Shown here: one piece after another, positions 1 through 64,000 of the stretch
Layout: each line of letters starts with the position of its first letter
How positions within the stretch are numbered: the stretch's first letter is position 1
Source of the DNA: Patescibacteria group bacterium
GTDB lineage: Bacteria > Patescibacteriota > Microgenomatia > UBA1400 > PJMF01
Direction: 5' to 3'
Assembly: GCA_016861205.1 (NCBI GenBank)
Contig: BOKX01000001.1
Span: 698,801-762,800 of the forward strand
DNA: 64,000 nucleotides
Position numbers and translations under genes: made by a program
Notes under the pieces: model-generated
Told to the model about the DNA's origin: nothing
Databases searched by the model: none
What the model saw: the letters and a program-made list of their open reading frames with translations, nothing else

Positions 1-5
1 TCGCC

Positions 6-1052
6 TTGGTCAAGTTGGTCAAAGGTCAGCCCACCTACCTGCTGGTGGCGTTGGGCTATCTCACCTTGTTTATGACCGCCTTCTTCTCGAATATTCCAAC
101 AATTTTGATCCTGGCACCTGTCGTGTTAGTTTTGATTCGTGAGTTGAAACTACCGGCCCTGCCCTTTTTGTTCATTATCGTGACAATGGCCAATATTGGC
201 GGGGCGATGACGCCTATCTCCGATCCCACCACCTACTACCAAGCTAAAACTGTGGGGTTGTCGTTTGGCGAAGTCGTCCAAAACTCCGGACTGATCGTGT
301 TGATCTTGAGTGTCATCAGTACTGCGTATGCTCTCCTCGTTTTCCGCAAAGACTTACGCGCCACCAAAGTTAAGGCCAAAGACATCGCCCTGTTTGACCC
401 GCGCAAGGCCATCCAGGATCGCTACATTCTTAAGATCGGACTACCAATCGCAATTCTCAGTATTGTACTTATGGTGCTCAAAGAGCAAATCGCTCACTTG
501 ACCGGAGTCACGCTCGACAATGCCACCATAACCATCGGGGCATCGTTCGCCGCCATTCTGATCTTTCACAAGGAGCCACGGAGTATTTTTCGCAACCTAA
601 TCGACTGGGAAATTATTTTCTTCTTCATCGGCTTGTTCGTGGTAGTTGGCGCCTTGGAGTTTACGAGTGTTATCACCAGTTTGGCTGAGTGGCTGGTCAG
701 CCTGACTCAAGGCCGGATCGAGTGGCTACTTTTCTTAATCGCGATGGGCTCAGGTGCCTTGTCTACCTTTATCGATAACGTGCCTTACAACATCACCATG
801 GTCAGTGCCATTCAAGCTATGGAGCGCAGTGGCTTGTGGGTGTATCCGTTGTGGTGGGCTCTAAACCTGGGCACCTCGATCGGTGGTGCCGGCTCACCGA
901 TTGCTGCTGCCTGCAACGTGATTGCGTTTGGCCAAGCCGAAAAGGAAAAGATTCACGTCAATTTTATGAAATATCTGGCTGTCGCATTTCCGCTGGTTAT
1001 GATCAACTCGCTCGTCACTTTTGCTGTGTTGTGGTTGCGGTATTTGCGGTAA
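6..1052 (+). CDS. Ion-transporter superfamily permease (ArsB/NhaD/CitMHS-like), 5'-partial at window edge
   Basis: Multi-TM hydrophobic profile with repeated halves typical of the anion-permease fold. ORF runs to the window start. Confidence 0.5.
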   Translation: MVKLVKGQPTYLLVALGYLTLFMTAFFSNIPTILILAPVVLVLIRELKLPALPFLFIIVTMANIGGAMTPISDPTTYYQAKTVGLSFGEVVQNSGLIVLILSVISTAYALLVFRKDLRATKVKAKDIALFDPRKAIQDRYILKIGLPIAILSIVLMVLKEQIAHLTGVTLDNATITIGASFAAILIFHKEPRSIFRNLIDWEIIFFFIGLFVVVGALEFTSVITSLAEWLVSLTQGRIEWLLFLIAMGSGALSTFIDNVPYNITMVSAIQAMERSGLWVYPLWWALNLGTSIGGAGSPIAAACNVIAFGQAEKEKIHVNFMKYLAVAFPLVMINSLVTFAVLWLRYLR

Positions 1053-1091
1053 TGTTGGCTAGAAAAAATCTCAAGATACAGTGTGGAAATG

Positions 1092-1178
1092 TGGCGGAGA
1101 GTACAGGATTCGAACCTGTGAGGGCTTGCGCCCACTGGTTTTCAAGACCAGCGCCATAAACCACTCGGCCAACTCTCC
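1092..1178 (-). tRNA. tRNA-Ser (anticodon TGA)
   Basis: Cloverleaf readable on the minus strand: acceptor GGAGAGT/ACTCTCC, anticodon loop CTTGAAA, long variable arm, T-loop TTCGAAT, encoded CCA. Confidence 0.85.
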
Positions 1179-1231
1179 AGATAAAACCAGGTGTAATTGT
1201 ACCATGCAGTTGGGTTTACGACCTCCCCCGA

Positions 1232-2125
1232 ATGAGGTACACTGATAGCATGACTTCCGGCCCCATTAGTGGTCAAGCGTACATTGAACAGCTCCGGGCT
1301 CGTCGGCTGGCTAGTCGCGGGCCGGCTCCTGCGGCTGCCACTACTGACCCTGTTCAACCTACCCTCACCTCGCCACCTCAGCCAACGGTAGACCCAGTGG
1401 CTGCGGTTTCACCGGCTCAAGTTGCACCTTCTCCAGAGCCAACACCAGTTGCTTCCACGGCTGTCCCGGCTCCAGAACCGGCCAACATGGACCCCGTGAC
1501 TGCTCAACTCGAGGCTATGCAAGCTGCTGGTTATGACTATCAAGGTCAGGCGGTTGATCAAAGTTATGACCCCAGCCAAGATCCTAGCGTGTATGTTCAG
1601 CCAGGTAATGATCAACTCTTCCCTGGCTATGACCGGCCACTTCCGGAAGAAACTGTTTTTGAGTGGATGGCGCCGAGTCGCCCCTTCAAAAAACGGAGTC
1701 GCCAGTACTTTAGTACTGTCGCAATTATCTCCATTTTAGTGTCGATGATCCTGTTCTTTGCTGGCCAAATGCTCCCCATCGCAGTGGTCATTTCAGTTGC
1801 CTTTTTAGCTTACGTCTTGGCAGTGGTCCCACCAGATACCATTCGTCTCAGGATTACTACCTACGGTATCCGGAGCGACAATCAAATCTTTTACTGGGAT
1901 GAACTTGGGCGCTTTTGGTTTAGTGAAAAGTTTGGTCAAAAATTGGTCAATATTGAGGTGAATCGGTTCCCATTTCGCTTAGGACTCTTGCTCAACGATC
2001 AACCAGAGGAAACTTTGCGAGAAATTTTGTCGGAAGTTTTACTCGAAGAAAAGCCGCCAGCGACAGGTTTTGACCGAGCTGCCGAGTGGTTGCAACACAA
2101 AATTCCACTCGAATTTGACCATTAA
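1232..2125 (+). CDS. Hypothetical membrane protein with Pro/Ala-rich N-terminus
   Basis: Long ORF with a low-complexity P/A/T-rich N-terminal region followed by two predicted TM helices. No recognisable catalytic motifs. Confidence 0.5.
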   Translation: MRYTDSMTSGPISGQAYIEQLRARRLASRGPAPAAATTDPVQPTLTSPPQPTVDPVAAVSPAQVAPSPEPTPVASTAVPAPEPANMDPVTAQLEAMQAAGYDYQGQAVDQSYDPSQDPSVYVQPGNDQLFPGYDRPLPEETVFEWMAPSRPFKKRSRQYFSTVAIISILVSMILFFAGQMLPIAVVISVAFLAYVLAVVPPDTIRLRITTYGIRSDNQIFYWDELGRFWFSEKFGQKLVNIEVNRFPFRLGLLLNDQPEETLREILSEVLLEEKPPATGFDRAAEWLQHKIPLEFDH

Positions 2126-2203
2126 TAACAAGAAAGTTGCTAAAAGCAGTTTGACTGATCCGCCTTTACATCTGGGGGTCTGCCTTTTACAATACCACTA
2201 CTT

Positions 2204-2280
2204 GCACTCGTAGCTCAGTTGGATAGAGCATCAGTTTGCGGAACTGAGGGTCGTGCGTTCGAATCGCGCCGAGTGCACCA
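2204..2280 (+). tRNA. tRNA-Arg (anticodon GCG)
   Basis: Canonical 77-nt cloverleaf: GCACTCG acceptor, D-loop AGTTGGAT, anticodon loop TTGCGGA, T-loop TTCGAAT, encoded CCA. Confidence 0.8.
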
Positions 2281-2735
2281 TGAACAGCGAAGTTGCGGCG
2301 GCCTTCGGTACGCTCTACCAGAAACTTTTTGATCAGCGATTTTCGACCGAACCGCTCACTGAAGTGGCCGCCCAAGAAGTTCAAGCCGCTATAAAAAACC
2401 TGATTCAGACAGCCGGTTCAGATTTTAACTTCTTATCCTCACTCGTTAATGAACTCCAGACCAGTGACAAAGGCTCTGGCTTTGACAAACTACTCAAGAC
2501 ACTCCGAGGTGAAAGAATCGCTTCTGGTCCAACCTACGAAGGCTTAGCTTTATTAGCAATTGTGGAAGCTCTGAGTGAAACACCCAACTACCAAGCCATG
2601 GCAAACAAAGCTATAACCGAGTGGTTTGCGTACTTCAAACGTGCCTACAGCTGGGACCAAACATCGGCTAAAACAAAAGCCCAACCACTAATACCTCATT
2701 TGCCTCGAGTTAAAGCTTTGTTCGACGGTACATAA
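2280..2735 (+). CDS. Hypothetical protein
   Basis: ORF 2253..2735. The first ATG (2280) overlaps the A of the tRNA CCA end. No recognisable motifs. Confidence 0.4.
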   Translation: MNSEVAAAFGTLYQKLFDQRFSTEPLTEVAAQEVQAAIKNLIQTAGSDFNFLSSLVNELQTSDKGSGFDKLLKTLRGERIASGPTYEGLALLAIVEALSETPNYQAMANKAITEWFAYFKRAYSWDQTSAKTKAQPLIPHLPRVKALFDGT

Positions 2736-2737
2736 CC

Positions 2738-4879
2738 TTACATTTTAGGTGGATCAAACACATCGAGTATCTTGCCAAAGGCAGTAGTAAGTCGTGACTC
2801 AAACTCTGCTGGTTGTTTGGCGTGACTCTTCTTTTCGTTACGATAGGTAATCTTCAGCTGACCTTGGTCAACCCAGTCACATCCGTAGGTATCCTCGTGG
2901 GTGTCATCTCGAGCTGAAGTGAAACCATCATTAATGACCCCTTCATGAGAGTAATCATCACCCCGACCAGAGATCGGCATCGAGATGGTGGTGGTATTGG
3001 TCACCAGTCTGGCTCGGAACTTGTCAAAGTACTTACCCAACTTTTCAACCAAGAATCGTTTGTTGGGATTGATGAGACCACCTGAGCACACCGCCAAAAC
3101 TTGCGGAATCCCTCGACTTTTCCGACACTCGTCGCGCCGCTCAGACATGGCTTGCAGACATACCTTCAAAACGCGCTCCTCACGCGGCGTAAGTCCTCGG
3201 CCATCCTCCCGCGTCAAAGCCCGAATTAAGAACTTAGGCATGGTCACAATGGCTGGACTCAGGCCATGATGACGCAGCTCTGCTTCGACAAAATGGGCAT
3301 CTTGATGATTACCGGCGGCCATAATAGCCAAGGTGAGGAAGTTGTGCAGGGTTCGTTGGTCAAGTTTCTTTTCGTGCTGGGGCACGTCGACCGCCGACTC
3401 AACTTTGGCTTGCTGGTGGATTTTGTTGATTCGCTTCTGGTCAATCGGTACAGTGACCTCCATCACGTCCGCCTCCGCGTTGGTGAGTTCCCGGGTATCC
3501 AAACCATTGTTCAGCGGATCAATAGTATTGAAGTCCTGTTGACGATCGCTGTACTCACTTTTGCGCGCAATAACTCTTTTCAGCGTGTTCGGCAAAATGT
3601 GGTTCAACATTTTCCTGACCACTGCTCCATCGTGATGAATGTGCGAAGCTTTGGTGCTGATGGTTTTAACTGCGTATTCACTGCCGGTTTTGACTAAACC
3701 TAGCCGATAGGTCAACGGAATACTCGGACCATAGGTCAAACTGGTGTAAGCGTGTTGGGTCCAGTTCAAACTAGTCCGAGTAGGATCGGTCAGAACGAAC
3801 ACTAGATCAGCGGCGGTCGGATCGCTCAAGTCTTCCCGTGGCGAAGGTCCATTCGGATTTTGGGGAGAAGGTTGGTATACGTCTTGGGTAGTAACTTTAC
3901 CACGAAAAGCTTTCTCTTGCTTACCAGTCGTATCAAAGTCATGCCAAACTGCACGTTGCTCTACTGGACCACGATGCAGCTGGTTGATAAGCGACTCATA
4001 CACTCGGCTGGCGTCGTTATCTTTCAGCAACTCAGCTGCAATCTTGAGCTTACAAAACTGACCGTTTGCATGAATGATGATGTAGTATTCCGGTCTTTCC
4101 GGCAGCGCCACCTGAGTCACCCCCATTTCGGGATGATCGGTGTACATCGCCTGGTGACGAGCTCCATACAAGACTTTTAAACTTTGCAGTGCCAACTCGG
4201 CCACAACGTAGTATGGATTAACGTTTCGGAGCTTTTCGGTGGTAATTGTGTCACCAGGTTCGCCTTCGCGGCTACTTTCCTGGATGCGATGAGCTTGAAC
4301 AAAACTTGACGCATCACTGTTTATCTTTTGGTTGAGGACTTCTTTTTGAACTAAAATTTCTTGGCTCTCACCCGTCGCCGGATCGGTCACAGACTCCATG
4401 ACCGGTTTGGTTTCTGCCTGCCACATCTTAGGCACGTCCGGTGCAAAGTGTTCTTGGAGGTGTGCTTTACTCCAGCTCACTAAAAAACTACTAGAACTCA
4501 GGCGACTCAACTCCTGAATCCGCACACGAGATAAGGCATTCACGACCGGATACTTGCTCAACCCCCGCAGTCTCTCCTGAAAGGTCAGGTGCCGCAGTGC
4601 GTTCTGCATCAAAGCTAGGTTGCTTTCTTGATTTTGGGCTTCCACAAACTCGGGGGGCAGTCGGTACTTATCGTGGTTTGAACTAAGACCAACAGCTTCG
4701 GCCAACCGTCGATAGTCACCTGAAGTTTGCCTGAGTTTGGTTTCTTTTTGTTCGGCGGGAGTCTCGGCCAATTTAGCAGCTGCTTTGGCAGCCCACTGCT
4801 GCAGCTCAGCTTCGATTACATGCGCTGGTTTAGTAACATCGCCACTGGAACTAGCAGCCACCACAGAAGTTTCGGGCAT
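2738..4879 (-). CDS. Large hypothetical soluble protein (713 aa); single GNH(D/E)-like motif only
   Basis: Uninterrupted 2.1-kb ORF with no TM segments. Contains 'AAGNHQD', reminiscent of metallophosphoesterase motif V, but the other motifs were not found. Confidence 0.5.
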   Translation of the reverse strand: MPETSVVAASSSGDVTKPAHVIEAELQQWAAKAAAKLAETPAEQKETKLRQTSGDYRRLAEAVGLSSNHDKYRLPPEFVEAQNQESNLALMQNALRHLTFQERLRGLSKYPVVNALSRVRIQELSRLSSSSFLVSWSKAHLQEHFAPDVPKMWQAETKPVMESVTDPATGESQEILVQKEVLNQKINSDASSFVQAHRIQESSREGEPGDTITTEKLRNVNPYYVVAELALQSLKVLYGARHQAMYTDHPEMGVTQVALPERPEYYIIIHANGQFCKLKIAAELLKDNDASRVYESLINQLHRGPVEQRAVWHDFDTTGKQEKAFRGKVTTQDVYQPSPQNPNGPSPREDLSDPTAADLVFVLTDPTRTSLNWTQHAYTSLTYGPSIPLTYRLGLVKTGSEYAVKTISTKASHIHHDGAVVRKMLNHILPNTLKRVIARKSEYSDRQQDFNTIDPLNNGLDTRELTNAEADVMEVTVPIDQKRINKIHQQAKVESAVDVPQHEKKLDQRTLHNFLTLAIMAAGNHQDAHFVEAELRHHGLSPAIVTMPKFLIRALTREDGRGLTPREERVLKVCLQAMSERRDECRKSRGIPQVLAVCSGGLINPNKRFLVEKLGKYFDKFRARLVTNTTTISMPISGRGDDYSHEGVINDGFTSARDDTHEDTYGCDWVDQGQLKITYRNEKKSHAKQPAEFESRLTTAFGKILDVFDPPKM

Positions 4880-4928
4880 AACAACTACTTCAGTTTACAC
4901 TGAAACCGCATCTGGTTCTAGCCAGATT

Positions 4929-6344
4929 CTAGCCGAGGGCGTGGGTGTTCACACCCTTGCTCCAGTCGATCTCAGGGTGAGATGACAACATGGTTTTCAA
5001 CTGAGCTTTGATTTCGTCGTAAATCTCTTGGGTCTTGCCCTCAAACTTAACCGTGATGTACGGACCATTTTGAGAAGCCCGAGTGATAATCATGCGATCT
5101 GGCAAGTCGGCGCGAACCCCATCAATCGTGGTGTACTGGGCTGACGGCCAAAGCTTCTCGAAATCAGCTTTGATGACTGTGTCGATGAACTTGAACTTAA
5201 TGTCATCAGCCAAACCGAACTTGATCTCAGGACTACTGACGTAGACAGATAGCTCAGCAACCGCTTCACTCAATTTCTGGTTTTTGCGCTCCAGGTATGA
5301 GAGTAATCGCAAACTGGCATAGGCTCCGTCATCGTGACCGTAGAAGTTGTCGGTAAAGTAAATGTGACCTGACAACTCACCACCGAAGGGGGCGCCGGTT
5401 TCTTTGACCTTTGCCTTGATGAATGAGTGACCAGTGGTCCACATGACTGGCTTGCCACCAGCCTGCTCGATAGCGTCGGTGACTTGGCGAGAACACAAAG
5501 TGTTGTAGACAATCGACGCTCCTGGAATGAAGTCCAGCACATCTTTGGAAAAGATAGCGACGATAGTGTCCATCCAGAGGGTGCGACCATTTTCATCGAC
5601 TACAGCCATTCGGTCACCATCGGTGTCGTAGGCAAAGCCGAGATCTGCTCCAGCTTTTTTGACGCCTTCACCCAAGCGCTCAAGCACCTCAACTTCGGTT
5701 GGATCTGGGACGCCCAGAGGAAAGTTGCCATCCAGAGTTGTGTTCTGCTCGATGACTTCACAGCCCGCGGCTCGGAAGATGTCAGGATAGAACATACCTG
5801 AAGTCGTGTTACAGGCGTCGATGACGATTTTCCATTTCTTCTTGAGACTAAAGTGCTTGAGCAAGTGTTTTTTGTACTCTGGGAAAACGTCCACTTTTTG
5901 GTTCGTACCGTGGCCTTCGACAAATTTTTGACTGTCGACAATACTCTTGAAGTATTGAATGTCCTCGGTAACCATGGTTTCTGAGTAGCCAGTCCCCAAC
6001 TTCAGACCATTGAACTCTTTGGGGTTGTGCGAAGCTGAGATCATGGCACTGCCCTTGGTCTTGAATTCATAGGCCGAGTAGTACACGATCTGACTCAGTG
6101 ACAGCCCGAGGTCGTAGGTGTTGATGCCACCCTCGTTGAGACCTTGAATGAAGGCCGCAGCAAAAGCTGGACTGGTCAGCCGGTTGTCCTGACCCACGGC
6201 GGCTTCACTAATGCGGCGCTGACTCAGATAAGTTGCGTACGCGCGACCTAAGGTGTACATCACGTCTTCGTTGAGCTCTTCACCCGCTAAGCCGCGAATG
6301 TCATAACCTCGGAAAATGACTGGTTTAACACTAACAATCTGCAT
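4929..6344 (-). CDS. Phosphomannomutase/phosphoglucomutase (alpha-D-phosphohexomutase family)
   Basis: Active-site 'SASHNP' phosphoserine loop and 'DTDGDR' metal-binding loop. Start moved to the internal ATG (6344), which is preceded by an AAGGAGG Shine-Dalgarno. Confidence 0.85.
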   Translation of the reverse strand: MQIVSVKPVIFRGYDIRGLAGEELNEDVMYTLGRAYATYLSQRRISEAAVGQDNRLTSPAFAAAFIQGLNEGGINTYDLGLSLSQIVYYSAYEFKTKGSAMISASHNPKEFNGLKLGTGYSETMVTEDIQYFKSIVDSQKFVEGHGTNQKVDVFPEYKKHLLKHFSLKKKWKIVIDACNTTSGMFYPDIFRAAGCEVIEQNTTLDGNFPLGVPDPTEVEVLERLGEGVKKAGADLGFAYDTDGDRMAVVDENGRTLWMDTIVAIFSKDVLDFIPGASIVYNTLCSRQVTDAIEQAGGKPVMWTTGHSFIKAKVKETGAPFGGELSGHIYFTDNFYGHDDGAYASLRLLSYLERKNQKLSEAVAELSVYVSSPEIKFGLADDIKFKFIDTVIKADFEKLWPSAQYTTIDGVRADLPDRMIITRASQNGPYITVKFEGKTQEIYDEIKAQLKTMLSSHPEIDWSKGVNTHALG

Positions 6345-6532
6345 GAGCCTCCTTGCCCTGCCGCCATTTGGCAGCATGTCCCGCCGGTAGCGGGCCTTTG
6401 TGGTTGGTTCACTGTTGATATCGACCCTGAGCCATAGCTGTTAAGGGATGAAAACTATCATACCGGATCAGCATACTTTGACAAGGTGGGCTTACCAGAT
6501 CACACCTCGTAAGCTACAATATAGCTATTGAG

Positions 6533-6549
6533 CCCCGCCGGAGGCGGGG
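6533..6549. repeat. GC-rich palindromic hairpin CCCCGCCGGAGGCGGGG (copy 1 of 2)
   Basis: Perfect 7-bp stem with a GGAG loop immediately upstream of tRNA-Ser. The same motif recurs at 37022-37042. Confidence 0.6.
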
Positions 6550-6558
6550 CGATCGCGT

Positions 6559-6648
6559 GGAGAGGTGCCGGAGTGGCTGAACGGCCAGGTCTCGAAAACC
6601 TTGGGAGTCGTAAGACTCACGCGGGTTCGAATCCCGCCTTCTCCGCCA
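6559..6648 (+). tRNA. tRNA-Ser (anticodon CGA)
   Basis: 90-nt class-II tRNA: GGAGAGG acceptor, anticodon loop CTCGAAA, long variable arm, T-loop TTCGAAT, CCA encoded. Confidence 0.85.
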
Positions 6649-6650
6649 AG

Positions 6651-7373
6651 ATGAAATTACTCAAGTCAACACTTGCATTTGTAAGTCCTGTCGCTGATAT
6701 ACTCGGGATACTGGGCTTCTTTGGCCTTAGCATTAAAAACTTTAATCTTGTCGATAATGCCTGGTATGTTTATTTGATTTTAATGTTTTCGTTAATTATT
6801 TTTTGGCGATTAATTCTAAAAAATTTGAAAGAAATACGCCAAATATATGTAAACACAAAGATTGATATTGAGTTTGAAAAAATATCATCACAAGCTAATA
6901 TAAAAAAAATTCAGAAATCTTTGCCGTCAACTGAAGCACTTCACTTTTTGTATGAAAGGGCGTTGACAAAAATTCACAATTGGGCAGACGATGCCCTAGT
7001 CTTTGACTTTGCTCTTTATCTCGACTACGCAGACTCTTCGTGGACAAAACCACAAATACAAGTTATGGCTTACTCTAATTGGAAAAAAGAAGAAGGTTGG
7101 TTCTATGAAGGATCTTTTTCCTCAGAAGATTTTTATGAGGTGGAAAAGAATCATCATGAGGCACTTGCCAAAAGTGACTTATTTTTTAAAGTAAACAAGA
7201 GTTGGCAACAAATAGTAAAAAAGGCATTCGATGCAGTGAATAACAAATTAACAAACGAATGCAAAATTAGAATTGACAAAGATTCAATCTGGATTTCGTT
7301 TCATGAAGGCAAAGTCAAAAAAACCAAAATGTTTACAGTAAAAAACAACTTTACAGAACTAATTCCACGGTGA
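6651..7373 (+). CDS. AT-rich ORFan with N-terminal membrane anchor (hypothetical)
   Basis: ATG lies 3 nt after the tRNA-Ser CCA. The region is strikingly AT-rich (about 30% GC) against a background near 50%. Lys/Asn/Ile-rich product with one N-terminal TM. Confidence 0.5.
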   Translation: MKLLKSTLAFVSPVADILGILGFFGLSIKNFNLVDNAWYVYLILMFSLIIFWRLILKNLKEIRQIYVNTKIDIEFEKISSQANIKKIQKSLPSTEALHFLYERALTKIHNWADDALVFDFALYLDYADSSWTKPQIQVMAYSNWKKEEGWFYEGSFSSEDFYEVEKNHHEALAKSDLFFKVNKSWQQIVKKAFDAVNNKLTNECKIRIDKDSIWISFHEGKVKKTKMFTVKNNFTELIPR

Positions 7374-7709
7374 CTTCCTGTTAACTTCGTTTTTATCTTC
7401 TCGCCAACTCGCCCAGTACAACCCACCAAGCACTACTAGTGGTCCGGAAATAGTCAGGTACCAACTGATCGGTCGATCAAAACCAACTAGGATAACATAC
7501 AGCGCGGCCAACACCGGATACACCACTGCCCCCACCCAGGCCCACCGCCACGCTACCATCGCCACACCCAGCAACACTAGAGCTGGCAACAAGTGGATCA
7601 GGAGTGGCAGTACCACTGTCAGACCTTGGTTCTCGCTGAATACATCCGACGCGAACAGCGCCAGAAAAGCCGTAGTTAACAAACTTAAAACCCGGGGACA
7701 CCAATACAA
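7359..7709 (-). CDS. Small integral membrane protein (hypothetical)
   Basis: 116-aa ORF with 3-4 hydrophobic helices. Confidence 0.4.
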   Translation of the reverse strand: MYWCPRVLSLLTTAFLALFASDVFSENQGLTVVLPLLIHLLPALVLLGVAMVAWRWAWVGAVVYPVLAALYVILVGFDRPISWYLTISGPLVVLGGLYWASWREDKNEVNRKSPWN

Positions 7710-7815
7710 AAAGCTCGTTTTCGTACTTCTATTTCACCACCAACTGCCGTCCCAGTCAACTTGGCATAAACCTGGTATAATCTGGCTGACACGCGTTACC
7801 AGATGGGAGCTAAAC

Positions 7816-8634
7816 ATGAACAACGCCGAATACGGATCAAAAGTAATGGGGACCAGCCAGTTTGAGACTCAAAAGCCCCCCGCTCCTGAGCAGACCGCCA
7901 CTCCAGTCGCAACCGCAGTCGCTGAAGCTCAGCCCGCTCAACCATCTCGCATTCCACCTGAAAAAATGACCCGCTTGCAAGAGATCTACAAAGGTCTCAC
8001 TTTTGAACCCGATGATGCTCGCGTCACAGCTGTTGGCGACCTACTCAACCCAGCTGATCGACCATTGATCGTTCGTTCTGAAGATGTCAAAGGGCCGTAT
8101 CTCGAAGAAAAATATCACCTGCCGGTAGGTTTGTCGGGAGATTTCCGGTTTCTGTTTGAAGCTAAGCGGTTACTGAATCCTGACGCCAGTGATCCAAATG
8201 CTGACGTCAGCACACTTGAAGAGGTCGGCGCCAATGTAGAGGGTGACCCAGCAATGCTCAGGCAAGTTCAAGACCTTTTGGAGTCAAACCCCGCAGTTGA
8301 TCCTTCTATTTCTGTCATAAATTATGGCGGTAGTTTGCTCATCAACTTCAAACTGCCTGATAAACTCAGAGCTGTTGGCCCCAACTCTGCACAGCTCGCA
8401 CACCTGAGCGCTGAAGTAGCTGTGCAACTGGCACTGCGATTCCAGTCCCGCGGACATGCGGTTGGCGAGCCCCAACAGCAGGCAGCTTGGTTTGTCGACG
8501 CCATCTCGAGCACTGCTCAACACTACCTCAAACAAGCTTTTGACGATCTCATCGCTGAAACTGAACCAGCTCGGCAAGCCTACTACCAGCGGCTCAGAGA
8601 CAAAAAGGCTGCCGAATCTGGTAACCAGAGTTAA
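7816..8634 (+). CDS. Hypothetical protein
   Basis: 272-aa ORF with acidic/proline-rich regions and no recognisable motifs. Confidence 0.45.
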   Translation: MNNAEYGSKVMGTSQFETQKPPAPEQTATPVATAVAEAQPAQPSRIPPEKMTRLQEIYKGLTFEPDDARVTAVGDLLNPADRPLIVRSEDVKGPYLEEKYHLPVGLSGDFRFLFEAKRLLNPDASDPNADVSTLEEVGANVEGDPAMLRQVQDLLESNPAVDPSISVINYGGSLLINFKLPDKLRAVGPNSAQLAHLSAEVAVQLALRFQSRGHAVGEPQQQAAWFVDAISSTAQHYLKQAFDDLIAETEPARQAYYQRLRDKKAAESGNQS

Positions 8635-8729
8635 GTGGCTGACTGCTCGCCACATCAAGTGCACCATAGCTCTACCAGAGCATATTTCGTGTTACTATAA
8701 GGTCGTTCCCAAAAATCAAGTAAACCGTT

Positions 8730-9401
8730 ATGACCAACAACCACCCCACCTCCCAACTCAAACGTTTGCAACTAGCGGCGCTGGAGTTTCGTGATGAACG
8801 CAACTGGGCCCAATGGCACCACCCCAAAGCCCTCGGCATTGGTCTGTTTGTGGAAGCCGGTGAGTTGGCTGAGCACTTTCAATACCACCGCGACCACGAA
8901 CTGTCTGATCAGTTGCAAGCCAATTTAGCGGGTGTGACCGAAGAACTTTGTGACGTCCTGTATTGGCTGTGCATTATTTCCCATGAAGCTGGCATCGACT
9001 TGGAGCAAGCCTTTCTCCACAAGATGCGTAAGAATCGCAAACCAAACGAGTCCAAAGGTTACATTTCAGTCGACATGGATGTTCCGTCCACATTAGAGTC
9101 TTTGGCTGAAATGACTGAACTCGTCCAGGAGCTACGCAACAAGCGTGGCTGGCACAATCAGCTCGATCCACGCGACTTGTTGTACAAACTGATTGAAGAA
9201 ATTGGTGAAGTGGCTGAACACTTTCAGTGGGCACATGATGAGGAGTTAACTGCTCACCTTCTCGAGCATCAAGAGGATTTAGCAGATGAATTAGCCGACT
9301 GCTTAATTTGCGTTTTGTTGATGGTGCATACCTTACAGGTTCAGCTCGAGCCAGCGTTTATGGACAAACTGGCCAAAAATCGGCTGAAATACCCTGTTTA
9401 A
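8730..9401 (+). CDS. Tandem MazG-like all-alpha NTP pyrophosphohydrolase
   Basis: Two repeated modules, each with the EExxE...ExxD metal-binding signature (GELAEHFQ...EELCDVLYWL and EEIGEVAEHFQ...DELADCLICVL). Confidence 0.7.
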   Translation: MTNNHPTSQLKRLQLAALEFRDERNWAQWHHPKALGIGLFVEAGELAEHFQYHRDHELSDQLQANLAGVTEELCDVLYWLCIISHEAGIDLEQAFLHKMRKNRKPNESKGYISVDMDVPSTLESLAEMTELVQELRNKRGWHNQLDPRDLLYKLIEEIGEVAEHFQWAHDEELTAHLLEHQEDLADELADCLICVLLMVHTLQVQLEPAFMDKLAKNRLKYPV

Positions 9402-9411
9402 AGCTGCCTAT

Positions 9412-9804
9412 TTGCTACAATTAACTATGCTGTTTTTCTTGTTTCTCGTAGTCACCACGCTTTTTTGGTTGGTTCCAGCCGTAATTGCCCTCAGCATCAT
9501 GTACTGGCCGCTGCTAACTTGGTTGAAATTCCGACGGCAAAAATTGAACAAAAAGGTTACCAAACAAGACAAAATCTGGCTCTTAGTTTTTTGTTTAGCA
9601 CTCTATCTACTGGTTGGCTGCTACTTTGCGTTTAACTTTTTGATTTTTCCCAACCGATTCGACCCAACCTATCTTGCATGGTTGCGAAGTAGTCCACCCT
9701 CAGAGTACCTTATGAACATCTTGCTCTGGCCCTTTTTGCTCGCTCAGACTTGGTACTTACGTTATCTTGATCCAGTATTTTTAGCCATCCTCCGTCAACG
9801 CTAG
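9412..9804 (+). CDS. Small membrane protein (hypothetical)
   Basis: 130-aa ORF with 3 TM helices. Confidence 0.4.
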   Translation: MLQLTMLFFLFLVVTTLFWLVPAVIALSIMYWPLLTWLKFRRQKLNKKVTKQDKIWLLVFCLALYLLVGCYFAFNFLIFPNRFDPTYLAWLRSSPPSEYLMNILLWPFLLAQTWYLRYLDPVFLAILRQR

Positions 9805-10256
9805 CCAACTCCAAAAGTGCTATCATAGTCCATGCAAAAAATTAAAATCGAGCAACACGCCCTGTGTGGTGGAGCGTGGTTTGCCGGCTGGTTATTCACC
9901 ATTGGCATCTTGGATCTCCATTTTTGGCAAGGTCTCTTAGGACTGGTGATCTGGCCCTACTACTTAGGTCGGGCACTGACTGGATTGATCTAGGCTCACT
10001 CATCACAAGCCATGAGCAATGAACTTGCCCTCCGCGACCAGTTACGAGCCGCACAGCGAGTAGCTTTGCCGCGCATTCCCAGCCCAACCGATACACAGTT
10101 GACCGTGGCATTTACTCTGAACACTTTGTCGGATCGTATTTAACTGACTTACCAAAGCTTGAGGGTGTCAGTTTTCTTGACCCATTTAAAGAAGCTAAAA
10201 CCAACGGTCAGAAACTAGCACTGCTCGATGTCGGGTGTGGCAACGGCAATTTTTTA

Positions 10257-10745
10257 ATGGAGATGCGACAGATGTTTGGCAACGCGCACACACTGCATGG
10301 GCTGAGTCTCTTTGCGTACCATGATCTTGATTTGGCTGAAGCGTATGATTTCCAAGTTCAGTTGAAACCAATTGAACAGTTTCACGCACGCAACCAGTAC
10401 GATGTCATCGTGGCAGAGCAGTCACTCAACTACAGCTACAATCCTTTAATCGCACTGAAACGAGTCTATGCGGCATTGAAACCTGAAGGTCTGGCGTTTT
10501 TGGCACCAGTGTCGTTACAGTTTGCAACACAATCTGACCAAGATACATGTTTTGAGTTTTTGCGAAACAACTATGGCATGCAGATCACCCCGAGTACAAA
10601 AGGCCTCGTTCACCCCAGCTGGGGCCTGGCATTTCGTAAAACACTTCCTTCACTTAAAATTCCCGTTCAGATCGCTAAATTGGTAGAAGCAGGGAATGAA
10701 TATCATCAAGTCACTCAAGCACAATATCAATTCAGGACTCACTAA
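10257..10745 (+). CDS. Class I SAM-dependent methyltransferase (N-terminus probably extends upstream via a non-ATG start)
   Basis: Motif I 'LDVGCGNG' is encoded in-frame immediately upstream of the first ATG (frame open back to about 10023). The post-I and motif II regions lie inside the ORF. Confidence 0.55.
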   Translation: MEMRQMFGNAHTLHGLSLFAYHDLDLAEAYDFQVQLKPIEQFHARNQYDVIVAEQSLNYSYNPLIALKRVYAALKPEGLAFLAPVSLQFATQSDQDTCFEFLRNNYGMQITPSTKGLVHPSWGLAFRKTLPSLKIPVQIAKLVEAGNEYHQVTQAQYQFRTH

Positions 10746-10781
10746 TGACACAATTTGCAAAAACGAGTATCGTAGAGAGAT

Positions 10782-11804
10782 ATGCCTCGCCGCTCCCGTG
10801 CCACCAAAACTCCTGCAGTTACTAAAACAGCCACTCGCAACTCGACCAAATCTGCTACACCGGCTGCTGCCACTGGCCACATTGCTGACATGGCTTTGCG
10901 AGCTTTAGCGATTTCGTGTGTTGTTGGTATTCACTTGTTGTCCGGCATACATAACTCACCGTACTGGAACTCATCGCCATTCCAAACCATCACAATTACC
11001 TATGACCAATTTGCTCGGTTGTGTGTGCCGTTGTTTGTGGCACTGTCTGGTTGGGGCTTGTGGCAAAAGTACCAGAAAACGGAGTTTAAACTGTGGGAGT
11101 TTTTCCAAAAACGTGTCTTTAAGCTCGTGCCACTCTACGCAGTCTGGACAGCTATTTTTATGCTCAGCTTTAGTTGGATTCCGGCCTGGCGACCTGGTGT
11201 GCCACAACCCAGTTTTCTCTACCAACTAATCTGGGGACGAGGTGATTATCACCTCTACTTCGTGCCGATGATTTTCCAGCTCTATTTAGCGTTTCCCATC
11301 ATCATGTGGTTGTACCGCCGCCAACCTTGGCTCGTTTTGTTCGTCGCCGCTATCGCTCAGGGTGCTTGGTACTGGTTCGCCGGTTTTCAACAACAGTTGC
11401 CCACTTTTCGCTACTTCCAAAGTGATCAGCAACAGTACATTTGGGCAGTTTCATGGATTTGGTACTTTGTACTTGGCATGACTTTGACACGCATTCATGC
11501 GGCGTATCAAAAACGACCAACCTTAGTTTGGCTGACTGCACTAGCTACGGGGTTGGGTTTCTGGTGGGCAGCTAGTAGTGCGCTGGGCGCAGTGCATGGT
11601 GGTCAAGATCCATTGATTGCCACCCGCTTTACCCGCTTCCCAGTGCTCGCCTATGCGACAGCCCTCATCCCGTTGCTGACCTGGCTAGCGCAAGGCCTCA
11701 AGTCTGCACCAAAGTGGGTGCTCCAAATTGGCAAACACTCGTACAGCATTTACCTTTCTCACACTTGGTTCTTGCGGTTGTTTTTTACCTGGTGGTATCG
11801 ATAA
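10782..11804 (+). CDS. Acyltransferase family 3 (OafA-like membrane O-acyltransferase)
   Basis: About 10 TM helices. N-terminal 'RALAISCVVGIH' resembles the AT3 conserved R...H motif. Confidence 0.6.
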   Translation: MPRRSRATKTPAVTKTATRNSTKSATPAAATGHIADMALRALAISCVVGIHLLSGIHNSPYWNSSPFQTITITYDQFARLCVPLFVALSGWGLWQKYQKTEFKLWEFFQKRVFKLVPLYAVWTAIFMLSFSWIPAWRPGVPQPSFLYQLIWGRGDYHLYFVPMIFQLYLAFPIIMWLYRRQPWLVLFVAAIAQGAWYWFAGFQQQLPTFRYFQSDQQQYIWAVSWIWYFVLGMTLTRIHAAYQKRPTLVWLTALATGLGFWWAASSALGAVHGGQDPLIATRFTRFPVLAYATALIPLLTWLAQGLKSAPKWVLQIGKHSYSIYLSHTWFLRLFFTWWYR

Positions 11805-11840
11805 ACTGCACCCGGCACATCCTCTATAAAATTAACTCAA

Positions 11841-12878
11841 TTGAGTTACAATGGGTTGGTGAACCAAGCTCGAGTCATTTGGTCTGTAATGCTAGCCTGT
11901 CTGCTGGCTTTGCTCTTGGGATGGTGGTTACTGCAGATTGAAACGCGGATTTCAGTAGCTGACCAATTGGTACCCACAACCCCGGTGCCCGTTGTCACTC
12001 CTTCGCCAACTCCCGTTTCTGCCAAAATTCTCTTTGGGGGTGATGTCATGCTCGACCGCTCGATTCGTCAAAGTTTAGACAAGCATGGCGCAAACTTTGT
12101 TCTCGAACCACTGCGGTCGGTGATAGCTGAGTATGATCTGGTAGTCGCTAATCTTGAGGGTCCAATCACGCCGAACCCCTCCCGCAGTGTCAACTCAGAA
12201 ATTGGTTCAACCAGTAACTATATTTTCACTTTCGATCCTGCCGTCGTACCAATGTTGGCCGAGTTTAAACTCTTGATGCTCAACCTTGGCAATAACCATA
12301 TTAACAACTTTGGTACCGCTGGAGCGACCAGCACCAAAACCTACCTTAGCCAAGGTGGGATTGGTTTTTTTGGCAACACCAATCATGAGCAAAACAGTGC
12401 GGAGCGGGTTGCTTTTTCTGAGGTACACGGTATTCAAATTGCCTGGGTAAACTATAATCAGTTTGTACTGAGCGGACTAGAAGCTGCTCTGGATGACATC
12501 TCTTGGGCTAGACCTCAAGCTGATGTGGTCATCATGGTGGCTCACTGGGACAACGAGTACGCTGCGAACCCCGCCAACGTTACGGAGCAAACGGCCGCCC
12601 GATTCATTGACGCTGGTGTTGACCTCGTCATCGGTGCCCATCCACATGTTGTTCAACCTTGGGCTGAGTATCGCGGAAAACGAATTTACTACTCGCTCGG
12701 CAACTTTGTCTTCGACCAATACTTTCAACCTGAAACACAACGAGGATTGTTAGTCGGTGTAGAAATACATCCAGACCTAACGCTCACGTTTACTGAAATC
12801 CCTATCCAGTTACGACCAAACGGGCAGACACACCTCGCACCGGCCACTACCGTCGGAGTACCTGCCAACCGCCCCTAA
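11841..12878 (+). CDS. CapA/PgsA-family metallophosphatase-fold protein
   Basis: Motifs GGDVMLDR, ANLEGP, NLGNNH, AHWDNEY, GAHPHV, SLGNFVFDQ. N-terminal membrane anchor. Confidence 0.8.
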   Translation: MSYNGLVNQARVIWSVMLACLLALLLGWWLLQIETRISVADQLVPTTPVPVVTPSPTPVSAKILFGGDVMLDRSIRQSLDKHGANFVLEPLRSVIAEYDLVVANLEGPITPNPSRSVNSEIGSTSNYIFTFDPAVVPMLAEFKLLMLNLGNNHINNFGTAGATSTKTYLSQGGIGFFGNTNHEQNSAERVAFSEVHGIQIAWVNYNQFVLSGLEAALDDISWARPQADVVIMVAHWDNEYAANPANVTEQTAARFIDAGVDLVIGAHPHVVQPWAEYRGKRIYYSLGNFVFDQYFQPETQRGLLVGVEIHPDLTLTFTEIPIQLRPNGQTHLAPATTVGVPANRP

Positions 12879-13833
12879 TGGTTCCCCACATAACTGCTAC
12901 ATCACTGGTGAGCTGCAAAATTGGCAGCCAATACTGGCCCGCGGCAACATCTGCCGCGTGTTTCCACCAACTCCATACAATGTACCCGACCGACGCGATC
13001 ATGAACCCAACTCCCAACCAAGTGTTCCCCGTTACTACGTAGGTTATAAGCCAAACCAGGGCAATCACGTAGCGGCCGAAAATTGCCGCCACTTTTGGTC
13101 GCCATAAACCGGCCCGCACATCGCCAGTCGCGAAAGCCGCGATCATTTGCAAAAACTCGGCCAGATTCCGGCGTGGCCGCCACTTCACGATGGCTTTTTG
13201 ATTAAAGCTAAACTGCAGTTGCGGGTGAGTTGTTTTGCTCAATTGCCACAAGGTTCGCGCCAACCAGTAATCCTCACTCACCAACAAATGCTCCGGAAAT
13301 CCTCCCACCAACTGCCAAGCCCGTCGATCAATCAGCATCGATCGTGAAGCTGGCAAGAAGTGCTGCGGATTAACTCGGCTGGGCATCACCAACGCAAAAG
13401 GTAACTCAGCCGCTTCAAACGCGGTCTTGGCTTGACCTTGATAGTACCCAGCCACCACCGGCCAGTGCGAGGCGGCTGCGATATCTTGCGCCGTTTGAAC
13501 CAACTCTGCTAGCCACTCTTTCACCGGCACACAACCGGCATCAGTGATAGCTAACCACTCCGCAGCCGTGTTCTGAATCGCTAGGTTGCGACCTTGGCTT
13601 CGGTTCCCGGACTGTTGCACAACTTTGAGAACCAACTTCGGAAACTGCTGCTTGGCTGTTTGCAACCACTCAAAAGTCCCATCACTCGAACCCGCGTCAA
13701 CGATCACCACTTCATCAGGCTGCAGAGTTTGTTGGCTCAAACCAGTTAGCAACGCTGCAATACTGGTGCGCTCATTCAACACCGTTGCGATAACGGCTAC
13801 TTTGGGATGCGGCGAACGTGTCTGTTTAGACAT
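12847..13833 (-). CDS. Glycosyltransferase family 2
   Basis: 'VAVIATVLNE...VIVDAGSSDGT' GT-A signature. Start set at the MSKQ ATG, overlapping the upstream GT4 stop (operon coupling). Confidence 0.75.
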   Translation of the reverse strand: MSKQTRSPHPKVAVIATVLNERTSIAALLTGLSQQTLQPDEVVIVDAGSSDGTFEWLQTAKQQFPKLVLKVVQQSGNRSQGRNLAIQNTAAEWLAITDAGCVPVKEWLAELVQTAQDIAAASHWPVVAGYYQGQAKTAFEAAELPFALVMPSRVNPQHFLPASRSMLIDRRAWQLVGGFPEHLLVSEDYWLARTLWQLSKTTHPQLQFSFNQKAIVKWRPRRNLAEFLQMIAAFATGDVRAGLWRPKVAAIFGRYVIALVWLITYVVTGNTWLGVGFMIASVGYIVWSWWKHAADVAAGQYWLPILQLTSDVAVMWGTIRGGWQVLRR

Positions 13834-14875
13834 GTCGACTCCATAACTCCAAGTACAGCTCTGCCACTTTGGCCCAAGTTTGTTGCCGCGCCCAAGCAGC
13901 TGCCAACTTAACATGAGCTTGCTCAGTCGGACTGGGATGCAGCCAGCTGGTAATACATTGGGCGATAGCCGCTGGTTGCGACTCTGCCCGGAGCCAATGT
14001 GAGCCAGGATAGGTTTGCAAGTAGCGTTCTTTCAGTGGCAAACTGTAGGCTGAAATGACCGGTTTGCCCATCGCTTGAGCCTCCAAAATACTTAGGTATG
14101 AACTGGCTAAGACAACATCAGCCTTCTGCAGCTGCGAAGTTGGATTATCTATCCAACCTGTCACTGTCCCAAATTCCTCACACTGCGGCCGCCAGCTACC
14201 GTCGCCGACCCAGGTCACACTGACTGGCACATGTTGGTCTCGCAGCAAACGCAACGCGGTCAAGTAGCTATCGATGTCGTTGTCTGCCTCTAATCGCCCC
14301 ACAAAAGTCACTCGCAGCTTTGTACGAGAACTGGGCCACCGCGGCAAGGGCAGCGAATCCGACACCCCACCATACGTCACCAAATCTGGTCGATCCCAAT
14401 AGAACTCTTGAATCCAAGCTCCCACATGAACACTGCCACGGGCAATCGTGTTCAAAAACCATCGCTGGACTTTGGCTGTGGTTGGGATTGGCCATGTAGT
14501 TTCCCAACCGTGAAAAGTGATAAACAGTTTCGGGCGAACCAGCCACCAAACTGGCAGCAACCACCAACCAACATCGTGAACCTGAATCACATCCGCACTG
14601 TGCAGGAGTTCGCGGTGCTGCCACCACCAGCGCCAAATGGTCAGTTTGTACCGCCAACTTGTTTGGTTGAGCACGGCTGACGGTAGCCGTACAATGGTTT
14701 GCCCTTGCCAAGTTTCTTGCTCGGGAGCCTGGTCAGTTTCAGGTTGTGTCACCACTGTGACCCGGTGACCAGCGGCGATCAATGCTCGGCTAACTTCGCC
14801 CACATGTGTTTCCACCCCACCGCGATGGGGCCAGTAGTGGGCAGCTAGGTGCACAATCTGCATACTTGAACTCAC
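13826..14875 (-). CDS. Glycosyltransferase family 4 (GT-B)
   Basis: N-terminal 'HYWPHRGGVETHV' and C-terminal 'EAQAMGKPVI' GT4 signatures. Confidence 0.7.
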   Translation of the reverse strand: MSSSMQIVHLAAHYWPHRGGVETHVGEVSRALIAAGHRVTVVTQPETDQAPEQETWQGQTIVRLPSAVLNQTSWRYKLTIWRWWWQHRELLHSADVIQVHDVGWWLLPVWWLVRPKLFITFHGWETTWPIPTTAKVQRWFLNTIARGSVHVGAWIQEFYWDRPDLVTYGGVSDSLPLPRWPSSRTKLRVTFVGRLEADNDIDSYLTALRLLRDQHVPVSVTWVGDGSWRPQCEEFGTVTGWIDNPTSQLQKADVVLASSYLSILEAQAMGKPVISAYSLPLKERYLQTYPGSHWLRAESQPAAIAQCITSWLHPSPTEQAHVKLAAAWARQQTWAKVAELYLELWSRHV

Positions 14876-15705
14876 TTTTTTTGCCGACCAATTGGCTTAC
14901 GTGCAATGATTTGAATGTCGGCTGCACCCGCAACTTTGGCGGATAATCGGTCAAACCAATGAAACAGCGGCACCAAAGGACCGCGAATACCTTTGATCAA
15001 AATCCCCAACGGCGACGTAAACAAAATGTTTCGCAGCGGACCTTCCACTGCTCGTTGGTACTCAACTTCAAAACCCGCTTCCGTGACGAGCTTCACGATC
15101 TGCGCGACTGTGTAGCGGCGCACATGCCCAACGGCTTGGTCAAAGTGGCGATAATAACCCAAGTGATACAGCCACAACTCCCGACTGGGAGTAGTTAACA
15201 CCAGTTGTCCACCTGGTTTAAGTTGTGTCCAAATCAGATCCAACAGTTTTTGATCATCAGGCACGTGTTCAATAACTTCCGAACACAAGACTAGATCGTA
15301 CTTCCCTTTGCCGGAGTGTAACTCACCCACCCGAAAGGTGACGTTGTCTAAGTCTAGCGACTGAGCCGCGTTGGTAGCGATCCCAATTGCCCGTGGTGAA
15401 ACATCCAAACCTTGCACTTTGGCACCTTTATGAGCCAGCCACAGACTCAATGTACCCACACCACAACCGACATCCAAAATGTCTAACCCCTGGTACTGCT
15501 GTGGTAAGCAAGCTTGGTGCAAGAGTTCAAAGATATAAAAGTAAGTAAAGTTATTCACTCCAATGAGCTTGTTAAATCGATCATTTTGTCGGTGATAGTG
15601 GTCGTAAAAAGCTTGTCGAGTAGCCATGGAAGGAGCATACATGAAGGCAACCGTTTTAGCCAGTTTGAGCTTGGGGTTGTGGCTGGGAGTGGCCGGCTGG
15701 CCCAC
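14872..15705 (-). CDS. Class I SAM-dependent methyltransferase
   Basis: Motif I 'LDVGCGVGT', with acidic motif II and a 'KPGG' post-II region. Alternative start at 15627 (MATRQ...) would remove the divergent overlap with the next gene. Confidence 0.75.
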   Translation of the reverse strand: MGQPATPSHNPKLKLAKTVAFMYAPSMATRQAFYDHYHRQNDRFNKLIGVNNFTYFYIFELLHQACLPQQYQGLDILDVGCGVGTLSLWLAHKGAKVQGLDVSPRAIGIATNAAQSLDLDNVTFRVGELHSGKGKYDLVLCSEVIEHVPDDQKLLDLIWTQLKPGGQLVLTTPSRELWLYHLGYYRHFDQAVGHVRRYTVAQIVKLVTEAGFEVEYQRAVEGPLRNILFTSPLGILIKGIRGPLVPLFHWFDRLSAKVAGAADIQIIARKPIGRQKK

Positions 15706-17230
15706 GCAGGCAGTGGCAGCGCCTGTGTTTCAAGATGACTTCAGTCAAGGTTTTTCCAAATGGGAAACCACCCGCACTCGACCTGAACTTTGGAAAGTCG
15801 TAGACGAGCAAGCTGAAGCCTATATCACCACTCGCTCCACTGTTATCGAGATGGTACCCAAAACCGAGTACTGGAACTCACGTTGGCAGAATATTGAGTA
15901 TGAACTTGATTACACACCGCTCGAAGGTAGTGATAAAAATATCTCTTTTGGCTTCGAAAACCTGGCCAACTGGTACGAGTTTCACTTCGTGGACAGTTTT
16001 TACAACTTGGTCCGGGTCCTGAATGGCTCGACGCCCTTCAGCATCAACCGGCCGTTCACTATGATTAATGGTCAAACCTACCGCGTAAAAATCAGGTTTA
16101 ACAGTGGTTTGATCTCGATCTGGATTAATGGTGAGTTGGTTGGTGAAGAGTACGATCCAACCTTTAATCAAAACTACGGCAAAATCGGCATCAAAGCCGG
16201 AACCGGAGCTGTCGCTCCTACTCGCGTTCGATTTGACAACATCTCAGTGACTGAGCTGACCGAACCCACTGCCCCAGCACAAGTGACACTCTTCAAACAG
16301 AGTGATCCTCTCTGGGCTGAGCAGGAGTACGACTCGGCTACCCGCTGGAGTCAGAACCCCACCATCCGTCGCTGGGGCTGCGCCCTGACTAGCATGGCCA
16401 TGATCTTACGCTATCACGGTCTGACGCAACTACCTGACGGTAGTGATCTAACCCCAGCCACACTGAATGCATGGCTAAAAAGCCAAGCTGACGGATACCT
16501 AGGCGAAGGCGCCCTCAACTGGCTAGCCGTGACTCGGTTGACCAAGCAACTCAGTGACCAGCAGGGCACGCCTGCTCTTGAGTATCGAGCAGTCAGTGGC
16601 AGCGACTTGGCAACGGCTCAGCAAGAAATTTCGGCCCAAAAACCAGTCGTGCTACAACTACCTGGTCACTTCGTGGTCGGTGATACGGTGCTGCCAGCTG
16701 ATATTGGCATCAAAGACCCTGCCTATACCTTCACTCAGCTCTCACAGCATCGGACACCAATTCTCTCAACCCGCACCTTTCAACCCAGCCACACTGACCT
16801 GAGCTATCTGCTGTTCTTGCACGACCCAGAACTCCAGCTCACGATCACTGATGAGTCGGGCCAAACAGTGGCTCAAACTCGGCTGACTGAACAACTGCGT
16901 GACCCAGTCACTGGGCGGCAAACTCGATCTCTCACCCAAACACTGGTGGCTCAGCCGCGGGCTGGAACCTATCGGATTGCGGTCAACGCCCAGCGCTCAC
17001 AAACCTACACTCTGCAAGCTTGGGTGTATGACCCAGCTGGCCAACCAACCCGACTCAGTCACAGTGGAGTGACGAGTCAAAAAGGTGACAAGCTTGAGTT
17101 ACTCGTTAACTACGAGTCAGCAGCGCCCCGTCAGCACCGGAGTCAGTTGCGAGCTGTGCCCAGCAAAAAACTGCCAAGGTTTTGGTGGCCACATTGGTAC
17201 TGGGCACAGTACTTGAAACACCGTCGCTAA
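15641..17230 (+). CDS. Secreted multidomain protein: lectin/GH16-like beta-sandwich domain plus C39-like (papain-fold) cysteine peptidase domain
   Basis: AAGGAG SD 5 nt before the ATG. Signal peptide present. N-terminal domain is ConA/DUF1080-like. 'RWGCALTSMAMILRYHG' is a C39-like catalytic Cys motif. C-terminal beta-rich region. Confidence 0.55.
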   Translation: MKATVLASLSLGLWLGVAGWPTQAVAAPVFQDDFSQGFSKWETTRTRPELWKVVDEQAEAYITTRSTVIEMVPKTEYWNSRWQNIEYELDYTPLEGSDKNISFGFENLANWYEFHFVDSFYNLVRVLNGSTPFSINRPFTMINGQTYRVKIRFNSGLISIWINGELVGEEYDPTFNQNYGKIGIKAGTGAVAPTRVRFDNISVTELTEPTAPAQVTLFKQSDPLWAEQEYDSATRWSQNPTIRRWGCALTSMAMILRYHGLTQLPDGSDLTPATLNAWLKSQADGYLGEGALNWLAVTRLTKQLSDQQGTPALEYRAVSGSDLATAQQEISAQKPVVLQLPGHFVVGDTVLPADIGIKDPAYTFTQLSQHRTPILSTRTFQPSHTDLSYLLFLHDPELQLTITDESGQTVAQTRLTEQLRDPVTGRQTRSLTQTLVAQPRAGTYRIAVNAQRSQTYTLQAWVYDPAGQPTRLSHSGVTSQKGDKLELLVNYESAAPRQHRSQLRAVPSKKLPRFWWPHWYWAQYLKHRR

Positions 17231-17248
17231 CGTCGACTTGCTTCGGCC

Positions 17249-18331
17249 ATGTATACTAGAAGCTCGATGAATAGCACTTTTTGGACCAAACTAGCCCGCC
17301 CAATCATTGGTTTGTCACCCATGGATGGGGTGACCGATCAGCCGTACCGGCAGATACAAAAAAAGTATGGTCAGCCAGCTTTGATTTACACGGAGTTCAC
17401 CAGTGTCGAAGGCCTGTGTCACGGAGCGGAACGCTTGCTCAAAGAGTTTCTTTTTGACGAAACCCAACGACCGGTGATTGGCCAGATTTACGGAAGTACC
17501 CCCGAGTACTTTCGCCAAGCTGCCATTTTGTTGTGCGAGCTGGGCTTTGATGGCATCGATATCAATATGGGTTGCCCCGCCAAAAATGTCGCCCATTCAG
17601 GCGCCGGGGCCGCGTTGATAAAAACACCTCACCTAGCTCAAGATATTATTCGGGCTGTTAAAACTGGTATCGCCGAGTGGCAGTCTGGTCAAACAACCGC
17701 CGACTGTCCCGACATTATTCCCAGCATCACGGCCGAGGTGGCCAGACGAAAAGCCCTGTTACCGACGGAGTATCAAACCACCCGACCGGTACCTGTCAGC
17801 GTTAAAACCCGAGTCGGTTACGACCAACCGGTGATTGCAGACTGGATTCCCACGCTATTGGAAATGGAACCAGCTACCATCGCGCTACACGGTCGGACCC
17901 TCAAACAACACTACGGTGGCGTGGCCAACTGGGAGTACATCGGCCAAGCGGCTGAGCTGGCCCACCAAACCTCTACCTTGCTGGTGGGCAATGGTGATGT
18001 CAGTTCCTACGAAGATGCGTTGCAAAAGTGTCAGACCTATCACTTAGACGGTGCCTTGATTGGCCGAGCCAGCTTTGGGAATCCCTATGTGTTTCAACCA
18101 GCCGATCAAACTCCGGCTTCGCCGACCCGTTTTCAAATTGCGCTCGAACACGCACAGCTGTTTGAACAAACGTTTAGTCATGATGAACGTTACAACTTTT
18201 TGCCGATGCGCAAGCATCTGGGTTGGTACGTCCGGGAAGTCGCGAACGCCAGTCAAATTCGAGTGGAGTTGTTTCAAACCAACACCAGCCAGGAAGTGGC
18301 GACTATCCTAAACCACCATGGCTTGTTATAA
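17249..18331 (+). CDS. tRNA-dihydrouridine synthase (Dus family)
   Basis: 'PMDGVTD' and 'IDINMGCP' FMN/TIM-barrel Dus motifs. Likely start at MNSTF (17267). Confidence 0.8.
   Translation: MYTRSSMNSTFWTKLARPIIGLSPMDGVTDQPYRQIQKKYGQPALIYTEFTSVEGLCHGAERLLKEFLFDETQRPVIGQIYGSTPEYFRQAAILLCELGFDGIDINMGCPAKNVAHSGAGAALIKTPHLAQDIIRAVKTGIAEWQSGQTTADCPDIIPSITAEVARRKALLPTEYQTTRPVPVSVKTRVGYDQPVIADWIPTLLEMEPATIALHGRTLKQHYGGVANWEYIGQAAELAHQTSTLLVGNGDVSSYEDALQKCQTYHLDGALIGRASFGNPYVFQPADQTPASPTRFQIALEHAQLFEQTFSHDERYNFLPMRKHLGWYVREVANASQIRVELFQTNTSQEVATILNHHGLL
18322..18330 (+). promoter_or_regulatory. Extended -10 element TGTTATAAT upstream of the tRNA-Val locus
   Basis: TGnTATAAT match ending about 11 nt before the first tRNA-like sequence. 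No clear -35. Confidence 0.3.
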
Positions 18332-18341
18332 TACGTCTCGA

Positions 18342-18388
18342 GGTCGCATAGTCTCAGTTGGTTAGAGCGCTCGATTCACATTCGAGAG
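18342..18388 (+). pseudogene. 5' half of a disrupted tRNA-Val(CAC) gene (acceptor/D-arm/anticodon arm)
   Basis: GGTCGCA-TA-G(T)CTC-AGTTGGTTA-GAGC-G-CTCGA-TTCACAT-TCGAG-AG, then non-tRNA sequence. The matching 3' half is at 24976-25003. Confidence 0.7.
18378..18388 (+). repeat. Direct repeat ACATTCGAGAG (left junction / att core)
   Basis: An identical 11-mer recurs at 24965-24975, directly abutting the tRNA 3' half. Confidence 0.7.
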
Positions 18389-18458
18389 TTCGAACACTCC
18401 ACCCACATTCGTGAGTCCGAGTACTGAGGCAATGCAGCCAAGAGTCAAAAAAGAATGA

Positions 18459-18535
18459 GGTCAATTAGCTCAGTTGGTTAGAGCGCGCGATTCACATTCG
18501 CGAGGTCACAAGTTCGAGTCTTGTATTGACCACCA
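18459..18535 (+). tRNA. tRNA-Val (anticodon CAC), element-borne intact copy
   Basis: GGTCAAT acceptor, D-loop AGTTGGTTA, anticodon loop TTCACAT, T-loop TTCGAGT, CCA encoded. Differs from the split host copy by compensatory stem changes. Confidence 0.85.
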
Positions 18536-18650
18536 TGTAGGGAAACAAACTAGCCCCTACGAGTTGAGAAAGGAGGAAGTATGCCTTTTTTCTCACGCCT
18601 AAGCGGAAGGCAACCTCGGTGAAACACAACGAGCTCTGCTCCGCACCTGT

Positions 18651-19664
18651 GTGACCTGGCAGAAACCAGTCATGCAGTATTTTCAAGGTCAATACCTTGA
18701 CCAACTAACACAGGAATGTGTTCAGTGGTATGTCCTCAATGGGCATCCACACCTCACAATTAAAAACCTCAAGAACTTTTTGGGGCGTTTTCTTATTTGG
18801 CTGAACGGCCGCGAACTCACAGTAAAAGAATGTCGAGAGTATGTTAAATACATGCAACTGAGAATCAAGCAATCATCAGCTGCTAGCGACACGGGTAGAT
18901 TACAAATGTTTCTGAAATGGTTGCACTACGAGAAGGACCTAACAGAACACGATTGGTCAAAAGATGTAAGAAGACCTAAACAAAAGGGTTCCCAAAAGCC
19001 ACCAGAAATGCTTTTAGCTCCAGAGAAATTGATTGAGTATATTAACCAAGTTACAGAGCCAGGTGAACATGACCATGCGTTGCACCGAGTGGCAAAAAAG
19101 GAGCATCGTGAATTCCTGCATTTTTACTGCCGAATGGGTTTGCGTCCAAATGAAGCTATCAAGATTAAACCTGAGCATGTGAATTTAGATGGTAACCCGC
19201 CCAGCGTGATGATTCTAAGAAAAGGTGGAAAATGGCGAAGTATAGGTTTACCTCTGGATTACCTTGAACCCATCCGAGAAAGAGTGAATAAAGGCCAATG
19301 GTTTAAGGTTTCACAAACTACACTTCAAAGGTACATGCGACAAATATCCAAACTAGCAGGCAGAGAAGTAAAATTGTACTCAATTAGAAAAAGTGTTGAC
19401 ACCTTTATGCTGGATGCTGGGGCACCAATTATGTTGGCTGCTGAGCATCAGGGACATACAGTTGCCATCATGCAAAAGGACTATGTCAAGTTTTCAGCAA
19501 AACAATCTAGCGAGGTCAACAATACCTACAACCCCTATATTGAACGTGGCAAGTTGCCAATTGAATACATGCTGCCTCACATCGACCAATTTGCCGAGAA
19601 GGTAAAAAAGCACCCAAAGTTTAAGGTGGAAAGAAACGAAAACAGCCTAGTTATACGATGGTAA
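18651..19664 (+). CDS. Tyrosine site-specific recombinase / integrase
   Basis: C-terminal catalytic domain motifs: 'GLRPNEAIKI' (Arg box), 'KGGKWRSIGL', 'YSIRKS', 'GHTVAIMQKDYVKF' (His...Tyr nucleophile region). Confidence 0.8.
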   Translation: MTWQKPVMQYFQGQYLDQLTQECVQWYVLNGHPHLTIKNLKNFLGRFLIWLNGRELTVKECREYVKYMQLRIKQSSAASDTGRLQMFLKWLHYEKDLTEHDWSKDVRRPKQKGSQKPPEMLLAPEKLIEYINQVTEPGEHDHALHRVAKKEHREFLHFYCRMGLRPNEAIKIKPEHVNLDGNPPSVMILRKGGKWRSIGLPLDYLEPIRERVNKGQWFKVSQTTLQRYMRQISKLAGREVKLYSIRKSVDTFMLDAGAPIMLAAEHQGHTVAIMQKDYVKFSAKQSSEVNNTYNPYIERGKLPIEYMLPHIDQFAEKVKKHPKFKVERNENSLVIRW

Positions 19665-20317
19665 GTACTATAATCAACGTAGCTATGTATCCTATTCACA
19701 TTTTTGATAAAGGTGGAAAGTCAATTTTCCGTAAGTACAACGAAGACACACTAAGAACAATTTATAGTGCTTCGAAGCTGGGAGCTAATTATGAAGTTTT
19801 CGTCTTGGTTGAAGGACTTATTTTCATGGCTATATTGAGCTACTACACACTGAGAGGTGAGGTTCAAGAGTACTTTGATTTCCTCTTTCAAGAACCAATG
19901 CCTGGGTTAGGCGCAGGTATCAACAAACTCAAGAAGTTACAAATTCTCGAAGACTTGCTAGAGGAAATTGAAGCATATAAAAAAGCAAGAAACGCATTTG
20001 CTCATGACCCTTTTCGGTTAAAGGCTATGGTGTTTACTGACTATCACGTCTCAGAAGAGTGTGAACGGCTTTTTGAGCAAGGAATGTTATTGCTTAATAA
20101 GCTTAGTCCTTTGGTACAGCCAGGATTTCCGACAATGGACGAGTATAAGAGGCGGTTTAAAGGAACTATTCCAGGGAACAACTTCGAAATTAAACCAACT
20201 CAAGCACTTCAGCAAGTCTTGGAAAAGCGACGTCGCGCATACTTAGAGATACCCAATGCGAAAAACAAGAGAAACCTTGAAATAATTGTCTCCGCGTTGG
20301 AGAAAGAGACCAGTTAA
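19658..20317 (+). CDS. HEPN-like protein (Rx4H motif), possible Abi/toxin RNase
   Basis: All-alpha protein with 'KKARNAFAHD' matching the HEPN R-x4-H catalytic motif. Start overlaps the integrase stop. Confidence 0.45.
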   Translation: MVSTIINVAMYPIHIFDKGGKSIFRKYNEDTLRTIYSASKLGANYEVFVLVEGLIFMAILSYYTLRGEVQEYFDFLFQEPMPGLGAGINKLKKLQILEDLLEEIEAYKKARNAFAHDPFRLKAMVFTDYHVSEECERLFEQGMLLLNKLSPLVQPGFPTMDEYKRRFKGTIPGNNFEIKPTQALQQVLEKRRRAYLEIPNAKNKRNLEIIVSALEKETS

Positions 20318-21138
20318 AAAATATCCTGCTCTTAGCTCAACGCTATCACCAATGCTAAACAAAGGTTTAAGTTTAGTGAGAATTGTGGATGATTCATATA
20401 AACTCCAGTTCTTGTGACTAGAAATGCCACTTCGATGGAAACTACTTCAAAAATGTGCCTCAATTTCGTCAAGAAACCTTGACATCGCCTAAGCTGCTGC
20501 GGAATCGAACCGTTATTGTTGAGTGCTGAGCCAAAAGCAGGATGTTAAAGGGCGCTGAAGGGATTATAGCAGGAACTAAACGCCGCTCTTCAGTCGTGCT
20601 CCTCCAACCCCAATCAGGTACTCAAGAAATTTGAAATGGCCTCCCCAAACCTTACCAAATTGGTCAGTTCTAACATCACTTGATGGCGTTGTCTGTCGCC
20701 TGTGAAGAAATGATTACATCCGCATGGTCACGAGCCTTTTTGCTCTCGTGGTCTAAGCACCAGCAGGGTTGTTGGTTATCACCAAGTGCCTACGTGGTCA
20801 GCGTTTACGACCTATCATCTAAACGTTTGAACGCCTTGTTATCCTCATGAAGCCTAATCAGGGCACTTTCCCGAGTGCTGTCGGGAACGCATCATCCGTT
20901 TTAGGTCGGGCACTTTTCTGTGAAGCGACGATTCGCCCGATTTAACCTCCCAGTCGCGTAACTGCAACGTGGGATTTCTAGCCACAAAAAAACCGCCAAC
21001 AAAAAAGCAAATAATTGCTTATTTATTAGCGGTTCAGTGCGATTTTTTCGCTAGAAAACCTATGTTAAACCCGAGGGTATCTAACTAATCACAGCTTTGT
21101 CAAGCGATATCTAGACCGAGAAAGTATGGTACCTACCA

Positions 21139-21585
21139 TCAGGTAGAGGTACCTGAAACTGTAGCGGGGGGGGTGGGTTGTGTTAGTGCCAACCTTTCTG
21201 CCATTTGAGTATGGTGAAGGTATCGCTTGAACCGACGTGTGGCCTGCCCTTTGTGAAATAGTTTGACCTGTTTAGAACCGTTAAAAACGGCTTCAGCTTT
21301 GTCGATGTGGTCTAGCAGACTCCAGAGTTGGCGGGAACTGCCACTCAACCCCTGTGACTGGTAAGTTAGGTGTAAGCAAGTTCGACATTTAGGTGGTTTG
21401 CTGCCATCCACTTGGTACAATGCAGTTACTCTTTTCCCACATGAGCACAAAAACCAGAAACGCCGACCGCCAAAGTATGGGAAAGTCGTATCGAACTTAA
21501 CACCATACCTGTACTTAGCTACAGTTGGTTCAGGGAATTCACTGATTTTAATTTTGGGAGTGGTTTCAACGACGCTTTTCTTCAT
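21139..21585 (-). CDS. Hypothetical Zn-ribbon protein
   Basis: CxC...CxxC ('CSCGKRV...CRTC') cluster. Contains a G8/C8 homopolymer near the 3' end of the CDS. Confidence 0.4.
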   Translation of the reverse strand: MKKSVVETTPKIKISEFPEPTVAKYRYGVKFDTTFPYFGGRRFWFLCSCGKRVTALYQVDGSKPPKCRTCLHLTYQSQGLSGSSRQLWSLLDHIDKAEAVFNGSKQVKLFHKGQATRRFKRYLHHTQMAERLALTQPTPPATVSGTST

Positions 21586-21647
21586 GGTATTGAGTATTGG
21601 TATCGAAATAACTAGCGATAAGCCAACAATATCGGTACCGTATCACA

Positions 21648-21962
21648 CTAAAGTGACCAGTCACGTTTCACTGTCTCGGCGCACTTTTGATAAAACTCAG
21701 TGGAGTTAAATGTGCCATATGTATCAGTAAGCGATTGCTGAACCTCTTGCTTCACTTCTTCACTTGCATTTTGTGTGGCTTTCTCGGCTCCTGACTTAAT
21801 TTCAGCCATGGCAACCAATCTACGCTGCGAACACTCAGCCATAACACTCAAGTAAATTTGTCGTTCCGAGAGAGTTGGAATGTCCACAAAAACCAAACGA
21901 AATAATAACCCTGTAGCAAAGAGTAAGGTCAAAGTAGTTATTATTCGTAAAAATCTTGGCAA
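21648..21962 (-). CDS. Small membrane-anchored hypothetical protein
   Basis: 104-aa ORF with one N-terminal TM helix. Confidence 0.35.
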   Translation of the reverse strand: MPRFLRIITTLTLLFATGLLFRLVFVDIPTLSERQIYLSVMAECSQRRLVAMAEIKSGAEKATQNASEEVKQEVQQSLTDTYGTFNSTEFYQKCAETVKRDWSL

Positions 21963-22212
21963 ACAAGTTCTCCGCTTATCGGTCTTAATTTCTATGGTGA
22001 TTCACTTCTTCAGTTTCTTAATCCACCCTTCAATAACACCATAAAGAAATGCACCTACGCACAATACGATAGTCGCTACTAACGCCGTTAACAGTGTAGA
22101 AATCATGCTGTTTCCTTTGCTATTTATCGACATCATTATATCTGGACAATTTAATAAATGCTAGTCATCAACTGTAGAGCTATTGACTGCAAAACTTTAG
22201 CCTTGTATTTGC

Positions 22213-22443
22213 ATGAGGCAATACAATCCCCCTGACCAAATATTAAGGAGAAAATTCGGAATACGTGTCCGCGAGCTAAGAAAAAAACTTGGGTTATCAC
22301 AGGAGGAGCTTGGCTTTAAGGCAAATATTCACCGCACATACGTTGGTGCTGTGGAGCGAGGCGAACAGAACGTGTCATTAGACAATATTGGTCGCTTAGC
22401 AAAATACCTCAAGGTGACACTTTCGGAGTTGTTTAATCTTTAG
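22213..22443 (+). CDS. XRE-family (Cro/CI-type) HTH transcriptional regulator
   Basis: 'IRVRELRKKLGLSQEELGFKANIHRTYVGAVERGE' is a classic HTH_3 signature. Divergent from the two small minus-strand genes. Confidence 0.8.
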   Translation: MRQYNPPDQILRRKFGIRVRELRKKLGLSQEELGFKANIHRTYVGAVERGEQNVSLDNIGRLAKYLKVTLSELFNL

Positions 22444-22507
22444 ATGTCTTTTCACCTATCATAAACTGTCCGACACAGTCACATGATGGCGTATTATAAT
22501 CGGCCGT

Positions 22508-23704
22508 ATGGCTAAACTTTTATCTGAGCCAACATTCATTCCAAAATTCCTTGACGGGGCAATTCTCAGTTCCGGCGTTGGATTTTCTCATTTCTTGATT
22601 GATGCACACTATTTGTTCTTTCGCAGTGAACTCTTTCAACAAACTCGGGAGCAATTTCCCAGTGTTATTATTGACCCAGTCACACATGGGCTTCAGTTCC
22701 AGAACACATACGAAAAACCAACATTTCAACAACTCCCGTATTCATCGGTCACTGACATTCAAAGAGTAATATCTGACCCCACCTACCGGCTTAATTCCTT
22801 AGTTGTACCTGTTATTGATTTTCAGGTGACAAACCAAGCCGCTTTCATTATTGCCCCATATCTCTGCACTGATGATGTAAACAGTACCATCTTCAGTAAC
22901 AATTTAACTATGCTCGGTGAAACGTTGTATATCCTTAATGGGAGAGACTCACAACCACCATTACTGGCTCCAATTTGCATTGGTGGAAACGTCTTACGTG
23001 ACAGGCGGCTAACCGATTATATTATTGACTGCTATAAAGCAGAACCTTTCCATTCTGCGGTTCAGGGTTACTTTATTATTATGGTCACCGATTTTGACGA
23101 CCGACTCGCAGACGAAGACCAACTGCTAGGCTTAGCTGATATAACCTACCAACTTTCTCAAGACAAAGATGTAATAATCAATCATCTGGGTGGTTTCGGT
23201 GAAGTATTAAATGCAATTGGGGCCTCCGCATTTGTTAGCTCTCCCGGAGGTGGTGAAACTTTCTCACTAAAACAGCTTCAACAAGATTCAAAAAACATTC
23301 GTGGTCGGAACCACAGCCTCTGGAGATATGTCCCGGAACTGTTCGACTATATCAGTGAAGATTTACTTGGCCCCGAGGAAATTAATTATAGATGTGATTG
23401 TGCTGGGTGCGCTAATGCTGGCACATTTCCCTCTGTTTATGCAGCGAGAAAAATTCATTTCCTAATCAAAAGAATGGCAGCCATCCAACTTACCACGGGC
23501 ATGTCTCGTGATGAAAAAATTCAGAATTTAATTCAGAGACTTTCAGCTGCAGAGTCTCTTGCCAGGGGTTATGTGGTAAATCTCGGTGCAGATATCAAAG
23601 TAGCTCATTTGACAAAATGGCGCAGGATTCTAGAAATCTCTAGAGGGTGGAATTACCAACAAGACGATGATGAGCTTGAAAGATTACTGCAAGAACTTGG
23701 TTGA
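22508..23704 (+). CDS. tRNA-guanine transglycosylase (TGT)-fold protein, DpdA-like candidate DNA/RNA base-exchange enzyme
   Basis: Order and spacing of TGT hallmarks: 'IDFQV' (Asp-x-FQV), 'HLGGFGE' (GGLxxGE) near residue 230, 'ELFDYI' (MFDCV-like catalytic Asp) near 280, and a Zn site 'CDCAGC...H' near 296-317. Confidence 0.5.
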   Translation: MAKLLSEPTFIPKFLDGAILSSGVGFSHFLIDAHYLFFRSELFQQTREQFPSVIIDPVTHGLQFQNTYEKPTFQQLPYSSVTDIQRVISDPTYRLNSLVVPVIDFQVTNQAAFIIAPYLCTDDVNSTIFSNNLTMLGETLYILNGRDSQPPLLAPICIGGNVLRDRRLTDYIIDCYKAEPFHSAVQGYFIIMVTDFDDRLADEDQLLGLADITYQLSQDKDVIINHLGGFGEVLNAIGASAFVSSPGGGETFSLKQLQQDSKNIRGRNHSLWRYVPELFDYISEDLLGPEEINYRCDCAGCANAGTFPSVYAARKIHFLIKRMAAIQLTTGMSRDEKIQNLIQRLSAAESLARGYVVNLGADIKVAHLTKWRRILEISRGWNYQQDDDELERLLQELG

Positions 23705-24171
23705 TTATTATGATTCAAATCATACCTGATACTAACATTCTCGTGTCTGGCATGATGGGTTATAAGACTCCGGCAAGGCAAATCCTCAACCTTTCTCTAG
23801 CTAAAAAAATCCAGCTACTCGGATGTAGTCACACACTAGCAGAATTTACAGCTAAAGTTAATTTGCCTAGAATGAAAAAGTACTGGCAAAAAAAGTATTT
23901 CTCGCCGGATAAAATTATTCAGGACTACCAAACAATGGTTATTATGCATGAGCCAACCCCGCTCTACTTAGACACTGTCATACCAATTAGGGACCCAAAA
24001 GATGCAATTTTTTTTCAACTAGCCTTAAGTAGCAGATGCAAAATCATTATTTCTAATGACCAGGATGCTTTAGTGTTAAGTGGACATCAGGGAATAAAGG
24101 TTGTCACACCGGAAGTTTTCATCGAAGCATACTATAGAGTGAACCCCGTTCAATTGGAAAGTGCATCATAA
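23701..24171 (+). CDS. PIN-domain nuclease (TA-toxin-like)
   Basis: N-terminal 'IPDTNIL' plus 'IRDPKDAIF' and 'ISNDQD' acidic residues of the PIN fold. ATG overlaps the stop of the TGT-like gene (ATGA coupling). Confidence 0.65.
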   Translation: MIIMIQIIPDTNILVSGMMGYKTPARQILNLSLAKKIQLLGCSHTLAEFTAKVNLPRMKKYWQKKYFSPDKIIQDYQTMVIMHEPTPLYLDTVIPIRDPKDAIFFQLALSSRCKIIISNDQDALVLSGHQGIKVVTPEVFIEAYYRVNPVQLESAS

Positions 24172-24857
24172 AGAAACAACTCTGAAACAAAATTGCGCTT
24201 GTCTTGCTTTGCTTTATCTTGAGACTTCGGGCAGATGATTTCCTCTACGTTTTTGCCATCCTCAGACAGGATAAATAATCCCACATTTTGTCTAGCCAAG
24301 ATTTCATCATCAACCAAATGACGGTACTGAGCCAAAATAGCCAAATATGTTTTATCAGCAAAATATTTGTACCTGTTTGCTTGAATGAATCCACGTCTCC
24401 AATCTCTTAATTTTGCTTCAATGGCTATCATTTCGCTCACAAGTGGAACCCAACCGTTAACTTTATAGTAATAATTATCATCAATTTTCTTGACGTATCC
24501 GTTGTCTTCTAACTCCCTCAACAAATGATATTTTAGGTAACTTTTACTTACGGGAACAGATTGAACCAACTCATCAATACCTCTTGGCGGCAGTTTCTTT
24601 CTGTCATCGATGTCCGGTAATTGTCGCAGTACCTGGAAAAAGTTTTCCTTAAGGAGAGGTGTCACTTGCTTGCGTTTCTTTCGTATGGCACATTTCTTCG
24701 GATTCAACTTAACCAAAACAAGGTCAGCCCTACCGTAACCGGCACTAACCTCTTGCCTTACCAAAAATCCTTGGTTTGAAAAATGCCTCGCAAGGTAACG
24801 AACCATTGTGAGTTCATCCATAGTCTTAGTATACCTAATTTTTCTGACAGCCAGCAA
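24150..24857 (-). CDS. Hypothetical protein with predicted winged-helix segment
   Basis: 235-aa basic protein. 'SKSYLKYHLLRELEDNGYVKKIDDNYYYKV' is wHTH-like. No confident catalytic motif. Confidence 0.4.
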   Translation of the reverse strand: MLAVRKIRYTKTMDELTMVRYLARHFSNQGFLVRQEVSAGYGRADLVLVKLNPKKCAIRKKRKQVTPLLKENFFQVLRQLPDIDDRKKLPPRGIDELVQSVPVSKSYLKYHLLRELEDNGYVKKIDDNYYYKVNGWVPLVSEMIAIEAKLRDWRRGFIQANRYKYFADKTYLAILAQYRHLVDDEILARQNVGLFILSEDGKNVEEIICPKSQDKAKQDKRNFVSELFLYDALSN

Positions 24858-24964
24858 GTGTAATAGTTTAGCGGTGACAAGGATGATATAGTATTAGGTA
24901 GAAAGAAAAAACAGTCACCAGGCTAAGGCGTTAGTCGCAGACACTAATTGATACTGTTTGACCT

Positions 24965-24975
24965 ACATTCGAGAG
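24965..24975 (+). repeat. Direct repeat ACATTCGAGAG (right junction / att core)
   Basis: Identical to 18378-18388. Confidence 0.7.
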
Positions 24976-25003
24976 GTCCCAGGTTCGAGTCCTGGTGCGA
25001 CCA
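24976..25003 (+). pseudogene. 3' half of the disrupted tRNA-Val(CAC) gene (variable loop, T-arm, acceptor 3' strand)
   Basis: GTC-CCAGG-TTCGAGT-CCTGG-TGCGACC-A. TGCGACC is the exact complement of the GGTCGCA acceptor at 18342. Confidence 0.7.
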
Positions 25004-25055
25004 CCCACCCCACTTTTGCAAGCCACACGCAAGCTTTCTCCTCTATAACAAAACC

Positions 25056-25694
25056 ATGTTGCTCTGGCAGTGGTTTGATCGCCTGCTCTTGCCTCACATC
25101 TGCGTCGGTTGTGGCAAAACTGGCCAGTATCTCTGTGTCCACTGTTTGGATCGCGTCAGTTTCTTGGCTGAGCCGATTCCACCGCCGGCTGAGTTACCAA
25201 GGTGTCCCCAACTGTTAGCAGCTACTGTTTTTGAGCCCCCAATTTCCAATCTGATTCATGCATACAAGTACCAGGGAATAACGGGACTGGCTGCCACGGC
25301 CGCTGATTTGATGTGGCAGGCCATACCCTTTCCGCCAGCTGACGTACTCACCACGGTGCCTACGCATCCAAGTAAAGTTCGTCACCGCGGTTTTAATCAC
25401 ACTGAACTCTTCGCTCAGCATTTAGCTCAACGACTTTCCCTACCGTATCAACCACTCTTGGTGAAAACCAAACCGAGCCAAGCTCAAGCGAGTTTGACGG
25501 ATCGTCAGGCTCGGCTGAATCCCAATCACTTTCACTTCGCAACCCACATTCCGCCACCAGACATAGCAGGTCGCCGCATCTTACTCGTCGACGACGTGAT
25601 CACGACCGGCAGTACAGTCGCTGCCGCCGCCGAAGTGCTTAAACAACTAGGTGCCCTAAAAGTAACTGCCGTTGCTTTAGCACACGGTCAGTAA
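25056..25694 (+). CDS. comF: ComF-family phosphoribosyltransferase-domain protein
   Basis: N-terminal CxxC...CxxC zinc ribbon plus the PRTase motif 'ILLVDDVITTGST'. Start set at MLLWQ (25056), downstream of the tRNA fragment. Confidence 0.75.
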   Translation: MLLWQWFDRLLLPHICVGCGKTGQYLCVHCLDRVSFLAEPIPPPAELPRCPQLLAATVFEPPISNLIHAYKYQGITGLAATAADLMWQAIPFPPADVLTTVPTHPSKVRHRGFNHTELFAQHLAQRLSLPYQPLLVKTKPSQAQASLTDRQARLNPNHFHFATHIPPPDIAGRRILLVDDVITTGSTVAAAAEVLKQLGALKVTAVALAHGQ

Positions 25695-25740
25695 TGGAAC
25701 CAGAATTGACTATCGTCACCAGACATGGCAAAACTAAAGA

Positions 25741-26370
25741 GTGCTAACCACCCGGACGCAGCGTCACCAGCAAATCGTTCTGAGCATTGTTACCTTCAGC
25801 TTGCTGGGTTTGGGCTTGGTTACCGTTTCCCTAGGGTTGTGGTCACATGGAGCAGGTGAAATCCGGTCACAAGCAGCCGAAACCAAGCCAAGTAATTTAA
25901 GCACTACAACTCCTGACCTCCTACCTACCACCGAGCCACCAGTTCCCAGCGGCTTGGTCACCCAGTCAGTAGTACGTTATGTTAACCGCCAGGGCAGCCG
26001 CCGACTCTGGATTAACAGGGGGACCACTCCCAAGGAACTACTCGGCTGGACGCCCGAAGGCGAAGTTTTTCGCACCGCTCTTGAAGCGCACAGCGATGAT
26101 CGGCTGCGACCAACTCTAGAACTCACCAACGGCTACCATTTTGTATACCTGCTGGCAGACGGAACCCAAGCACCAACGCTTCCAGGCTACCAACCAACCG
26201 GTCAACAGTTTTATGCTTATCCACAACGAATCCCTGGTACAAAACCAGTCTTCGAACTCATGCAACTCCAGACAGGACAACGGTTATTTACTACCGAAAC
26301 GAGTGAAAGAGACCAAGCCATCCAAGCTGGCTACCAATTGGTCAAAGTAGCGTTTTATGTGGCCGATTAG
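25741..26370 (+). CDS. Hypothetical membrane-anchored protein
   Basis: N-terminal TM, Pro/Thr linker, conserved-looking C-terminal domain of unknown function. Confidence 0.45.
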   Translation: MLTTRTQRHQQIVLSIVTFSLLGLGLVTVSLGLWSHGAGEIRSQAAETKPSNLSTTTPDLLPTTEPPVPSGLVTQSVVRYVNRQGSRRLWINRGTTPKELLGWTPEGEVFRTALEAHSDDRLRPTLELTNGYHFVYLLADGTQAPTLPGYQPTGQQFYAYPQRIPGTKPVFELMQLQTGQRLFTTETSERDQAIQAGYQLVKVAFYVAD

Positions 26371-26858
26371 CCACACCAAAATAAGGTGGAGATGAGGAGG
26401 AATGACCTCCTGTCCGCAACCGCGACTCCAGCATCATCTACAGACATAGTTACTTCTTGGTGTAGTTAGGTCGGTAAAGCAACCAGCCGTTTCCTAACCC
26501 CGTCGATGAATTGTCTTGGGTTACTTGGCATCAACAGACCAAGCAACTGTCACAGTGACTGTGTTGAACACCCATTCCCGACCGCCACTGAGAATCGAAG
26601 AATGAATGCTTGTTTACGCTAAAGCGTAAGCCAAGTCTTGGTTGTCACCAGCCACAAAAGCGACTAGTTTGTTCCAAGCTTTACTGAGCGTATTGCCAGT
26701 TAGTTTTTTGACCCTGTTTTACCTCGCGTGAGTCAACGAGCGTCTGCAGATGTTAAAGTGCGTATCACGTCAAAGCAATACATCCCCTATAGCCTATATT
26801 ATAGCTCATCGGGGCAAGTTTTTAAAGGTTTTTAGCCTGGAGAACTAAGATACCATCC

Positions 26859-29015
26859 CTACTCCGGCATTGCCTGAGTCGAGAGGTACTCGCGGATTTT
26901 ACCGAGGTTTACTTCACGCGGTTTACTGCCATCTGCTGGGCCAACTAAGCCCGCTTCATACAGTTGGTCTAAGATTCTTGCCGCCCGCGCGTAGCCCACT
27001 GACAATCGACGTTGAATCAATGATGATGAAGCCTTGTCATACTGTGAGAACAGTTTGACAGCTTCCAGGAACAAGTCGTCACGATCGGCACTATCGGTTC
27101 CACTGGAGCCACCTTTAATCATACCTGGCTTAAATTTGGTGGTAATCTCTTCTTGATAATCTGGTCGCTGGCCTTGTGACTTGATGAAATCAATCAGGTT
27201 GCGAATCTCTGAGTCAGATACATAGGTACCTTGAATACGCGTGGCTTTGGCTTGGTCCGGTGGCACAAACAACATGTCGCCTCGGCCCAGCAACTTCTCA
27301 GCTCCTGGACCATCAATGATCACACGGGAGTCCATCATCGAAGCCACATTAAACGCGATACGCGTTGGCACGTTTGCCTTGATCAAACCGGTCAAGACGT
27401 CGACAGATGGGCGCTGAGTAGCGAGCACCAAGTGAATACCCACCGCCCGTGCCATCTGAGCGATGCGGGTGATACTCTCTTCCACCTCGGCTGGGGCAAA
27501 CAACATAATATCAGCCAACTCGTCGATGACGATCACGATGCTCGGCATAGCGGCAAAGCCCGCCAACTCGTTATAACCATCAATATTTTTGACACCAACT
27601 TCAGCCAGTTTCTTATAACGACTGTCCATCTCCGCGGTTGCCCATTTGAGAGCTGAGACCACTTTACTCGGCTCCACAATCACCGGAGTCAACAAATGGG
27701 GAATGTCGTTATAACCAGTTAGCTCAACTCGTTTGGGATCGACCAAGATAAACTTCACTTCAGATGGACTGGACCGAAACAGCATCGAACACAAGAACGT
27801 GTTCACTGCTACCGATTTACCTGAACCCGTCGCACCAGCGATGAGTACGTGAGGCATTTTGCCAATATCAGCCACGATGGGCTTACCGGCCACATCGATA
27901 CCTAGGGCCACCGCCAACTTCGACTTGTGTTTCTTCATCAAGTCAGAAGCCAACATGGTCCGCAGAGTGACATACTGGGCAGATTTATTTGGCACCTCAA
28001 TACCCACCAGTGATCGGCCTGCAATTGGGGCCTCAATCCGGATTTGTCCGGTTGGAGCAGCCAAGGCTAGCGCTAAGTCAGTAGCAAGCGTGGTGATTTT
28101 TGAAAGCTTGGTACCACGGCTAATTTCCAGCGCGTACTGAGTAACCGATGGACCGTAATTGACTTCGGCAACTTTGGCGCGAATGCCAAACGACTCCAAC
28201 GTGTTCTCGATGGTCTGGGCATTTGACTTAACGTCACCACGATCGGCTTCGCCACCTTTACTAGCTGACAGCAGCGACAATGGTGGGTACTCCCACACCA
28301 TTGGGGCGGTCTCGGTGGGTACAGTCGTCAGTTCGCCAGCTGCTTTCGGCTTAGCTGGTTGGGCAGGCATAATAGCAGTGCCAGTGCCATCATCAGCTAA
28401 CTGTTTCTGTGTCATCATACTGGCATCATTCACGCTAAACCCAGGCTCAGCCTTTTTACCCAACCCAAGTGACAACTTGGGAATCTGGAAGCCTTTGGCT
28501 TTCTTAATGTCGGCATCACTAACTTCAGGTTCAGACTTCACCTTCGGCGGGCGATCGGCCAACTTGGCAAAGGCCTTGAGCAGCTCAGCCACTGACCACT
28601 GACCAATCACTAAGCTGCCAATAATCAGCAAACTAATAAAGAGGGCATAGCTACCCACTGATGAAATCAGCATCGACAAGGTGGCAAATGTCTCTGCCCC
28701 AACTTGGCCTGCTCGAGCAGCACCCATCACCCCCACTGCCATCAGCACCGTGCCGAGTAGCACATGTGGCTTGGACCAGGCCCATGGAGTTTGGAACATG
28801 ACCAAACCAGAGGCAATAAACACAAACGGGAAAAAAAGCATCGAGACACCAAACTTGATCATCAAGTACTGATTCAAGGTTTGGAGCACAATGCCTTGAC
28901 GCGTAAACGAGACCATGATCAACACCCCAATCAAGATCAAAATCACCGCCACGATGGAGTGAATGGTCTCGGGTCTCAGCTGGAGAAATGGTCCTTTTTT
29001 ACGTCGTCTGCCCAT
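26859..29015 (-). CDS. ftsK: DNA translocase FtsK/SpoIIIE
   Basis: N-terminal TM helices, Walker A 'GATGSGKS', 'VIVIDELAD' Walker B, C-terminal gamma winged-helix domain. Confidence 0.9.
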   Translation of the reverse strand: MGRRRKKGPFLQLRPETIHSIVAVILILIGVLIMVSFTRQGIVLQTLNQYLMIKFGVSMLFFPFVFIASGLVMFQTPWAWSKPHVLLGTVLMAVGVMGAARAGQVGAETFATLSMLISSVGSYALFISLLIIGSLVIGQWSVAELLKAFAKLADRPPKVKSEPEVSDADIKKAKGFQIPKLSLGLGKKAEPGFSVNDASMMTQKQLADDGTGTAIMPAQPAKPKAAGELTTVPTETAPMVWEYPPLSLLSASKGGEADRGDVKSNAQTIENTLESFGIRAKVAEVNYGPSVTQYALEISRGTKLSKITTLATDLALALAAPTGQIRIEAPIAGRSLVGIEVPNKSAQYVTLRTMLASDLMKKHKSKLAVALGIDVAGKPIVADIGKMPHVLIAGATGSGKSVAVNTFLCSMLFRSSPSEVKFILVDPKRVELTGYNDIPHLLTPVIVEPSKVVSALKWATAEMDSRYKKLAEVGVKNIDGYNELAGFAAMPSIVIVIDELADIMLFAPAEVEESITRIAQMARAVGIHLVLATQRPSVDVLTGLIKANVPTRIAFNVASMMDSRVIIDGPGAEKLLGRGDMLFVPPDQAKATRIQGTYVSDSEIRNLIDFIKSQGQRPDYQEEITTKFKPGMIKGGSSGTDSADRDDLFLEAVKLFSQYDKASSSLIQRRLSVGYARAARILDQLYEAGLVGPADGSKPREVNLGKIREYLSTQAMPE

Positions 29016-29139
29016 AGGTCAAAATATTATAGGATAATTTTTAGCATATCTTGGTCTGGAGTGCAAGAGTCAGCCTCGCCATCACCAGACAAACACCCAG
29101 TCCCACTGCCAGGTTATTAACTCTAGTTTAGCGGGAAAG

Positions 29140-30801
29140 CTAGACTTCGACAATTGCCGCCATGATGACTGGTTCACGCTGAATAACTTTGTACAACTTG
29201 CGACCGAGTCGCTTCTCGATCGTTCGTTTAACTTCATCATCCTTGGCCTTCCGACCCAGCTCGTTAACAATCTCAGCGGTAGTTCGCTTAATGAACTCAA
29301 TGACTTCGTCTGCTTCTTTCATGAACACAAAACCACGGGATACCACTGAGACATGCTTCAGGTCATAGCCACGCTTGGTGCGTGGCACAATGATGACGAT
29401 CATGCCAGCTTGGCTCAAAGCCCGCCGGTCAGCCAACACCACCGGACCAACGTCACCGACTCCCAAACCATCAACAGTTCTGGCTTGTAAGGTGACTTGA
29501 TCGATGACCTCAGGCCGACCAGTGCCAAAGCCAAGGACCTCACCGTGACCTGGAATTAAAACCCGCTCGGGCGCAACACCCACTTGGTCTGCCACCAACT
29601 CCACAAACTTTACTCGGTGTCGGTCAGCGCCGCCAATTGGCATCACAAATTGAGGCTTCACCATGCCCAGCAACTCTTGTTGCTCTGGAGCACTGGCGTG
29701 GCCAGATTGGTGCAGATTTGGTTCCAAATCAGGGTAGATGACGTGCACACCGTTGCGGCATAGTTCATCAATCGCAGCATAGTACGGCACTTCATTGCCA
29801 GGGATAGCATCGGCTGAGAAAACGACTTGGTCGCTAGGTTTGATCTGCAGCATTGGGTGGTCCCCATACACAGCCCGCACCAGCGAGGAGCCTTCTTGCC
29901 CTTGGCTACCGGCAATAATGACACACACCTGACTATCAGGCAGATTGCTCAAATCGCGTTTATCAACTTGAATACCTTGGGGCAGATGCAGTTTTTTCAA
30001 GGTAACTGCTGCCTCGACGTTCTGCTCCACCGATCGCCCCACAAATGCAACTTTGCGACCGTGTTTAGCAGCTGAATCGATAATCTGTTGGATGCGATGA
30101 ATATGAGAACTCATCAACGTCACGATAAACTTACCTTTGGTCTTACCCATGGCAGTATCCAAGACTGGCCCAACGGTTGATTCGGACTTGGTCCACTCTG
30201 ACCGTTCCACCCGCAGACAGTCGATCATCATACACAACACACCTTGGTTTCCGAGTTCGGTGATGTGTGCGAAATCTGGCTTGACTCCGTCAACCGGATT
30301 TGGATCGAGCTTAAAGTCTGAGCCGTGATAGAAAACACCCGCAGGGGTTTTGATGGCATAGTGCCGAGTATCTGGCACTGAGTGTGTCATGGCGATGGGT
30401 TGCGCTTGGAACTTTTGAGTTATTTCAAACCACTGGTGATCAGTCACCACCTTGATTTCTCGCTCGATACCACCGTCGCGCATCCGATTAGCAGCAAACC
30501 CAGCTGTCAAAGCTGAGGCATATATCGGAAACTCCGGCAAACTCGGCAGAATGTACGGTAACGCCGCGATGTGGTCATCGTGGCCGTGTGTCAGAATCAT
30601 ACCGACGATCTTCTTACCTGACTCGAGCTGTTTCAGCAGGTAGCTGATGTCAGGAATGAGCACATCGACACCCGGCATGTACATGTCGGGAAAACCGATT
30701 CCACAATCCACAATCAGCATTTCTTCATCGACCTGATAAAGAAACATATTTTGGGTAACATTACCCATTCCCCCCATCGGGAAAACACTAACTTGATTCA
30801 T
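29140..30801 (-). CDS. rnj: Ribonuclease J (metallo-beta-lactamase/beta-CASP)
   Basis: 'THGHDDH' MBL motif, beta-CASP region and C-terminal domain. Length 553 aa. Confidence 0.85.
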   Translation of the reverse strand: MNQVSVFPMGGMGNVTQNMFLYQVDEEMLIVDCGIGFPDMYMPGVDVLIPDISYLLKQLESGKKIVGMILTHGHDDHIAALPYILPSLPEFPIYASALTAGFAANRMRDGGIEREIKVVTDHQWFEITQKFQAQPIAMTHSVPDTRHYAIKTPAGVFYHGSDFKLDPNPVDGVKPDFAHITELGNQGVLCMMIDCLRVERSEWTKSESTVGPVLDTAMGKTKGKFIVTLMSSHIHRIQQIIDSAAKHGRKVAFVGRSVEQNVEAAVTLKKLHLPQGIQVDKRDLSNLPDSQVCVIIAGSQGQEGSSLVRAVYGDHPMLQIKPSDQVVFSADAIPGNEVPYYAAIDELCRNGVHVIYPDLEPNLHQSGHASAPEQQELLGMVKPQFVMPIGGADRHRVKFVELVADQVGVAPERVLIPGHGEVLGFGTGRPEVIDQVTLQARTVDGLGVGDVGPVVLADRRALSQAGMIVIIVPRTKRGYDLKHVSVVSRGFVFMKEADEVIEFIKRTTAEIVNELGRKAKDDEVKRTIEKRLGRKLYKVIQREPVIMAAIVEV

Positions 30802-30816
30802 AGAAACTCCTTATCT

Positions 30817-31644
30817 CTACGACTTAACTTTGGCCAGTTGCTTCCAAGCAAACCGCCAATAATACATACCTTTTCGCCAATTAAGCTTGAACGGCAACCG
30901 TTTTAACCAACGTGGTTCGGGGTCAGGCTCTCGCCGCTCAGCAAACACGGCCATCATTACCATGGCCAAGAAAGCAAATGATGAAAACCAATACGCGCTA
31001 TATGTTGGCTTAAAACTAACATCACTAACTAGATAACCAATTCCATGCAACACAAAACAAAATCCGATCAATAACTTCATAATCCGCATGAACATTGCTG
31101 ATGGCGCTTCATACTTCCAGATTGCTAAGAAACCAACTATACCAGTCAGAAATGCTAAACCCATCACTCCATAAAAAGCAGCATGCTCTATCTCAATTTC
31201 AAATGGCACCCACAGGTTTATCAGTGCAAAACCTGTCATCATCAACGCTACTCCCATATAGATAGCCAAGTGTGACAACATTTGGTGAAAAAATTCTGAG
31301 TGGCTAAAAATGTCATACAAGGGATCGCGCACTCGACGCAAATCAAAACTCTTCGTTAAAGAGTGAATAACTACAAACGCAGAAATAAACAAAAACATGG
31401 TACTAAAAACAGTATCGACCACAAACAACTCGGTTACCGATAAACCCAAATTCAATTGCTGTTTAAATGACACAAAAATAAAACTCTTCATCCACACAAA
31501 CACCAATGGCATGAGCACAAAAGCATATACAAACTGAACCAGGTCAAACTTCATTATTTCGTGTTTGCCGTTGTGACGATACAGAATTGAAGCACTCACA
31601 ATAGCCAGCAACGGCAGCAGAAAAAGAAAAACAATCATGTTCAT
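30817..31644 (-). CDS. Polytopic membrane protein (hypothetical)
   Basis: 275 aa with about 8 TM helices. Confidence 0.45.
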   Translation of the reverse strand: MNMIVFLFLLPLLAIVSASILYRHNGKHEIMKFDLVQFVYAFVLMPLVFVWMKSFIFVSFKQQLNLGLSVTELFVVDTVFSTMFLFISAFVVIHSLTKSFDLRRVRDPLYDIFSHSEFFHQMLSHLAIYMGVALMMTGFALINLWVPFEIEIEHAAFYGVMGLAFLTGIVGFLAIWKYEAPSAMFMRIMKLLIGFCFVLHGIGYLVSDVSFKPTYSAYWFSSFAFLAMVMMAVFAERREPDPEPRWLKRLPFKLNWRKGMYYWRFAWKQLAKVKS

Positions 31645-31654
31645 AGTTTTGTCG

Positions 31655-32308
31655 TTATAGTAACGCCTCGCTTACCTCAGCATGCAACTCAGCTGTAGCC
31701 TGCTGGTCTTGCACCCACCCTAGCACTTTTGGCAGCTTTTGAAAATCGGCTTCAAACGCTTGTTTCACGTTGGGGGCTCGCAAGGCCGCGGCTGGATGGT
31801 ACATCGGTAATATAAACATAGTCTGACCATTCCAAGCAATTTTGTGTAATCGACCATGGACTTGAGAAATTTTAACTCCTGGCAAGAATTTGCCCATACT
31901 GTAACGACCCAAGGTCACAATCAGAGCTGGCTGCAAAATCGCTATCTCCCGATCCAAAAAAGGTCTAAAGGCCGTAATCTCATCTGGCATGGGATCACGA
32001 TTGCCCGGTGGCCGAACCTTCACAATGTTGCTTATATATACCTCGGCTGGCGAGTAGCCAACTTTGGTTAAAACCTGCCGAAATAGCTGCCCTGACCGCC
32101 CCACAAAGGGCCTTCTTTGCCGAGCTTCTTCCTCACCAGGAGCCTCACCGATAAACATGATTTTGGCGTCACTGCTGCCTTCACCAGGCACGATATCACG
32201 ACCGGTGTTCGCCAACGGCAACTCGCCGGCGGCGGCTTCCATATCTGCACATACTGCAGTTAACTGCTCTGCCTTAGAAAGAGCGCTATCCATTGAGCTC
32301 ATGGGCAT
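31655..32308 (-). CDS. Uracil-DNA glycosylase, family 4
   Basis: 'FIGEAPGEEE' and 'GRSG' family-4 UDG motifs. C-terminal His motif present. Confidence 0.8.
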   Translation of the reverse strand: MPMSSMDSALSKAEQLTAVCADMEAAAGELPLANTGRDIVPGEGSSDAKIMFIGEAPGEEEARQRRPFVGRSGQLFRQVLTKVGYSPAEVYISNIVKVRPPGNRDPMPDEITAFRPFLDREIAILQPALIVTLGRYSMGKFLPGVKISQVHGRLHKIAWNGQTMFILPMYHPAAALRAPNVKQAFEADFQKLPKVLGWVQDQQATAELHAEVSEALL

Positions 32309-32359
32309 ATCCTATCACAGCTACCAGAGGTCGAGGAGGTGAACTTTACGCGACGTTTC

Positions 32360-33415
32360 TTAAAACTGTGGCAAGAAAATATTGGCATTTTGATTGGTGA
32401 TCACCACTTCGGGGTAGCCTTTTTCGACGATGATGCGAGCTGCTTTGCGGACCATACCTTGCAACGTCCGCTCCAGAGTGCGGATACCGGCATCGTACCC
32501 CAGTGGCCGAGTCATGCGTGGCCACACTTCCTCTTTGATTACCAGTTGTTCAGGCCGCAAACCTGAGTCGGCATACAGTTTTGGCAAAATGTAGTGTTTA
32601 GCGATCATGATCTTCTCTTGGTCGGTGTACGACGGCATGGTGATTTTCTCCATCCGGTCCATGACCGCAGTGGCGATGCCGGTCGTGTTGTTGGCGGTAG
32701 CGATAAAAATTGCGTGAGACAAGTCAACTGGATAGTCGAGGTAGTTGTCGACAAAGGCATGGTTCTGGGCTGGGTCGAGCAACTCAACCAACACGCCCAT
32801 GATGTCCATCCGAGCTTCTTCCGAACACCGATCGATTTCATCGAGTAAAATAATCGGGTTGCGAACTTGTGCTTCGCACAAACCTTTGACAATCTTGCCA
32901 GGCTCAGAACCCAACAAGAGACGTGACTGACCACGCAACTCTTTGGCTGAGCTCATGCCACCAAACGGAATCCGAACAATTTTGCGGCCTAACGCCTCAG
33001 CCAGTGAAAAGGCAAACGTGGTTTTACCTGTACCCACCAAACCAACCAGCAGCAAAATAGGCGCTCGGAACCCTGCTTCAGCTTGCTGTTGCCGCAAGTT
33101 CAAGATGGCCACGTACTCTAAGAAGCGATCTTTGACTTCGCCCAACCCGTAATGGTGTGAGTCAAAAATTTGTTTGGTGTGAGCGATATCGAGGGTATCT
33201 GTCGTTTCCGTTGCCCAAGGAACTTTTAAAACCCACTCAATGTACCGGGATACTTTTTCGTACTTCTCGTCGTACGAACCCAACTCAACTGACCGCTCCA
33301 AAGCCACGATATCCTTGGCGACTTTGAGGCGCAGCTCCTCAGGAATACTGGCCGATTGGACTCGGGTCTTGAGCGCCTGAATTTCGTCGTTGAGCAGTTG
33401 TTTGTAATCGGTCAT
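32360..33415 (-). CDS. Lon-like AAA+ ATPase lacking a protease domain
   Basis: 'HYGLGEVKDRFLEYVAI' Lon linker, Walker A 'GLVGTGKT', Walker B 'ILLDEID', sensor regions. ORF ends where the Lon S16 protease domain would begin. Confidence 0.65.
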   Translation of the reverse strand: MTDYKQLLNDEIQALKTRVQSASIPEELRLKVAKDIVALERSVELGSYDEKYEKVSRYIEWVLKVPWATETTDTLDIAHTKQIFDSHHYGLGEVKDRFLEYVAILNLRQQQAEAGFRAPILLLVGLVGTGKTTFAFSLAEALGRKIVRIPFGGMSSAKELRGQSRLLLGSEPGKIVKGLCEAQVRNPIILLDEIDRCSEEARMDIMGVLVELLDPAQNHAFVDNYLDYPVDLSHAIFIATANNTTGIATAVMDRMEKITMPSYTDQEKIMIAKHYILPKLYADSGLRPEQLVIKEEVWPRMTRPLGYDAGIRTLERTLQGMVRKAARIIVEKGYPEVVITNQNANIFLPQF

Positions 33416-33440
33416 AAGTTCATAGCGCAGTACTACGCAT

Positions 33441-34364
33441 TTACATTGTCTCAAGGTCAGTGCGGCTCAGCAAGCCCGGCTTGGCCCCAACTTTCTGAAC
33501 AACAGAGGCAGAGTTAGCCACCCCCCACTCGATCGCGGTTGAGACTGGTCGCTCGAGTAATCGAGCTCCCACGTAGGCAGTGGCAAAGGCATCGCCCGCC
33601 CCGGTGTCATCAACAGAGTTCACACTGGGTGCTTCATATTTTTGCGGTTCTTTGCCAGCTAGCAACACTTGACCGCCTTGTTTGCCATCAGTCACCACAA
33701 TCTCAGGTACTATCCGTTGTAACTGGGCATGATGATCAGCAATCATCTGCCACTCTTCTTTGTTCACCATCAGTACATCACACTTCAGACCCAACTCACT
33801 CAGCCCATGCTCAGCCACCCATCGTAGTTCTGGACTGCCTGGGTTCCACGACACTCCCACCGAGCTTTGTCGAGCTCGTTTGAAAATATGTTGTAAGGTT
33901 GGCATTTGGCCACCGATCGATGAGATGTGCAACCATCTGGCACTCGCTAAGGCTTTGTCCGGCATGTCTTCAACACCGAGCAGCGAAGCTGCCCCACGGT
34001 GAACTAGCACTGTCCGGCCACCTTCTTGGCTAACAAGAATTACCGAACCGCCGGTTTGTTCTTTGCGCTCTTTTACCAGCCAGGTGGTTTCAACTTGATT
34101 TTTGACCAAATCATTCACCACGACATCTGAAAATGCATCCATCCCCAGCTCTGCCACCACTCCCACTCGGAACCCCAACCGTTGAAAGCCGACCGCGGTA
34201 TTGGTACCTGCACCGCCAGTTTCAATCACCAAACTATCAAGTTCTAGTTTTTCGCCAAACCGCTGACACACCAGCACATTGCCGTCGTTCTCTCGCAACT
34301 GAAAGTCCGGAGACGACACAAAAATGTCAACTAAAGCAGAGCCAATGGTAATTACATCAGGCAT
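33441..34364 (-). CDS. PfkB-family carbohydrate/nucleoside kinase
   Basis: 'DTGAGDAF' C-terminal PfkB signature and N-terminal GG motif. Start set at MPDVITIG. Confidence 0.8.
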   Translation of the reverse strand: MPDVITIGSALVDIFVSSPDFQLRENDGNVLVCQRFGEKLELDSLVIETGGAGTNTAVGFQRLGFRVGVVAELGMDAFSDVVVNDLVKNQVETTWLVKERKEQTGGSVILVSQEGGRTVLVHRGAASLLGVEDMPDKALASARWLHISSIGGQMPTLQHIFKRARQSSVGVSWNPGSPELRWVAEHGLSELGLKCDVLMVNKEEWQMIADHHAQLQRIVPEIVVTDGKQGGQVLLAGKEPQKYEAPSVNSVDDTGAGDAFATAYVGARLLERPVSTAIEWGVANSASVVQKVGAKPGLLSRTDLETM

Positions 34365-34992
34365 AGTGCGGTGGTCGGGGTGGTAAACCACACCGATCGG
34401 CCAACTCCATTTCAAATTGTGACAAGGCTTGAATCACCTCGTCCTCGTTATTGGCAATCCGATACACTTGACGTTCCTTTTCGCCAATGAAGAAATGATC
34501 GTTCATGACCCTCATGACGTCATGCCAAAACTGGCCATACAAAATCAATGGTTTGTGGTTGCCATAATACAGATGAGCCAGCAGCCAAGCAGTCGTCCAC
34601 TCTGACAACGTACCAGTTCCACCTTGGAAACAAATAAAAGCATCCGCGTGGTCCATCAACCCAAACATGCGTTCGATGTAGTTGGCTGTCTTGATCTCAA
34701 GCGTCACTTGATTACCAGAAAATCGACCTTCAAACTCCGGCATGTCCTTGGGATAAAAGGTAACCGCCAACGTCGTGCCACCAACAGATTGTGCCCCGGC
34801 GGTTGCGGCGGCCATTACTCCAGGTCCACCACCATTGACCACGACTTTGTTGTTGTACGCCAAAAACCGCGCCACATTGAATGCATCATGGTAAAGTGGG
34901 TGGTTTTCATCAATATCAGCACTTCCAAACACCGCCACATTTTGGATGCTGCAGTGACGCTGGGCGGCCGGAATAGTAACTTGGGTTTTCAT
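34357..34992 (-). CDS. LOG-family protein (cytokinin riboside 5'-monophosphate phosphoribohydrolase-like)
   Basis: 'GGGPGVMAA' and 'FQGGTGTLSEW' (PGGxGTxxE) motifs. Confidence 0.75.
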   Translation of the reverse strand: MKTQVTIPAAQRHCSIQNVAVFGSADIDENHPLYHDAFNVARFLAYNNKVVVNGGGPGVMAAATAGAQSVGGTTLAVTFYPKDMPEFEGRFSGNQVTLEIKTANYIERMFGLMDHADAFICFQGGTGTLSEWTTAWLLAHLYYGNHKPLILYGQFWHDVMRVMNDHFFIGEKERQVYRIANNEDEVIQALSQFEMELADRCGLPPRPPHYA

Positions 34993-34995
34993 GGT

Positions 34996-35664
34996 TTAAC
35001 CTTCACTAATCTTTATAAACTCTTCGATAGCTACGGCTGGGTCTGGTGATTGCCAGACAGCACTGGTGGCCACTACTGAACTCACTCCATGTTCCTGAAG
35101 CTGAGGCAACAGATCCAGTTTAACGCCACCATCAACACAAATCTCCAACGACAGGTGTTGTGTTTCAGCTTTTAAGCGCAACTCATTAATTTTATCCAAA
35201 ACCGCTGGTTGGAACACCTGTCCACTCTTACCCATCTCGACACCCATAATCTGCACCAAACTCAAGTGTGGCCAGACTTCATCATCAATAGCGGACACTG
35301 GTGTGTGCAGGTTCAGTGACAAACCGGCTTGCCAGTTATGGACTTTAACCTCTTCAATAAAACTTTTTTGGAAACTCATGTGTTCAACCTGGCCAATCAT
35401 GGTCCGAATCGGCAAGAACTCTTTAATGGCTTGCGCTTCCAACACAAAATCAATTGGCTCATCAACCATCAAGTGGAGATCACATCGTAGGTCTCCAAAA
35501 TCAAGCTCTACCAAGTCCAGTGGCGCCACAGTGATGTCGTCCACAAGCCAGCCATCCATGATGTCAATATGAGCCACCGTCACACCAGCTTGCTCTTTGA
35601 GCACAGCCAATCGATCTGCCACCACACTGACTGAATCACTTAAAATTCCCGGATAAAACTGCAT
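34996..35664 (-). CDS. rpe: Ribulose-phosphate 3-epimerase
   Basis: 'HIDIMDG', 'HLMV' and 'VDGG' metal-binding motifs of the Rpe TIM barrel. Confidence 0.85.
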   Translation of the reverse strand: MQFYPGILSDSVSVVADRLAVLKEQAGVTVAHIDIMDGWLVDDITVAPLDLVELDFGDLRCDLHLMVDEPIDFVLEAQAIKEFLPIRTMIGQVEHMSFQKSFIEEVKVHNWQAGLSLNLHTPVSAIDDEVWPHLSLVQIMGVEMGKSGQVFQPAVLDKINELRLKAETQHLSLEICVDGGVKLDLLPQLQEHGVSSVVATSAVWQSPDPAVAIEEFIKISEG

Positions 35665-35707
35665 GCTGCCTTCCTCTTTTTTTACTTGATTTCAAAATAA
35701 CCAGAAA

Positions 35708-36160
35708 CTACTCATTTGCTTCTAATGCCATGATGGCCGCTACCCGTCGGCGATGTCTTTCTTCAGGGCTAACTGGGGTGGCCACAAACGCCTCAACGAC
35801 CGGCCAAACCTGCTCCCACGTCAGCTCGTCGGCTGACAAACTCAGAACGTTGGCATGATTGTGCTCTCGGGCCAGTTGAGCCTGGCGTGGAGTAGCACAA
35901 CTAGCCGCCCGCACTCCATTAATCTTGTTGGCGGCCATGGTCATGCCAATGCTTGAGCGGCACACCAAAATACCCAGCTCCACACTCTCAGCAGCTACCA
36001 ATCTTGCCACTGCTGCTGCGTACTGAGGATAGTCGTCGTCTGCCTCCAGCTGAGCGGCTCCTACGTCTACCACCTCGTAGCCTGCGCCACTCAGTTGAGC
36101 CTTTAGCTGTTCCTTAAAATGAAACCCACCATGATCAGCGCCCAGTGCAATTTTCAACAT
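35708..36160 (-). CDS. rpiB: Ribose-5-phosphate isomerase B
   Basis: 'IALGADHGG' and 'GILVCRSSIG' RpiB/LacAB motifs. Confidence 0.85.
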   Translation of the reverse strand: MLKIALGADHGGFHFKEQLKAQLSGAGYEVVDVGAAQLEADDDYPQYAAAVARLVAAESVELGILVCRSSIGMTMAANKINGVRAASCATPRQAQLAREHNHANVLSLSADELTWEQVWPVVEAFVATPVSPEERHRRRVAAIMALEANE

Positions 36161-36197
36161 ACTACTCTCCTTGCTTCTTTGTTTGACTGCCTATAGC

Positions 36198-36638
36198 CTA
36201 CTCAACAATCAGTTGACCAATCATACCTCGAGCTCGGTGATTGGAGATACTGCAGTAGTACTCAAACGTGCCTATTTGATCAGTAGGAATGGTAATGTCC
36301 TCAAATTGTCCCGGCGCTAGCGGCTTCGTTGCCACCTGCAGGGCGTCAATTTTGAGGTCATGAAAACCATCGACACTCTGGACCCGCATCACCAGCTTCT
36401 CACCTTTTTTGACGCGGATTTCGCGGGGCTGAAACTGAAAGTTCTGGGCCTTCACTAAGGTCACTCCAGCTGGAACTGCCTCCTGTACCTCAAGATTTAC
36501 TGTGTCCCCAGTCATCGTCTCTCCCGTGGTTGCTGGAACAGTTGACTGGGCTGGAAGCGGAATGGGTTTTGTGTGAGTACAGCCAGCCAACACGACAAGA
36601 CTGGCGGTCATCACTATCAGGGTACTCAATCGGGACAC
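36198..36638 (-). CDS. Cupredoxin-like lipoprotein (type-1 copper site candidate)
   Basis: Lipobox 'LAGC'. His...Cys...His...Met spacing ('FHDL'...'YYCSISNHRARGM') typical of plastocyanin/azurin-like folds. Confidence 0.55.
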   Translation of the reverse strand: MSRLSTLIVMTASLVVLAGCTHTKPIPLPAQSTVPATTGETMTGDTVNLEVQEAVPAGVTLVKAQNFQFQPREIRVKKGEKLVMRVQSVDGFHDLKIDALQVATKPLAPGQFEDITIPTDQIGTFEYYCSISNHRARGMIGQLIVE

Positions 36639-36647
36639 GATACCTTT

Positions 36648-37013
36648 CTAGTCAAAGCCTAGTTCGGCTTTGGCTTCTTCTGACATCAAGTCAGGTACCC
36701 AAGGTGGATCGAATGTCAGTTTAACGTGCAAACCTTGGTCCGGATCCAAGCCCGGCAACCCGATCAGGGCATCGCGAACCATTGTATCAAAGACCGCTGC
36801 CAATGGGCAGCCAGGGGTGGTCAAAGTCATGATAACTTCCACATGAGGTTTCATAGTATTCGGCTCGACGTTCACTTCGTACACCAAACCCAAACTGACA
36901 ATGTCGATGTTCAGTTCCGGATCAATCACTGTCTTAAGTCGAGCCATGATTTGGTCCTGAGTGACTGGCTGGGTGGGAATCGAGGTAGTCATAACTTCGT
37001 TATGTATTATCAC
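36648..37013 (-). CDS. DUF59/SufT-like Fe-S assembly protein (MIP18 family)
   Basis: 'DPELNIDIVSLGLVY' and 'TLTTPGCP' signatures. Start may be an internal Met. Confidence 0.7.
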   Translation of the reverse strand: MIIHNEVMTTSIPTQPVTQDQIMARLKTVIDPELNIDIVSLGLVYEVNVEPNTMKPHVEVIMTLTTPGCPLAAVFDTMVRDALIGLPGLDPDQGLHVKLTFDPPWVPDLMSEEAKAELGFD

Positions 37014-37021
37014 ATACCAAA

Positions 37022-37042
37022 CCCCCCGCCGGAGGCGGGGGG
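37022..37042 (-). terminator. GC-rich hairpin CCCCCCGCCGGAGGCGGGGGG between two minus-strand genes (copy 2 of the repeated motif)
   Basis: 9-bp perfect stem, followed on the minus strand by TTTGGTAT. Same core as 6533-6549. Confidence 0.4.
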
Positions 37043-37067
37043 TTCAAGTTCAATGTAAAACTACCGA

Positions 37068-37280
37068 TTAGGCAGCTTTTTTGAGAACTGGCATGCCAGT
37101 TCGGGCGGTCTCAACCACGGTGTAACCAGCTGGAACGGCTGGTAAGGCACCTGGGCGAATGTCGCGAGCGAAGAAGTAGATCGTCTGCACGCGGCCATTC
37201 TTCAACTTCACTTCACGGGTGTGAAGGTAGTAGGTTTGACCTTTTTTGTTGGTGTAGCTGAAAGCTGTACCATTTGCCAT
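37068..37280 (-). CDS. Small hypothetical protein (70 aa)
   Basis: Compact ORF with a hairpin terminator downstream. Confidence 0.4.
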   Translation of the reverse strand: MANGTAFSYTNKKGQTYYLHTREVKLKNGRVQTIYFFARDIRPGALPAVPAGYTVVETARTGMPVLKKAA

Positions 37281-37372
37281 ACTGCTCCTTTGTAAGTCCC
37301 CTTCGAGGACTCTCTAGTAACTAGCAACTACTTTAGCCTATCATACTCGAGTAAGACATCAAGCAGGAAATC

Positions 37373-37873
37373 TTACTTATTAATTACACCTTTGAGCACC
37401 GTTTCGCCTGGTGCAGCCGAAGTGGCGCCGGGCTTAGTAACGTTGACTTCAAACGGTAACAAGGCTTCATCGATGGCGGCACTACCAATGTAGCCACCTT
37501 TACCTGGTACCAGTTCAAACGCTTTCTGACGTTGTGAACCGCCCACCTTGTTTAACCAAACTTGGTACCCACCGGTGCCTGGCTTTGGCAGTTCGGCCAT
37601 GACAGTAAACCGCACTTTGCCATCTTTGATCTCGTAACGAACTTCACCATTCACTTCGCCTTCACCGCTCAGAGTTGCGGTTTTCAAATCTGGAGAACCC
37701 TTGATGATGGCAGCTTGGGTGTCTTCGCTAAGATTCTCAATGGTGACACCTTCGCCAAAGTCCGAGATCTCACCTTTGTTGGCTGGCGTGTTCATCGAGT
37801 ACCAACGATACGCTAAGAAAATCACGATCACTAACGCGATCAGTGGGAAAATAAATGGCACAAATTTTTTCAT
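37373..37873 (-). CDS. Membrane-anchored hypothetical protein
   Basis: N-terminal TM followed by a Gly/Lys-rich beta domain. Confidence 0.4.
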   Translation of the reverse strand: MKKFVPFIFPLIALVIVIFLAYRWYSMNTPANKGEISDFGEGVTIENLSEDTQAAIIKGSPDLKTATLSGEGEVNGEVRYEIKDGKVRFTVMAELPKPGTGGYQVWLNKVGGSQRQKAFELVPGKGGYIGSAAIDEALLPFEVNVTKPGATSAAPGETVLKGVINK

Positions 37874-37903
37874 GTCACCCCTTCCTCAGGATGTCTGACG
37901 TTG

Positions 37904-38542
37904 TTACTTAAGGAACGACTCAACAGTTGTCAGCAACTGTTGTGGGGCAGTGAGTTGGCGACCATTCACAAATAGAGTGGGCGTGGCTTGGATCTTAATT
38001 TGGTTGCCAGTGGCGACATCAGTGGCCACTCGCTGTTTGATCGCTTCTGAGTCTATTTTCTCTAGAAACGTAGCTTTGTCAATTCCTAGTTCTTCAGCAT
38101 AGGCCGCAAATTGGTCTTTTGCCTCTGCTTCAGTCTTGAGCTGGCTCCAGGTGGACTGTCGATCAAACAGGAGATCGTGCATCTCCCAAAACTTTCCGCT
38201 CTCGGCGGCCACCTCTGAAGCTTGAGCTGCGAGCAAGGCGTTCTGGTGGATGTTAACCAGTGGATAGTGGCGATAGATCACGCGGACCTTATCTGGATAT
38301 GTGGCCGCAACCTGGCTCACAAGTGGTTCAATCGCTCGGCAGGCTGGACATTGAAAATCACTAAACTCGACAACAGTGACTTGAGCACTTTGGGTTGCCC
38401 CTTTGACTAACCGCGCCTCACCTGCAACTAACTGAGGATCGAGTTCTTGCGGTGCGGCTTGGCGCGAAAACACCATTACCATGGCTCCAATTAAGACCAT
38501 GGTTCCGAACAAAGTAGCAATCAGTAAAGGAATGTTTTTCAT
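37904..38542 (-). CDS. DsbA-family thiol:disulfide oxidoreductase
   Basis: N-terminal TM anchor and thioredoxin-fold 'CPAC' active site. Confidence 0.75.
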   Translation of the reverse strand: MKNIPLLIATLFGTMVLIGAMVMVFSRQAAPQELDPQLVAGEARLVKGATQSAQVTVVEFSDFQCPACRAIEPLVSQVAATYPDKVRVIYRHYPLVNIHQNALLAAQASEVAAESGKFWEMHDLLFDRQSTWSQLKTEAEAKDQFAAYAEELGIDKATFLEKIDSEAIKQRVATDVATGNQIKIQATPTLFVNGRQLTAPQQLLTTVESFLK

Positions 38543-38566
38543 AGCGTTCCCTTTAGTAGTGTGGTC

Positions 38567-38881
38567 TTAAACCTCGCGTGGCCAGACCTGTTGATTGGTG
38601 GTGGTGTCTATCACTCGAATGGCTGCGGTTGGACAACTTTGAGCGGCCAATAACTTGGTGTCGTCATCGTTGCCATCTTGCGAGAGGATCTCAGCGATGT
38701 TTTGCTCATTGAGCTGAAACACTTGAGGAGCGATCGCCACACAACTAGCGGCACCGATGCACTTCTCATTGATGACTTCAACTCGATACTTACCAGCTTG
38801 ATGCGTTTGTGCAACGGCAGCCTGACCCGGAACTGCTGGCTTGGCTGTGGCTGTATTTGGTGTTTTAGCTTGATCTGTCAT
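38567..38881 (-). CDS. Ferredoxin (single-cluster Fer4-like)
   Basis: 'CIGAASC...SCP' cysteine pattern. Confidence 0.65.
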   Translation of the reverse strand: MTDQAKTPNTATAKPAVPGQAAVAQTHQAGKYRVEVINEKCIGAASCVAIAPQVFQLNEQNIAEILSQDGNDDDTKLLAAQSCPTAAIRVIDTTTNQQVWPREV

Positions 38882-38900
38882 AATAATCCTGTGCTACTTG

Positions 38901-39611
38901 TTAATAAAATTTCTCGTGATGAATGTGCTGTGGCTCAATACCTTTGGTCGGTAAGAACGCCATCACCTCTTTGATCATAGCTTGATTACCACACAAGTAG
39001 TACCCAGCTTTGGGTGGGAGTGCATGGACTGCTAAACAATCAGTCACCCGACCTCGACAGAGTGGCCACTCGGGGGTGGGTTGCGAAATGACTGGGTGGA
39101 AATGGAAGTTGGGAAAGGTTTCGCTCAACTCTTGAAACTCGTCTTGCCAAAACAAGTCTTCTAAATGTCGCAACCCCCAGTACAACCAAATTTCGCGCTG
39201 GTCTTTTTTCTCCTGCAAAAGATCAAGCACCATGCTTCGAAACGGCGTCACACCAGAGCCAGTCGCAATCAACATCAGCTGCTCTTCACTAGGATCGTCA
39301 GCAATGGTGAAAACACCCATTGGCGCCAGCACATCGGCTGTCTCTCCAAGCTGCATACCATCAAGGTATTTCACTCCCAAACCGTTGGGGGTGTTGTCGA
39401 CCATCAGCTCAAAACCGTGGGCTTTCTCCGGAGAACTACAGATCGAGTATGAGCGACGATCACCATGTTCGCTGACTTTGAACGAGGCGTACTGGCCGGC
39501 CGCGAATGGCACACTAGCTGGCGAGACATACTCAAAGTAGTACTGCACAAACTTAGCATTAAGTGGCTTTTTATCGACTAGTTGGACTTTACAGACTTGA
39601 GGCGGTTGCAT
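38901..39611 (-). CDS. Ferredoxin-NADP+ reductase-like FAD/NAD(P)-binding oxidoreductase
   Basis: 'RSYSI' FAD motif, 'LIATGSGVTPF' NAD(P) motif, 'YLCGNQAM' C-terminal motif. Confidence 0.75.
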   Translation of the reverse strand: MQPPQVCKVQLVDKKPLNAKFVQYYFEYVSPASVPFAAGQYASFKVSEHGDRRSYSICSSPEKAHGFELMVDNTPNGLGVKYLDGMQLGETADVLAPMGVFTIADDPSEEQLMLIATGSGVTPFRSMVLDLLQEKKDQREIWLYWGLRHLEDLFWQDEFQELSETFPNFHFHPVISQPTPEWPLCRGRVTDCLAVHALPPKAGYYLCGNQAMIKEVMAFLPTKGIEPQHIHHEKFY

Positions 39612-39684
39612 ATCGACCGATCATACGTAAAAACTGGCTATCTGTCAGCTAGGATTCTGGTGATCTAGATTACCAAAATCAGAT

Positions 39685-40245
39685 TTACTGTAGTTGTTTG
39701 GCCCAATCTCGGCCATACCACAACCCTAACGCTAACTTGGCAATACCTGAGTACTCTTCCGTTCGATCCGTAAAATCTTGGGTCACGACTCCGATCATGC
39801 CGTTGCGTTTGCGCAGATCAGCAATGCCAGTCAGTTGTGACACGGCGGGACCCATCTCTTGACCGGATCGGATAGCGGCTGCGATGGGTTCAGGCACTTG
39901 GAAACGCGCTCCGTTGGCCGTCCAAACTTGACCAGATTGATCGGTGACTGCTACCCAGACCGTTGACCACAGTTCGCCATTGGGCTGCTCGAACACTCCA
40001 CCCTCCAAACCAACGCCCAAAGACTCGGCGTCGGCTGCTGTCGAGTTATCAGCCAATCCAGCCTCGAGGGCTAACTTGGCCCGTTGCTCAGCACCTTGGC
40101 GGGTCTCGGCGTCGCTGCGCGGTTGGGCCGCTACCCCGCTGGGAACTTCGAACCCTTTGACGCTCACTTCTGGCCAAGTCTCACTGGCTGCCAGCACTAC
40201 GGCGTTACACTTGACTGGATTGGTTGAACCAACAAAAATCGTCAT
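39685..40245 (-). CDS. Inosine/xanthosine triphosphatase (YjjX family)
   Basis: 'IFVGSTNPVK' and 'LTGIADLRKRNGMIGVVT' match YjjX conserved blocks. Start set at MTIFVG. Confidence 0.65.
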   Translation of the reverse strand: MTIFVGSTNPVKCNAVVLAASETWPEVSVKGFEVPSGVAAQPRSDAETRQGAEQRAKLALEAGLADNSTAADAESLGVGLEGGVFEQPNGELWSTVWVAVTDQSGQVWTANGARFQVPEPIAAAIRSGQEMGPAVSQLTGIADLRKRNGMIGVVTQDFTDRTEEYSGIAKLALGLWYGRDWAKQLQ

Positions 40246-40607
40246 ACTTCTCGAGTTAAGGTAGAGATACCCAGCAGTAAACACTTGATCCGACCTGGGC
40301 TGATTTCACTCAAGCCCAACTCGGCTAAAATTTCTGCCTGAGTTATTTTTTCGATCTCTGCCCAAGTTTTACCAATCGCCAAATCAGCCACTACACTCAT
40401 GGCCGCCTGGCTAATAGCACAACCTTGACCCGACCAGAGTATATCAACCACTTGCTGACGATCAGCTGAAAGCTTGAGATACACTGTCATGTCATCACCA
40501 CAGCTAGCATTTAAACCAGTTTTGACCTGATCTGGATCAGACATCTGGCCAAAGTGGTGTGGATGACGTGCCATTTCTAGTAGTTCTTCAGGGTAAAGAT
40601 CACTCAT
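40242..40607 (-). CDS. sufU: SufU/IscU-like Fe-S scaffold (NifU N-terminal domain)
   Basis: 'NASCGD' and 'GQGCAIS' cysteine motifs. Confidence 0.8.
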   Translation of the reverse strand: MSDLYPEELLEMARHPHHFGQMSDPDQVKTGLNASCGDDMTVYLKLSADRQQVVDILWSGQGCAISQAAMSVVADLAIGKTWAEIEKITQAEILAELGLSEISPGRIKCLLLGISTLTREV

Positions 40608-41879
40608 TTAAACTCCAAAAGTGGCTTTCACTTTCTCGAGTCCAGTCACCAGGACGTCAAGTTCAGCTGGCGTGGTATACAGCTGAAAACTAGCTCGCGT
40701 ACTGGCGGCTACACCCAGTTTGACGTGCAGTGGCATGGTGCAGTGATGACCACTGCGAACTGCCACTCCCACTGAGTCGAGGATTTGACTAACGTCATGC
40801 GAGTGAACACCTTTGTACACAAAACTAACTGAGCCAACTCGGCCAAGTTCCTGGTCGGACTTTTCAGGTTTGGTGGGTCCCAAAATAGTAATTGCTGGCA
40901 ACTGCGATAGTTTCTGGATGGTCAGCTCGACCAGTTCGACATCATACTTAGCCACTTGGGACATCCCAATTTTTGCCAAGTACTGACAGGCAGCCGCCCA
41001 ACCCACTAATCCAGCTACGTCCGGCGTGCCAGCGGTAAATCGTTCTTCTAGATCATCAATAAACGTGGCCGTGTGCGTGGTAACAACATCGATCATGCCA
41101 CCACCGTATAAGAACGGTGGTAACTCTGCCAAGAGTGCCTCGGGAATCAACACTGCCCCAATGCCCATTGGGCCAAGCATTTTGTGCGCGGAAACCGCGT
41201 AAAAATCAACACCGAGCTTGGCAAACTCGATCGGCAGATGTGGTGCTGCTTGAGCCCCATCGACAAAAAATCGGGTTGATACCTGGTACTGGTGACGATG
41301 GTCAGCCAACAACTCAGCAATCTCAGCAATTGGATTAACCGTCCCCAGCGCGTTCGAGACATGACTGAGTGCCACTAACTTCAACCGCGCACCTGCCTCA
41401 GTCAGTAGTTGTTGCAGCCGCCCCATGTCGAGCCGACCAGTTTCGGTAAATGGCACTACCATGATCTGGGCTTGGGTCTTAGCAGCCAGTTGCTGCCAAG
41501 GCACCAAGTTACTGTGGTGATCCATTTCTGATAACAGCAAAACATCATCGGCTGTAACGGCTTGTTCGCCCCAGCTACGTGCTACCAGGTTGGCTGCTTC
41601 GGTCGTGTTGCGCACAATCACGAGCTCGCTTGGCTTCGCACCAAAAAATTCAGCAATCACTCGCCGAGAATCGTGGAAAGCAGTGGTGCTCTCATCACTC
41701 AATTGGTGAACTCCGCGATGAACATTGGCGTTGTGTTGGGTGTAGTACTCGACGATCGCGTCGATGACGGCTTGTGGTTTTTGCGAAGTAGCCGCGTTGT
41801 CCAAGTAAACTAACGGCTGACCGTGAACTTGACGAGACAAAATCGGAAAATCACGGCGGTACGCCTCTGCGTTAAACAT
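40608..41879 (-). CDS. sufS: Cysteine desulfurase SufS
   Basis: Class-V aminotransferase; 'SAHK' PLP lysine, 'RSGHHC' catalytic Cys loop. Confidence 0.9.
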   Translation of the reverse strand: MFNAEAYRRDFPILSRQVHGQPLVYLDNAATSQKPQAVIDAIVEYYTQHNANVHRGVHQLSDESTTAFHDSRRVIAEFFGAKPSELVIVRNTTEAANLVARSWGEQAVTADDVLLLSEMDHHSNLVPWQQLAAKTQAQIMVVPFTETGRLDMGRLQQLLTEAGARLKLVALSHVSNALGTVNPIAEIAELLADHRHQYQVSTRFFVDGAQAAPHLPIEFAKLGVDFYAVSAHKMLGPMGIGAVLIPEALLAELPPFLYGGGMIDVVTTHTATFIDDLEERFTAGTPDVAGLVGWAAACQYLAKIGMSQVAKYDVELVELTIQKLSQLPAITILGPTKPEKSDQELGRVGSVSFVYKGVHSHDVSQILDSVGVAVRSGHHCTMPLHVKLGVAASTRASFQLYTTPAELDVLVTGLEKVKATFGV

Positions 41880-41921
41880 GAGGGTATTGTATCAACTAAA
41901 ACTGGAAATTAGAGACTCTTC

Positions 41922-42428
41922 CTAAGTTAGCGTTAAAAAGCCCTCCACCACCAGGGCTTCAGCTTCAGCTCGAGGCAAACCGCGGCTCATCAGATAGAAC
42001 AGCTGTTCTTCAGGAATGCGACTAACACTGGCGGCGTGCGAACACTTTACATCATCTGTCAAAATCTCTAGATCAGGTACCGCCTCAGCCTTAGCCTCGT
42101 CCGAGAGCAGCAAAATCCGCTCAGTCAAAAATGAGTTGGTGTCGCCACAGTCCTTATCGATAATTATTCGACCCACAAACCGAATTCTGGCTCGGTCACG
42201 AGCCACTCCTTTGAGCGTGGTATTGGCTCGAGTGTGTGGGGCTTGATGATGAATAATGACTTGGAGATCCAGCTGCCCTGAGCCGGCCAACTGGAAGGAG
42301 CCAGCGATCTCGACTTCTGCGCCAGCTTCGGCCAGGATGACGTGATACTCACCAGCTTCAGTTAGTACGAGGCTCGTGGGCTGATCGGTTTTGCGAATGG
42401 TGTGCGTAGTTACCTGTGATTGAGACAT
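41922..42428 (-). CDS. sufD: Short SufD-like protein (SufBD C-terminal beta-helix region only)
   Basis: 'DDVKCSHAASVSRIPEEQLFYLMSRGL' SufBD signature. Only 168 aa. Confidence 0.6.
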   Translation of the reverse strand: MSQSQVTTHTIRKTDQPTSLVLTEAGEYHVILAEAGAEVEIAGSFQLAGSGQLDLQVIIHHQAPHTRANTTLKGVARDRARIRFVGRIIIDKDCGDTNSFLTERILLLSDEAKAEAVPDLEILTDDVKCSHAASVSRIPEEQLFYLMSRGLPRAEAEALVVEGFLTLT

Positions 42429-42432
42429 AGTT

Positions 42433-42651
42433 TTATTTTTGCTTACTCAAAATTTTTCTCATGCCTTCAAGAAATCTTGATATATAAGTAATTCGATACA
42501 GCAACAATCCAAACGGCATCATTACCATTAACAGCCCAATCCAACCCCACGACACACCCTCAGATCTCAATGCCCATACCCCACAACCAGCAATAAAAAA
42601 AATCCCAATCAGAGTTGTTAATCGTCGGATAGGTTTTGATAGCAACTTCAT
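42433..42651 (-). CDS. Small membrane protein (72 aa) inside the suf operon
   Basis: Two TM helices. Stop/start overlap with sufB. Confidence 0.3.
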   Translation of the reverse strand: MKLLSKPIRRLTTLIGIFFIAGCGVWALRSEGVSWGWIGLLMVMMPFGLLLYRITYISRFLEGMRKILSKQK

Positions 42652-44075
42652 CCCACACTCCCTTCCATCTCGTAATCGATCAAGCGATTCATCTCGACTG
42701 CGTACTCCAGTGGCAGTTTGCGAACCAGGCCTTCGATAAAGCCATTGACGATTAGCTTGCGAGCATCCTCCTCGGAAATACCACGGCTCATCAGGTAAAA
42801 CAGCTGGTCTTCACCAATTTTAGATACCGTGGCTTCGTGCTGCACTTGGACGTTTGAGTTGAAAACTTTGTCCACTGGATAAGTGTCAGTCCGTGATTTG
42901 TCATCGAGAATCAAAGCATCACAGATCACCGTGTTTTTACTGTCATAAGCGTGCGGACCAACGTTGACCAAACCACGATAGCTGGCTCGCCCGCCGTCTT
43001 TGGAAATTGATTTTGAGATGATCGTCGAGCTGGTGTGCGGGGCCAAGTGGATTGCTTTTGAACCAGTATCCTGGTGCTGACCAGCTCCAGCCAAGGCCAT
43101 TGACAAGGTTTCACCACGAGCACCTGGTCCAGCCAAGATAAACCCGGGATACTTCATGGTGACTTTGGAACCCATGTTGAAGTCGGTCCAAACCATTTCG
43201 CCCTCGGCGTCGACGTGAGCACGTTTCGTCACCAAGTTGTAGACATTTTTGTACCAGTTTTGAATGGTGGTGTATTGGCAGCGCGCGCCCTTTTTAACAA
43301 AAATTTCGACCACTGCAGAATGCAGTGAACTCGAAGAAAAGTTGGGAGCGGTGCAGCCTTCCACGTAGTGGACACTCGCGCCCTCATCGACAATGATCAA
43401 GGTGCGCTCAAACTGACCGGCGTTGGCCGCATTAATTCGGAAGTAGGTCTGAAGAGGCATTTTGACATGGACACCTTTGGGCACGTAGACAAATGATCCA
43501 CCAGACCAGACGGCTGTGTTGAGGGCTGAGAACTTGTTGTCGCCACTGGGGATAACTTTGCCAAAGTACTCTTTGACCAAATCAGGGTGCTCACGCAAGC
43601 CTTCGTCCATCGACAGAAAAATGACACCGTCCTTGGCCCATGTTTCTTTCAGAGATCCGTACACCACCTCACTGTCGTACTGGGCTTTTACCCCCGCCAG
43701 CACATCGCGCTCAGCTGCTGGAATACCGAGTCGATCAAAGGTGGTCTTGACCTCTGGCGGCACTTTGTCCCAAGAGTCAACTTGGTCGTCAGTTGGTCGC
43801 AAGTAGTAGCGGATTTGGTCATAGTTGATGGCAGTCAGGTCAGCGCCCCACAACGGCAGTGGCTTGGCTAAGAACTGCTCATACGCGGTCAGTCGCAGCT
43901 GACGCATCCAGTCTGGTTCGCCTTTGAGGTGAGAAATCTCCTCCACTACTCCACGATTGAGGCCTGGCTTGGTGATGTAGCTGTAGTTGGAGGTGTCAAA
44001 AGAGTACCCGTGCTCGTATGAGTCACCGGCGTGCGGATCAAACTGGTCGGTTTTTTTCTGTGCAAAACGAGCCAT
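42648..44075 (-). CDS. sufB: Fe-S cluster assembly protein SufB
   Basis: Full-length SufB with 'HEATVSKIGEDQLFYLMSRGI' C-terminal signature. Confidence 0.9.
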   Translation of the reverse strand: MARFAQKKTDQFDPHAGDSYEHGYSFDTSNYSYITKPGLNRGVVEEISHLKGEPDWMRQLRLTAYEQFLAKPLPLWGADLTAINYDQIRYYLRPTDDQVDSWDKVPPEVKTTFDRLGIPAAERDVLAGVKAQYDSEVVYGSLKETWAKDGVIFLSMDEGLREHPDLVKEYFGKVIPSGDNKFSALNTAVWSGGSFVYVPKGVHVKMPLQTYFRINAANAGQFERTLIIVDEGASVHYVEGCTAPNFSSSSLHSAVVEIFVKKGARCQYTTIQNWYKNVYNLVTKRAHVDAEGEMVWTDFNMGSKVTMKYPGFILAGPGARGETLSMALAGAGQHQDTGSKAIHLAPHTSSTIISKSISKDGGRASYRGLVNVGPHAYDSKNTVICDALILDDKSRTDTYPVDKVFNSNVQVQHEATVSKIGEDQLFYLMSRGISEEDARKLIVNGFIEGLVRKLPLEYAVEMNRLIDYEMEGSVG

Positions 44076-44090
44076 AGGCCTTTTTTTTGG

Positions 44091-44426
44091 TTAACTTAGA
44101 TCTTCAATGGCAATCACTTGGTGAGCGATGGCTTCAAACTCCAGTCGTAATTTTTGATGATCGTCATCGGTTTGCCAAAATGCTTCTAACGTCTCGGTTG
44201 GTCCTAACGCTCGATCTTCGAAGGTTGTCCACAACTTATCCCAATCTTCTTGGGCGAGCGCTAAAATTCCGAGGGCGGCCGCCGCTTTTGCCTGCGTCAG
44301 GATCTCTCGCATCAGATGTGTGGCTGTATACTCTGGCATATGTTTTTGGTGCCAGCTCAAACTTCGGGCTTTATCCTGTAGTACGCTCAAGTTGATATAT
44401 GATCCTGTTTCCATACTCACTTTCAT
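44091..44426 (-). CDS. Hypothetical protein within the suf operon
   Basis: 111-aa acidic helical protein between sufC and sufB. Confidence 0.4.
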   Translation of the reverse strand: MKVSMETGSYINLSVLQDKARSLSWHQKHMPEYTATHLMREILTQAKAAAALGILALAQEDWDKLWTTFEDRALGPTETLEAFWQTDDDHQKLRLEFEAIAHQVIAIEDLS

Positions 44427-45187
44427 CAGGCAGCTAATGTTTGATATCCCTTTTCCTCGATGTGTTCCACCAGTTCGTTACCACCACTCTGAGTGATAAC
44501 TCCCTCTTTGAGAATATGAACGTGGCTGGGCTTCAAGTACTTGAGGATGCGTTGGTAGTGGGTGATGACGATCACGCCGGTCTGGTATTTTTTGACAATT
44601 TTCTTGACCCCGCTTGCCACAGCTCGAATGGCGTCAACGTCCAGGCCAGAGTCTGTCTCGTCAAGCACGGCAAACTGTGGTTCCAACACCGCCATCTGCA
44701 GAATCTCGAGGCGCTTCTTCTCGCCACCACTGAAACCTTCGTTCAAACCCCGCTTCAACAAAGCTGGGTTGACTTGTAACTCCTCGGCTAGTTTTTCGAC
44801 GTGTTGGCGAAACTTCAAGGCTGAAGCAAACAGCTTGTCGGGTTGGTTGGCAAATCGAGCTTGGTGGGCTTGGCGCAAAAAGTTTTGGACCCGCACCCCA
44901 GGAATTTCCATCGGATACTGGAATGCCAGGAACAAGCCAGCTTGGGCCCGCTCATCAGGTGACATCTCCAATACTGGTACGCCGCCCAATGTAACTCTAG
45001 AATCACCGTCGGGCATTACTTCATAACTTGGGTGACCAGCCAGCGTGTATGCCAAAGTTGACTTACCTGAACCATTGGGGCCCATGATAGCGTGAACTTC
45101 ACCAGGCTTTACAGTCAGGTCAATCCCGCGCAAAATCGGTTTTCCGTCAACACTAACCTTTAAGTTGTGAATTACGAGTTCGGTCAT
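44426..45187 (-). CDS. sufC: Fe-S cluster assembly ATPase SufC
   Basis: Walker A 'GPNGSGKST', ABC signature 'LNEGFSGGEKKR', Walker B. Confidence 0.9.
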   Translation of the reverse strand: MTELVIHNLKVSVDGKPILRGIDLTVKPGEVHAIMGPNGSGKSTLAYTLAGHPSYEVMPDGDSRVTLGGVPVLEMSPDERAQAGLFLAFQYPMEIPGVRVQNFLRQAHQARFANQPDKLFASALKFRQHVEKLAEELQVNPALLKRGLNEGFSGGEKKRLEILQMAVLEPQFAVLDETDSGLDVDAIRAVASGVKKIVKKYQTGVIVITHYQRILKYLKPSHVHILKEGVITQSGGNELVEHIEEKGYQTLAA

Positions 45188-45189
45188 GA

Positions 45190-45735
45190 TTATTGCTCCT
45201 TGAGTTTTTTGTCGAGCTGAATAGCAAGCAGCAGCTCACCTTTGACATCGCTGGGTGTTTCAAGCGTTTTAATTTCCTCAGCTGAAAACCAACCAATGCC
45301 GGCTGTCTCCTCAAGATTCTGATGAAACGCGACTGAACCCTGAGGTTTTACCAAGTACAAAAAACACAAGTGCTGCTCACAACCGTTACCCCAGTTACGT
45401 TGGGTGGCTTCACTGCGATCACCTCCGTTGACTCGAGCTTCATAGTTTTCGCGTGACACCCAGTGTAGGTTCGTCAAAAAAGGATGCGGTAAGTTTTCTG
45501 CCACATCAGACGGCACGGTTGGGGCGGTATCAACTGCCGTTACCTTCACCCCAGTCTCTTCCCAAAACTCGCGTTCAGCAGCCTTATGGGGCAGCTCATC
45601 GCCTTCGACGTGACCACCTGGAGCCAACCAGATACCCAGTTTCTTGTGTTTGATCAACAAAACTTTGTGCTCGTGAACGAGCACGGCAGCTACCGTGAAA
45701 CAATGTTTAGCGGGGAAGTCCTGCAAATGAGCCAT
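45190..45735 (-). CDS. NUDIX hydrolase
   Basis: Nudix box 'GGHVEGDELPHKAAEREFWEETGV'. Confidence 0.8.
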   Translation of the reverse strand: MAHLQDFPAKHCFTVAAVLVHEHKVLLIKHKKLGIWLAPGGHVEGDELPHKAAEREFWEETGVKVTAVDTAPTVPSDVAENLPHPFLTNLHWVSRENYEARVNGGDRSEATQRNWGNGCEQHLCFLYLVKPQGSVAFHQNLEETAGIGWFSAEEIKTLETPSDVKGELLLAIQLDKKLKEQ

Positions 45736-45883
45736 GGGGGGATTTTACCATGCTATGCCTTGGCCAGTGTTCTTGGATGCTAAAAAGGCATCCTCGAACA
45801 CTGCCAAAATCGCATCTAGTATCGCAGGAAACACCGCTTCGTTCAGTTAACTTTTGCCAAAAACTCAAGTCAGGCACCAGAGC

Positions 45884-46468
45884 TTAAAGTAAGCTCATCT
45901 GAACACCGCCATTTTTCTGCGGCGTAAAGCTGAAGTCCACTGGACACTCGACGGATCGATTCCACTTATTTTTAAACTTGACCAAGCCTTTTTTAACTCC
46001 AAAGTCATACACATCCCGCGTGATCGCCACATCTTGCAGACAGTAGTCGCGCAGCTTTTCAAATTGTTTCGTCTGGTAGTACTTGATCGCGTCAAGACCG
46101 TGACCAGTTTTGCCAACTCCCAGAGTCTCCTGAGCAACGGCATCCAACCCAATCCGATGCCCAGCACTTTTTTTGATTCTGGTCAACAAATCGAGAGTGG
46201 GAATGTTAGTAATGTCACCCTGGTAGTAGGGCACTAATGTTTGCATGTCAAAGTCATCAATGTTGAAGCCGACTACCACATCAGCTTGCTCTAAAATGGG
46301 AAATAACTTGGGTAAATCCTGCTCAAAGTAACCCTGCATCTCACCTTGGCCAGTTGTCCCTTGGCGAACGCAGATACCAACAAAGGAAATTTTGAGACGA
46401 TCAGGAAAGTACCCCCCCACTTCGTCGAACGTTTTTTGGGTTTCGACATCTAAAAAAACCTGTAACAT
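45884..46468 (-). CDS. DEDD-family 3'-5' exonuclease (DnaQ-like fold)
   Basis: Exo I 'FLDVETQ', Exo II 'GFNIDDFD', Exo III 'YCLQDV'. Confidence 0.6.
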   Translation of the reverse strand: MLQVFLDVETQKTFDEVGGYFPDRLKISFVGICVRQGTTGQGEMQGYFEQDLPKLFPILEQADVVVGFNIDDFDMQTLVPYYQGDITNIPTLDLLTRIKKSAGHRIGLDAVAQETLGVGKTGHGLDAIKYYQTKQFEKLRDYCLQDVAITRDVYDFGVKKGLVKFKNKWNRSVECPVDFSFTPQKNGGVQMSLL

Positions 46469-46516
46469 ACAGTGCACCTTCTATTCCAGGGGTGAGAATC
46501 AGGACTGGTCTCCCAG

Positions 46517-47122
46517 CTAGACTGCTGCCAACCGCCGCGCGACTTCTGGCCAGTTGACCAAGTTCCAAAACGCAGCGATGTACTCTGGACGACGATTTTG
46601 ATACTTCAAGTAGTACGCATGTTCCCAAACATCGAGGCCTAACAACGGTGTGTAACCATCCATCAGAGGTGAGTCTTGATTAGGACGTGCGAGTATCTCT
46701 AGTTTACTGCCATCCTTAGTCGCCAGCCAAGCCCAACCTGAACCGAAGTGGTTTGTGGCGGCTTGAGTCAATTGCTCTTGGAATGTCTTAAAATCTCCAA
46801 AAGATTGCTTGATCGCTTCGGCCAACTCACCAGTTGGTTCTCCACCAGCTTGGGGAGCGAGCACCGTCCAAAACAAGGAGTGATTGGCGTGGCCACCACC
46901 ATGGTTTTTGACCGGAGTTTTAATCTCTTCTGGCACTTTAGAGAACTGTTTGAGCAAATCTTCCACAGAAAGTTGCGCTAGATCGGGATATTTTTCCAGA
47001 GCTGCATTCAGCTTATCAATGTATGTTTGATGATGCTTGGTGTGATGCAGCTTCATGGTGGCCTCATCAAAGTGAGGCTCCAGGGCGGCGTAATCATATG
47101 GCAAAGTTGGCAGTTGATGCAT
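46517..47122 (-). CDS. Fe/Mn superoxide dismutase
   Basis: '[10 protein letters not shown]...HHTKHH' N-terminal and 'DVWEHAYY' C-terminal metal-ligand motifs. AAAGGA RBS before the internal ATG. Confidence 0.9.
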
Positions 47123-47148
47123 AGGTCCTTTCTTGAGAGTCAAACAAC

Positions 47149-47475
47149 TTAATGTTTGCCCCGACCTTCAATCATTTCTAATAGTTCTTGCAAGAGATAA
47201 CCCACAAAAGCATAGGTAAAAATGGCGAACAACGTCGAGAACTCCAGCACAAAGCCGCCAGTGACGGACGAGGTTGGAAACGCAAACTGGAACGGTCTTA
47301 AAAGTGGCAAAGTTGTGTCATACACCCAGCCAACAAACGGCGCTTGAGCATTCGCACCTAGCAACTTGAGCACAAACCGAAAACCCAAGCCCACTTCCAC
47401 CAAACCAAACAGCCAGGTCGCTAGCCCGCTTAGCCAGGAGCTACTCAAAAAATGGGTGGAACTGGAATGTGCCAT
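47149..47475 (-). CDS. Small membrane protein (hypothetical)
   Basis: 108 aa with 3 TM helices. Confidence 0.4.
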
Positions 47476-47497
47476 GTCTTAAGTGTAGCAGAGGTCG

Positions 47498-48376
47498 TCA
47501 ACCCAGAGCCGAGCCGCCAGATTGATGAGACTGGGCGGCCTGACCAACTTGTTCGTCCACAATTCTCTTCAACTCAATCAATCGATCGCGCGCTTCACTC
47601 TGGACGAAGACGTCCAGCTGACTAGGTGAGGGCGTCAAAGGTAGCCCTGCCCAAATGCAGTTACCTACCACACACCCTTGGGCACCAGCCTCGAGCGCTT
47701 CTCGCAGAGCTTCTTTGGCTTGTGCGTAATCTGGCTGATCGAGACGGACTAGCCAAGGTTGATCAAGCTCAGCGGTTAGCGTGGCCGCTGTCAAAGCATC
47801 GGGCACCGAGTTGACTACCATCAATTGGCAAAAATCGCGCAGTTCCTGAACAGTCTCAATCAAAGCTTCAGCTCGGGAGCTATCTGCTTTGGCGGTACCA
47901 GCGGGTAGCTCGAGCAAAGAAACATCGAGCCACAAGTCAGCTTTGACGTAGGCTGCGTAGTCAGCCAACTCGGCTAGCATCTGTTTCTTGGGGAGGGCTT
48001 GAGCTTCACTGGGATGGTACCAAAGACCAACTTTGACCACACCATAGTTAGCTGCAATTTCTTCCACTCCCCAATCAGTTTGCAAAAATGGCGGTGAAAA
48101 TGGATCGCTCGCCTGATTTGACTCAAGTTTCAACGCTACCCCAACTTTTTTAGCTTTCTGGCTGATAAGCGGTAATCCAAACTCCGCCTCCAACACTAAA
48201 CCAGTAACCAGTGGTGACCACTGCTTAATCAGTCGAGTATAGAGTTGGGAAATGTTGGCCGCTTTGACTTGCGCGTCGGGACTCGTTTGACCACATCGTT
48301 CAGCCAGCCAGTCTGGTTGATCCAGGCTCAGCACACACCAGCCACCCTTAGGGTTTTGCAAAGTTGCAACTCGCAT
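47498..48376 (-). CDS. Hypothetical protein
   Basis: 292 aa, Ala/Leu-rich, no recognisable motifs. Confidence 0.45.
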   Translation of the reverse strand: MRVATLQNPKGGWCVLSLDQPDWLAERCGQTSPDAQVKAANISQLYTRLIKQWSPLVTGLVLEAEFGLPLISQKAKKVGVALKLESNQASDPFSPPFLQTDWGVEEIAANYGVVKVGLWYHPSEAQALPKKQMLAELADYAAYVKADLWLDVSLLELPAGTAKADSSRAEALIETVQELRDFCQLMVVNSVPDALTAATLTAELDQPWLVRLDQPDYAQAKEALREALEAGAQGCVVGNCIWAGLPLTPSPSQLDVFVQSEARDRLIELKRIVDEQVGQAAQSHQSGGSALG

Positions 48377-48437
48377 GCCCTAAGTATACTGGTTCGCTAC
48401 CCAGTTTCCAAAACTGGATCTAAGACTGAGATGATGC

Positions 48438-50834
48438 TTAGTCGTACTGTTGTTGAGGTCGCAAGCCACCAGGGCGAGCGCCACCTCGGCTAAAACCGCC
48501 GGAGCGACCACCTCGGTCACCCCCACGGCCGCCGCGGAAACCTCCGCGTCCACCCCGATCACCGCCGCGACCACCGCGGAAGCCTCCACGGCCACCACGA
48601 TCTCGATCGCCACCACGGTCTGAACGCTCACCAGTGCCGCCATTACCGCGTTGTTCACGGACCTGAGCTTCTTGCTCAGCGGTCAGCATGGAAAGTTTGA
48701 TTTTGCCGTCATCCTGGATGTCACTGACGCGAACGTGAACGACATCGCCGAGTTTAACGATCGTACTTGGGTCTTCGACGTACTCAGTCGACATGGCTGA
48801 GACGTGCACCAAACCGTCGCGGTTTGGCAAGAAGTTGACGAACGCGCCGTACTTTTCAATCCGAACCACCGTACCATCAAACTCGTCACCAATTTCGACC
48901 ACACGCATCATGCCTTGGATAAAGCTAACTGCTTTATCGATAGCGGCTTGATCAGGAGATGAAATATTGACCAAACCGAGGGTCTTGTCTTCATTCTCAT
49001 CAACGTCAACTTGAGCGCCGGTGTTCTCGATGATGCTCTTGATCATCTTGCCACCTGGACCAATCAACTCACCGATACGGTTGGCTGGGATGGTCAACTG
49101 CACAATCTTTGGAGCGAATGGTGACAGTTGGGTTCGAGTCTCACTGATGGCTTCCATCATTTTGCCCATGATGTGCATACGACCTTCTCGGGCCTGTGAC
49201 AAAGCTTGGGTCAAAACTTCAGAAGGCAAACCTTTCAGTTTGATGTCCATCTGCAAAGCGGTGACGCCATCTTTGGTACCAGCCACTTTGAAGTCCATAT
49301 CGCCGACATGGTCTTCCATGCCTTGAATGTCTGAAAGGACAACATACTTGCCCTTACCATCACTCATCAAGCCCATGGCGATACCGGCGACTGGAGCCTT
49401 GATTGGCACACCAGCGGCCATCAGAGACATGGTTGAACCACAAACTGAGGCCATCGAGGTTGAGCCGTTTGAACTCATGATCTCGGTCACCACATGAATG
49501 GTGTATGGGAACTCTTCCTGAGGAGGAATCATGGGCACTAAGGCGCGCTCAGCCAAGGCACCGTGACCAATTTCGCGGCGCTTGGGCGCTCCGAAACGGC
49601 CAGCTTCACCTGAAGCATAAGGTGGCATGTTGTAGTGATGAATGTAGTGGCGAACACTTTGGCCTTCCATGTCTTCGATGGTTTGACCCAGTGATGGGGC
49701 ACCCAACGTCGTAATGGTGACACCTTGGGTAGCACCACGTTTGAACATGGCTGAACCATGTGTGCGTGGAAACACGTCCACTTCACACCAAATGGGGCGA
49801 ATCTCGGTCACTTTGCGACCGTCTGGACGAATTCCTTCCTCAAGAATCATGTCGCGGGCAGTCTGCTTCATTAAGGCGTATAACCAGCCGCCAACTTGTT
49901 TGGCAGTGATCAGGTCAGCCGCATCTTCAGCTTTGCCAGCGTTCATTTCACTCACGATCTGCTCGATCAGTTCGCTCTTGTTGGTTGGCAACAGCTTACC
50001 TTCGAGTTGGACCAGTTCACGGATTTGGTCGAGGTAGCGTTTACCAACTTCAGCTTGCAACGCAGCGTCAGCATCGGCAGCAGCTTGTTGTTCTGGGGTT
50101 AAGACGTTACCCAAAGCCAGTTTTTCGCGACCGGCTTCTTCACCAATTTTGACGATTTGTTGGCACATTTGGCCAAGTTGCTCTTGAGCTAAGCGGAAAG
50201 CTTCGATCAAAACATCTTCTGAAACTTCCTTAGCACCTGCCTCAACCATCACGATTGAGTCACCACTACCTGACACCACTAAGTCGAGGTCAGCGGTAGC
50301 TGTCTCAGCAATAGTGGGGTTGAACAGGTACTCGCCGGTACTCTTGTGGTAGCCGACGCGCAAACCAGCCACTGGCCCATCAAATGGGATAGCTGAAACT
50401 TGCAGTGCGACTGCAGTACCAACCAACGCCACCATGTCGGCATCGTTCTCTTTGTCGAACGAAAACACAGTGTTGATGATCTGAACTTCGTTACGAATGC
50501 CCTCTGGGAAGAGTGGGCGCATGGTTCGGTCGATTACCCGACCTTTTAAGATCGCGTCATCGGTCGGCCGACCATCACGTTTCACCCATTGGGAACCTTT
50601 GATGATGCCACCAGCGAACAGCTTCTCAGCAAACTCGACTGACAATGGGAAGTAACCCAGGTCAACTTCGCGACCAAGGGCAACAGTGGTGTGAACCACG
50701 GTTTCGCCACAACTGGCCAAGACGGCCGCCGTGACTTGCTCGGAAAATTTTCCGATCTCAATTTTTATAACCTTCTCACCCACCTTGATTTCAGTTTGGT
50801 AGGTTTGTAAGTAATTTGGATACGACATATCCAA
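48438..50834 (-). CDS. pnp: Polynucleotide phosphorylase with C-terminal RGG/GAR-like repeat tail
   Basis: Two RNase PH domains, KH and S1, then about 55 aa of (D/F)RGGRGG repeats encoded by about 30-bp tandem DNA repeats. Confidence 0.9.
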   Translation of the reverse strand: MDMSYPNYLQTYQTEIKVGEKVIKIEIGKFSEQVTAAVLASCGETVVHTTVALGREVDLGYFPLSVEFAEKLFAGGIIKGSQWVKRDGRPTDDAILKGRVIDRTMRPLFPEGIRNEVQIINTVFSFDKENDADMVALVGTAVALQVSAIPFDGPVAGLRVGYHKSTGEYLFNPTIAETATADLDLVVSGSGDSIVMVEAGAKEVSEDVLIEAFRLAQEQLGQMCQQIVKIGEEAGREKLALGNVLTPEQQAAADADAALQAEVGKRYLDQIRELVQLEGKLLPTNKSELIEQIVSEMNAGKAEDAADLITAKQVGGWLYALMKQTARDMILEEGIRPDGRKVTEIRPIWCEVDVFPRTHGSAMFKRGATQGVTITTLGAPSLGQTIEDMEGQSVRHYIHHYNMPPYASGEAGRFGAPKRREIGHGALAERALVPMIPPQEEFPYTIHVVTEIMSSNGSTSMASVCGSTMSLMAAGVPIKAPVAGIAMGLMSDGKGKYVVLSDIQGMEDHVGDMDFKVAGTKDGVTALQMDIKLKGLPSEVLTQALSQAREGRMHIMGKMMEAISETRTQLSPFAPKIVQLTIPANRIGELIGPGGKMIKSIIENTGAQVDVDENEDKTLGLVNISSPDQAAIDKAVSFIQGMMRVVEIGDEFDGTVVRIEKYGAFVNFLPNRDGLVHVSAMSTEYVEDPSTIVKLGDVVHVRVSDIQDDGKIKLSMLTAEQEAQVREQRGNGGTGERSDRGGDRDRGGRGGFRGGRGGDRGGRGGFRGGRGGDRGGRSGGFSRGGARPGGLRPQQQYD

Positions 50835-51003
50835 CCTTTCTTAGTGTGAGCTTGAGTTTCCGGAGAGAGTATTCTGGAGAAAAGACAAAACTAACGGTGT
50901 TTGTCGCCTCTCTTGAATCCTCGCTCGCCAGGGGACTCAGCTCTAAGTATTACTGTAAATTATATCACGATTGGTGTTTGACGAACCGAACTCGGACCGG
51001 CAG

Positions 51004-51552
51004 TTACTCTTCGGTAGAGTCAGGGTCACCAGCTTGGGGCTCGATCTCCGCAGTCAGATCTAGAGACTCAATGAACTGGCGGGCTCCAACAGCCACATCT
51101 TTGTCGGAACTACCTCGCTTAGACCCAATCTGCAGCTTCATGGTGTCAACCTTACGGCCAATGGCAGCTGGATTAGCGCTAGCTAGCTTTAAAATTTGCT
51201 TGGCGGCGAGAATGCCTCGAGCTCGCTCGAGCAATGTTTGCAGCTGTTCAGCAGTGGTCGCCACTCGCAGCTCTGATCTAACTCGTTGAGTAGCAGTTTT
51301 CTCAAAGTGGTCCACGCGCGCATCCGTCAGTAAATCTGGTTGAGTCGCTTCAAGTTGCTTGGCTTTGCGGGCCATAACTTCCAACATCCCGATGTAGAGT
51401 TCATCGTCGCCACCAGTTAAACTCCAGATGACGTTGGCTCGCTCTTGGAGATCGAGCAGTACTTCGGTTACACCGAGTTGCTCGGCTTTATCCAAGATTT
51501 CTTGTTCCAACTGAGACAGTGGATAACGATCTGGGTTAACGGGCATAGGCAC
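51004..51552 (-). CDS. Hypothetical protein
   Basis: 182 aa, helical, acidic C-terminus. Confidence 0.45.
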   Translation of the reverse strand: MPMPVNPDRYPLSQLEQEILDKAEQLGVTEVLLDLQERANVIWSLTGGDDELYIGMLEVMARKAKQLEATQPDLLTDARVDHFEKTATQRVRSELRVATTAEQLQTLLERARGILAAKQILKLASANPAAIGRKVDTMKLQIGSKRGSSDKDVAVGARQFIESLDLTAEIEPQAGDPDSTEE

Positions 51553-51580
51553 TTTCGTGGGTAACTACTACTTGGGTAGT

Positions 51581-51850
51581 TTACTTACTCAAACCAAGTC
51601 GTTCGATCAACTTGCGGTAGCGATCCTCACTCTTCTCGAGCAAGAACTTCAGCAAGCGGCGACGCTTGGAAACTTGTTTCAACAGACCACGGCGAGAGTG
51701 ATTGTCTTTTTTGTGTTGCTTCAAGTGATCGGTCAACTCTTTGATTGACTCGGTCAGCAAAGCAATCTGGACTTCTGGAGAACCAGTATCGCCCTCAAAC
51801 AGAGCGAAGTCTTTAATGATTTGTAGTTTTTGGGCTTTAGTGAGCGCCAT
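51581..51850 (-). CDS. rpsO: 30S ribosomal protein S15
   Basis: '[15 protein letters not shown]...[16 protein letters not shown]' S15 signature. Start set at the ATG giving an 89-aa product. Confidence 0.9.
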
Positions 51851-52078
51851 ATGGTATCCCTCCTCTTGGAGAACCCTGCATAGGTGGGAATTGCTCTCAC
51901 CTACCAAGTGACCACTTTATACTAACCTGGATTATACCATGACTTGAGTATTTCTGATACAGTCTTGTTCTTGAATGGTTTTGTTAGCTGCTAAGAAGGC
52001 ATCAAAAAAAAACCATTCAAGAAACTCGATCAGGTGCAGCAACTTAAAAAAGTGGAACAGTTAAGCGTCGTGCGAAAC

Positions 52079-53545
52079 TTACGCTTCGTCGTCTTCAAGG
52101 TGATAGGCAATTAGCTTGTCGCCAATTTGGAATTGAAGATTCTTTTGACGGAAAGTAATACCACACTCAGACTTAGCCTTGGCAGAGTCAACTTCTTGTT
52201 TGCCGTGCATCATCAGCTTGATTTGAGGATCAGCGATAGTGTCTTCACCGCGTTTCAGGTGGTACTTGTCACTTTTCTTGAGTTCACCAGTTTTGACTCG
52301 GCAGCCAGCAATTCGCTCGCCGCGCATCTCAAAAATTTGAATGATCTCAGCTTCACCAGTGACTACTTCATCAATACCAGGCTCCATGAGTTTCAGCATC
52401 TGTTTTTGTAACTCTTCGATAAGGTGATAGATCACCTCATAACTCTTGATCTTAACGCCAAGAGTTTTGGCTTGTTCCTTGAGGTTTTTGGCTACTTTGA
52501 CACGGAAAGCTAGGATCACAGCCCCACTGGTGTTGGCTAGTTCCAGCTCACTGTCGGTAACTGGACCTAAGCCCGAAGCCAGCAGCTCGGTACTTTCCGA
52601 GTCGAGATTGGCTAAGATGGCTTCCAAGGTACCTTGGACATCGGCTTTGATAATCAACTTCAACTTAGGCTTGGTGTTGAACCAGTCAAAATCAACTCTG
52701 GCACTCCCCACACCTGGCTCAACGGCCTCAGTGGCGGCTACTTCGTCTTCACTCGGCATGTTCGCCGTATCAAAAACTCGACTTCCCACGGCTGGCACGT
52801 CCTCAAAACCAATGATTTCGGCTGGGCAACCTGGCAAAACTTCGGTTAGAGACTGACCATTTTCATCACTCAGCAACTTCACTCGACCGCCGACGTCATC
52901 AGCGATGATGTCTTGGCGAACTTTGAGTGTGCCTTGTTGCACAATCACAGTTGCGACCGCGCCTCGGCGAGGGTCTTTGGTTGACTCGATCACCACGGCT
53001 TGGAGCGGGGCTTCTGGATCGGCTTGGTAGTTGTTTAACTCAGCCATGGTCACCAGCGTGTCGAGCAATGTGTCGACACCTTTGCCAGTTTTGGCAGAGA
53101 CTTCGATGGCATCCACACTGCCACCGTACCCATGCACCAAAATGCCGTGTTCAGCCAACTGGCTCTTAGCCACGTCTGGATACACGTTTGGCAAGTCGGC
53201 TTTGGTGATGGCCACTACTAAGCTAACGTTGGCAGCTTGAATATGGCGAATTGACTCGAGAGTCTGTGGCTTCACCCCGTCATCTGCCGCGACCACCAAC
53301 ACCACAATGTCGGTCGTCTTGGCCCCACGCTCCCGCATCTTATTGAAAGCTGCGTGACCTGGGGTGTCAATGAACGTCAGTTTTTTGCCTTGAAACTCGA
53401 TCTGGTATGCACCGATGTGTTGGGTAATGCCACCAGACTCACGACCAGCCACGTTGCTCTTACGAATGTGATCAAGCAACGTCGTTTTACCATGGTCGAC
53501 ATGACCCATGATAGTAATGACTGGTGGTCGGTGCATTAAAGCCAT
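52079..53545 (-). CDS. infB: Translation initiation factor IF-2 (short form)
   Basis: G-domain '[12 protein letters not shown]', 'DTPGH', 'TKAD'. Start set at MALMH, immediately after the nusA stop. Confidence 0.9.
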
Positions 53546-53546
53546 A

Positions 53547-54818
53547 TTAGTTCGATTCAATTGGCGCTTGAGCAGCGGCGGCTCGAGCTGCCTCTTCTGC
53601 TTCAAACTCGACTACTTTAGCAGCTAAGATACTCTTTTGAGCTTCGTCAACTTCACTTAAGTTCTGCCACTTGTCTCGGAAGCGGGCCAAGTCGGCTACA
53701 GTGGTCAACTTGAACTGGATCAACGCTTCGCGAGTCTCTGGAGCCAAACCTTTGAAGGTATCAATTTCGTACTCTTCTTGACCTGTCACCATTGATTGCA
53801 CATCACCGGCAGCTGACTTGATGGTAATCTTCCAGCCAGTCAGTTTAGCAGCTAACCGTACGTTCTGACCACCTCGACCGATAGCCAATGAGAGTTGGTC
53901 ATCAGGCACAATGATAGTGGCCAAACTTTTAGCTTGGTCGAGCTCGATCTTGAGGTTCTCAGCAGGAGCCAAAGCACCTTGTAACAAGGTGACGGGACTG
54001 TCAGAGTGAGGAATAATATCGATTTTCTCGTTGTTGAGCTCTTTGATGACTTCTTGCACCCGCACGCCACGTTGACCAACACATGAGCCAACTGGATCAA
54101 CACCTTCTTGGGTTGACTTGACGGCTAACTTGGTGCGAACACCGGCCTCTCGAGCTAAGTTAACAATTTCCACGGCACCTGAAGCCACTTCTGGCACTTC
54201 TCGCTCGAAGAGCTTGGCGACCAGTTGCTTGTCGGCGCGAGACACGATGATCAGTCGACCTCGATGAGTCTCACGGATTTCTTTGATCAGAACAGTGATC
54301 CGGGCGTTCATCTTGTAGAACTCACCACGCATCTGCTCCTCGGGAGGCATGTACCCTTGGCCACGGCCAATGTCCACCACCACCATGCGACCATCCATGC
54401 GTAAAACTTGGCCGGTCACAATCTCACCAATTTTGTCGGTGTAGTCAGACAAAACCTGGTTCTTCTCGGCTTCACGAATTTTCTGCAAAATAACCTGCTT
54501 GGCAGTCTGGGCGGCAATCCGACCAAAGCCAGCTGGTGTCACATCTTGAGCTTTGCTCTCATCCCACTCGGTGGCTTCACCCGTTTCTGGGTCGCTAGCC
54601 AAGACTGGGGCTTTCAAAATTTGAGCTTCACCAGTTTGCTCGTTTAGCCGAGCAAAGTAGTGCATGGTCTCTTCGAGATCACCCATTTGTTTGCGATATG
54701 CTGATACTAAAGCCTGGCGAATACCTTCAAAAATGGCTTCAGCAGGGATTTTGCGCTCTGAGACAATTTGGGCGATAGCGGCCGCGAACTCGGTGCGCGC
54801 AGTGGTGTTGGTTTGCAT
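53547..54818 (-). CDS. nusA: Transcription termination/antitermination factor NusA
   Basis: N-terminal domain, S1, two KH domains and a C-terminal acidic repeat. Confidence 0.9.
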   Translation of the reverse strand: MQTNTTARTEFAAAIAQIVSERKIPAEAIFEGIRQALVSAYRKQMGDLEETMHYFARLNEQTGEAQILKAPVLASDPETGEATEWDESKAQDVTPAGFGRIAAQTAKQVILQKIREAEKNQVLSDYTDKIGEIVTGQVLRMDGRMVVVDIGRGQGYMPPEEQMRGEFYKMNARITVLIKEIRETHRGRLIIVSRADKQLVAKLFEREVPEVASGAVEIVNLAREAGVRTKLAVKSTQEGVDPVGSCVGQRGVRVQEVIKELNNEKIDIIPHSDSPVTLLQGALAPAENLKIELDQAKSLATIIVPDDQLSLAIGRGGQNVRLAAKLTGWKITIKSAAGDVQSMVTGQEEYEIDTFKGLAPETREALIQFKLTTVADLARFRDKWQNLSEVDEAQKSILAAKVVEFEAEEAARAAAAQAPIESN

Positions 54819-54942
54819 AATGGTCCTTCAACAATACTTGTTGATGAATACTCAAATTACTGGTGGGCTGTGTTACAAAAAAAGGACTTGCATACTCGCC
54901 GTCCTTCCCACATACCAGGTTTATTATACCAGAAGTCTGGAG

Positions 54943-55617
54943 TTAAACAAGGTCGCCAGTAACCGTAGTCGGTTGGGCTGCCAACCACTTCTCGATGTGA
55001 TCCTGAAAGAGGTCCATGTCCAATTTAAAGCCGTCACTGCGCCGTGTCAGCAGAGACACATGTCCCAATTCAGGAACTAACTCATTCAGTCGTTTTCGAA
55101 CAGTATGAATTTGTTGGCGAATCAGATTGTTGGCATCATGCTCTGAGTATGTCTCGTAACCTAGAGCTTGAACGAACTCATCTTTCGTCACGAACCTATC
55201 GTGTTGACTTGCTTTAAGCAGCAACTTCAAGACAGTCGTCGGCAGCTTGGCTAACTGGACCACAGATATCGCTTCTGCTTCTCGCATAACACTGAGTTCA
55301 GCTGTATTACTTAGTGATATCTTCAAGTTGCCCATCACGATAACTTCTTCTTTATGTGCTAAAGAAGCCTCCGGTTGATGGGTTGGGATACCTACCAAAA
55401 TTTGGTTGATAGCGTGTTTGAGCGCCACTGGGTCAATGCGGTTTAAACCTTCCGACCTACCAGCCAGCATCTCGAGATACACCCGACCAATGGCTGTTAG
55501 CTCATGATAGCCGTGTACATCTCGTAATGAGGCGTACGACGCAACTTGCTCAAACAGAAATTTTAACAAGACCTCGATCAGGTGTGACTCTTGGTGTAAA
55601 CCATTTTCTTTTGCCAT
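54943..55617 (-). CDS. Protein with C-terminal OmpR/PhoB-type winged-helix DNA-binding domain and non-receiver N-terminus
   Basis: C-terminal 'LIRQQIHTVRKRL...LLTRRSDGFKL' matches the Trans_reg_C pattern. N-terminal 150 aa is unknown. Confidence 0.5.
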   Translation of the reverse strand: MAKENGLHQESHLIEVLLKFLFEQVASYASLRDVHGYHELTAIGRVYLEMLAGRSEGLNRIDPVALKHAINQILVGIPTHQPEASLAHKEEVIVMGNLKISLSNTAELSVMREAEAISVVQLAKLPTTVLKLLLKASQHDRFVTKDEFVQALGYETYSEHDANNLIRQQIHTVRKRLNELVPELGHVSLLTRRSDGFKLDMDLFQDHIEKWLAAQPTTVTGDLV

Positions 55618-55673
55618 AGTGGCGCCAGATTATAGCGAACTCGACCTAGTTGTCAAAAGTTACTATTCTGGAC

Positions 55674-56360
55674 TCACTGGGAGTGCAACCAAGCACGAAG
55701 ATGACTTTCAATCCCGGGTATATTGAGGGCGTAACCTTCCCCACGGATCGTCACTATTCCCACGTCACCCAAACCTGGTACCAGTTCATTCAGATTATCC
55801 TTGAGGGTATACAACCGTTGCCGGACACTATTGTGAGCCGAGCTAAATGGTATGTTTTCTAAACCCAACAGCTCGATCAGTTTTTCCCGACTGGCAAAGT
55901 TTTTTTTGGCTTGAAGCAACTCAGCCATAACCAAAGTGGATAAGGGAGTTAACCTGCATGACACCCGCTCAGCAGCGGTGTCGTCGACAACAAACAATTC
56001 CAATGTCTCGCTCAATCGCACAATCTTGAGGGGACCAAAGCTGTAGTTATAGGATCGACCAATCATCTCTGGAGTTACCGTTTGTCGCTCCCAAACAGCT
56101 GCCACCAACTGACGCAACTCTGCCTCATAGTTGGCCATAGCTGGTAAAAATGGCTCGAGTACCTTGAGGTAATATCGCGCAAAAGTCTCAGCATCGGCCT
56201 GAGCAATGTGGTCTGGCAGTGGTATATGTGCGCTCACAAACTCAAATACACGAGTTAGGAGTTCTTCGAGGAATGTGGTCTCGTCGGCTGGTTGAACTTC
56301 AGACTTTTCAGCTGTTTCGCGTGGTTTTGGCATAGTTTCGTCGCCGATTATAGTCGACAA
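55674..56360 (-). CDS. Paralogue of the preceding gene: C-terminal OmpR-type wHTH, unknown N-terminal domain
   Basis: 'NSVRQRLYTLKDNL...IVTIRGEGYAL' Trans_reg_C-like C-terminus. Same architecture as 54943..55617. Confidence 0.5.
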   Translation of the reverse strand: MSTIIGDETMPKPRETAEKSEVQPADETTFLEELLTRVFEFVSAHIPLPDHIAQADAETFARYYLKVLEPFLPAMANYEAELRQLVAAVWERQTVTPEMIGRSYNYSFGPLKIVRLSETLELFVVDDTAAERVSCRLTPLSTLVMAELLQAKKNFASREKLIELLGLENIPFSSAHNSVRQRLYTLKDNLNELVPGLGDVGIVTIRGEGYALNIPGIESHLRAWLHSQ

Positions 56361-56363
56361 CGA

Positions 56364-57224
56364 TTACTTGTCAAAAGTTTGGGCTAAAGACTCAAAAAGT
56401 TGTTTTTGTTCTCGAGTCAGTTTTTCAGGGATAGCAACAATCAATCGCACGTACAGGTCGCCCTTGCCCTTGGACTGGAGGCGCGGCGCTCCAGCTTCAC
56501 GCAGTCGCACCAGGGTATGGGATTGGGTACCTGGTCGAACTTTCATGGTCAGTGGCTCATCAACCGTTGGGACTTCAACTGTGCCGCCCAAAGCTGCCGT
56601 TGCCACTGAAATGTGTTGATCAATAAACAAATCGGCGCCTTCCCGCTTGAATCTAGAATGTGGTTTGACATCGATAGTCACTTCGAAAGTGTCAAAGCGC
56701 AGGCGGGTGCCGTCGTTAGCACCAGGCGGTACTTTGATGGTGTGCTGTTTGCCATCGATCGTAACTTGCTTTTCAACACCTTTGATGGCTTCCATGAACT
56801 CGACACTCAGCGAGTAACGTGGCCGACGCTGTCCACCAAAACCACCTCCGAAAATACTCTCAAAAATTTCAAATGGATCACCAAAGTCAGCCCCCTCAAA
56901 TGGATTGGCGCCACCTGTGGTGTACGTCCACGTAAACGGTCCACCAGTCCGGAAGCCGCCGGCAAACGGGTTGCCGCCCATACCTGCGCCTGAAGCTGGA
57001 TCAAAGGCCGCATGACCAAACTGGTCGTAGGCCTGCCGCTTCTGCGGGTCAGACAAGATCTGGTAGGCTTCGTTGATTTCTTTGAAGGTTTGTTCGGCGT
57101 CATCAGCCTTGTTTTTGTCAGGATGATACTTTAGCGCCAACTTGCGGTAAGCAGTCTTTAGTTCTGTTGGCGTGGCAGTTTTGGCAACGCCCAACACTTC
57201 ATAGTAATCGCGTTTGGTTGGCAT
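56364..57224 (-). CDS. DnaJ-class chaperone without zinc finger (CbpA-like)
   Basis: J domain 'DYYEVLGV...YHPDKN', G/F-rich linker, C-terminal substrate-binding domains, no CxxCxGxG repeats. Confidence 0.8.
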
Positions 57225-57270
57225 AGGTCAGATCCTGATTTTAGCAAGTTTCGTGATAAATGTTAAGCAC

Positions 57271-59619
57271 TCAAGTCTGCCGACTGCTAAATCGGTCCTG
57301 ACGCAACCACAGCACCCACCCCACCAGACTGATCATCGAGACACTAGCCCCCAACCACCACCATCGAGGTTGGTACCGCAGTACCACTTTCAAAACTTGC
57401 TCAGGTTGGGTGGTCGGCAACTCCAGCCGACGCTGACCATCAACGTTGTGAATCTGGGTGGGTTGTCCATTTATCCAAGCTCGCCAACCTCGGTCAAACC
57501 GATCAGCAATCACCAGCTGCGCTGCCCCGTCGGGATTACTCAGTTCCAGATACTGTGAATTCGGGGTTTCGGCTAAAGCTTGCAAAGCAACCGGCACCTC
57601 ACGTTCATCGCGAAACCGACTCAGACTCGGTAAGCGATAAATTCGCCAGCGATCATCCAAACTGACACTCGGCCAGGTGCCAAAAGTGTCACTTGGTGTC
57701 AGCTCAAACCAAGTATCCACTAGGTAGTAGCGAACTGCCCAGCGAGACAGTAGTTGCAGCGTGGTCGCGTCGTTGAGGTCCAGTTTTGGCAGAAAGTTGA
57801 TCTGGACTTGCTGCTGCGGATTCGGCCACTGATTGACGAAATCCTGCGGCATGAGGGTGGTGTAGCCGTGAATCATCGGCACCCCAGCCACCATGTTCCA
57901 GTCCAAGGTTTGCCCTCGGCGAAGCGCAATCGCGTGATCGAAAGTTTGGAGTTCATGAGCGTTAACAAATGAGTCAGAAAACGGCGCCCGAACCACCATA
58001 GCTTCCCAGTACGAACCAAAATCGGTGTACGGCTGATTGCTGTTGCGGGTCAGCCACCGGTGGGTATCATCGGTACTCAAAGAACCAACTTTCCCCCATT
58101 GCTGATTCACTTCAGCCCAAGTCGGGTAAATCTGATTGGGTGCCCAAAAATAATTGGCTTGCGTGTGATAGACCAAGTCGAGGGCGACCACGATGGTGAG
58201 AAGTGCCCAGCGGCGACGTGTCACCAGCCACAAGGCTGCGATGGCGAGCAACGAAGTCACTAACAGGTCTTGAGCAACCACCTTCACAATCACTTGGTCA
58301 CGTTCTGGTGTATGGAATGGGCTACGACTCAGCCAACCGTTCGTCACCGTATTGAGTTCACGCCACCACTCACCAAACCGCACCTCGGCCTGCCACCACC
58401 CAATACTCCCTATCAACGCTAAGAAACTAAAACTAGCTACCCCGAGTTTAAACCATCGCCAACTCAGCCTCACCTTTGGCAAACAAGTCACCACCCACAG
58501 CCATACCGCTACCGTCGTCACAATCAGCAACATGCTCGGATAACGACCGATCCGAAACCAAGGCATCACCGCTTGCAAAGCAGAGAACCCCGGCAGATAC
58601 GTACCCAGACTGACAATCAACGTACTGAAAACCACCCCACCCAAAAACCAATCACTCGCTCGCCGGCGAACTAAACTCACCCAACCAACCACCGCCGAGC
58701 ACACCCAGCCGAGATAAAACACCATATTTGGTTGGCCGCTCCAAGCAGGACCCCACTTCATACCGGCCGTTGGCTTGTCAAAAAAGTACGGGAGCACTGT
58801 CTTTACCATCATGACAGGGTTAAGTGAGCCAACAGCCGCTTGTGAGGCAGTTTGTTGAATTCGAGTTGAGCGGAGTAGTTGTTCGGCAAAAGGCACCCAG
58901 GCCACCGCACTGACTGCCAGCGTCCAAAAACCAGTCAGCACCCAAGCTTGCCACCACGTACGAGCTGTCACGGCCACAGGTCCGTGACCATCATCAGGGC
59001 CACGCCAACGCTGCCCCCACGAAAACACCACCGCTGCCAAAATTGAGTACACCACATGTTGGGGATACCCACCCAAAAACTGCAAACATGCTACCAATCC
59101 AAACCACCATCTGGCTCTGGCTTGAGTTGGTACCAACTCGCCCAGCCATAGTAACCAGGGTAACCACACAATTGATTGAATCGTTGATACATTGTTGCTG
59201 CTGCCAGCTACTTGCGTGGACAGCATCCAGCCCAACCCAGCCAGTACCGCTAACCAAGCCTGTGACGTCCAGCGTTTGGCAAGCAACCACATGCCAATAA
59301 ATGCCACACCATAGTGGGCTATCAACGTTATGTTTAGTGCCCAGGCCGGGTTCAACAACATGAACAAACCAGTGCTGGGATAGAGGACAGATTGATTGAT
59401 ATCTTCAATCCACGGCAACCCACCAAGCAAGTAGGGATTCCACAGAGGTAGTAAACCGTGCCGCAGCCAATACGCAGTGAAAATTTTGCCGGGCACCATC
59501 AGTGAGTAGTTATCACCAAAAATGAGCGTTTTGCCCATGAGCATCGGCCAGCAACGCAGCCAAATTGCGCCGGCCACAACTGCCAGAATAAGCCAATGAT
59601 TGATTCGTTTCGACACCAC
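57271..59619 (-). CDS. Large polytopic GT-C-like membrane protein (YfhO/ArnT-like glycosyltransferase candidate)
   Basis: 782 aa, more than 12 TM helices plus a C-terminal extracytoplasmic domain. Sits next to a polyprenyl-phosphate GT2. Confidence 0.5.
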   Translation of the reverse strand: MVSKRINHWLILAVVAGAIWLRCWPMLMGKTLIFGDNYSLMVPGKIFTAYWLRHGLLPLWNPYLLGGLPWIEDINQSVLYPSTGLFMLLNPAWALNITLIAHYGVAFIGMWLLAKRWTSQAWLAVLAGLGWMLSTQVAGSSNNVSTIQSIVWLPWLLWLGELVPTQARARWWFGLVACLQFLGGYPQHVVYSILAAVVFSWGQRWRGPDDGHGPVAVTARTWWQAWVLTGFWTLAVSAVAWVPFAEQLLRSTRIQQTASQAAVGSLNPVMMVKTVLPYFFDKPTAGMKWGPAWSGQPNMVFYLGWVCSAVVGWVSLVRRRASDWFLGGVVFSTLIVSLGTYLPGFSALQAVMPWFRIGRYPSMLLIVTTVAVWLWVVTCLPKVRLSWRWFKLGVASFSFLALIGSIGWWQAEVRFGEWWRELNTVTNGWLSRSPFHTPERDQVIVKVVAQDLLVTSLLAIAALWLVTRRRWALLTIVVALDLVYHTQANYFWAPNQIYPTWAEVNQQWGKVGSLSTDDTHRWLTRNSNQPYTDFGSYWEAMVVRAPFSDSFVNAHELQTFDHAIALRRGQTLDWNMVAGVPMIHGYTTLMPQDFVNQWPNPQQQVQINFLPKLDLNDATTLQLLSRWAVRYYLVDTWFELTPSDTFGTWPSVSLDDRWRIYRLPSLSRFRDEREVPVALQALAETPNSQYLELSNPDGAAQLVIADRFDRGWRAWINGQPTQIHNVDGQRRLELPTTQPEQVLKVVLRYQPRWWWLGASVSMISLVGWVLWLRQDRFSSRQT

Positions 59620-59695
59620 TTTACTCTATCACTCCACCAGCTAGGGATGTGAGAGCCTAAATCTTGTTGTTAACTGAGTCTGCCAAACAGGACAG

Positions 59696-60373
59696 CTATG
59701 ATCGGAATCGCAAACTGAAAATCACCCGCAGCGCATCAATACCGTCGCGCCAAGTGATTTTTTTGCCCTGGCTGAAGTCTCGCCCCACATAACTAATCGG
59801 CACTTCAAAAATGTACACTTTGCGCTTGAGCAACTTACAGGTAATTTCAGGCTCTAAATCAAACTTGTTCGCGGTGATTTTCAACTCCCGCAACAACTTG
59901 GTCGGCATGACTTTGTAACATGTCTCCATGTCCGTCAAGGTCGTGTTGTACAAAATGTTGACCAAAAAATTAAGAAAGTCATTCCCTTTGCGATGCCAAA
60001 AGAGCAGGTTCGAATGAGGACCCAAAAAACGTGAACCGTACACCACCTGCACTCGCTTTTTCTTGATCGGGTCGAGCAAGGCTGGAATGTCAGAGGGATC
60101 GTACTCCAAGTCGGCATCTTGGATTAAAACGTAGTTACCGGTTACTTGTTTGAGACCGTGCCGAATAGCACTCCCTTTGCCACCATTGGCTTTGTGAAAA
60201 ACGCGCAGCTTGCGGTGCTTCAGCCGTTTCAACTTGGTTCTGGTTCGATCGGTAGAGCCGTCGTTCACCACCACCACTTCTTTGACTTGGCGGGACTTCA
60301 GTAGCTTGGCAATAACTTGGGTGACTGTCTGTTCTTCGTTATAGACCGGTACCACCACTGACAACTTAACCAT
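59696..60373 (-). CDS. GT2 polyprenyl-phosphate glycosyltransferase (DPM1/GtrB/ArnC-like)
   Basis: 'VVVPVYNEE', 'VNDGSTD' and 'DADL' (DxD) motifs. Short soluble GT-A. Confidence 0.8.
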   Translation of the reverse strand: MVKLSVVVPVYNEEQTVTQVIAKLLKSRQVKEVVVVNDGSTDRTRTKLKRLKHRKLRVFHKANGGKGSAIRHGLKQVTGNYVLIQDADLEYDPSDIPALLDPIKKKRVQVVYGSRFLGPHSNLLFWHRKGNDFLNFLVNILYNTTLTDMETCYKVMPTKLLRELKITANKFDLEPEITCKLLKRKVYIFEVPISYVGRDFSQGKKITWRDGIDALRVIFSLRFRS

Positions 60374-60455
60374 CTCACATCCTGTCTAGGACCAACGACT
60401 CACCATATGATGAGCTGGTCCAGGGCAGTGGCTATTAGCTCTGTTACGACTTGGC

Positions 60456-61022
60456 CTAGTCTCGCTCTGGTTGCCAGAAGTCTGGCAAAGCGTTCCATGG
60501 CACTCGGTTTTCATCCGGTTGGTCAGGGTTAAACTGCTGTGACACAAAGTAGAACAACGCCACCGGTTGACCTGAAAAGTTCGCTGCCCCATGGGCAACG
60601 CCTTTCGGTATATATAACAGACTGGGGGCTGCGCCGCCAAGTACTATCCGTTGAGTCTGATCCTTGGTACTCGAGTTAGCTCGAATGTCCCACAGACCCA
60701 CCAGCAGTTGTGTACCCGCTGGAACGTACCAAACTTCATCTTGATTAAAATGGAAGTGCCAGGCCTTAACTGTATTGGGCAGCAGTTGGCTGCGGTTGAT
60801 TTGGCGGGGCTTAAAACCAGGGAACTCAGCCATCTCACCTTGCTCGGTCAAGCGTAAAATTTCGCCAAAGTCGCCGTCCTCTGTTAACCAAGTCTTGAGG
60901 GGGAGTTGTTTGACGCCGTCGATGATAGTTTTGCCACCGCCATACGTTTGCACGTAGTACTCGTGGCTGACTGCCGGATTGGTTTGCATGGTGCGCTGAT
61001 TCGTCATACCCTCCTTATTCAA
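60456..61022 (-). CDS. RmlC-like cupin (dTDP-sugar 3,5-epimerase family)
   Basis: '[13 protein letters not shown]' and '[14 protein letters not shown]' RmlC cupin blocks. Confidence 0.55.
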
Positions 61023-62952
61023 CTACTTCGCCTTCTTCAGCCGACTTTTTGGCCTCCGAAGAATCGCTGGCTTTGTCACTTTTCTCGCCCGCTTCATCTG
61101 GTTTGGCTGCCCCAGCTGCTTGAGCAGCTTGGAAGGCTTCGCCTAGTTTGCGAGCTGAGGCAAAGGTGGCTTCAGTCGCTTGATCCAGTTCTGCCTTGGT
61201 GACATCAGGCTTAGCTGCCAGCTCTTTGAGCTTAGCGACGTTTTCCTCGATTGCCTTACGATCTTCTTCACTCACTTTATCACCATATTCTTTGAGTTGC
61301 TTGTCCAGTTCAAATGCGACACTGGTGGCATGGTTGCGAGCCTCAACTACCTCGCGTTTAGCTTTGTCTTCAGCAGCGTGACTTTCAGCCTCATTCTTCA
61401 TCTTCTCGATCTCGTCGTCAGACAAGTTAGTTGAGTTTTGAATGGTGATTTTTTGCTCTTTGCTGGTGGTCTTGTCCTTGGCAGTCACGTTCAAAATGCC
61501 ATTTGAGTCAATATCAAAAGTCACTTCGATCTGAGGCATACCTCGACCCGCAGGTGGAATGCCATCCAGAATAAAGCGGCCCAGGCTCTTGTTGTCGGTG
61601 GCCATTGAACGTTCACCTTGCAAAACATGAATCTCAACTTGCGTCTGGTTATCAGCCGCTGTTGAGAAAACTTGTGACTTGCTGGTAGGAATAGTCGTGT
61701 TGCGTTCGATAAGCGGAGTCATCACCCCACCCAAGGTTTCCAAACCAAGCGTTAATGGTGTCACATCCAACAACACAATGTCAGACACGTCACCACCGAT
61801 GACACCAGCCTGAATGGCAGCACCCACCGCCACTACCTCGTCAGGGTTAACCCCTTTGTGCGGCTCTTTGCCAAAGAACTTCTTAACTTCTTCTTGAATC
61901 TTAGGCATGCGAGTCATACCACCCACCAGCACCACTTCATGGATGTCGCTGGCTTTGACCCCAGCGTCTTTCAGGGCTTTTTCAACTGGAGTAAAACTCT
62001 TCTGAATCAAGTCATCAACCAGCTCTTCGAGCTTGGCACGCGTCAGCGTCATTGTCAGGTGCAGCGGTTGACCATCATCCCCTTGGGCAATAAATGGTTG
62101 GTTGATATCACTTTGCTGGGCACTCGACAACTCGATCTTGGCTTTTTCGGCGGCATCCTTGATGCGCTGCAAAGCTTGAGGATCTTTTGACAAATCTTTG
62201 CCAGACTCTTTCTTAAACTCGGCAATGATCCAGTCAATGATTTGGTTGTCAAAGTCATCACCACCGAGGAACGTGTCACCATTGGTGGACTTTACTTCAA
62301 ACACACCTTCACCGATTTCCAAAATTGAGATGTCAAACGTGCCACCACCCAAGTCATAGACGGCGATCGTGGCGCTGCCTTTTTTGTCGAGACCATAAGC
62401 CAAAGCGGCTGCGGTCGGCTCGTTCACAATGCGCTCAACAGTCAAACCTGCAATCTCACCGGCTTGTTTGGTGGCTTGGCGTTGCGAGTCGTCAAAGTAA
62501 GCGGGAACGGTAATCACCGCTCGGGTGACCGGTTGTCCCAAGTAGCTCTCAGCATCGGCCTTAGCTTTGCCCAAAATCTTGGCGGAGATTTCTTGCGGTG
62601 TATATTTTTGGCCGTCAATTTCGACCACTGCCATTCCCTCTTTACCCTCAGTCACTTGATATGCCACGTGCTTGATAGCGGCTTGAACAGCTTTGTCCTT
62701 GAGCTTGCGACCCATAAATCGCTTAACTGAGTTGACGGTAGCTTTGGGGTTTAGCACCATTTGACGTTTGGCCACATCACCAACGGTGATGTCTTTGCCT
62801 TTGAACGACACCACAGATGGATACGTGTTACGACCTTCAGCGGTAGGGATGACTTTGGGTGAACCACCCTCCATCACGGCCACAGCCGAGTTGGTGGTAC
62901 CGAGGTCGATACCAATGATTTTACCGGTTGCAGTAGTTTTTTTGTCTGCCAT
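61015..62952 (-). CDS. dnaK: Chaperone DnaK (Hsp70)
   Basis: '[10 protein letters not shown]', 'DLGGGTFD' and EEVD-type acidic C-terminus. Confidence 0.95.
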
Positions 62953-63056
62953 ATATGTCTTTTGAGTGAGTTTTTCATTGTCTCAAAAAAGGCCAATTCA
63001 AAACTCACTCAAAACTCCTTGTTAAAACTTATTACTTTCTTTTAGACCCCTGAGGT

Positions 63057-63551
63057 CTAGTCCAAAATTACTTTGGCGTGTTGCAGGACTTGGCCGTGCA
63101 ACTGATAGCCTTTTTTGACTACCTTGATCACCCGCTGTTTTTTGTCTCCAGCTTCGACCACCTCCATAAGCTCGGGGTTGAAAGGTTGGTCGTCAGTTTT
63201 GATCTCTTCCAGGCCAGCTTGCGATAACACTTGCCAAAACTGCGTGACCACCATGTTCAGCCCTTGATCCTGCAGCTGGGCGGCTGCCAAACTCAGATGC
63301 TCAAGTGGCTGCAGCAGACTGCTCAGTAGCTCTCGATTAGCGAACGTCATCATTCGGACACGATCGTCTTGGGTTCGCTTAACCAAGTTTTGATAGTCAG
63401 CTAAAGCTCGCCGCTCTCGCTCCTGTGCTTGACGAAGGTCAGCTTGTAACTGCTGAACTTGGTCAGACCCAGTGGATTGGGCTGCGCCGCCTGTCTTTGG
63501 CTGATCGTCACTAACTGGCGCCGCCGGAGTTTTCTTGGGTGGTGTCATCAT
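63057..63551 (-). CDS. grpE: Nucleotide exchange factor GrpE
   Basis: Coiled-coil N-terminus and C-terminal GrpE beta-domain 'VVKKGYQLHGQVLQHAKV'. Confidence 0.85.
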   Translation of the reverse strand: MMTPPKKTPAAPVSDDQPKTGGAAQSTGSDQVQQLQADLRQAQERERRALADYQNLVKRTQDDRVRMMTFANRELLSSLLQPLEHLSLAAAQLQDQGLNMVVTQFWQVLSQAGLEEIKTDDQPFNPELMEVVEAGDKKQRVIKVVKKGYQLHGQVLQHAKVILD

Positions 63552-63565
63552 ATGTTTACTGACAG

Positions 63566-64000
63566 TTAGGCTGCCAACTCCTCAACTAAACCGCGCAAGT
63601 AGCGCAACATCGGCACCAACGTCCAGTACTCAAACCGAGCTGAACCAATTACACACAGCTGACATTTCTGACCACCGATGGTGGTAGAAACGTACATCAC
63701 GCCCACTGGTTGCAAGTTTGGGTTCCCCAGTTCTGGGCCATACACCACTTGGACTTGATTTTCATTGGTACCAAGATTGAAAATCTCTTCCAAGATTGGT
63801 TGTTCCTCGATCATTGAAAACACCTGGCGGGTAACATTAATGTCGTAAAACTCGGGAATGTTTAACAAGTTGGCGTAACCAGAGTGATAAATGTTTTGCC
63901 CACTAACCATCGCCAAGCCTAAGGCGTGCGACCGATCAGCTAACACGTGCGCAATTTCTCTGAGTAAGGCCTCTGGTTGATGACGAGAGTGCCAAATGCG
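63566..64000 (-). CDS. hrcA: Heat-inducible repressor HrcA (C-terminal part; continues beyond window)
   Basis: C-terminal HrcA dimerisation region ('QKCQLCVIGSARFEYW'). Frame remains open to the window end. Confidence 0.7.
   Translation of the reverse strand, partial: RIWHSRHQPEALLREIAHVLADRSHALGLAMVSGQNIYHSGYANLLNIPEFYDINVTRQVFSMIEEQPILEEIFNLGTNENQVQVVYGPELGNPNLQPVGVMYVSTTIGGQKCQLCVIGSARFEYWTLVPMLRYLRGLVEELAA

Follow-up and report, generated by a model that had tools for sequence, protein, structure and literature searches.

A 6.6-kb island in a Patescibacteria genome splits a host tRNA-Val(CAC) gene and carries a complete tRNA-Val(CAC) beside its integrase

Introduction

Among the integration sites located in tRNA genes, Williams reportedly recognized in 2002 a class with an anticodon-loop sublocation. 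Split tRNA genes are known in the Nanoarchaeota and in Caldivirga, and the insertion of mobile elements has been proposed as their origin. The closest described system is tRNA-dependent lysogeny, shown experimentally in actinobacteriophages by Guerrero-Bustamante and Hatfull (mBio 2024, PMC10865867). The phages concerned are Fionnbharth K4, Cluster L, Gaia, and Gordonia CQ2/DL, and the same paper lists the Lactobacillus johnsonii prophage Lj965 as a probable case.

The locus described here lies in a 64-kb window (the whole stretch of DNA that was analysed) of a CPR/Patescibacteria genome. It very probably represents a site-specific island of 6,576 bp, with a duplicated 11-bp core, inserted between Dus and a ComF-like gene in the tRNA-Val(CAC) gene of the host, whose loss the island makes good with a tRNA of its own. 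This was also the overall reading of the first-pass annotation, and it is supported by the present analysis.

Results

The split tRNA-Val(CAC) gene and its empty site

The host tRNA-Val(CAC) gene was found in two pieces with 6,587 bp between them:

18342..18388, + strand: orphan 5' half of the host tRNA-Val(CAC) gene (acceptor 5' strand, D arm, anticodon arm to position 45), sequence GGTCGCATAGTCTCAGTTGGTTAGAGCGCTCGATTCACATTCGAGAG
18378..18388, + strand: attL copy of the 11-bp common core ACATTCGAGAG
24965..24975, + strand: attR copy of the same core
24976..25003, + strand: orphan 3' half of the host gene (variable loop, T arm, acceptor 3' strand, discriminator A), sequence GTCCCAGGTTCGAGTCCTGGTGCGACCA

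When the halves were joined, ARAGORN called a tRNA-Val(cac), as it did in the reconstructed empty site. The coordinates given in the first-pass annotation for the split gene, the repeats, and the element tRNA were all correct, and the sequence bore out the exact complementarity of the acceptor strands GGTCGCA and TGCGACC. The description of the joined halves as a canonical 77-nt cloverleaf was right as to the tRNA-Val, but the gene measures 75 nt to the discriminator base, does not encode the CCA, and is not fully canonical owing to one extra bulged T in the D stem (TAGTCTCAG). Decay of a pseudogene after the insertion was considered as the origin of this T and rejected; the T is native, since the uninterrupted allele of contig L100 (60.8 bits) carries the same one. 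The two host halves are most likely dead.

This uninterrupted allele lies at the same locus, without the element, in a conspecific contig (L100, Logan SRR27901410) with Dus, an intact tRNA-Val(CAC), and ComF in this order. The flanks are 99.1–99.6% identical to those of the window, the left one ending at position 9920 and the right one starting at 9921. The 5' half is identical to positions 9874–9920 and the 3' half to positions 9921–9948, the uninterrupted tRNA being identical to the joined halves, and no match to the element was found anywhere on this contig. The insertion is precise relative to this empty site. The uninterrupted Dus–tRNA-Val–ComF order was also observed in six related species. 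In L039 and L014, 2.8 and 1.8 kb, respectively, separate the tRNA-Val from ComF, and these gaps contained neither core-like scars nor an integrase.

Common core, junctions, and arms

Exact copies of the 11-mer ACATTCGAGAG number two in the 64 kb (starts at 18378 and 24965), one at each junction. With one mismatch there were four matches, compared to 0.87 expected in 64 kb, and all four were in tRNA-Val contexts. The 11-mer covers the anticodon-loop positions 35–38 together with the 3' anticodon-stem strand and extends over two more bases. The crossover had been described as being of the anticodon-loop type: the tyrosine-recombinase event stands, but the crossover falls within the 11-mer, outside the loop proper. 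The proposed lack of a hybrid tRNA at the left junction proved true of both ends, as ARAGORN called no tRNA at attL or attR, and the two junctions scored 23.9 and 25.7 bits, respectively, against the Rfam tRNA model, below its threshold of 29 bits. What follows the core at attL, TTCGAACACTCC…, does not correspond to the 3' part of a tRNA, and the target gene is thus restored at neither junction.

The sequences flanking the cores inside the element would form the two arms of attP:

18389..18458, + strand: element left arm (predicted P' arm of attP), beginning with TTCGAAC and containing a second core-like copy
24933..24964, + strand: right-arm end (predicted P arm of attP), with the look of a degenerate tRNA 5' half (AGTCGCA ... 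TTTGA CCTACAT)

The second core-like copy, ACATTCGTGAG, is located at 18405–18415, and a second core 26–41 nt after the first is a layout also seen in L004 and L006. The P' arm beyond this copy was examined as a decayed tRNA 3' half, left from a once-classical attP, an idea that is unsupported because the alignment was no better than with shuffled sequences (p ~0.17). The right-arm end followed by the host 3' half gives the sub-threshold 25.7 bits mentioned above; a similar tRNA-like end exists in L006 (23.6 bits) and is absent in L008. The island model explains neither this additional core-like copy nor the tRNA-like appearance of the right arm. Apart from the tRNA-derived repeats, the repeat search detected no sets of the arm type.

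The element-borne tRNA-Val(CAC)

18459..18535, + strand: complete element tRNA-Val(CAC) with encoded CCA (ARAGORN; Rfam 71.1 bits)
18536..18671, + strand: leader between the tRNA and the integrase gene, with a hairpin GTAGGG...CCCTAC at 18537–18560

This tRNA, the only intact tRNA-Val called by ARAGORN in the 64-kb window, starts 70 nt inside the left junction, just upstream of int. Aligned with the host gene over 75 positions, it shows 13 differences, and those in the stems compensate each other, the acceptor strands being GGTCAAT/ATTGACC compared to GGTCGCA/TGCGACC. Because of its place inside the inserted DNA, its distance from the junction, and these differences, the complete tRNA-Val is element-borne and is not a hybrid, in agreement with the distinct, intact gene reported in the first-pass annotation. 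In the leader, 19 of 42 predicted pairs showed compensatory changes across five relatives. Rfam revealed no intron or other RNA family within the element.

Integrase, cargo, and composition

18672..19664, + strand: tyrosine integrase, 330 aa from ATG (PF00589, E=1e-7; phrog_1 integrase)
19658..20317, + strand: cargo ORF, 219 aa, no family match
21139..21585, − strand: cargo ORF, 148 aa, Cys-rich motifs, no family match; gene call in L001 and L002
22213..22443, + strand: XRE/C-protein-like HTH regulator, 76 aa (HTH_3, E=5e-17; PADLOC 'control protein', E=8e-22)
22508..23704, + strand: cargo ORF, 398 aa, no family match
23701..24171, + strand: PIN-domain putative toxin (PIN_3, E=1.9e-11; TIGR00305, 50.5 bits, above cutoff)
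24150..24857, − strand: cargo ORF, about 218–235 aa, no firm family match

The tyrosine integrase expected at the start of the insert was indeed found there, and is identical to the database protein P0001. An upstream GTG at 18651 offers an alternative start, and the database Dus and Int proteins start at later codons than the longest ORFs. The Pfam match corresponded to the catalytic domain alone, and no arm-binding domain was recognisable with Pfam. The distant matches were XerA/XerD/XerC-like proteins and IntI4, all at weak E-values. Alignment to IntI4 (2a3v) placed the catalytic residues R158, K184, R239, H262, and Y271, with Y236 replacing the first His, and these residues were invariant in 23 homologues. 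Judging from these matches, the protein is a Xer-like tyrosine recombinase with the catalytic residue set. Profile scanning detected no integrase relatives in the viral contig collection, and in metagenomes it added four loci.

The insert has a GC content of 0.419 compared to 0.50 in the flanks, as had been noticed, and the low GC spans it exactly. PADLOC, PHROGs, Pfam, and NCBIfam gave no family for the ORFs of 219, 148, 104, and 398 aa, and for the 235-aa ORF a weak Csa3 match alone (E=6e-4). The only PHROGs matches in the element were the integrase, the HTH regulator, and a family of unknown function for the PIN protein. No structural, lysis, or replication genes were detected in the 6.6 kb with Pfam and PHROGs, and no recombination directionality factor was recognisable in the element. 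A phage-type replication initiator is present in the larger relatives L004 and L098. The cargo of the element and its relatives includes genes of the conflict type (PIN toxin, Pycsar-like genes, AAA_15). On its predicted gene content, the element is a small non-phage island with toxin/regulator cargo in a CPR/Patescibacteria host.

A cassette shared by other CPR loci

The same arrangement, an orphan tRNA-Val 5' half followed after 30–70 nt by a complete tRNA-Val, a structured leader, and the integrase gene, was present in the window and in seven other, distinct CPR loci (L004, L005, L006, L008, L093, L094, and L098) with integrase homologues 56–75% identical. The host acceptor stem varies between these loci (GGTCGCA, GGTCAAT, GGGCGGT, GGACTCA, GGATCTG). 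Every member of the family has a tRNA-Val beside attP, with the anticodon CAC wherever it is readable, matching that of the split gene; in L005, the split gene has the anticodon GAC and the element NAC behind masked bases. The element tRNAs form perfect cloverleaves through compensatory changes (64–74 bits). In more than 100 loci examined, orphan 5' halves were restricted to integrase loci. In L097, a complete tRNA adjoins int and the 5' half is not visible.

Candidate promoters

18324..18332, + strand: putative host tRNA-Val promoter, extended −10 box TGTTATAAT, read from the sequence
24879..24901, + strand: conserved right-arm block AAGGATGATATAGTATTAGGTAG, with an extended −10-like box TGATATAGT at 24884–24892 as a candidate promoter

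The box TGTTATAAT lies 9 nt 5' of the tRNA start and overlaps with the stop codon of Dus. TGnTATAAT-like boxes occupy the same place before the host tRNA-Val in L012–L021, L085, and L100, and no extended −10 box was found before the element tRNAs. The right-arm box TGATATAGT points toward the core. The block around it is nearly identical in L008, despite an integrase identity of only ~57%, and the equivalent in L006 is TGATATAAT, in the same place. A simple promoter scan (−35/−10) scored neither of the two proposed promoters, and the scan also found no terminators.

Discussion

Proposed mechanism

We propose that the Xer-like integrase recombines attP (predicted as …CTGTTTGACCTACATTCGAGAGTTCGAACACTCC…) with the host tRNA gene (predicted attB …CGATTCACATTCGAGAGGTCCCAGG…), the two sites sharing only ACATTCGAGAG. 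Since this core would be too short for the tRNA to be rebuilt, the host gene would be left as two dead halves, and the complete tRNA-Val(CAC) of the island would stand in for it. In the integrated state, transcription of the island tRNA may start at the host tRNA promoter and run on through the orphan 5' half, as extended −10 boxes precede all host tRNA-Val genes and not the element tRNAs. In the excised circle, the conserved −10-like box of the right arm could take the promoter role. With a whole tRNA on board, the island would not need to match the acceptor and T stems of the host, and could therefore dock wherever the tRNA-Val anticodon arm is conserved. Where no other copy exists, the host would become dependent on the island tRNA.

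Other explanations

The insertion could be real and the element tRNA nevertheless play no part in complementing the split gene. In this case the host could dispense with its tRNA-Val(CAC), for instance if a tRNA-Val(UAC) isoacceptor reads GUG by wobble. The tRNA would then serve to counter a tRNA-cleaving defence or to supply codons, or would be a relic of the attP origin; an anti-defence role of element tRNAs was raised by the authors of PMC10865867, and the conflict-type cargo of the element and its relatives also speaks for such a rival reading. This explanation is unlikely in view of the constant presence by attP of a tRNA-Val with, where readable, the CAC anticodon of the split gene, of the compensatory changes that maintain the element cloverleaves, and of the persistence of the L020 replacement tRNA without an element.

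Far less probable still are an artefact of assembly or binning, suggested by the metagenomic origin of the source genome, and a functional split tRNA joined in trans as in Nanoarchaeum, for which the split tRNA genes that exist in some archaea are a precedent. The junctions and the 6,587-bp insert were identical in three separate Logan assemblies, which argues against an artefact. Trans-splicing was rejected, as the stretches that follow the 5' half and precede the 3' half share no exact complementarity longer than 6 nt, and a complete replacement gene is present. The order tRNA then int, with a 3' fragment at the far end, also resembles the classical islands (PMC4383910), where the intact tRNA by int would be a regenerated hybrid of host 5' and element 3' parts. 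This last reading, with practically no probability left, is refuted by the empty site of L100, from which the DNA containing the entire intact tRNA is missing; in addition, a separate orphan 5' half precedes that tRNA by 70 nt, and both of its acceptor strands differ from those of the host. An island that destroys its target and replaces it thus remains the preferred reading.

Possible turnover of tRNA genes and significance

It is possible, and we put it forward tentatively, that the attP–tRNA–int cassette acts as a ratchet that permanently replaces the tRNA-Val genes of CPR bacteria. An element would destroy the resident gene and supply its own; later elements would insert into the supplied gene and produce nested halves; finally, an element would decay and its tRNA remain as the only copy. 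In L008, which would represent the nested halves, the adjacent 5' half is not the partner of the 3' half, which pairs instead with a truncated fragment upstream. L020, which would represent the last step, lacks an integrase; there, an ancestral GGTCGCA-type 5'-half remnant leads directly into a different complete tRNA-Val, with ComF next. Both scars point to a possible permanent replacement of host tRNAs by those of elements. If the ratchet exists, mobile elements would be a main driver of tRNA gene turnover in these minimal genomes, and split tRNA genes could arise by this route.

Few spare tRNA genes are expected in the reduced genomes of CPR/Patescibacteria. A whole-gene cassette that need not match acceptor and T stems should broaden the host range, with host dependence as a consequence. 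Island finders that require a regenerated tRNA and a long repeat would miss such elements or misplace their boundaries. The compact attP–tRNA–int module could become an integration tool where genetics is currently absent.

Comparison with known systems

The 5' and 3' halves are separated near the anticodon arm, as in the split tRNAs of Nanoarchaeota and Caldivirga, but the locus differs from these in its bacterial host, its full replacement gene, and the lack of a complementary leader and trailer (6 nt at most). It shares with the classical tRNA/tmRNA-targeting islands and prophages of the Islander concept (PMC4383910) the int gene at the tRNA end, the direct repeats, and the 3' tRNA fragment at the far end, and likewise a crossover in the anticodon-arm region. 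Whereas classical islands bring a copy of ~40–50 bp of the displaced segment and regenerate the target, here the shared stretch measures 11 bp, and the target is lost, with a whole second gene taking its place.

The strategy is not without precedent, as it matches the logic of tRNA-dependent lysogeny (PMC10865867). Both involve a tyrosine integrase, with catalysis predicted for the island, and an attB that overlaps with a tRNA gene of the host; their common core is short (8–17 bp in the phages, 11 bp in the island), the tRNA is reconstructed at neither attL nor attR, and the element carries the cognate tRNA (71.1 bits in the island, and likewise in seven related loci). A further mark of the phage system is that integrants need this tRNA for viability, which may also hold for the island. 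Unlike the temperate actinophages, the island is 6.6 kb in size, without virion or replication genes, its host belongs to the CPR/Patescibacteria, and its target is tRNA-Val(CAC). The phage integrases are lambda-like with arm sites, whereas the 330-aa island enzyme is a distant Xer/IntI-like protein with no arm-binding domain recognisable. The island tRNA lies at most 70 nt from the core of attP, in the same orientation as int and downstream of the putative host promoter, and forms with attP and int a compact family-wide cassette. New are the phylum of the host, the small size and non-phage nature of the island with its toxin/regulator cargo, the predicted arm-less integrase, and the tRNA abutting attP behind the putative host promoter. 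The destruction of a tRNA gene with its replacement in cis would thereby extend past temperate actinophages to small non-phage islands, to a predicted arm-less integrase family, and to CPR/Patescibacteria.

The split tRNA-Val gene and its junctions

The host tRNA-Val(CAC) gene was found in two halves separated by 6,587 bp, with the positions and the sequence reported in the first-pass annotation. The features of the split gene and of the insert are listed below.

Features of the split gene and of the inserted element (window coordinates)
18342-18388: host tRNA-Val(CAC) 5' half, first 47 nt (acceptor strand GGTCGCA, D arm, anticodon arm CTCGA-TTCACAT-TCGAG)
18389-18458: left arm, 70 nt
18459-18535: complete element-borne tRNA-Val(CAC), Rfam score 71.1 bits
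18536-18671: leader, 136 nt
18672-19664: tyrosine integrase, 330 aa
various positions: four ORFs without assignment
22213-22443: C-protein-like HTH regulator
22508-23704: ORF without assigned function, 398 aa
23701-24171: PIN-family putative toxin
24150-24857, opposite strand: ORF without assigned function, about 218-235 aa
24976-25003: host tRNA-Val(CAC) 3' half, remaining 28 nt (variable loop, T arm, acceptor strand TGCGACC, discriminator A)

The joined halves were called as tRNA-Val(cac) by ARAGORN, both alone and inside the reconstructed empty site, and the sole tRNA-Val detected in the unaltered window was the one at 18459-18535. The canonical 77-nt cloverleaf expected for the joined gene held as regards the tRNA call. 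The length was 75 nt to the discriminator, CCA not being encoded, and the structure departed from the canonical form by one additional T in the D stem (TAGTCTCAG; window 18351-18352). This bulged U (D stem UAGuCUCAG) is native to the tRNA-Val(CAC) of this lineage. It was also present in the intact allele of the conspecific contig L100 (9883-9884) and in a remnant in the related locus L020 (around 11141), and brings the Rfam score down to 60.8 bits, as compared to 71-74 bits for the relatives and the element tRNA.

The 11-bp core ACATTCGAGAG, previously noticed at both junctions, occurred exactly twice in the 64 kb, at these two places. With one mismatch or less, four matches were observed against 0.87 expected in the window, one of the two extra ones lying in the left arm of the element (18405), the other in its complete tRNA (18494). 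To the left of the core, the host TTC was kept at the left junction attL and the element CCT at the right junction attR, and to the right, attL ran into element sequence and attR into host sequence. The predicted attP junction is CTGTTTGACCT-ACATTCGAGAG-TTCGAACACTCC and the predicted attB junction is CGATTC-ACATTCGAGAG-GTCCCAGG. Read from attL and attR, the crossover is placed inside the 11 bp common to attP and attB. In L006, a locus carrying a related integrase, the identity from junction to junction was ACATTCG, one mismatch, then AAG, which is compatible with an overlap of 6-8 bp within ACATTCG(AGAG). The GC content of the insert was 0.419 for about 0.50 in the flanks, confirming the lower value reported earlier.

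Empty site and strain comparison

Searching for exact matches to the ComF-like protein led to L100, a 92-kb contig from another sample (Logan SRR27901410), where the order was Dus, directly after it an uninterrupted tRNA-Val(CAC), and ComF. This tRNA corresponded exactly to the joined halves, extra D-stem T included (60.8 bits). The left flank of the window ended at L100 position 9920 and the right flank started at 9921, with flank identities of 99.1-99.6% (over 8.3 kb and 9.1 kb), and the 6,587-bp insert had no match anywhere in L100. From this alignment, the intact tRNA, the abutting flanks and the absence of the insert point to a strain-level presence/absence polymorphism resulting from a precise insertion that duplicated 11 bp. 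Junctions and insert matched the window at 100% identity in three more assemblies (DRR258780-82), which makes an assembly artefact less likely. The uninterrupted tRNA-Val anticipated in related genomes was present in L100 and also in six related species of the genome collection, where the order was C39-like peptidase, Dus, intact tRNA-Val(CAC), ComF. The tRNAs of three of these six species (L085, L017 and L021) showed only two differences from the joined gene, the extra T and one compensatory anticodon-stem pair. The initial observation is confirmed and its interpretation as a whole is supported.

A second strain-level indel of approximately 1.58 kb (L100 11787-13363, facing only 15 bp at window 26842-26856) was situated between a DUF5648 gene and FtsK; it encodes, on the minus strand, a PMT_2 glycosyltransferase of 522 aa. 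The intact tRNA-Val was separated from ComF by 2.8 kb in one related species (L039 11220-13995) and by 1.8 kb in another (L014 5156-6967); neither an integrase homologue nor core-like scars were found in these two intervals. Another low-GC stretch (0.37-0.42) with a strongly negative GC skew was located at 30750-31750, about 6 kb beyond the right end of the element.

Contents of the element

The insert lacked genes for virion, lysis, replication or conjugation functions and, on this gene content, is classed as a small integrative island and not as a prophage. The complete tRNA-Val(CAC) that it was said to supply showed 13 differences from the host gene over 75 aligned positions, with compensatory changes in the acceptor, anticodon and T stems. 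This makes it a distinct intact gene and rules out a hybrid formed at the junction. The leader between this tRNA and the integrase gene folds into several predicted hairpins. In five relatives (L008 4569-4750, L094, L097, L098 and L005) 19 of 42 predicted pairs showed compensatory changes. Possible readings of the leader are a regulatory RNA, a processing RNA or a terminator-like hairpin immediately past the tRNA.

The tyrosine integrase announced near the left end was present with its catalytic residues. The Pfam match was confined to the catalytic domain, and the nearest named or solved relatives were XerA, XerD, XerC and IntI4, all with weak E-values. Alignment to IntI4 designated R158, K184, R239, H262 and Y271, which were invariant in 23 homologues. 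No arm-binding domain was recognised by Pfam and no arm-type repeats by a repeat search. By these alignments, the protein is classified as a remote tyrosine recombinase.

A cassette shared by CPR loci

The 29 integrase homologues all came from CPR-type metagenome bins, two of them with source names (Pacebacteria and Woesebacteria), and their DNA context was included where retrievable. An orphan tRNA-Val 5' half ending in the anticodon-stem 3' strand was present in the window, L004, L005, L006, L008, L093, L094 and L098. The spacing was orphan 5' half, 30-70 nt, complete tRNA-Val, 120-180 nt, integrase gene, and the integrases of these loci were 56-75% identical to that of the window. The acceptor strands of the orphan halves varied by locus, and each was unlike the adjoining complete tRNA except in L004. 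L097 possessed the complete tRNA alone, with no visible orphan 5' half, and the L096 contig begins within the element tRNA. Right ends were located in L006 and L008, with a tRNA-Val 3' half at each. In a motif scan of all loci in the study, every orphan tRNA-Val 5' half lay at a locus with this integrase.

In L005 the target was tRNA-Val(GAC), not CAC, and the element tRNA was Val (NAC), the wobble base being masked. A run of about 117 masked Ns (9664-9780) inside the element tRNA region conceals this base and the spacing, and possibly also hides a further tRNA or fragment.

The cargo consisted of a phage-type replication initiator and very large proteins without assigned function in L004 and L098, PycTM and a cyclase in L008, an AAA_15 ATPase in L097, and DUF4145 and CTD10/MC6-7 genes in further relatives. 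Since the cargo differs between loci, the comparison identifies the attP-tRNA-int cassette as the conserved unit. Inside the L008 element, just upstream of the PycTM and guanylate-cyclase-like gene pair (10324-11540), which resembles Pycsar, a LOOT RNA match (RF03000) was observed on the minus strand at 10126-10229 (67.9 bits, gathering score 46.4).

In three left arms (window, L004 and L006) the core was followed, 26-41 nt further on, by a second core-like copy, missing in the other family members. In the right arms of the window (24933-25003) and L006 (13595-13672), 6-7 nt matched the host acceptor 5' strand (AGTCGCA and GGACTTT, respectively) and were complementary to the host 3' acceptor strand, and the right arm contained a pairable TTTGA/TCGAG stem around CCTACAT. 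With these two features attR looks like a degenerate tRNA-Val(UAC-like). The two junction regions of the window scored 23.9 and 25.7 bits against the Rfam tRNA model, the latter for attR, and attR of L006 scored 23.6 bits, all below the threshold of 29 bits. No tRNA-like acceptor match was seen in the L008 right arm. The second core copy and the tRNA-like right arm may be scars of earlier recombination or accessory binding sites. The left arm was also considered as a decayed tRNA 3' half, and the test was not significant.

Proposed complementation and expression

We propose that the element tRNA takes over the function lost with the split host gene, because all members carry a tRNA-Val, with anticodon CAC as in the split gene wherever readable, because this tRNA adjoins attP, and because its cloverleaf is upheld by compensatory substitutions. 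A TGnTATAAT-type box was located 7-25 nt upstream of all host tRNA-Val genes, orphan halves included (TGTTATAAT at 18324-18332 in the window), and none was found before the element tRNAs. It is possible, therefore, that in the integrated state the captured host promoter reads the element tRNA, and perhaps the integrase gene too, the tRNA being freed from the transcript by normal tRNA processing. A right-arm block at 24879-24901 with TGATATAGT was nearly identical in L008, the L006 version being TGATATAAT. In the circular form, this box would face across attP to the tRNA and the integrase gene. A generic promoter scan scored neither proposed box (18324-18332; 24879-24901), and for this reason the expression scheme is put forward as a hypothesis. 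Carrying a whole gene would spare the element the acceptor-stem mismatch of a host/element hybrid tRNA in a new host.

Possible traces of permanent tRNA replacement

In L008 (4368-4570 and 11600-11680), the attR 3' half (…CGGGTCCA; acceptor CGGGTCC) does not pair with the adjoining 5' half GGATCTG and pairs with a truncated upstream fragment, GGACTCGTGGCTCAGGG. This cross-pairing points to nested events and suggests serial insertions. L020 was the closest relative by FtsK identity (79.5%). Its Dus-ComF interval (11110-11340 of JBDLIL010000009.1) showed the TGATATAAT box, then a broken GGTCGCA-type tRNA-Val 5' remnant bearing the same extra T (GGTCGCATGGTCTCAGTTGG, a 39-nt palindromic insert, TTAGAGCG), and, 12 nt further, a different complete tRNA-Val(CAC) of 73.8 bits. 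This locus had neither an integrase nor a tRNA 3' half. The arrangement resembles a fixed replacement scar, in which an element tRNA was left behind after loss of the element. Such traces hint at a ratchet in which element tRNAs permanently replace host ones; as L020 is the single clear example, we take this as an open reading, not a result.

Comparison with tRNA-dependent lysogeny

The arrangement follows the logic of tRNA-dependent lysogeny, reported in 2024 (PMC10865867). For mycobacteriophage Fionnbharth, among others, the sequence common to attP and attB is just 8-17 bp long, no host tRNA is restored, and viable lysogens need a phage tRNA of the same isotype (PMC10865867). Outside Actinobacteria, the authors named the Lactobacillus johnsonii prophage Lj965 as a probable case (PMC10865867), and Sinorhizobium prophages are mentioned in passages of later papers citing this work. 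No description of tRNA-dependent integration in CPR bacteria or in non-phage islands was found in the literature searched, the coverage of which was not exhaustive. By its sequence, the window element displays three of the four defining features: an attB overlapping a tRNA, a short core with no tRNA reconstruction, and a cognate cargo tRNA; a requirement for this tRNA would be the fourth. Unlike the systems described, the element is a non-phage island with a Xer-like integrase (those of the phages are lambda-like), resides in a CPR host, and carries its tRNA as part of a compact cassette located at the attachment site. The proposed mechanism is a variant of this recently described strategy.

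Follow-up and report, generated by a model that had tools for sequence, protein, structure and literature searches.

The window analysed here, a 64-kb stretch of DNA from a Patescibacteria group bacterium, contains a 6.6-kb integrative element that carries as cargo a candidate defence-type module (Table 1). The core of this module consists of two proteins, namely protein A, which descends from the tRNA/DNA-guanine transglycosylase (TGT) superfamily, and protein C, a PD-(D/E)xK endonuclease encoded on the opposite strand. A third part is exchangeable, being a PIN nuclease gene in the window, and elsewhere either a Ser/Thr kinase fused to the N-terminus of A or a gene for DUF3800, an RNase H-like, defence-linked domain. 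We found no published description of this set of genes in the literature. It is quite possible, if somewhat short of probable, that they form a defence-type module not described before, with A as a nucleic-acid-binding protein that probably flips bases and works together with nucleases; from genomic context only, we infer that its role is one of defence.

Table 1 Features of the integrative element and its cargo, with positions as numbered in the window
Feature	Position	Strand	Remarks
Host tRNA-Val gene, 5' half, split by the element (attL side)	18343..18390	+	acceptor stem GGTCGCA pairs with TGCGACC at 24999-25005
att core repeat ACATTCGAGAG	18378-18391		14-nt direct repeat, second copy at 24965-24978
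Intact tRNA-Val(CAC) on the element	18459..18535	+	ARAGORN; Rfam tRNA, 71 bits
Tyrosine integrase of the element	18651..19664	+	Pfam Phage_integrase 1e-07; NCBIfam XerA/XerD-like
XRE-family HTH regulator, 76 aa	22213..22443	+	HTH_3 5e-17, above Pfam cut-off; PADLOC Control_protein 8e-22
Protein A, divergent TGT-superfamily zinc TIM-barrel protein, 398 aa	22508..23704	+	
PIN_3 nuclease, 153 aa from ATG	23710..24171	+	a TTG at 23701, sharing bases with the stop codon of A, is an alternative start
Protein C, PD-(D/E)xK endonuclease with inserted winged-helix domain, 218 aa	24150..24806	-	ORF extends to TTG at 24857
Host tRNA-Val, 3' half (attR side), begins with the att core repeat	24965..25006	+	

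A preliminary description of this DNA had proposed an operon of three genes within an integrase-bearing element, and both the element and the three ORFs (XRE, the 398-aa protein and PIN, all on the forward strand) are real, the former being evident from its low GC content (0.40-0.45 vs 0.50), its integrase and tRNA-Val, and the split host tRNA-Val with its att repeat. It was also correct that the module is element-borne, undescribed and free of genes for deazapurine synthesis: searches of Pfam, PADLOC and NCBIfam with the element ORFs of at least 100 aa gave no match to QueC, QueD, QueE, QueF, FolE, DpdB or DpdC, and no tgt or queA homologue lies within the 64-kb window. The same holds more broadly, as no DpdB-like ATPase, DpdC, dpdD-K or preQ0 gene was present in any examined locus (element ORFs and gene tables of related loci). 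The gene at 19658-20317, which had been called HEPN-like, is an orphan whose sole database match is itself, with no family match in Pfam, PADLOC, NCBIfam or PHROGs and no match in the PDB, and that label has only an R-x4-H string (RNAFAH) in its favour. A promoter scan of the operon returned sites no more numerous than in shuffled sequence.

Protein A belongs to a large family that profile libraries do not recognise. Its homologues form 30 clusters at 34-64% identity, and the wider clade comprises 658 representatives (at 50% identity) at E <= 1e-3, yet protein A has no match at E <= 1 in Pfam, NCBIfam, PADLOC or PHROGs, TGT and DpdA models included. Of the profile searches proposed at the outset, the one for PIN_3 returned a match above the Pfam cut-off and the one for TGT/DpdA in the 398-aa protein did not. 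None of the cluster members bears a name in its source annotation, tblastn found no match to protein A in annotated phage genomes and just two in plasmids, both distant, and PDB sequence searches with protein A alone or with the close-family profile (A1) found nothing; the broad family profile (A3) alone reached arcTGT, at E 0.0046. The top structural matches of protein A are nonetheless all members of the TGT superfamily, and its fold is a (beta/alpha)8 barrel with TGT-type insertions that lies nearer to TGTs than to other TIM barrels. Extra C-terminal helices include a conserved Trp (W371).

The C-x-C-x2-C...H motif had been taken for the TGT zinc site, and this reading holds, given that C296, C298, C301 and H317 align to C279/C281/C284/H307 of arcTGT and to C302/C304/C307/H333 of the E. 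coli TGT, with a spacing of 15 residues to the His as against 22-25 in known TGT members. The Cys3His motif is invariant in close homologues (29/29), and in every wider subgroup each ligand is at least 83% conserved. Protein A is a descendant of the tRNA/DNA-guanine transglycosylase superfamily.

Its assignment to TGT/DpdA-like base-exchange enzymes fares differently, for the fold and zinc site are those of a TGT but the hallmarks of exchange (two Asp residues and an HMM match) are missing. The motifs on which the assignment drew do occur where they had been placed (IDFQV at 103-107, HLGGFGE at 226-232, ELFDYI at 277-282, and C296-x-C298-xx-C301...H317), but for the first three of them the proposed equivalence with a TGT motif is not supported. 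In profile-profile alignment, HLGGFGE pairs not with the GGLAVGE pocket but with YLMGVGKP of TGT, one strand over, and the TGT motif MFDCV pairs with AFVSS of protein A rather than with ELFDYI. D280, the proposed catalytic Asp, is Asp in 33/76 close relatives and T, Q or S in the others, and D104 of IDFQV, proposed as an Asp motif, is variable across relatives. Among homologues, then, the zinc ligands are conserved and the proposed catalytic Asp is not.

According to the structural study of DpdA (PMC10164549), three Asp residues are invariant in both TGT and DpdA, and loss of the nucleophile Asp abolishes DpdA activity, a result given for that residue rather than for the base-reading one. Of these three, protein A appears from the alignments to keep only the first, D56, the candidate counterpart of the general acid/base Asp (D102 in the Z. 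mobilis and D89 in the E. coli TGT, D95 in DpdA). Situated where a barrel strand ends, D56 is conserved throughout the protein A family (61/75, 22/22 and 23/27 by subgroup), the sole acidic residue of which this is true; it pairs with E. coli D89 in the full-length hhalign comparison, with low per-column confidence, and does not do so when the close family alone is aligned. The base-reading Asp (Z. mobilis D156, E. coli D143, DpdA D130) lies in an FDEC loop that falls in a five-residue gap opposite 'IIA-PY' of protein A, and no conserved acidic residue follows the strand of the deleted loop in the protein A family. The nucleophile Asp (Z. mobilis D280, E. coli D264, DpdA D256) pairs with V243, in a column occupied family-wide by V, S, I or T, or, in an alternative strand-8 register of low probability, with S253, so that the position is non-acidic in both registers; of the two, we retained the one consistent with the secondary-structure prediction. 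This residue mapping is based on profile alignments of modest probability (59-86%) and not on structural superposition, and the TGT profile was built from nine sequences taken from matches in a phage collection, a scan of viral contigs having given only near-identical TGTs. Of the three alignments restricted to subfamilies, those of the close group and of the kinase group were weaker, at hhalign probabilities of 5-9% and thus below 10%, as was the alignment of A3 to a single E. coli TGT sequence (5.8%). Since it lacks two of the three invariant Asp residues, protein A is without tested features that define a DpdA/TGT base-exchange enzyme.

The pocket itself is strongly conserved. Residues conserved family-wide (D56/T59, P117/Y118, G231 and G245) are found where barrel strands end on their C-terminal side, or immediately beyond, and the aromatic/Gln pocket is retained; such conservation would suit a genuine enzyme with a new specificity just as well. 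In the PIN-linked clade, a non-canonical carboxylate could restore catalysis, the candidates by conservation being E250 (E or D in 74/76 close relatives) and E277 (E in 71/76).

The most constant companion of protein A is protein C, in which the D...(D/E)xK motif is intact on a restriction-endonuclease-like fold, and whose gene is convergent to that for PIN with a 22-nt overlap of their 3' ends. The preliminary description had noticed a 'wHTH protein' flanking the operon; the winged helix is indeed there, yet the gene is no mere flanking gene but encodes a conserved nuclease partner of A. The A-C pairing occurs in all 13 distinct PIN-type loci, as well as in four kinase-fusion loci, a prophage-like locus and a DUF3800 locus, and it persists in convergent and co-directional layouts alike; across the architectures sampled, protein C accompanies A in all but two distant branches of standalone A-like proteins (L020 and L035). 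The unit was misdrawn as XRE-TGT-PIN, given that the XRE gene occurs in one subclade only, PIN is replaceable, and the constant partner is the convergent nuclease beyond the boundaries first set. A second small gene pair in L043, considered as another A-C pair, proved unrelated, and 192-200-aa genes upstream in L001 and L002, considered as conserved partners, have no family matches and are not conserved.

The PIN gene matches both PIN_3 (1.9e-11, 45.3 bits, cut-off 27) and TIGR00305 of NCBIfam (2.2e-13, 50.5 bits, cut-off 29.15), and 11 orthologues keep, without exception, its acidic residues D(TN), E(F), D..D and S.D. It lies directly 3' of A in 13/13 distinct loci of the close family. The linkage is tight, the two genes in homologous loci overlapping by as much as 20 nt or standing at most 13 nt apart. 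The ATGA coupling reported between the two genes is absent from the sequence (...ctt ggT TGA tta ttA TGa), where the stop codon of A (TGA, 23702-23704) shares bases with a TTG at 23701. The first ATG of PIN follows a 5-nt gap at 23710, which is where gene callers on the same genome start it (153 aa). In place of a small proteic antitoxin gene 5' of PIN, as is a feature of VapBC-type pairs, all loci have the 398-aa TIM-barrel protein. Where a kinase replaces PIN, its HRD and DFG motifs are kept. Neither A nor PIN matches any model of the anti-phage systems catalogued in PADLOC-DB v2, and protein C has only a weak, non-diagnostic match (Csa3, E 6e-4), which speaks neither for nor against a defence role; the kinase part of the fusions matches the PD-T4-6 and mad6 models (E down to 5e-73), which leave the A part uncovered.

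The XRE regulator stands 5' of A only in the window and in L009/L013, L014 and L015. From its sequence it resembles the controller (C) protein of restriction-modification (R-M) systems, and it is an accessory confined to this one subclade; GACT/AGTC boxes precede it in the L009/L013, L014 and L015 relatives, and the window has an AGTC...GACT pair, with no methyltransferase at the locus. More widely, the module is found in integrative elements, a prophage-like region, plasmids (a kinase-A + C version, WP_322552809.1 and WP_322552810.1, on p6_CACC119 of Priestia megaterium) and defence islands, and related loci have as neighbours serine recombinases, RelA_SpoT and Abi_C genes, and adjacent R-M systems (in L004 and L009).

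Taken together, we favour a model in which protein A would retain, in its zinc subdomain, D56 and the aromatic/Gln pocket, the TGT scaffold for binding nucleic acid and a flipped-out base. Given that the Asp for covalent catalysis and the guanine-reading Asp are lost, A is most likely a base-flipping recognition subunit, or at most a simple hydrolytic glycosylase, and is unlikely to exchange guanine or 7-deazaguanine. It may detect something distinctive in invading nucleic acid, perhaps a modified base, and guide C to DNA that it then cuts, or license the cut. A second arm, RNA-directed or growth-arresting, would come from the PIN, kinase or RNase H-like part; in the subclade of the window, the controller-type XRE would regulate expression. 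A bolder and rather improbable extension is that the TGT fold, once that of a base-exchange enzyme, now serves a new and widespread class of immune systems as their recognition subunit (or as a hydrolytic glycosylase). Here A would flip and inspect a base, for instance 7-deazaguanine or some other hypermodification with which phages evade ordinary restriction, and would license the PD-(D/E)xK nuclease while PIN, kinase and RNase H-like arms are swapped. This would amount to restriction that senses modification by means of a TIM barrel, present in Patescibacteria and Bacillota and probably also in lineages represented only by unclassified metagenome contigs.

Several alternative hypotheses may explain the same genes. 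Under one, which we regard as unlikely, the locus is a compact DpdA-like R-M system, in which A swaps a host DNA base for a modified or scavenged one as a mark of self, C restricts unmarked DNA, XRE times expression and PIN is an add-on. Strict co-occurrence of A and C is what would be expected of a modification/restriction pair, the retained zinc site and the R-M systems adjoining the module in L004 and L009 are in keeping with it, and the convergent layout with a C-protein-like regulator (PADLOC 8e-22) recalls type II R-M operons; however, that regulator precedes A-PIN rather than the nuclease and is missing from most loci. Moreover, A is without two of the three Asp residues that TGT and DpdA share invariantly, no TGT or DpdA HMM matches it, the examined loci contain no DpdB-like ATPase, DpdC or preQ0 gene (nor the 64-kb window tgt or queA), and fusion to a Ser/Thr kinase would be unexpected for a housekeeping-style modification enzyme.

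Two further hypotheses give the nucleases another target or purpose. VapC-type PIN toxins often cleave tRNA, and A is tightly linked to a PIN protein whose family, TIGR00305, is named as a putative toxin component of toxin-antitoxin systems. A tRNA-directed abortive system could follow from this, in which a QTRT2-like A binds tRNA anticodon stem-loops or fragments and presents them to the PIN RNase, or senses its products, the same sensing switching on the fused kinase elsewhere and C acting downstream on DNA; a 2026 preprint reports in its abstract a kinase-based defence triggered by a tRNA-derived messenger, and the kinase-A fusions may have a link to Csx33 of the CASK system (bioRxiv 10.64898/2026.08.25.746378). 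We consider this less likely still, as an RNA substrate is without direct support, A has no N-terminal lid of the kind found in tRNA TGTs, and its constant partner is a DNA-type nuclease with a wHTH rather than PIN. The name of TIGR00305 would equally suit an addiction module that stabilises the element, with PIN and/or C as toxins, A as a large proteic antidote or regulator, and upkeep of the element rather than phage defence as its purpose, and here the XRE match to antitoxin-type HTH families and the invariable location on mobile DNA would fit as well. Against this, the least probable reading of all, PIN is dispensable in other architectures where A and C persist, and A, at about 400 aa and with its conserved zinc TIM barrel and pocket, far exceeds the usual antitoxin in size and in conservation. 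The acidity of A (pI 5.0) relative to basic PIN (9.1) and C (9.5) seemed to suit an antidote, but was rejected as evidence for one because the pI distribution of A matches that of ordinary TGTs (median 5.7 vs 6.0).

To return to recognition by A with cleavage by C, proteins of the TGT fold have so far had few roles in conflict systems, namely DNA modification (DpdA), nucleobase-protein conjugation (Cap10) and a recently predicted BREX-related case. The A family would be a fourth and quite different use: a large clade recognised by no profile library, with the zinc scaffold kept, the residues for covalent catalysis lost, a dedicated endonuclease and swappable effectors. Should it be a defence system, it would represent a new type of sensor or enzyme, and the module would extend what little is known about immunity in the genome-reduced Patescibacteria; the version on the Priestia megaterium plasmid is tractable experimentally because its host is culturable. 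A cautionary point is that a correct call of the fold and a correct zinc motif did not make A a DpdA-type enzyme.

Comparison with known systems sets the module apart in several respects. DpdA (PDB 7UI4), the DNA preQ0 insertase of the Dpd R-M system, keeps D95, D130 and D256 and needs the DpdB ATPase and preQ0, whereas protein A appears to have only the first Asp, and its loci are without DpdB, DpdC or preQ0 genes nearby. Bacterial TGTs (Z. mobilis 3UNT, E. coli Tgt) share about 13% identity with protein A, which differs in having no FDEC loop or N-terminal lid, in the replacement of the nucleophile Asp by V, S, I or T, and in its added C-terminal helices; they are products of a housekeeping gene, whereas protein A is encoded on mobile elements with nuclease partners. 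QTRT2 (6FV5), the non-catalytic subunit of eukaryotic TGT, partners a catalytic TGT paralogue, and none is encoded in protein A loci. Cap10 of type IV CBASS (9NTN) presents the opposite pattern, in that it keeps its base-reading residues and nucleophile Asp (D73, S74, D122 and D248), no longer has the zinc site and takes the N-terminus of a protein as its substrate, whereas protein A keeps the zinc site, lost the nucleophile and has no Cap9/QueC or CD-NTase partner; as the Cap10 paper sets out, the zinc site of TGTs stabilises nucleic-acid binding, and its loss in Cap10 accompanied the switch to a protein substrate. With two-component type IV restriction of the McrBC type, and with enzymes joining a reader domain to PD-(D/E)xK, the module would share a base-recognising, probably base-flipping part and a PD-(D/E)xK nuclease, together with a location in defence islands and mobile elements; the likeness is a functional analogy only, as the A-C module has no GTPase or AAA+ motor and a TGT-derived TIM-barrel reader is undescribed for such enzymes. 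Type II R-M systems regulated by C proteins have in common with it the 76-aa XRE matching Control_protein, GACT/AGTC-type boxes (in relatives) and convergent genes, but the module lacks a methyltransferase, and its regulator precedes A-PIN rather than the endonuclease and is absent from most loci of the family. Finally, the single-gene kinase defences PD-T4-6, Stk2 and mad6 resemble the A fusions in the N-terminal Ser/Thr kinase only, whereas the fusions have a C-terminal TGT-like domain and, as a second gene, protein C.

The 398-aa protein A belongs to a family without annotation: Pfam, NCBIfam, PHROGs and PADLOC gave no match at E ≤ 1, searching PDB sequences with A, or with a profile of its close family, returned none, and no member carries a name in the source databases. 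Its close homologues form 30 clusters, all of ca. 395-410 aa and none annotated, and searching 1.84 billion representatives with a profile recovered 658 relatives at E ≤ 1e-3. The AlphaFold2 model of A, for which the family alignment was the input, has high confidence (pLDDT 88.8, pTM 0.87), and the best 11 PDB matches found for it with Foldseek are all tRNA-guanine transglycosylases (TGTs; E 1.6e-6 to 5e-4). Furthermore, the broader family profile matches archaeosine TGT by sequence, precisely at the zinc site (E 0.0046), and the A profile aligns with a nine-sequence bacterial TGT profile at E 9e-5 locally and E 5e-6 across 312 columns. In the profile alignment the zinc ligands of E. coli TGT (C302, C304, C307, H333) are conserved as C296, C298, C301 and H317 of A, which are invariant within the close family, while in each of the wider subgroups no ligand falls below 83% conservation. 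Consequently, the preliminary description was correct in assigning both the TGT fold and the zinc site. In one close-family protein (P0091, 466 aa) the A domain is joined to an N-terminus that matches DnaA_N and the beginning of the DnaA ATPase domain; the fusion could reflect a chimeric assembly or gene call, or insertion into dnaA.

According to the DpdA structural paper (PMC10164549), three active-site aspartates (general acid/base, base-reading and nucleophile) are invariant across TGT and DpdA, the DNA preQ0 insertase, and mutation of the general acid/base or nucleophile Asp abolishes DpdA activity. When A is mapped onto TGT by profile-profile alignment, the general acid/base Asp ('ILTD89S'; D89 in E. 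coli, D102 in Z. mobilis) appears to correspond to D56 ('VIID56P'), which is the sole acidic residue kept across the whole A family (61/75, 22/22 and 23/27 in three subgroups). The base-reading Asp ('FD143EC' loop; D143 and D156, respectively) falls at a 5-residue gap opposite 'IIA-PY' and has no equivalent, and the nucleophile block ('DMFD264CV'; D264 and D280) pairs with 'SAFV243SS', in which V243 is not conserved (I, S, V or T in the family). A low-probability alternative register, obtained with the close family alone, aligns S253 with the TGT nucleophile and E250 with TGT D261; a conserved carboxylate at the nucleophile position is absent under both registers, and the first fits the strand and helix positions predicted by the AlphaFold2 model. 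The motifs originally read as hallmarks (IDFQV, HLGGFGE, ELFDYI and C-x-C-x2-C...H) are found where they had been placed, yet HLGGFGE, taken for the GGLAVGE pocket, pairs instead with TGT 'YLMGVGKP', ELFDYI, taken for the catalytic-Asp block, is located in the hairpin preceding the zinc site (only 33 of 76 close relatives have Asp at position 280), and D104 of IDFQV is variable. Family-wide conservation extends to D56-P57-x-T59, L76-P77-Y78, Q106, P117, G187, L216, G231, L234, G238, Y274, W371 and position 245 (mostly Gly), and most members have an aromatic residue at the position of Y118. In the model, some of the conserved residues map at or just past the C-terminal ends of barrel strands, so a functional pocket is preserved. 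We conclude that A is a zinc protein of TGT fold that lacks both the canonical nucleophile Asp and the base-reading Asp.

The three plus-strand ORFs originally proposed as an XRE-TGT-PIN operon are present. PIN scores exceed the PIN_3 and TIGR00305 cut-offs, and its acidic residues are all invariant. The proposed ATGA coupling is not seen: the junction reads ...ggT TGA tta ttA TGa..., in which the TGA of A shares bases with a TTG at 23701 and with no ATG, and the first ATG of PIN, which gene callers chose in further assemblies of this genome, is at 23710. Tight linkage of A and PIN is conserved: among homologous loci the junctions vary between 20 nt of overlap and a gap of 13 nt. The neighbouring gene previously listed as a flanking wHTH protein encodes protein C, in which D28, E130-x-K132, Q142, R145 and Y146 are invariant (n = 38 sequences), and for which a confident AlphaFold2 model (pLDDT 95.1) shares its nuclease fold with PaqCI, NucS, Can2 and HindIII. 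On these residues and this modelled fold, C is assigned to the PD-(D/E)xK nucleases, with only a weak match (to Csa3) in PADLOC v2. An insert of ca. 80 residues matches MarR/ArsR-type winged helices. The gene is part of a conserved unit rather than a bystander.

The order A, PIN, convergent C occurs in 13/13 distinct close-family loci in which the contig reaches far enough, from Patescibacteria-type MAGs, with 3' overlaps of 11-24 nt. In other relatives an N-terminal Ser/Thr kinase (Pfam E ~1e-55, HRD and DFG intact) is fused to A in proteins of ca. 670-700 aa, with C either convergent (L043 and L019, a Priestia megaterium plasmid) or co-directional (L032, L042); the Priestia partner matches C with an hhalign probability of 99.8% (E 3e-29). 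C precedes A with the third module absent in L038, a prophage-like region, and in L040, adjoining RelA_SpoT and Abi_C genes, C and A are followed by DUF3800 (RNase H-like, defence-associated). As A and C persist over these architectures, they form the core, whereas the third module (PIN, kinase or RNase H-like) is exchangeable, and the module boundaries should be widened to take in the nuclease gene. Beside the kinase-A and C pair, a conserved 254-aa gene lies 3' in three independent contigs (L032-L034; L032 4517-5281), and L032 has an N6/N4 methyltransferase fragment upstream. A-like genes also occur without C. In L020 (4842-7143), from the Rhodococcus antarcticus plasmid NZ_CP110617.1, a standalone 401-aa gene adjoins a toxin-antitoxin-type pair of RES-family NAD+ phosphorylase and HTH genes, and no gene for C lies within 6 kb. 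In L035 (1090-3651; P0166-type relatives), a distant branch of ca. 420 aa without C nearby has other partners, being preceded by conserved 117-aa and 297-aa genes lacking assigned function, and may be a different system using the same domain.

The XRE protein matches PADLOC R-M 'Control_protein' models (8e-22). It is confined to a single subclade, which comprises the window together with L009/L013, L014 and L015, and we regard it as a regulator accessory to the module rather than a defining part. Repeated GACT...AGTC-type boxes lie upstream of XRE in L009/L013, L014 and L015; the window has an AGTC...GACT pair. The XRE-A spacers of L009 (4634-4693), L014 and L015 contain a TATAAT box and then a GC hairpin with T-run (GCCCC-loop-GGGG-TTTTT) just 5' of the A start, which could be an XRE terminator, or a leader or attenuator for A. 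The window spacer has no such hairpin, and carries a promoter-like CCGACA-N16-TATTAT only ~10 nt before the ATG of A, hinting at a leaderless transcript or a very short 5' UTR.

Features of the element and its surroundings in the window
Feature	Position	Strand	Remarks
Host tRNA-Val, 5' half	~18343-18390
Intact tRNA-Val(CAC) carried by element	18459-18535
Orphan ORF	19658-20317	+	219 aa; overlaps integrase stop
Zinc-ribbon-like ORF	21139-21585	-	148 aa
XRE ORF	22213-22443	+	76 aa
Protein A ORF	22508-23704	+	398 aa
PIN ORF	ends at 24171	+	first ATG at 23710
Protein C	24150-24806	-	218 aa; convergent; 3' end overlaps PIN gene by 22 nt
Host tRNA-Val, 3' half	~24965-25006
tmRNA gene	26384-26787	-	Rfam 80 bits; ~1.4 kb past attR side

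The module resides, as previously proposed, on an integrase-bearing element. A tRNA-Val(CAC) gene and a tyrosine integrase adjoin the low-GC module stretch (0.40-0.45 vs ~0.50), and the host tRNA-Val gene is split at the anticodon loop, its acceptor-stem halves (GGTCGCA and TGCGACC) being complementary and able to pair. The repeat ACATTCGAGAG(T/G)TC is present at both junctions of this ~6.6 kb element, which, besides the integrase and the A-PIN-C module, carries an intact tRNA-Val of its own and three small orphan genes. The tRNA-Val of the element is 92% identical to the split host gene over a 39-nt repeat from the D-arm to the anticodon region; tRNA-integrating elements usually restore the 3' end only. 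The related locus L002, like the window, has a Dus gene next to its end, pointing to a shared integration neighbourhood. The 219-aa ORF, formerly called HEPN-like, contains an R-x4-H string (RNAFAH); its sole database match is itself, with no family or PDB match. The 148-aa ORF has C-x-C ... C-x2-C cysteines but no family match, and is seen only among assemblies of the same genome.

Neighbours of A loci include serine recombinases and an excisionase-type HTH protein, a BsaWI-type R-M system and a type I/IIG R-M system with flanking recombinases; prophage-like, plasmid and RelA_SpoT/Abi_C settings also occur. Among titled genome records, most carriers are Patescibacteria- or Parcubacteria-type MAGs, and the kinase-fused form is found in Bacillota. 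The module is found both on mobile DNA and within defence neighbourhoods. Genetically, A is linked with a DNA-type endonuclease and with third modules of effector type. A has no model in PADLOC v2, and we found no description of this module in the published literature.

We tentatively favour a reading in which A would flip a base into its conserved pocket and so recognise nucleic acid as a subunit (or, alternatively, act as a simple hydrolytic glycosylase with D56), C would cut DNA as the effector, and PIN, kinase or DUF3800 would supply a second output. As an observation the preliminary description holds for the most part. Its TGT/DpdA-like interpretation stands at the level of the fold but not at that of the enzyme, given the lost nucleophile and base-reading Asp, and element ORFs of at least 100 aa all lack matches to QueC/D/E/F, FolE, DpdB and DpdC, as previously noted; a DpdA-like R-M system relying on non-canonical catalysis is in our view unlikely. 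A tRNA-directed abortive system appears less probable still, and a module serving to addict the host to its integrated element is the least probable of these explanations. Under the favoured subunit-and-effector reading, the module is a candidate for a so far undescribed variant of the ways in which conflict systems use the TGT fold, which is interesting and testable. In Cap10, the zinc site was lost on the switch from nucleic acid to protein substrate, and the catalytic and base-reading residues were retained (Cap10 paper). Protein A shows the opposite pattern, having retained its zinc site and lost the catalytic residues.
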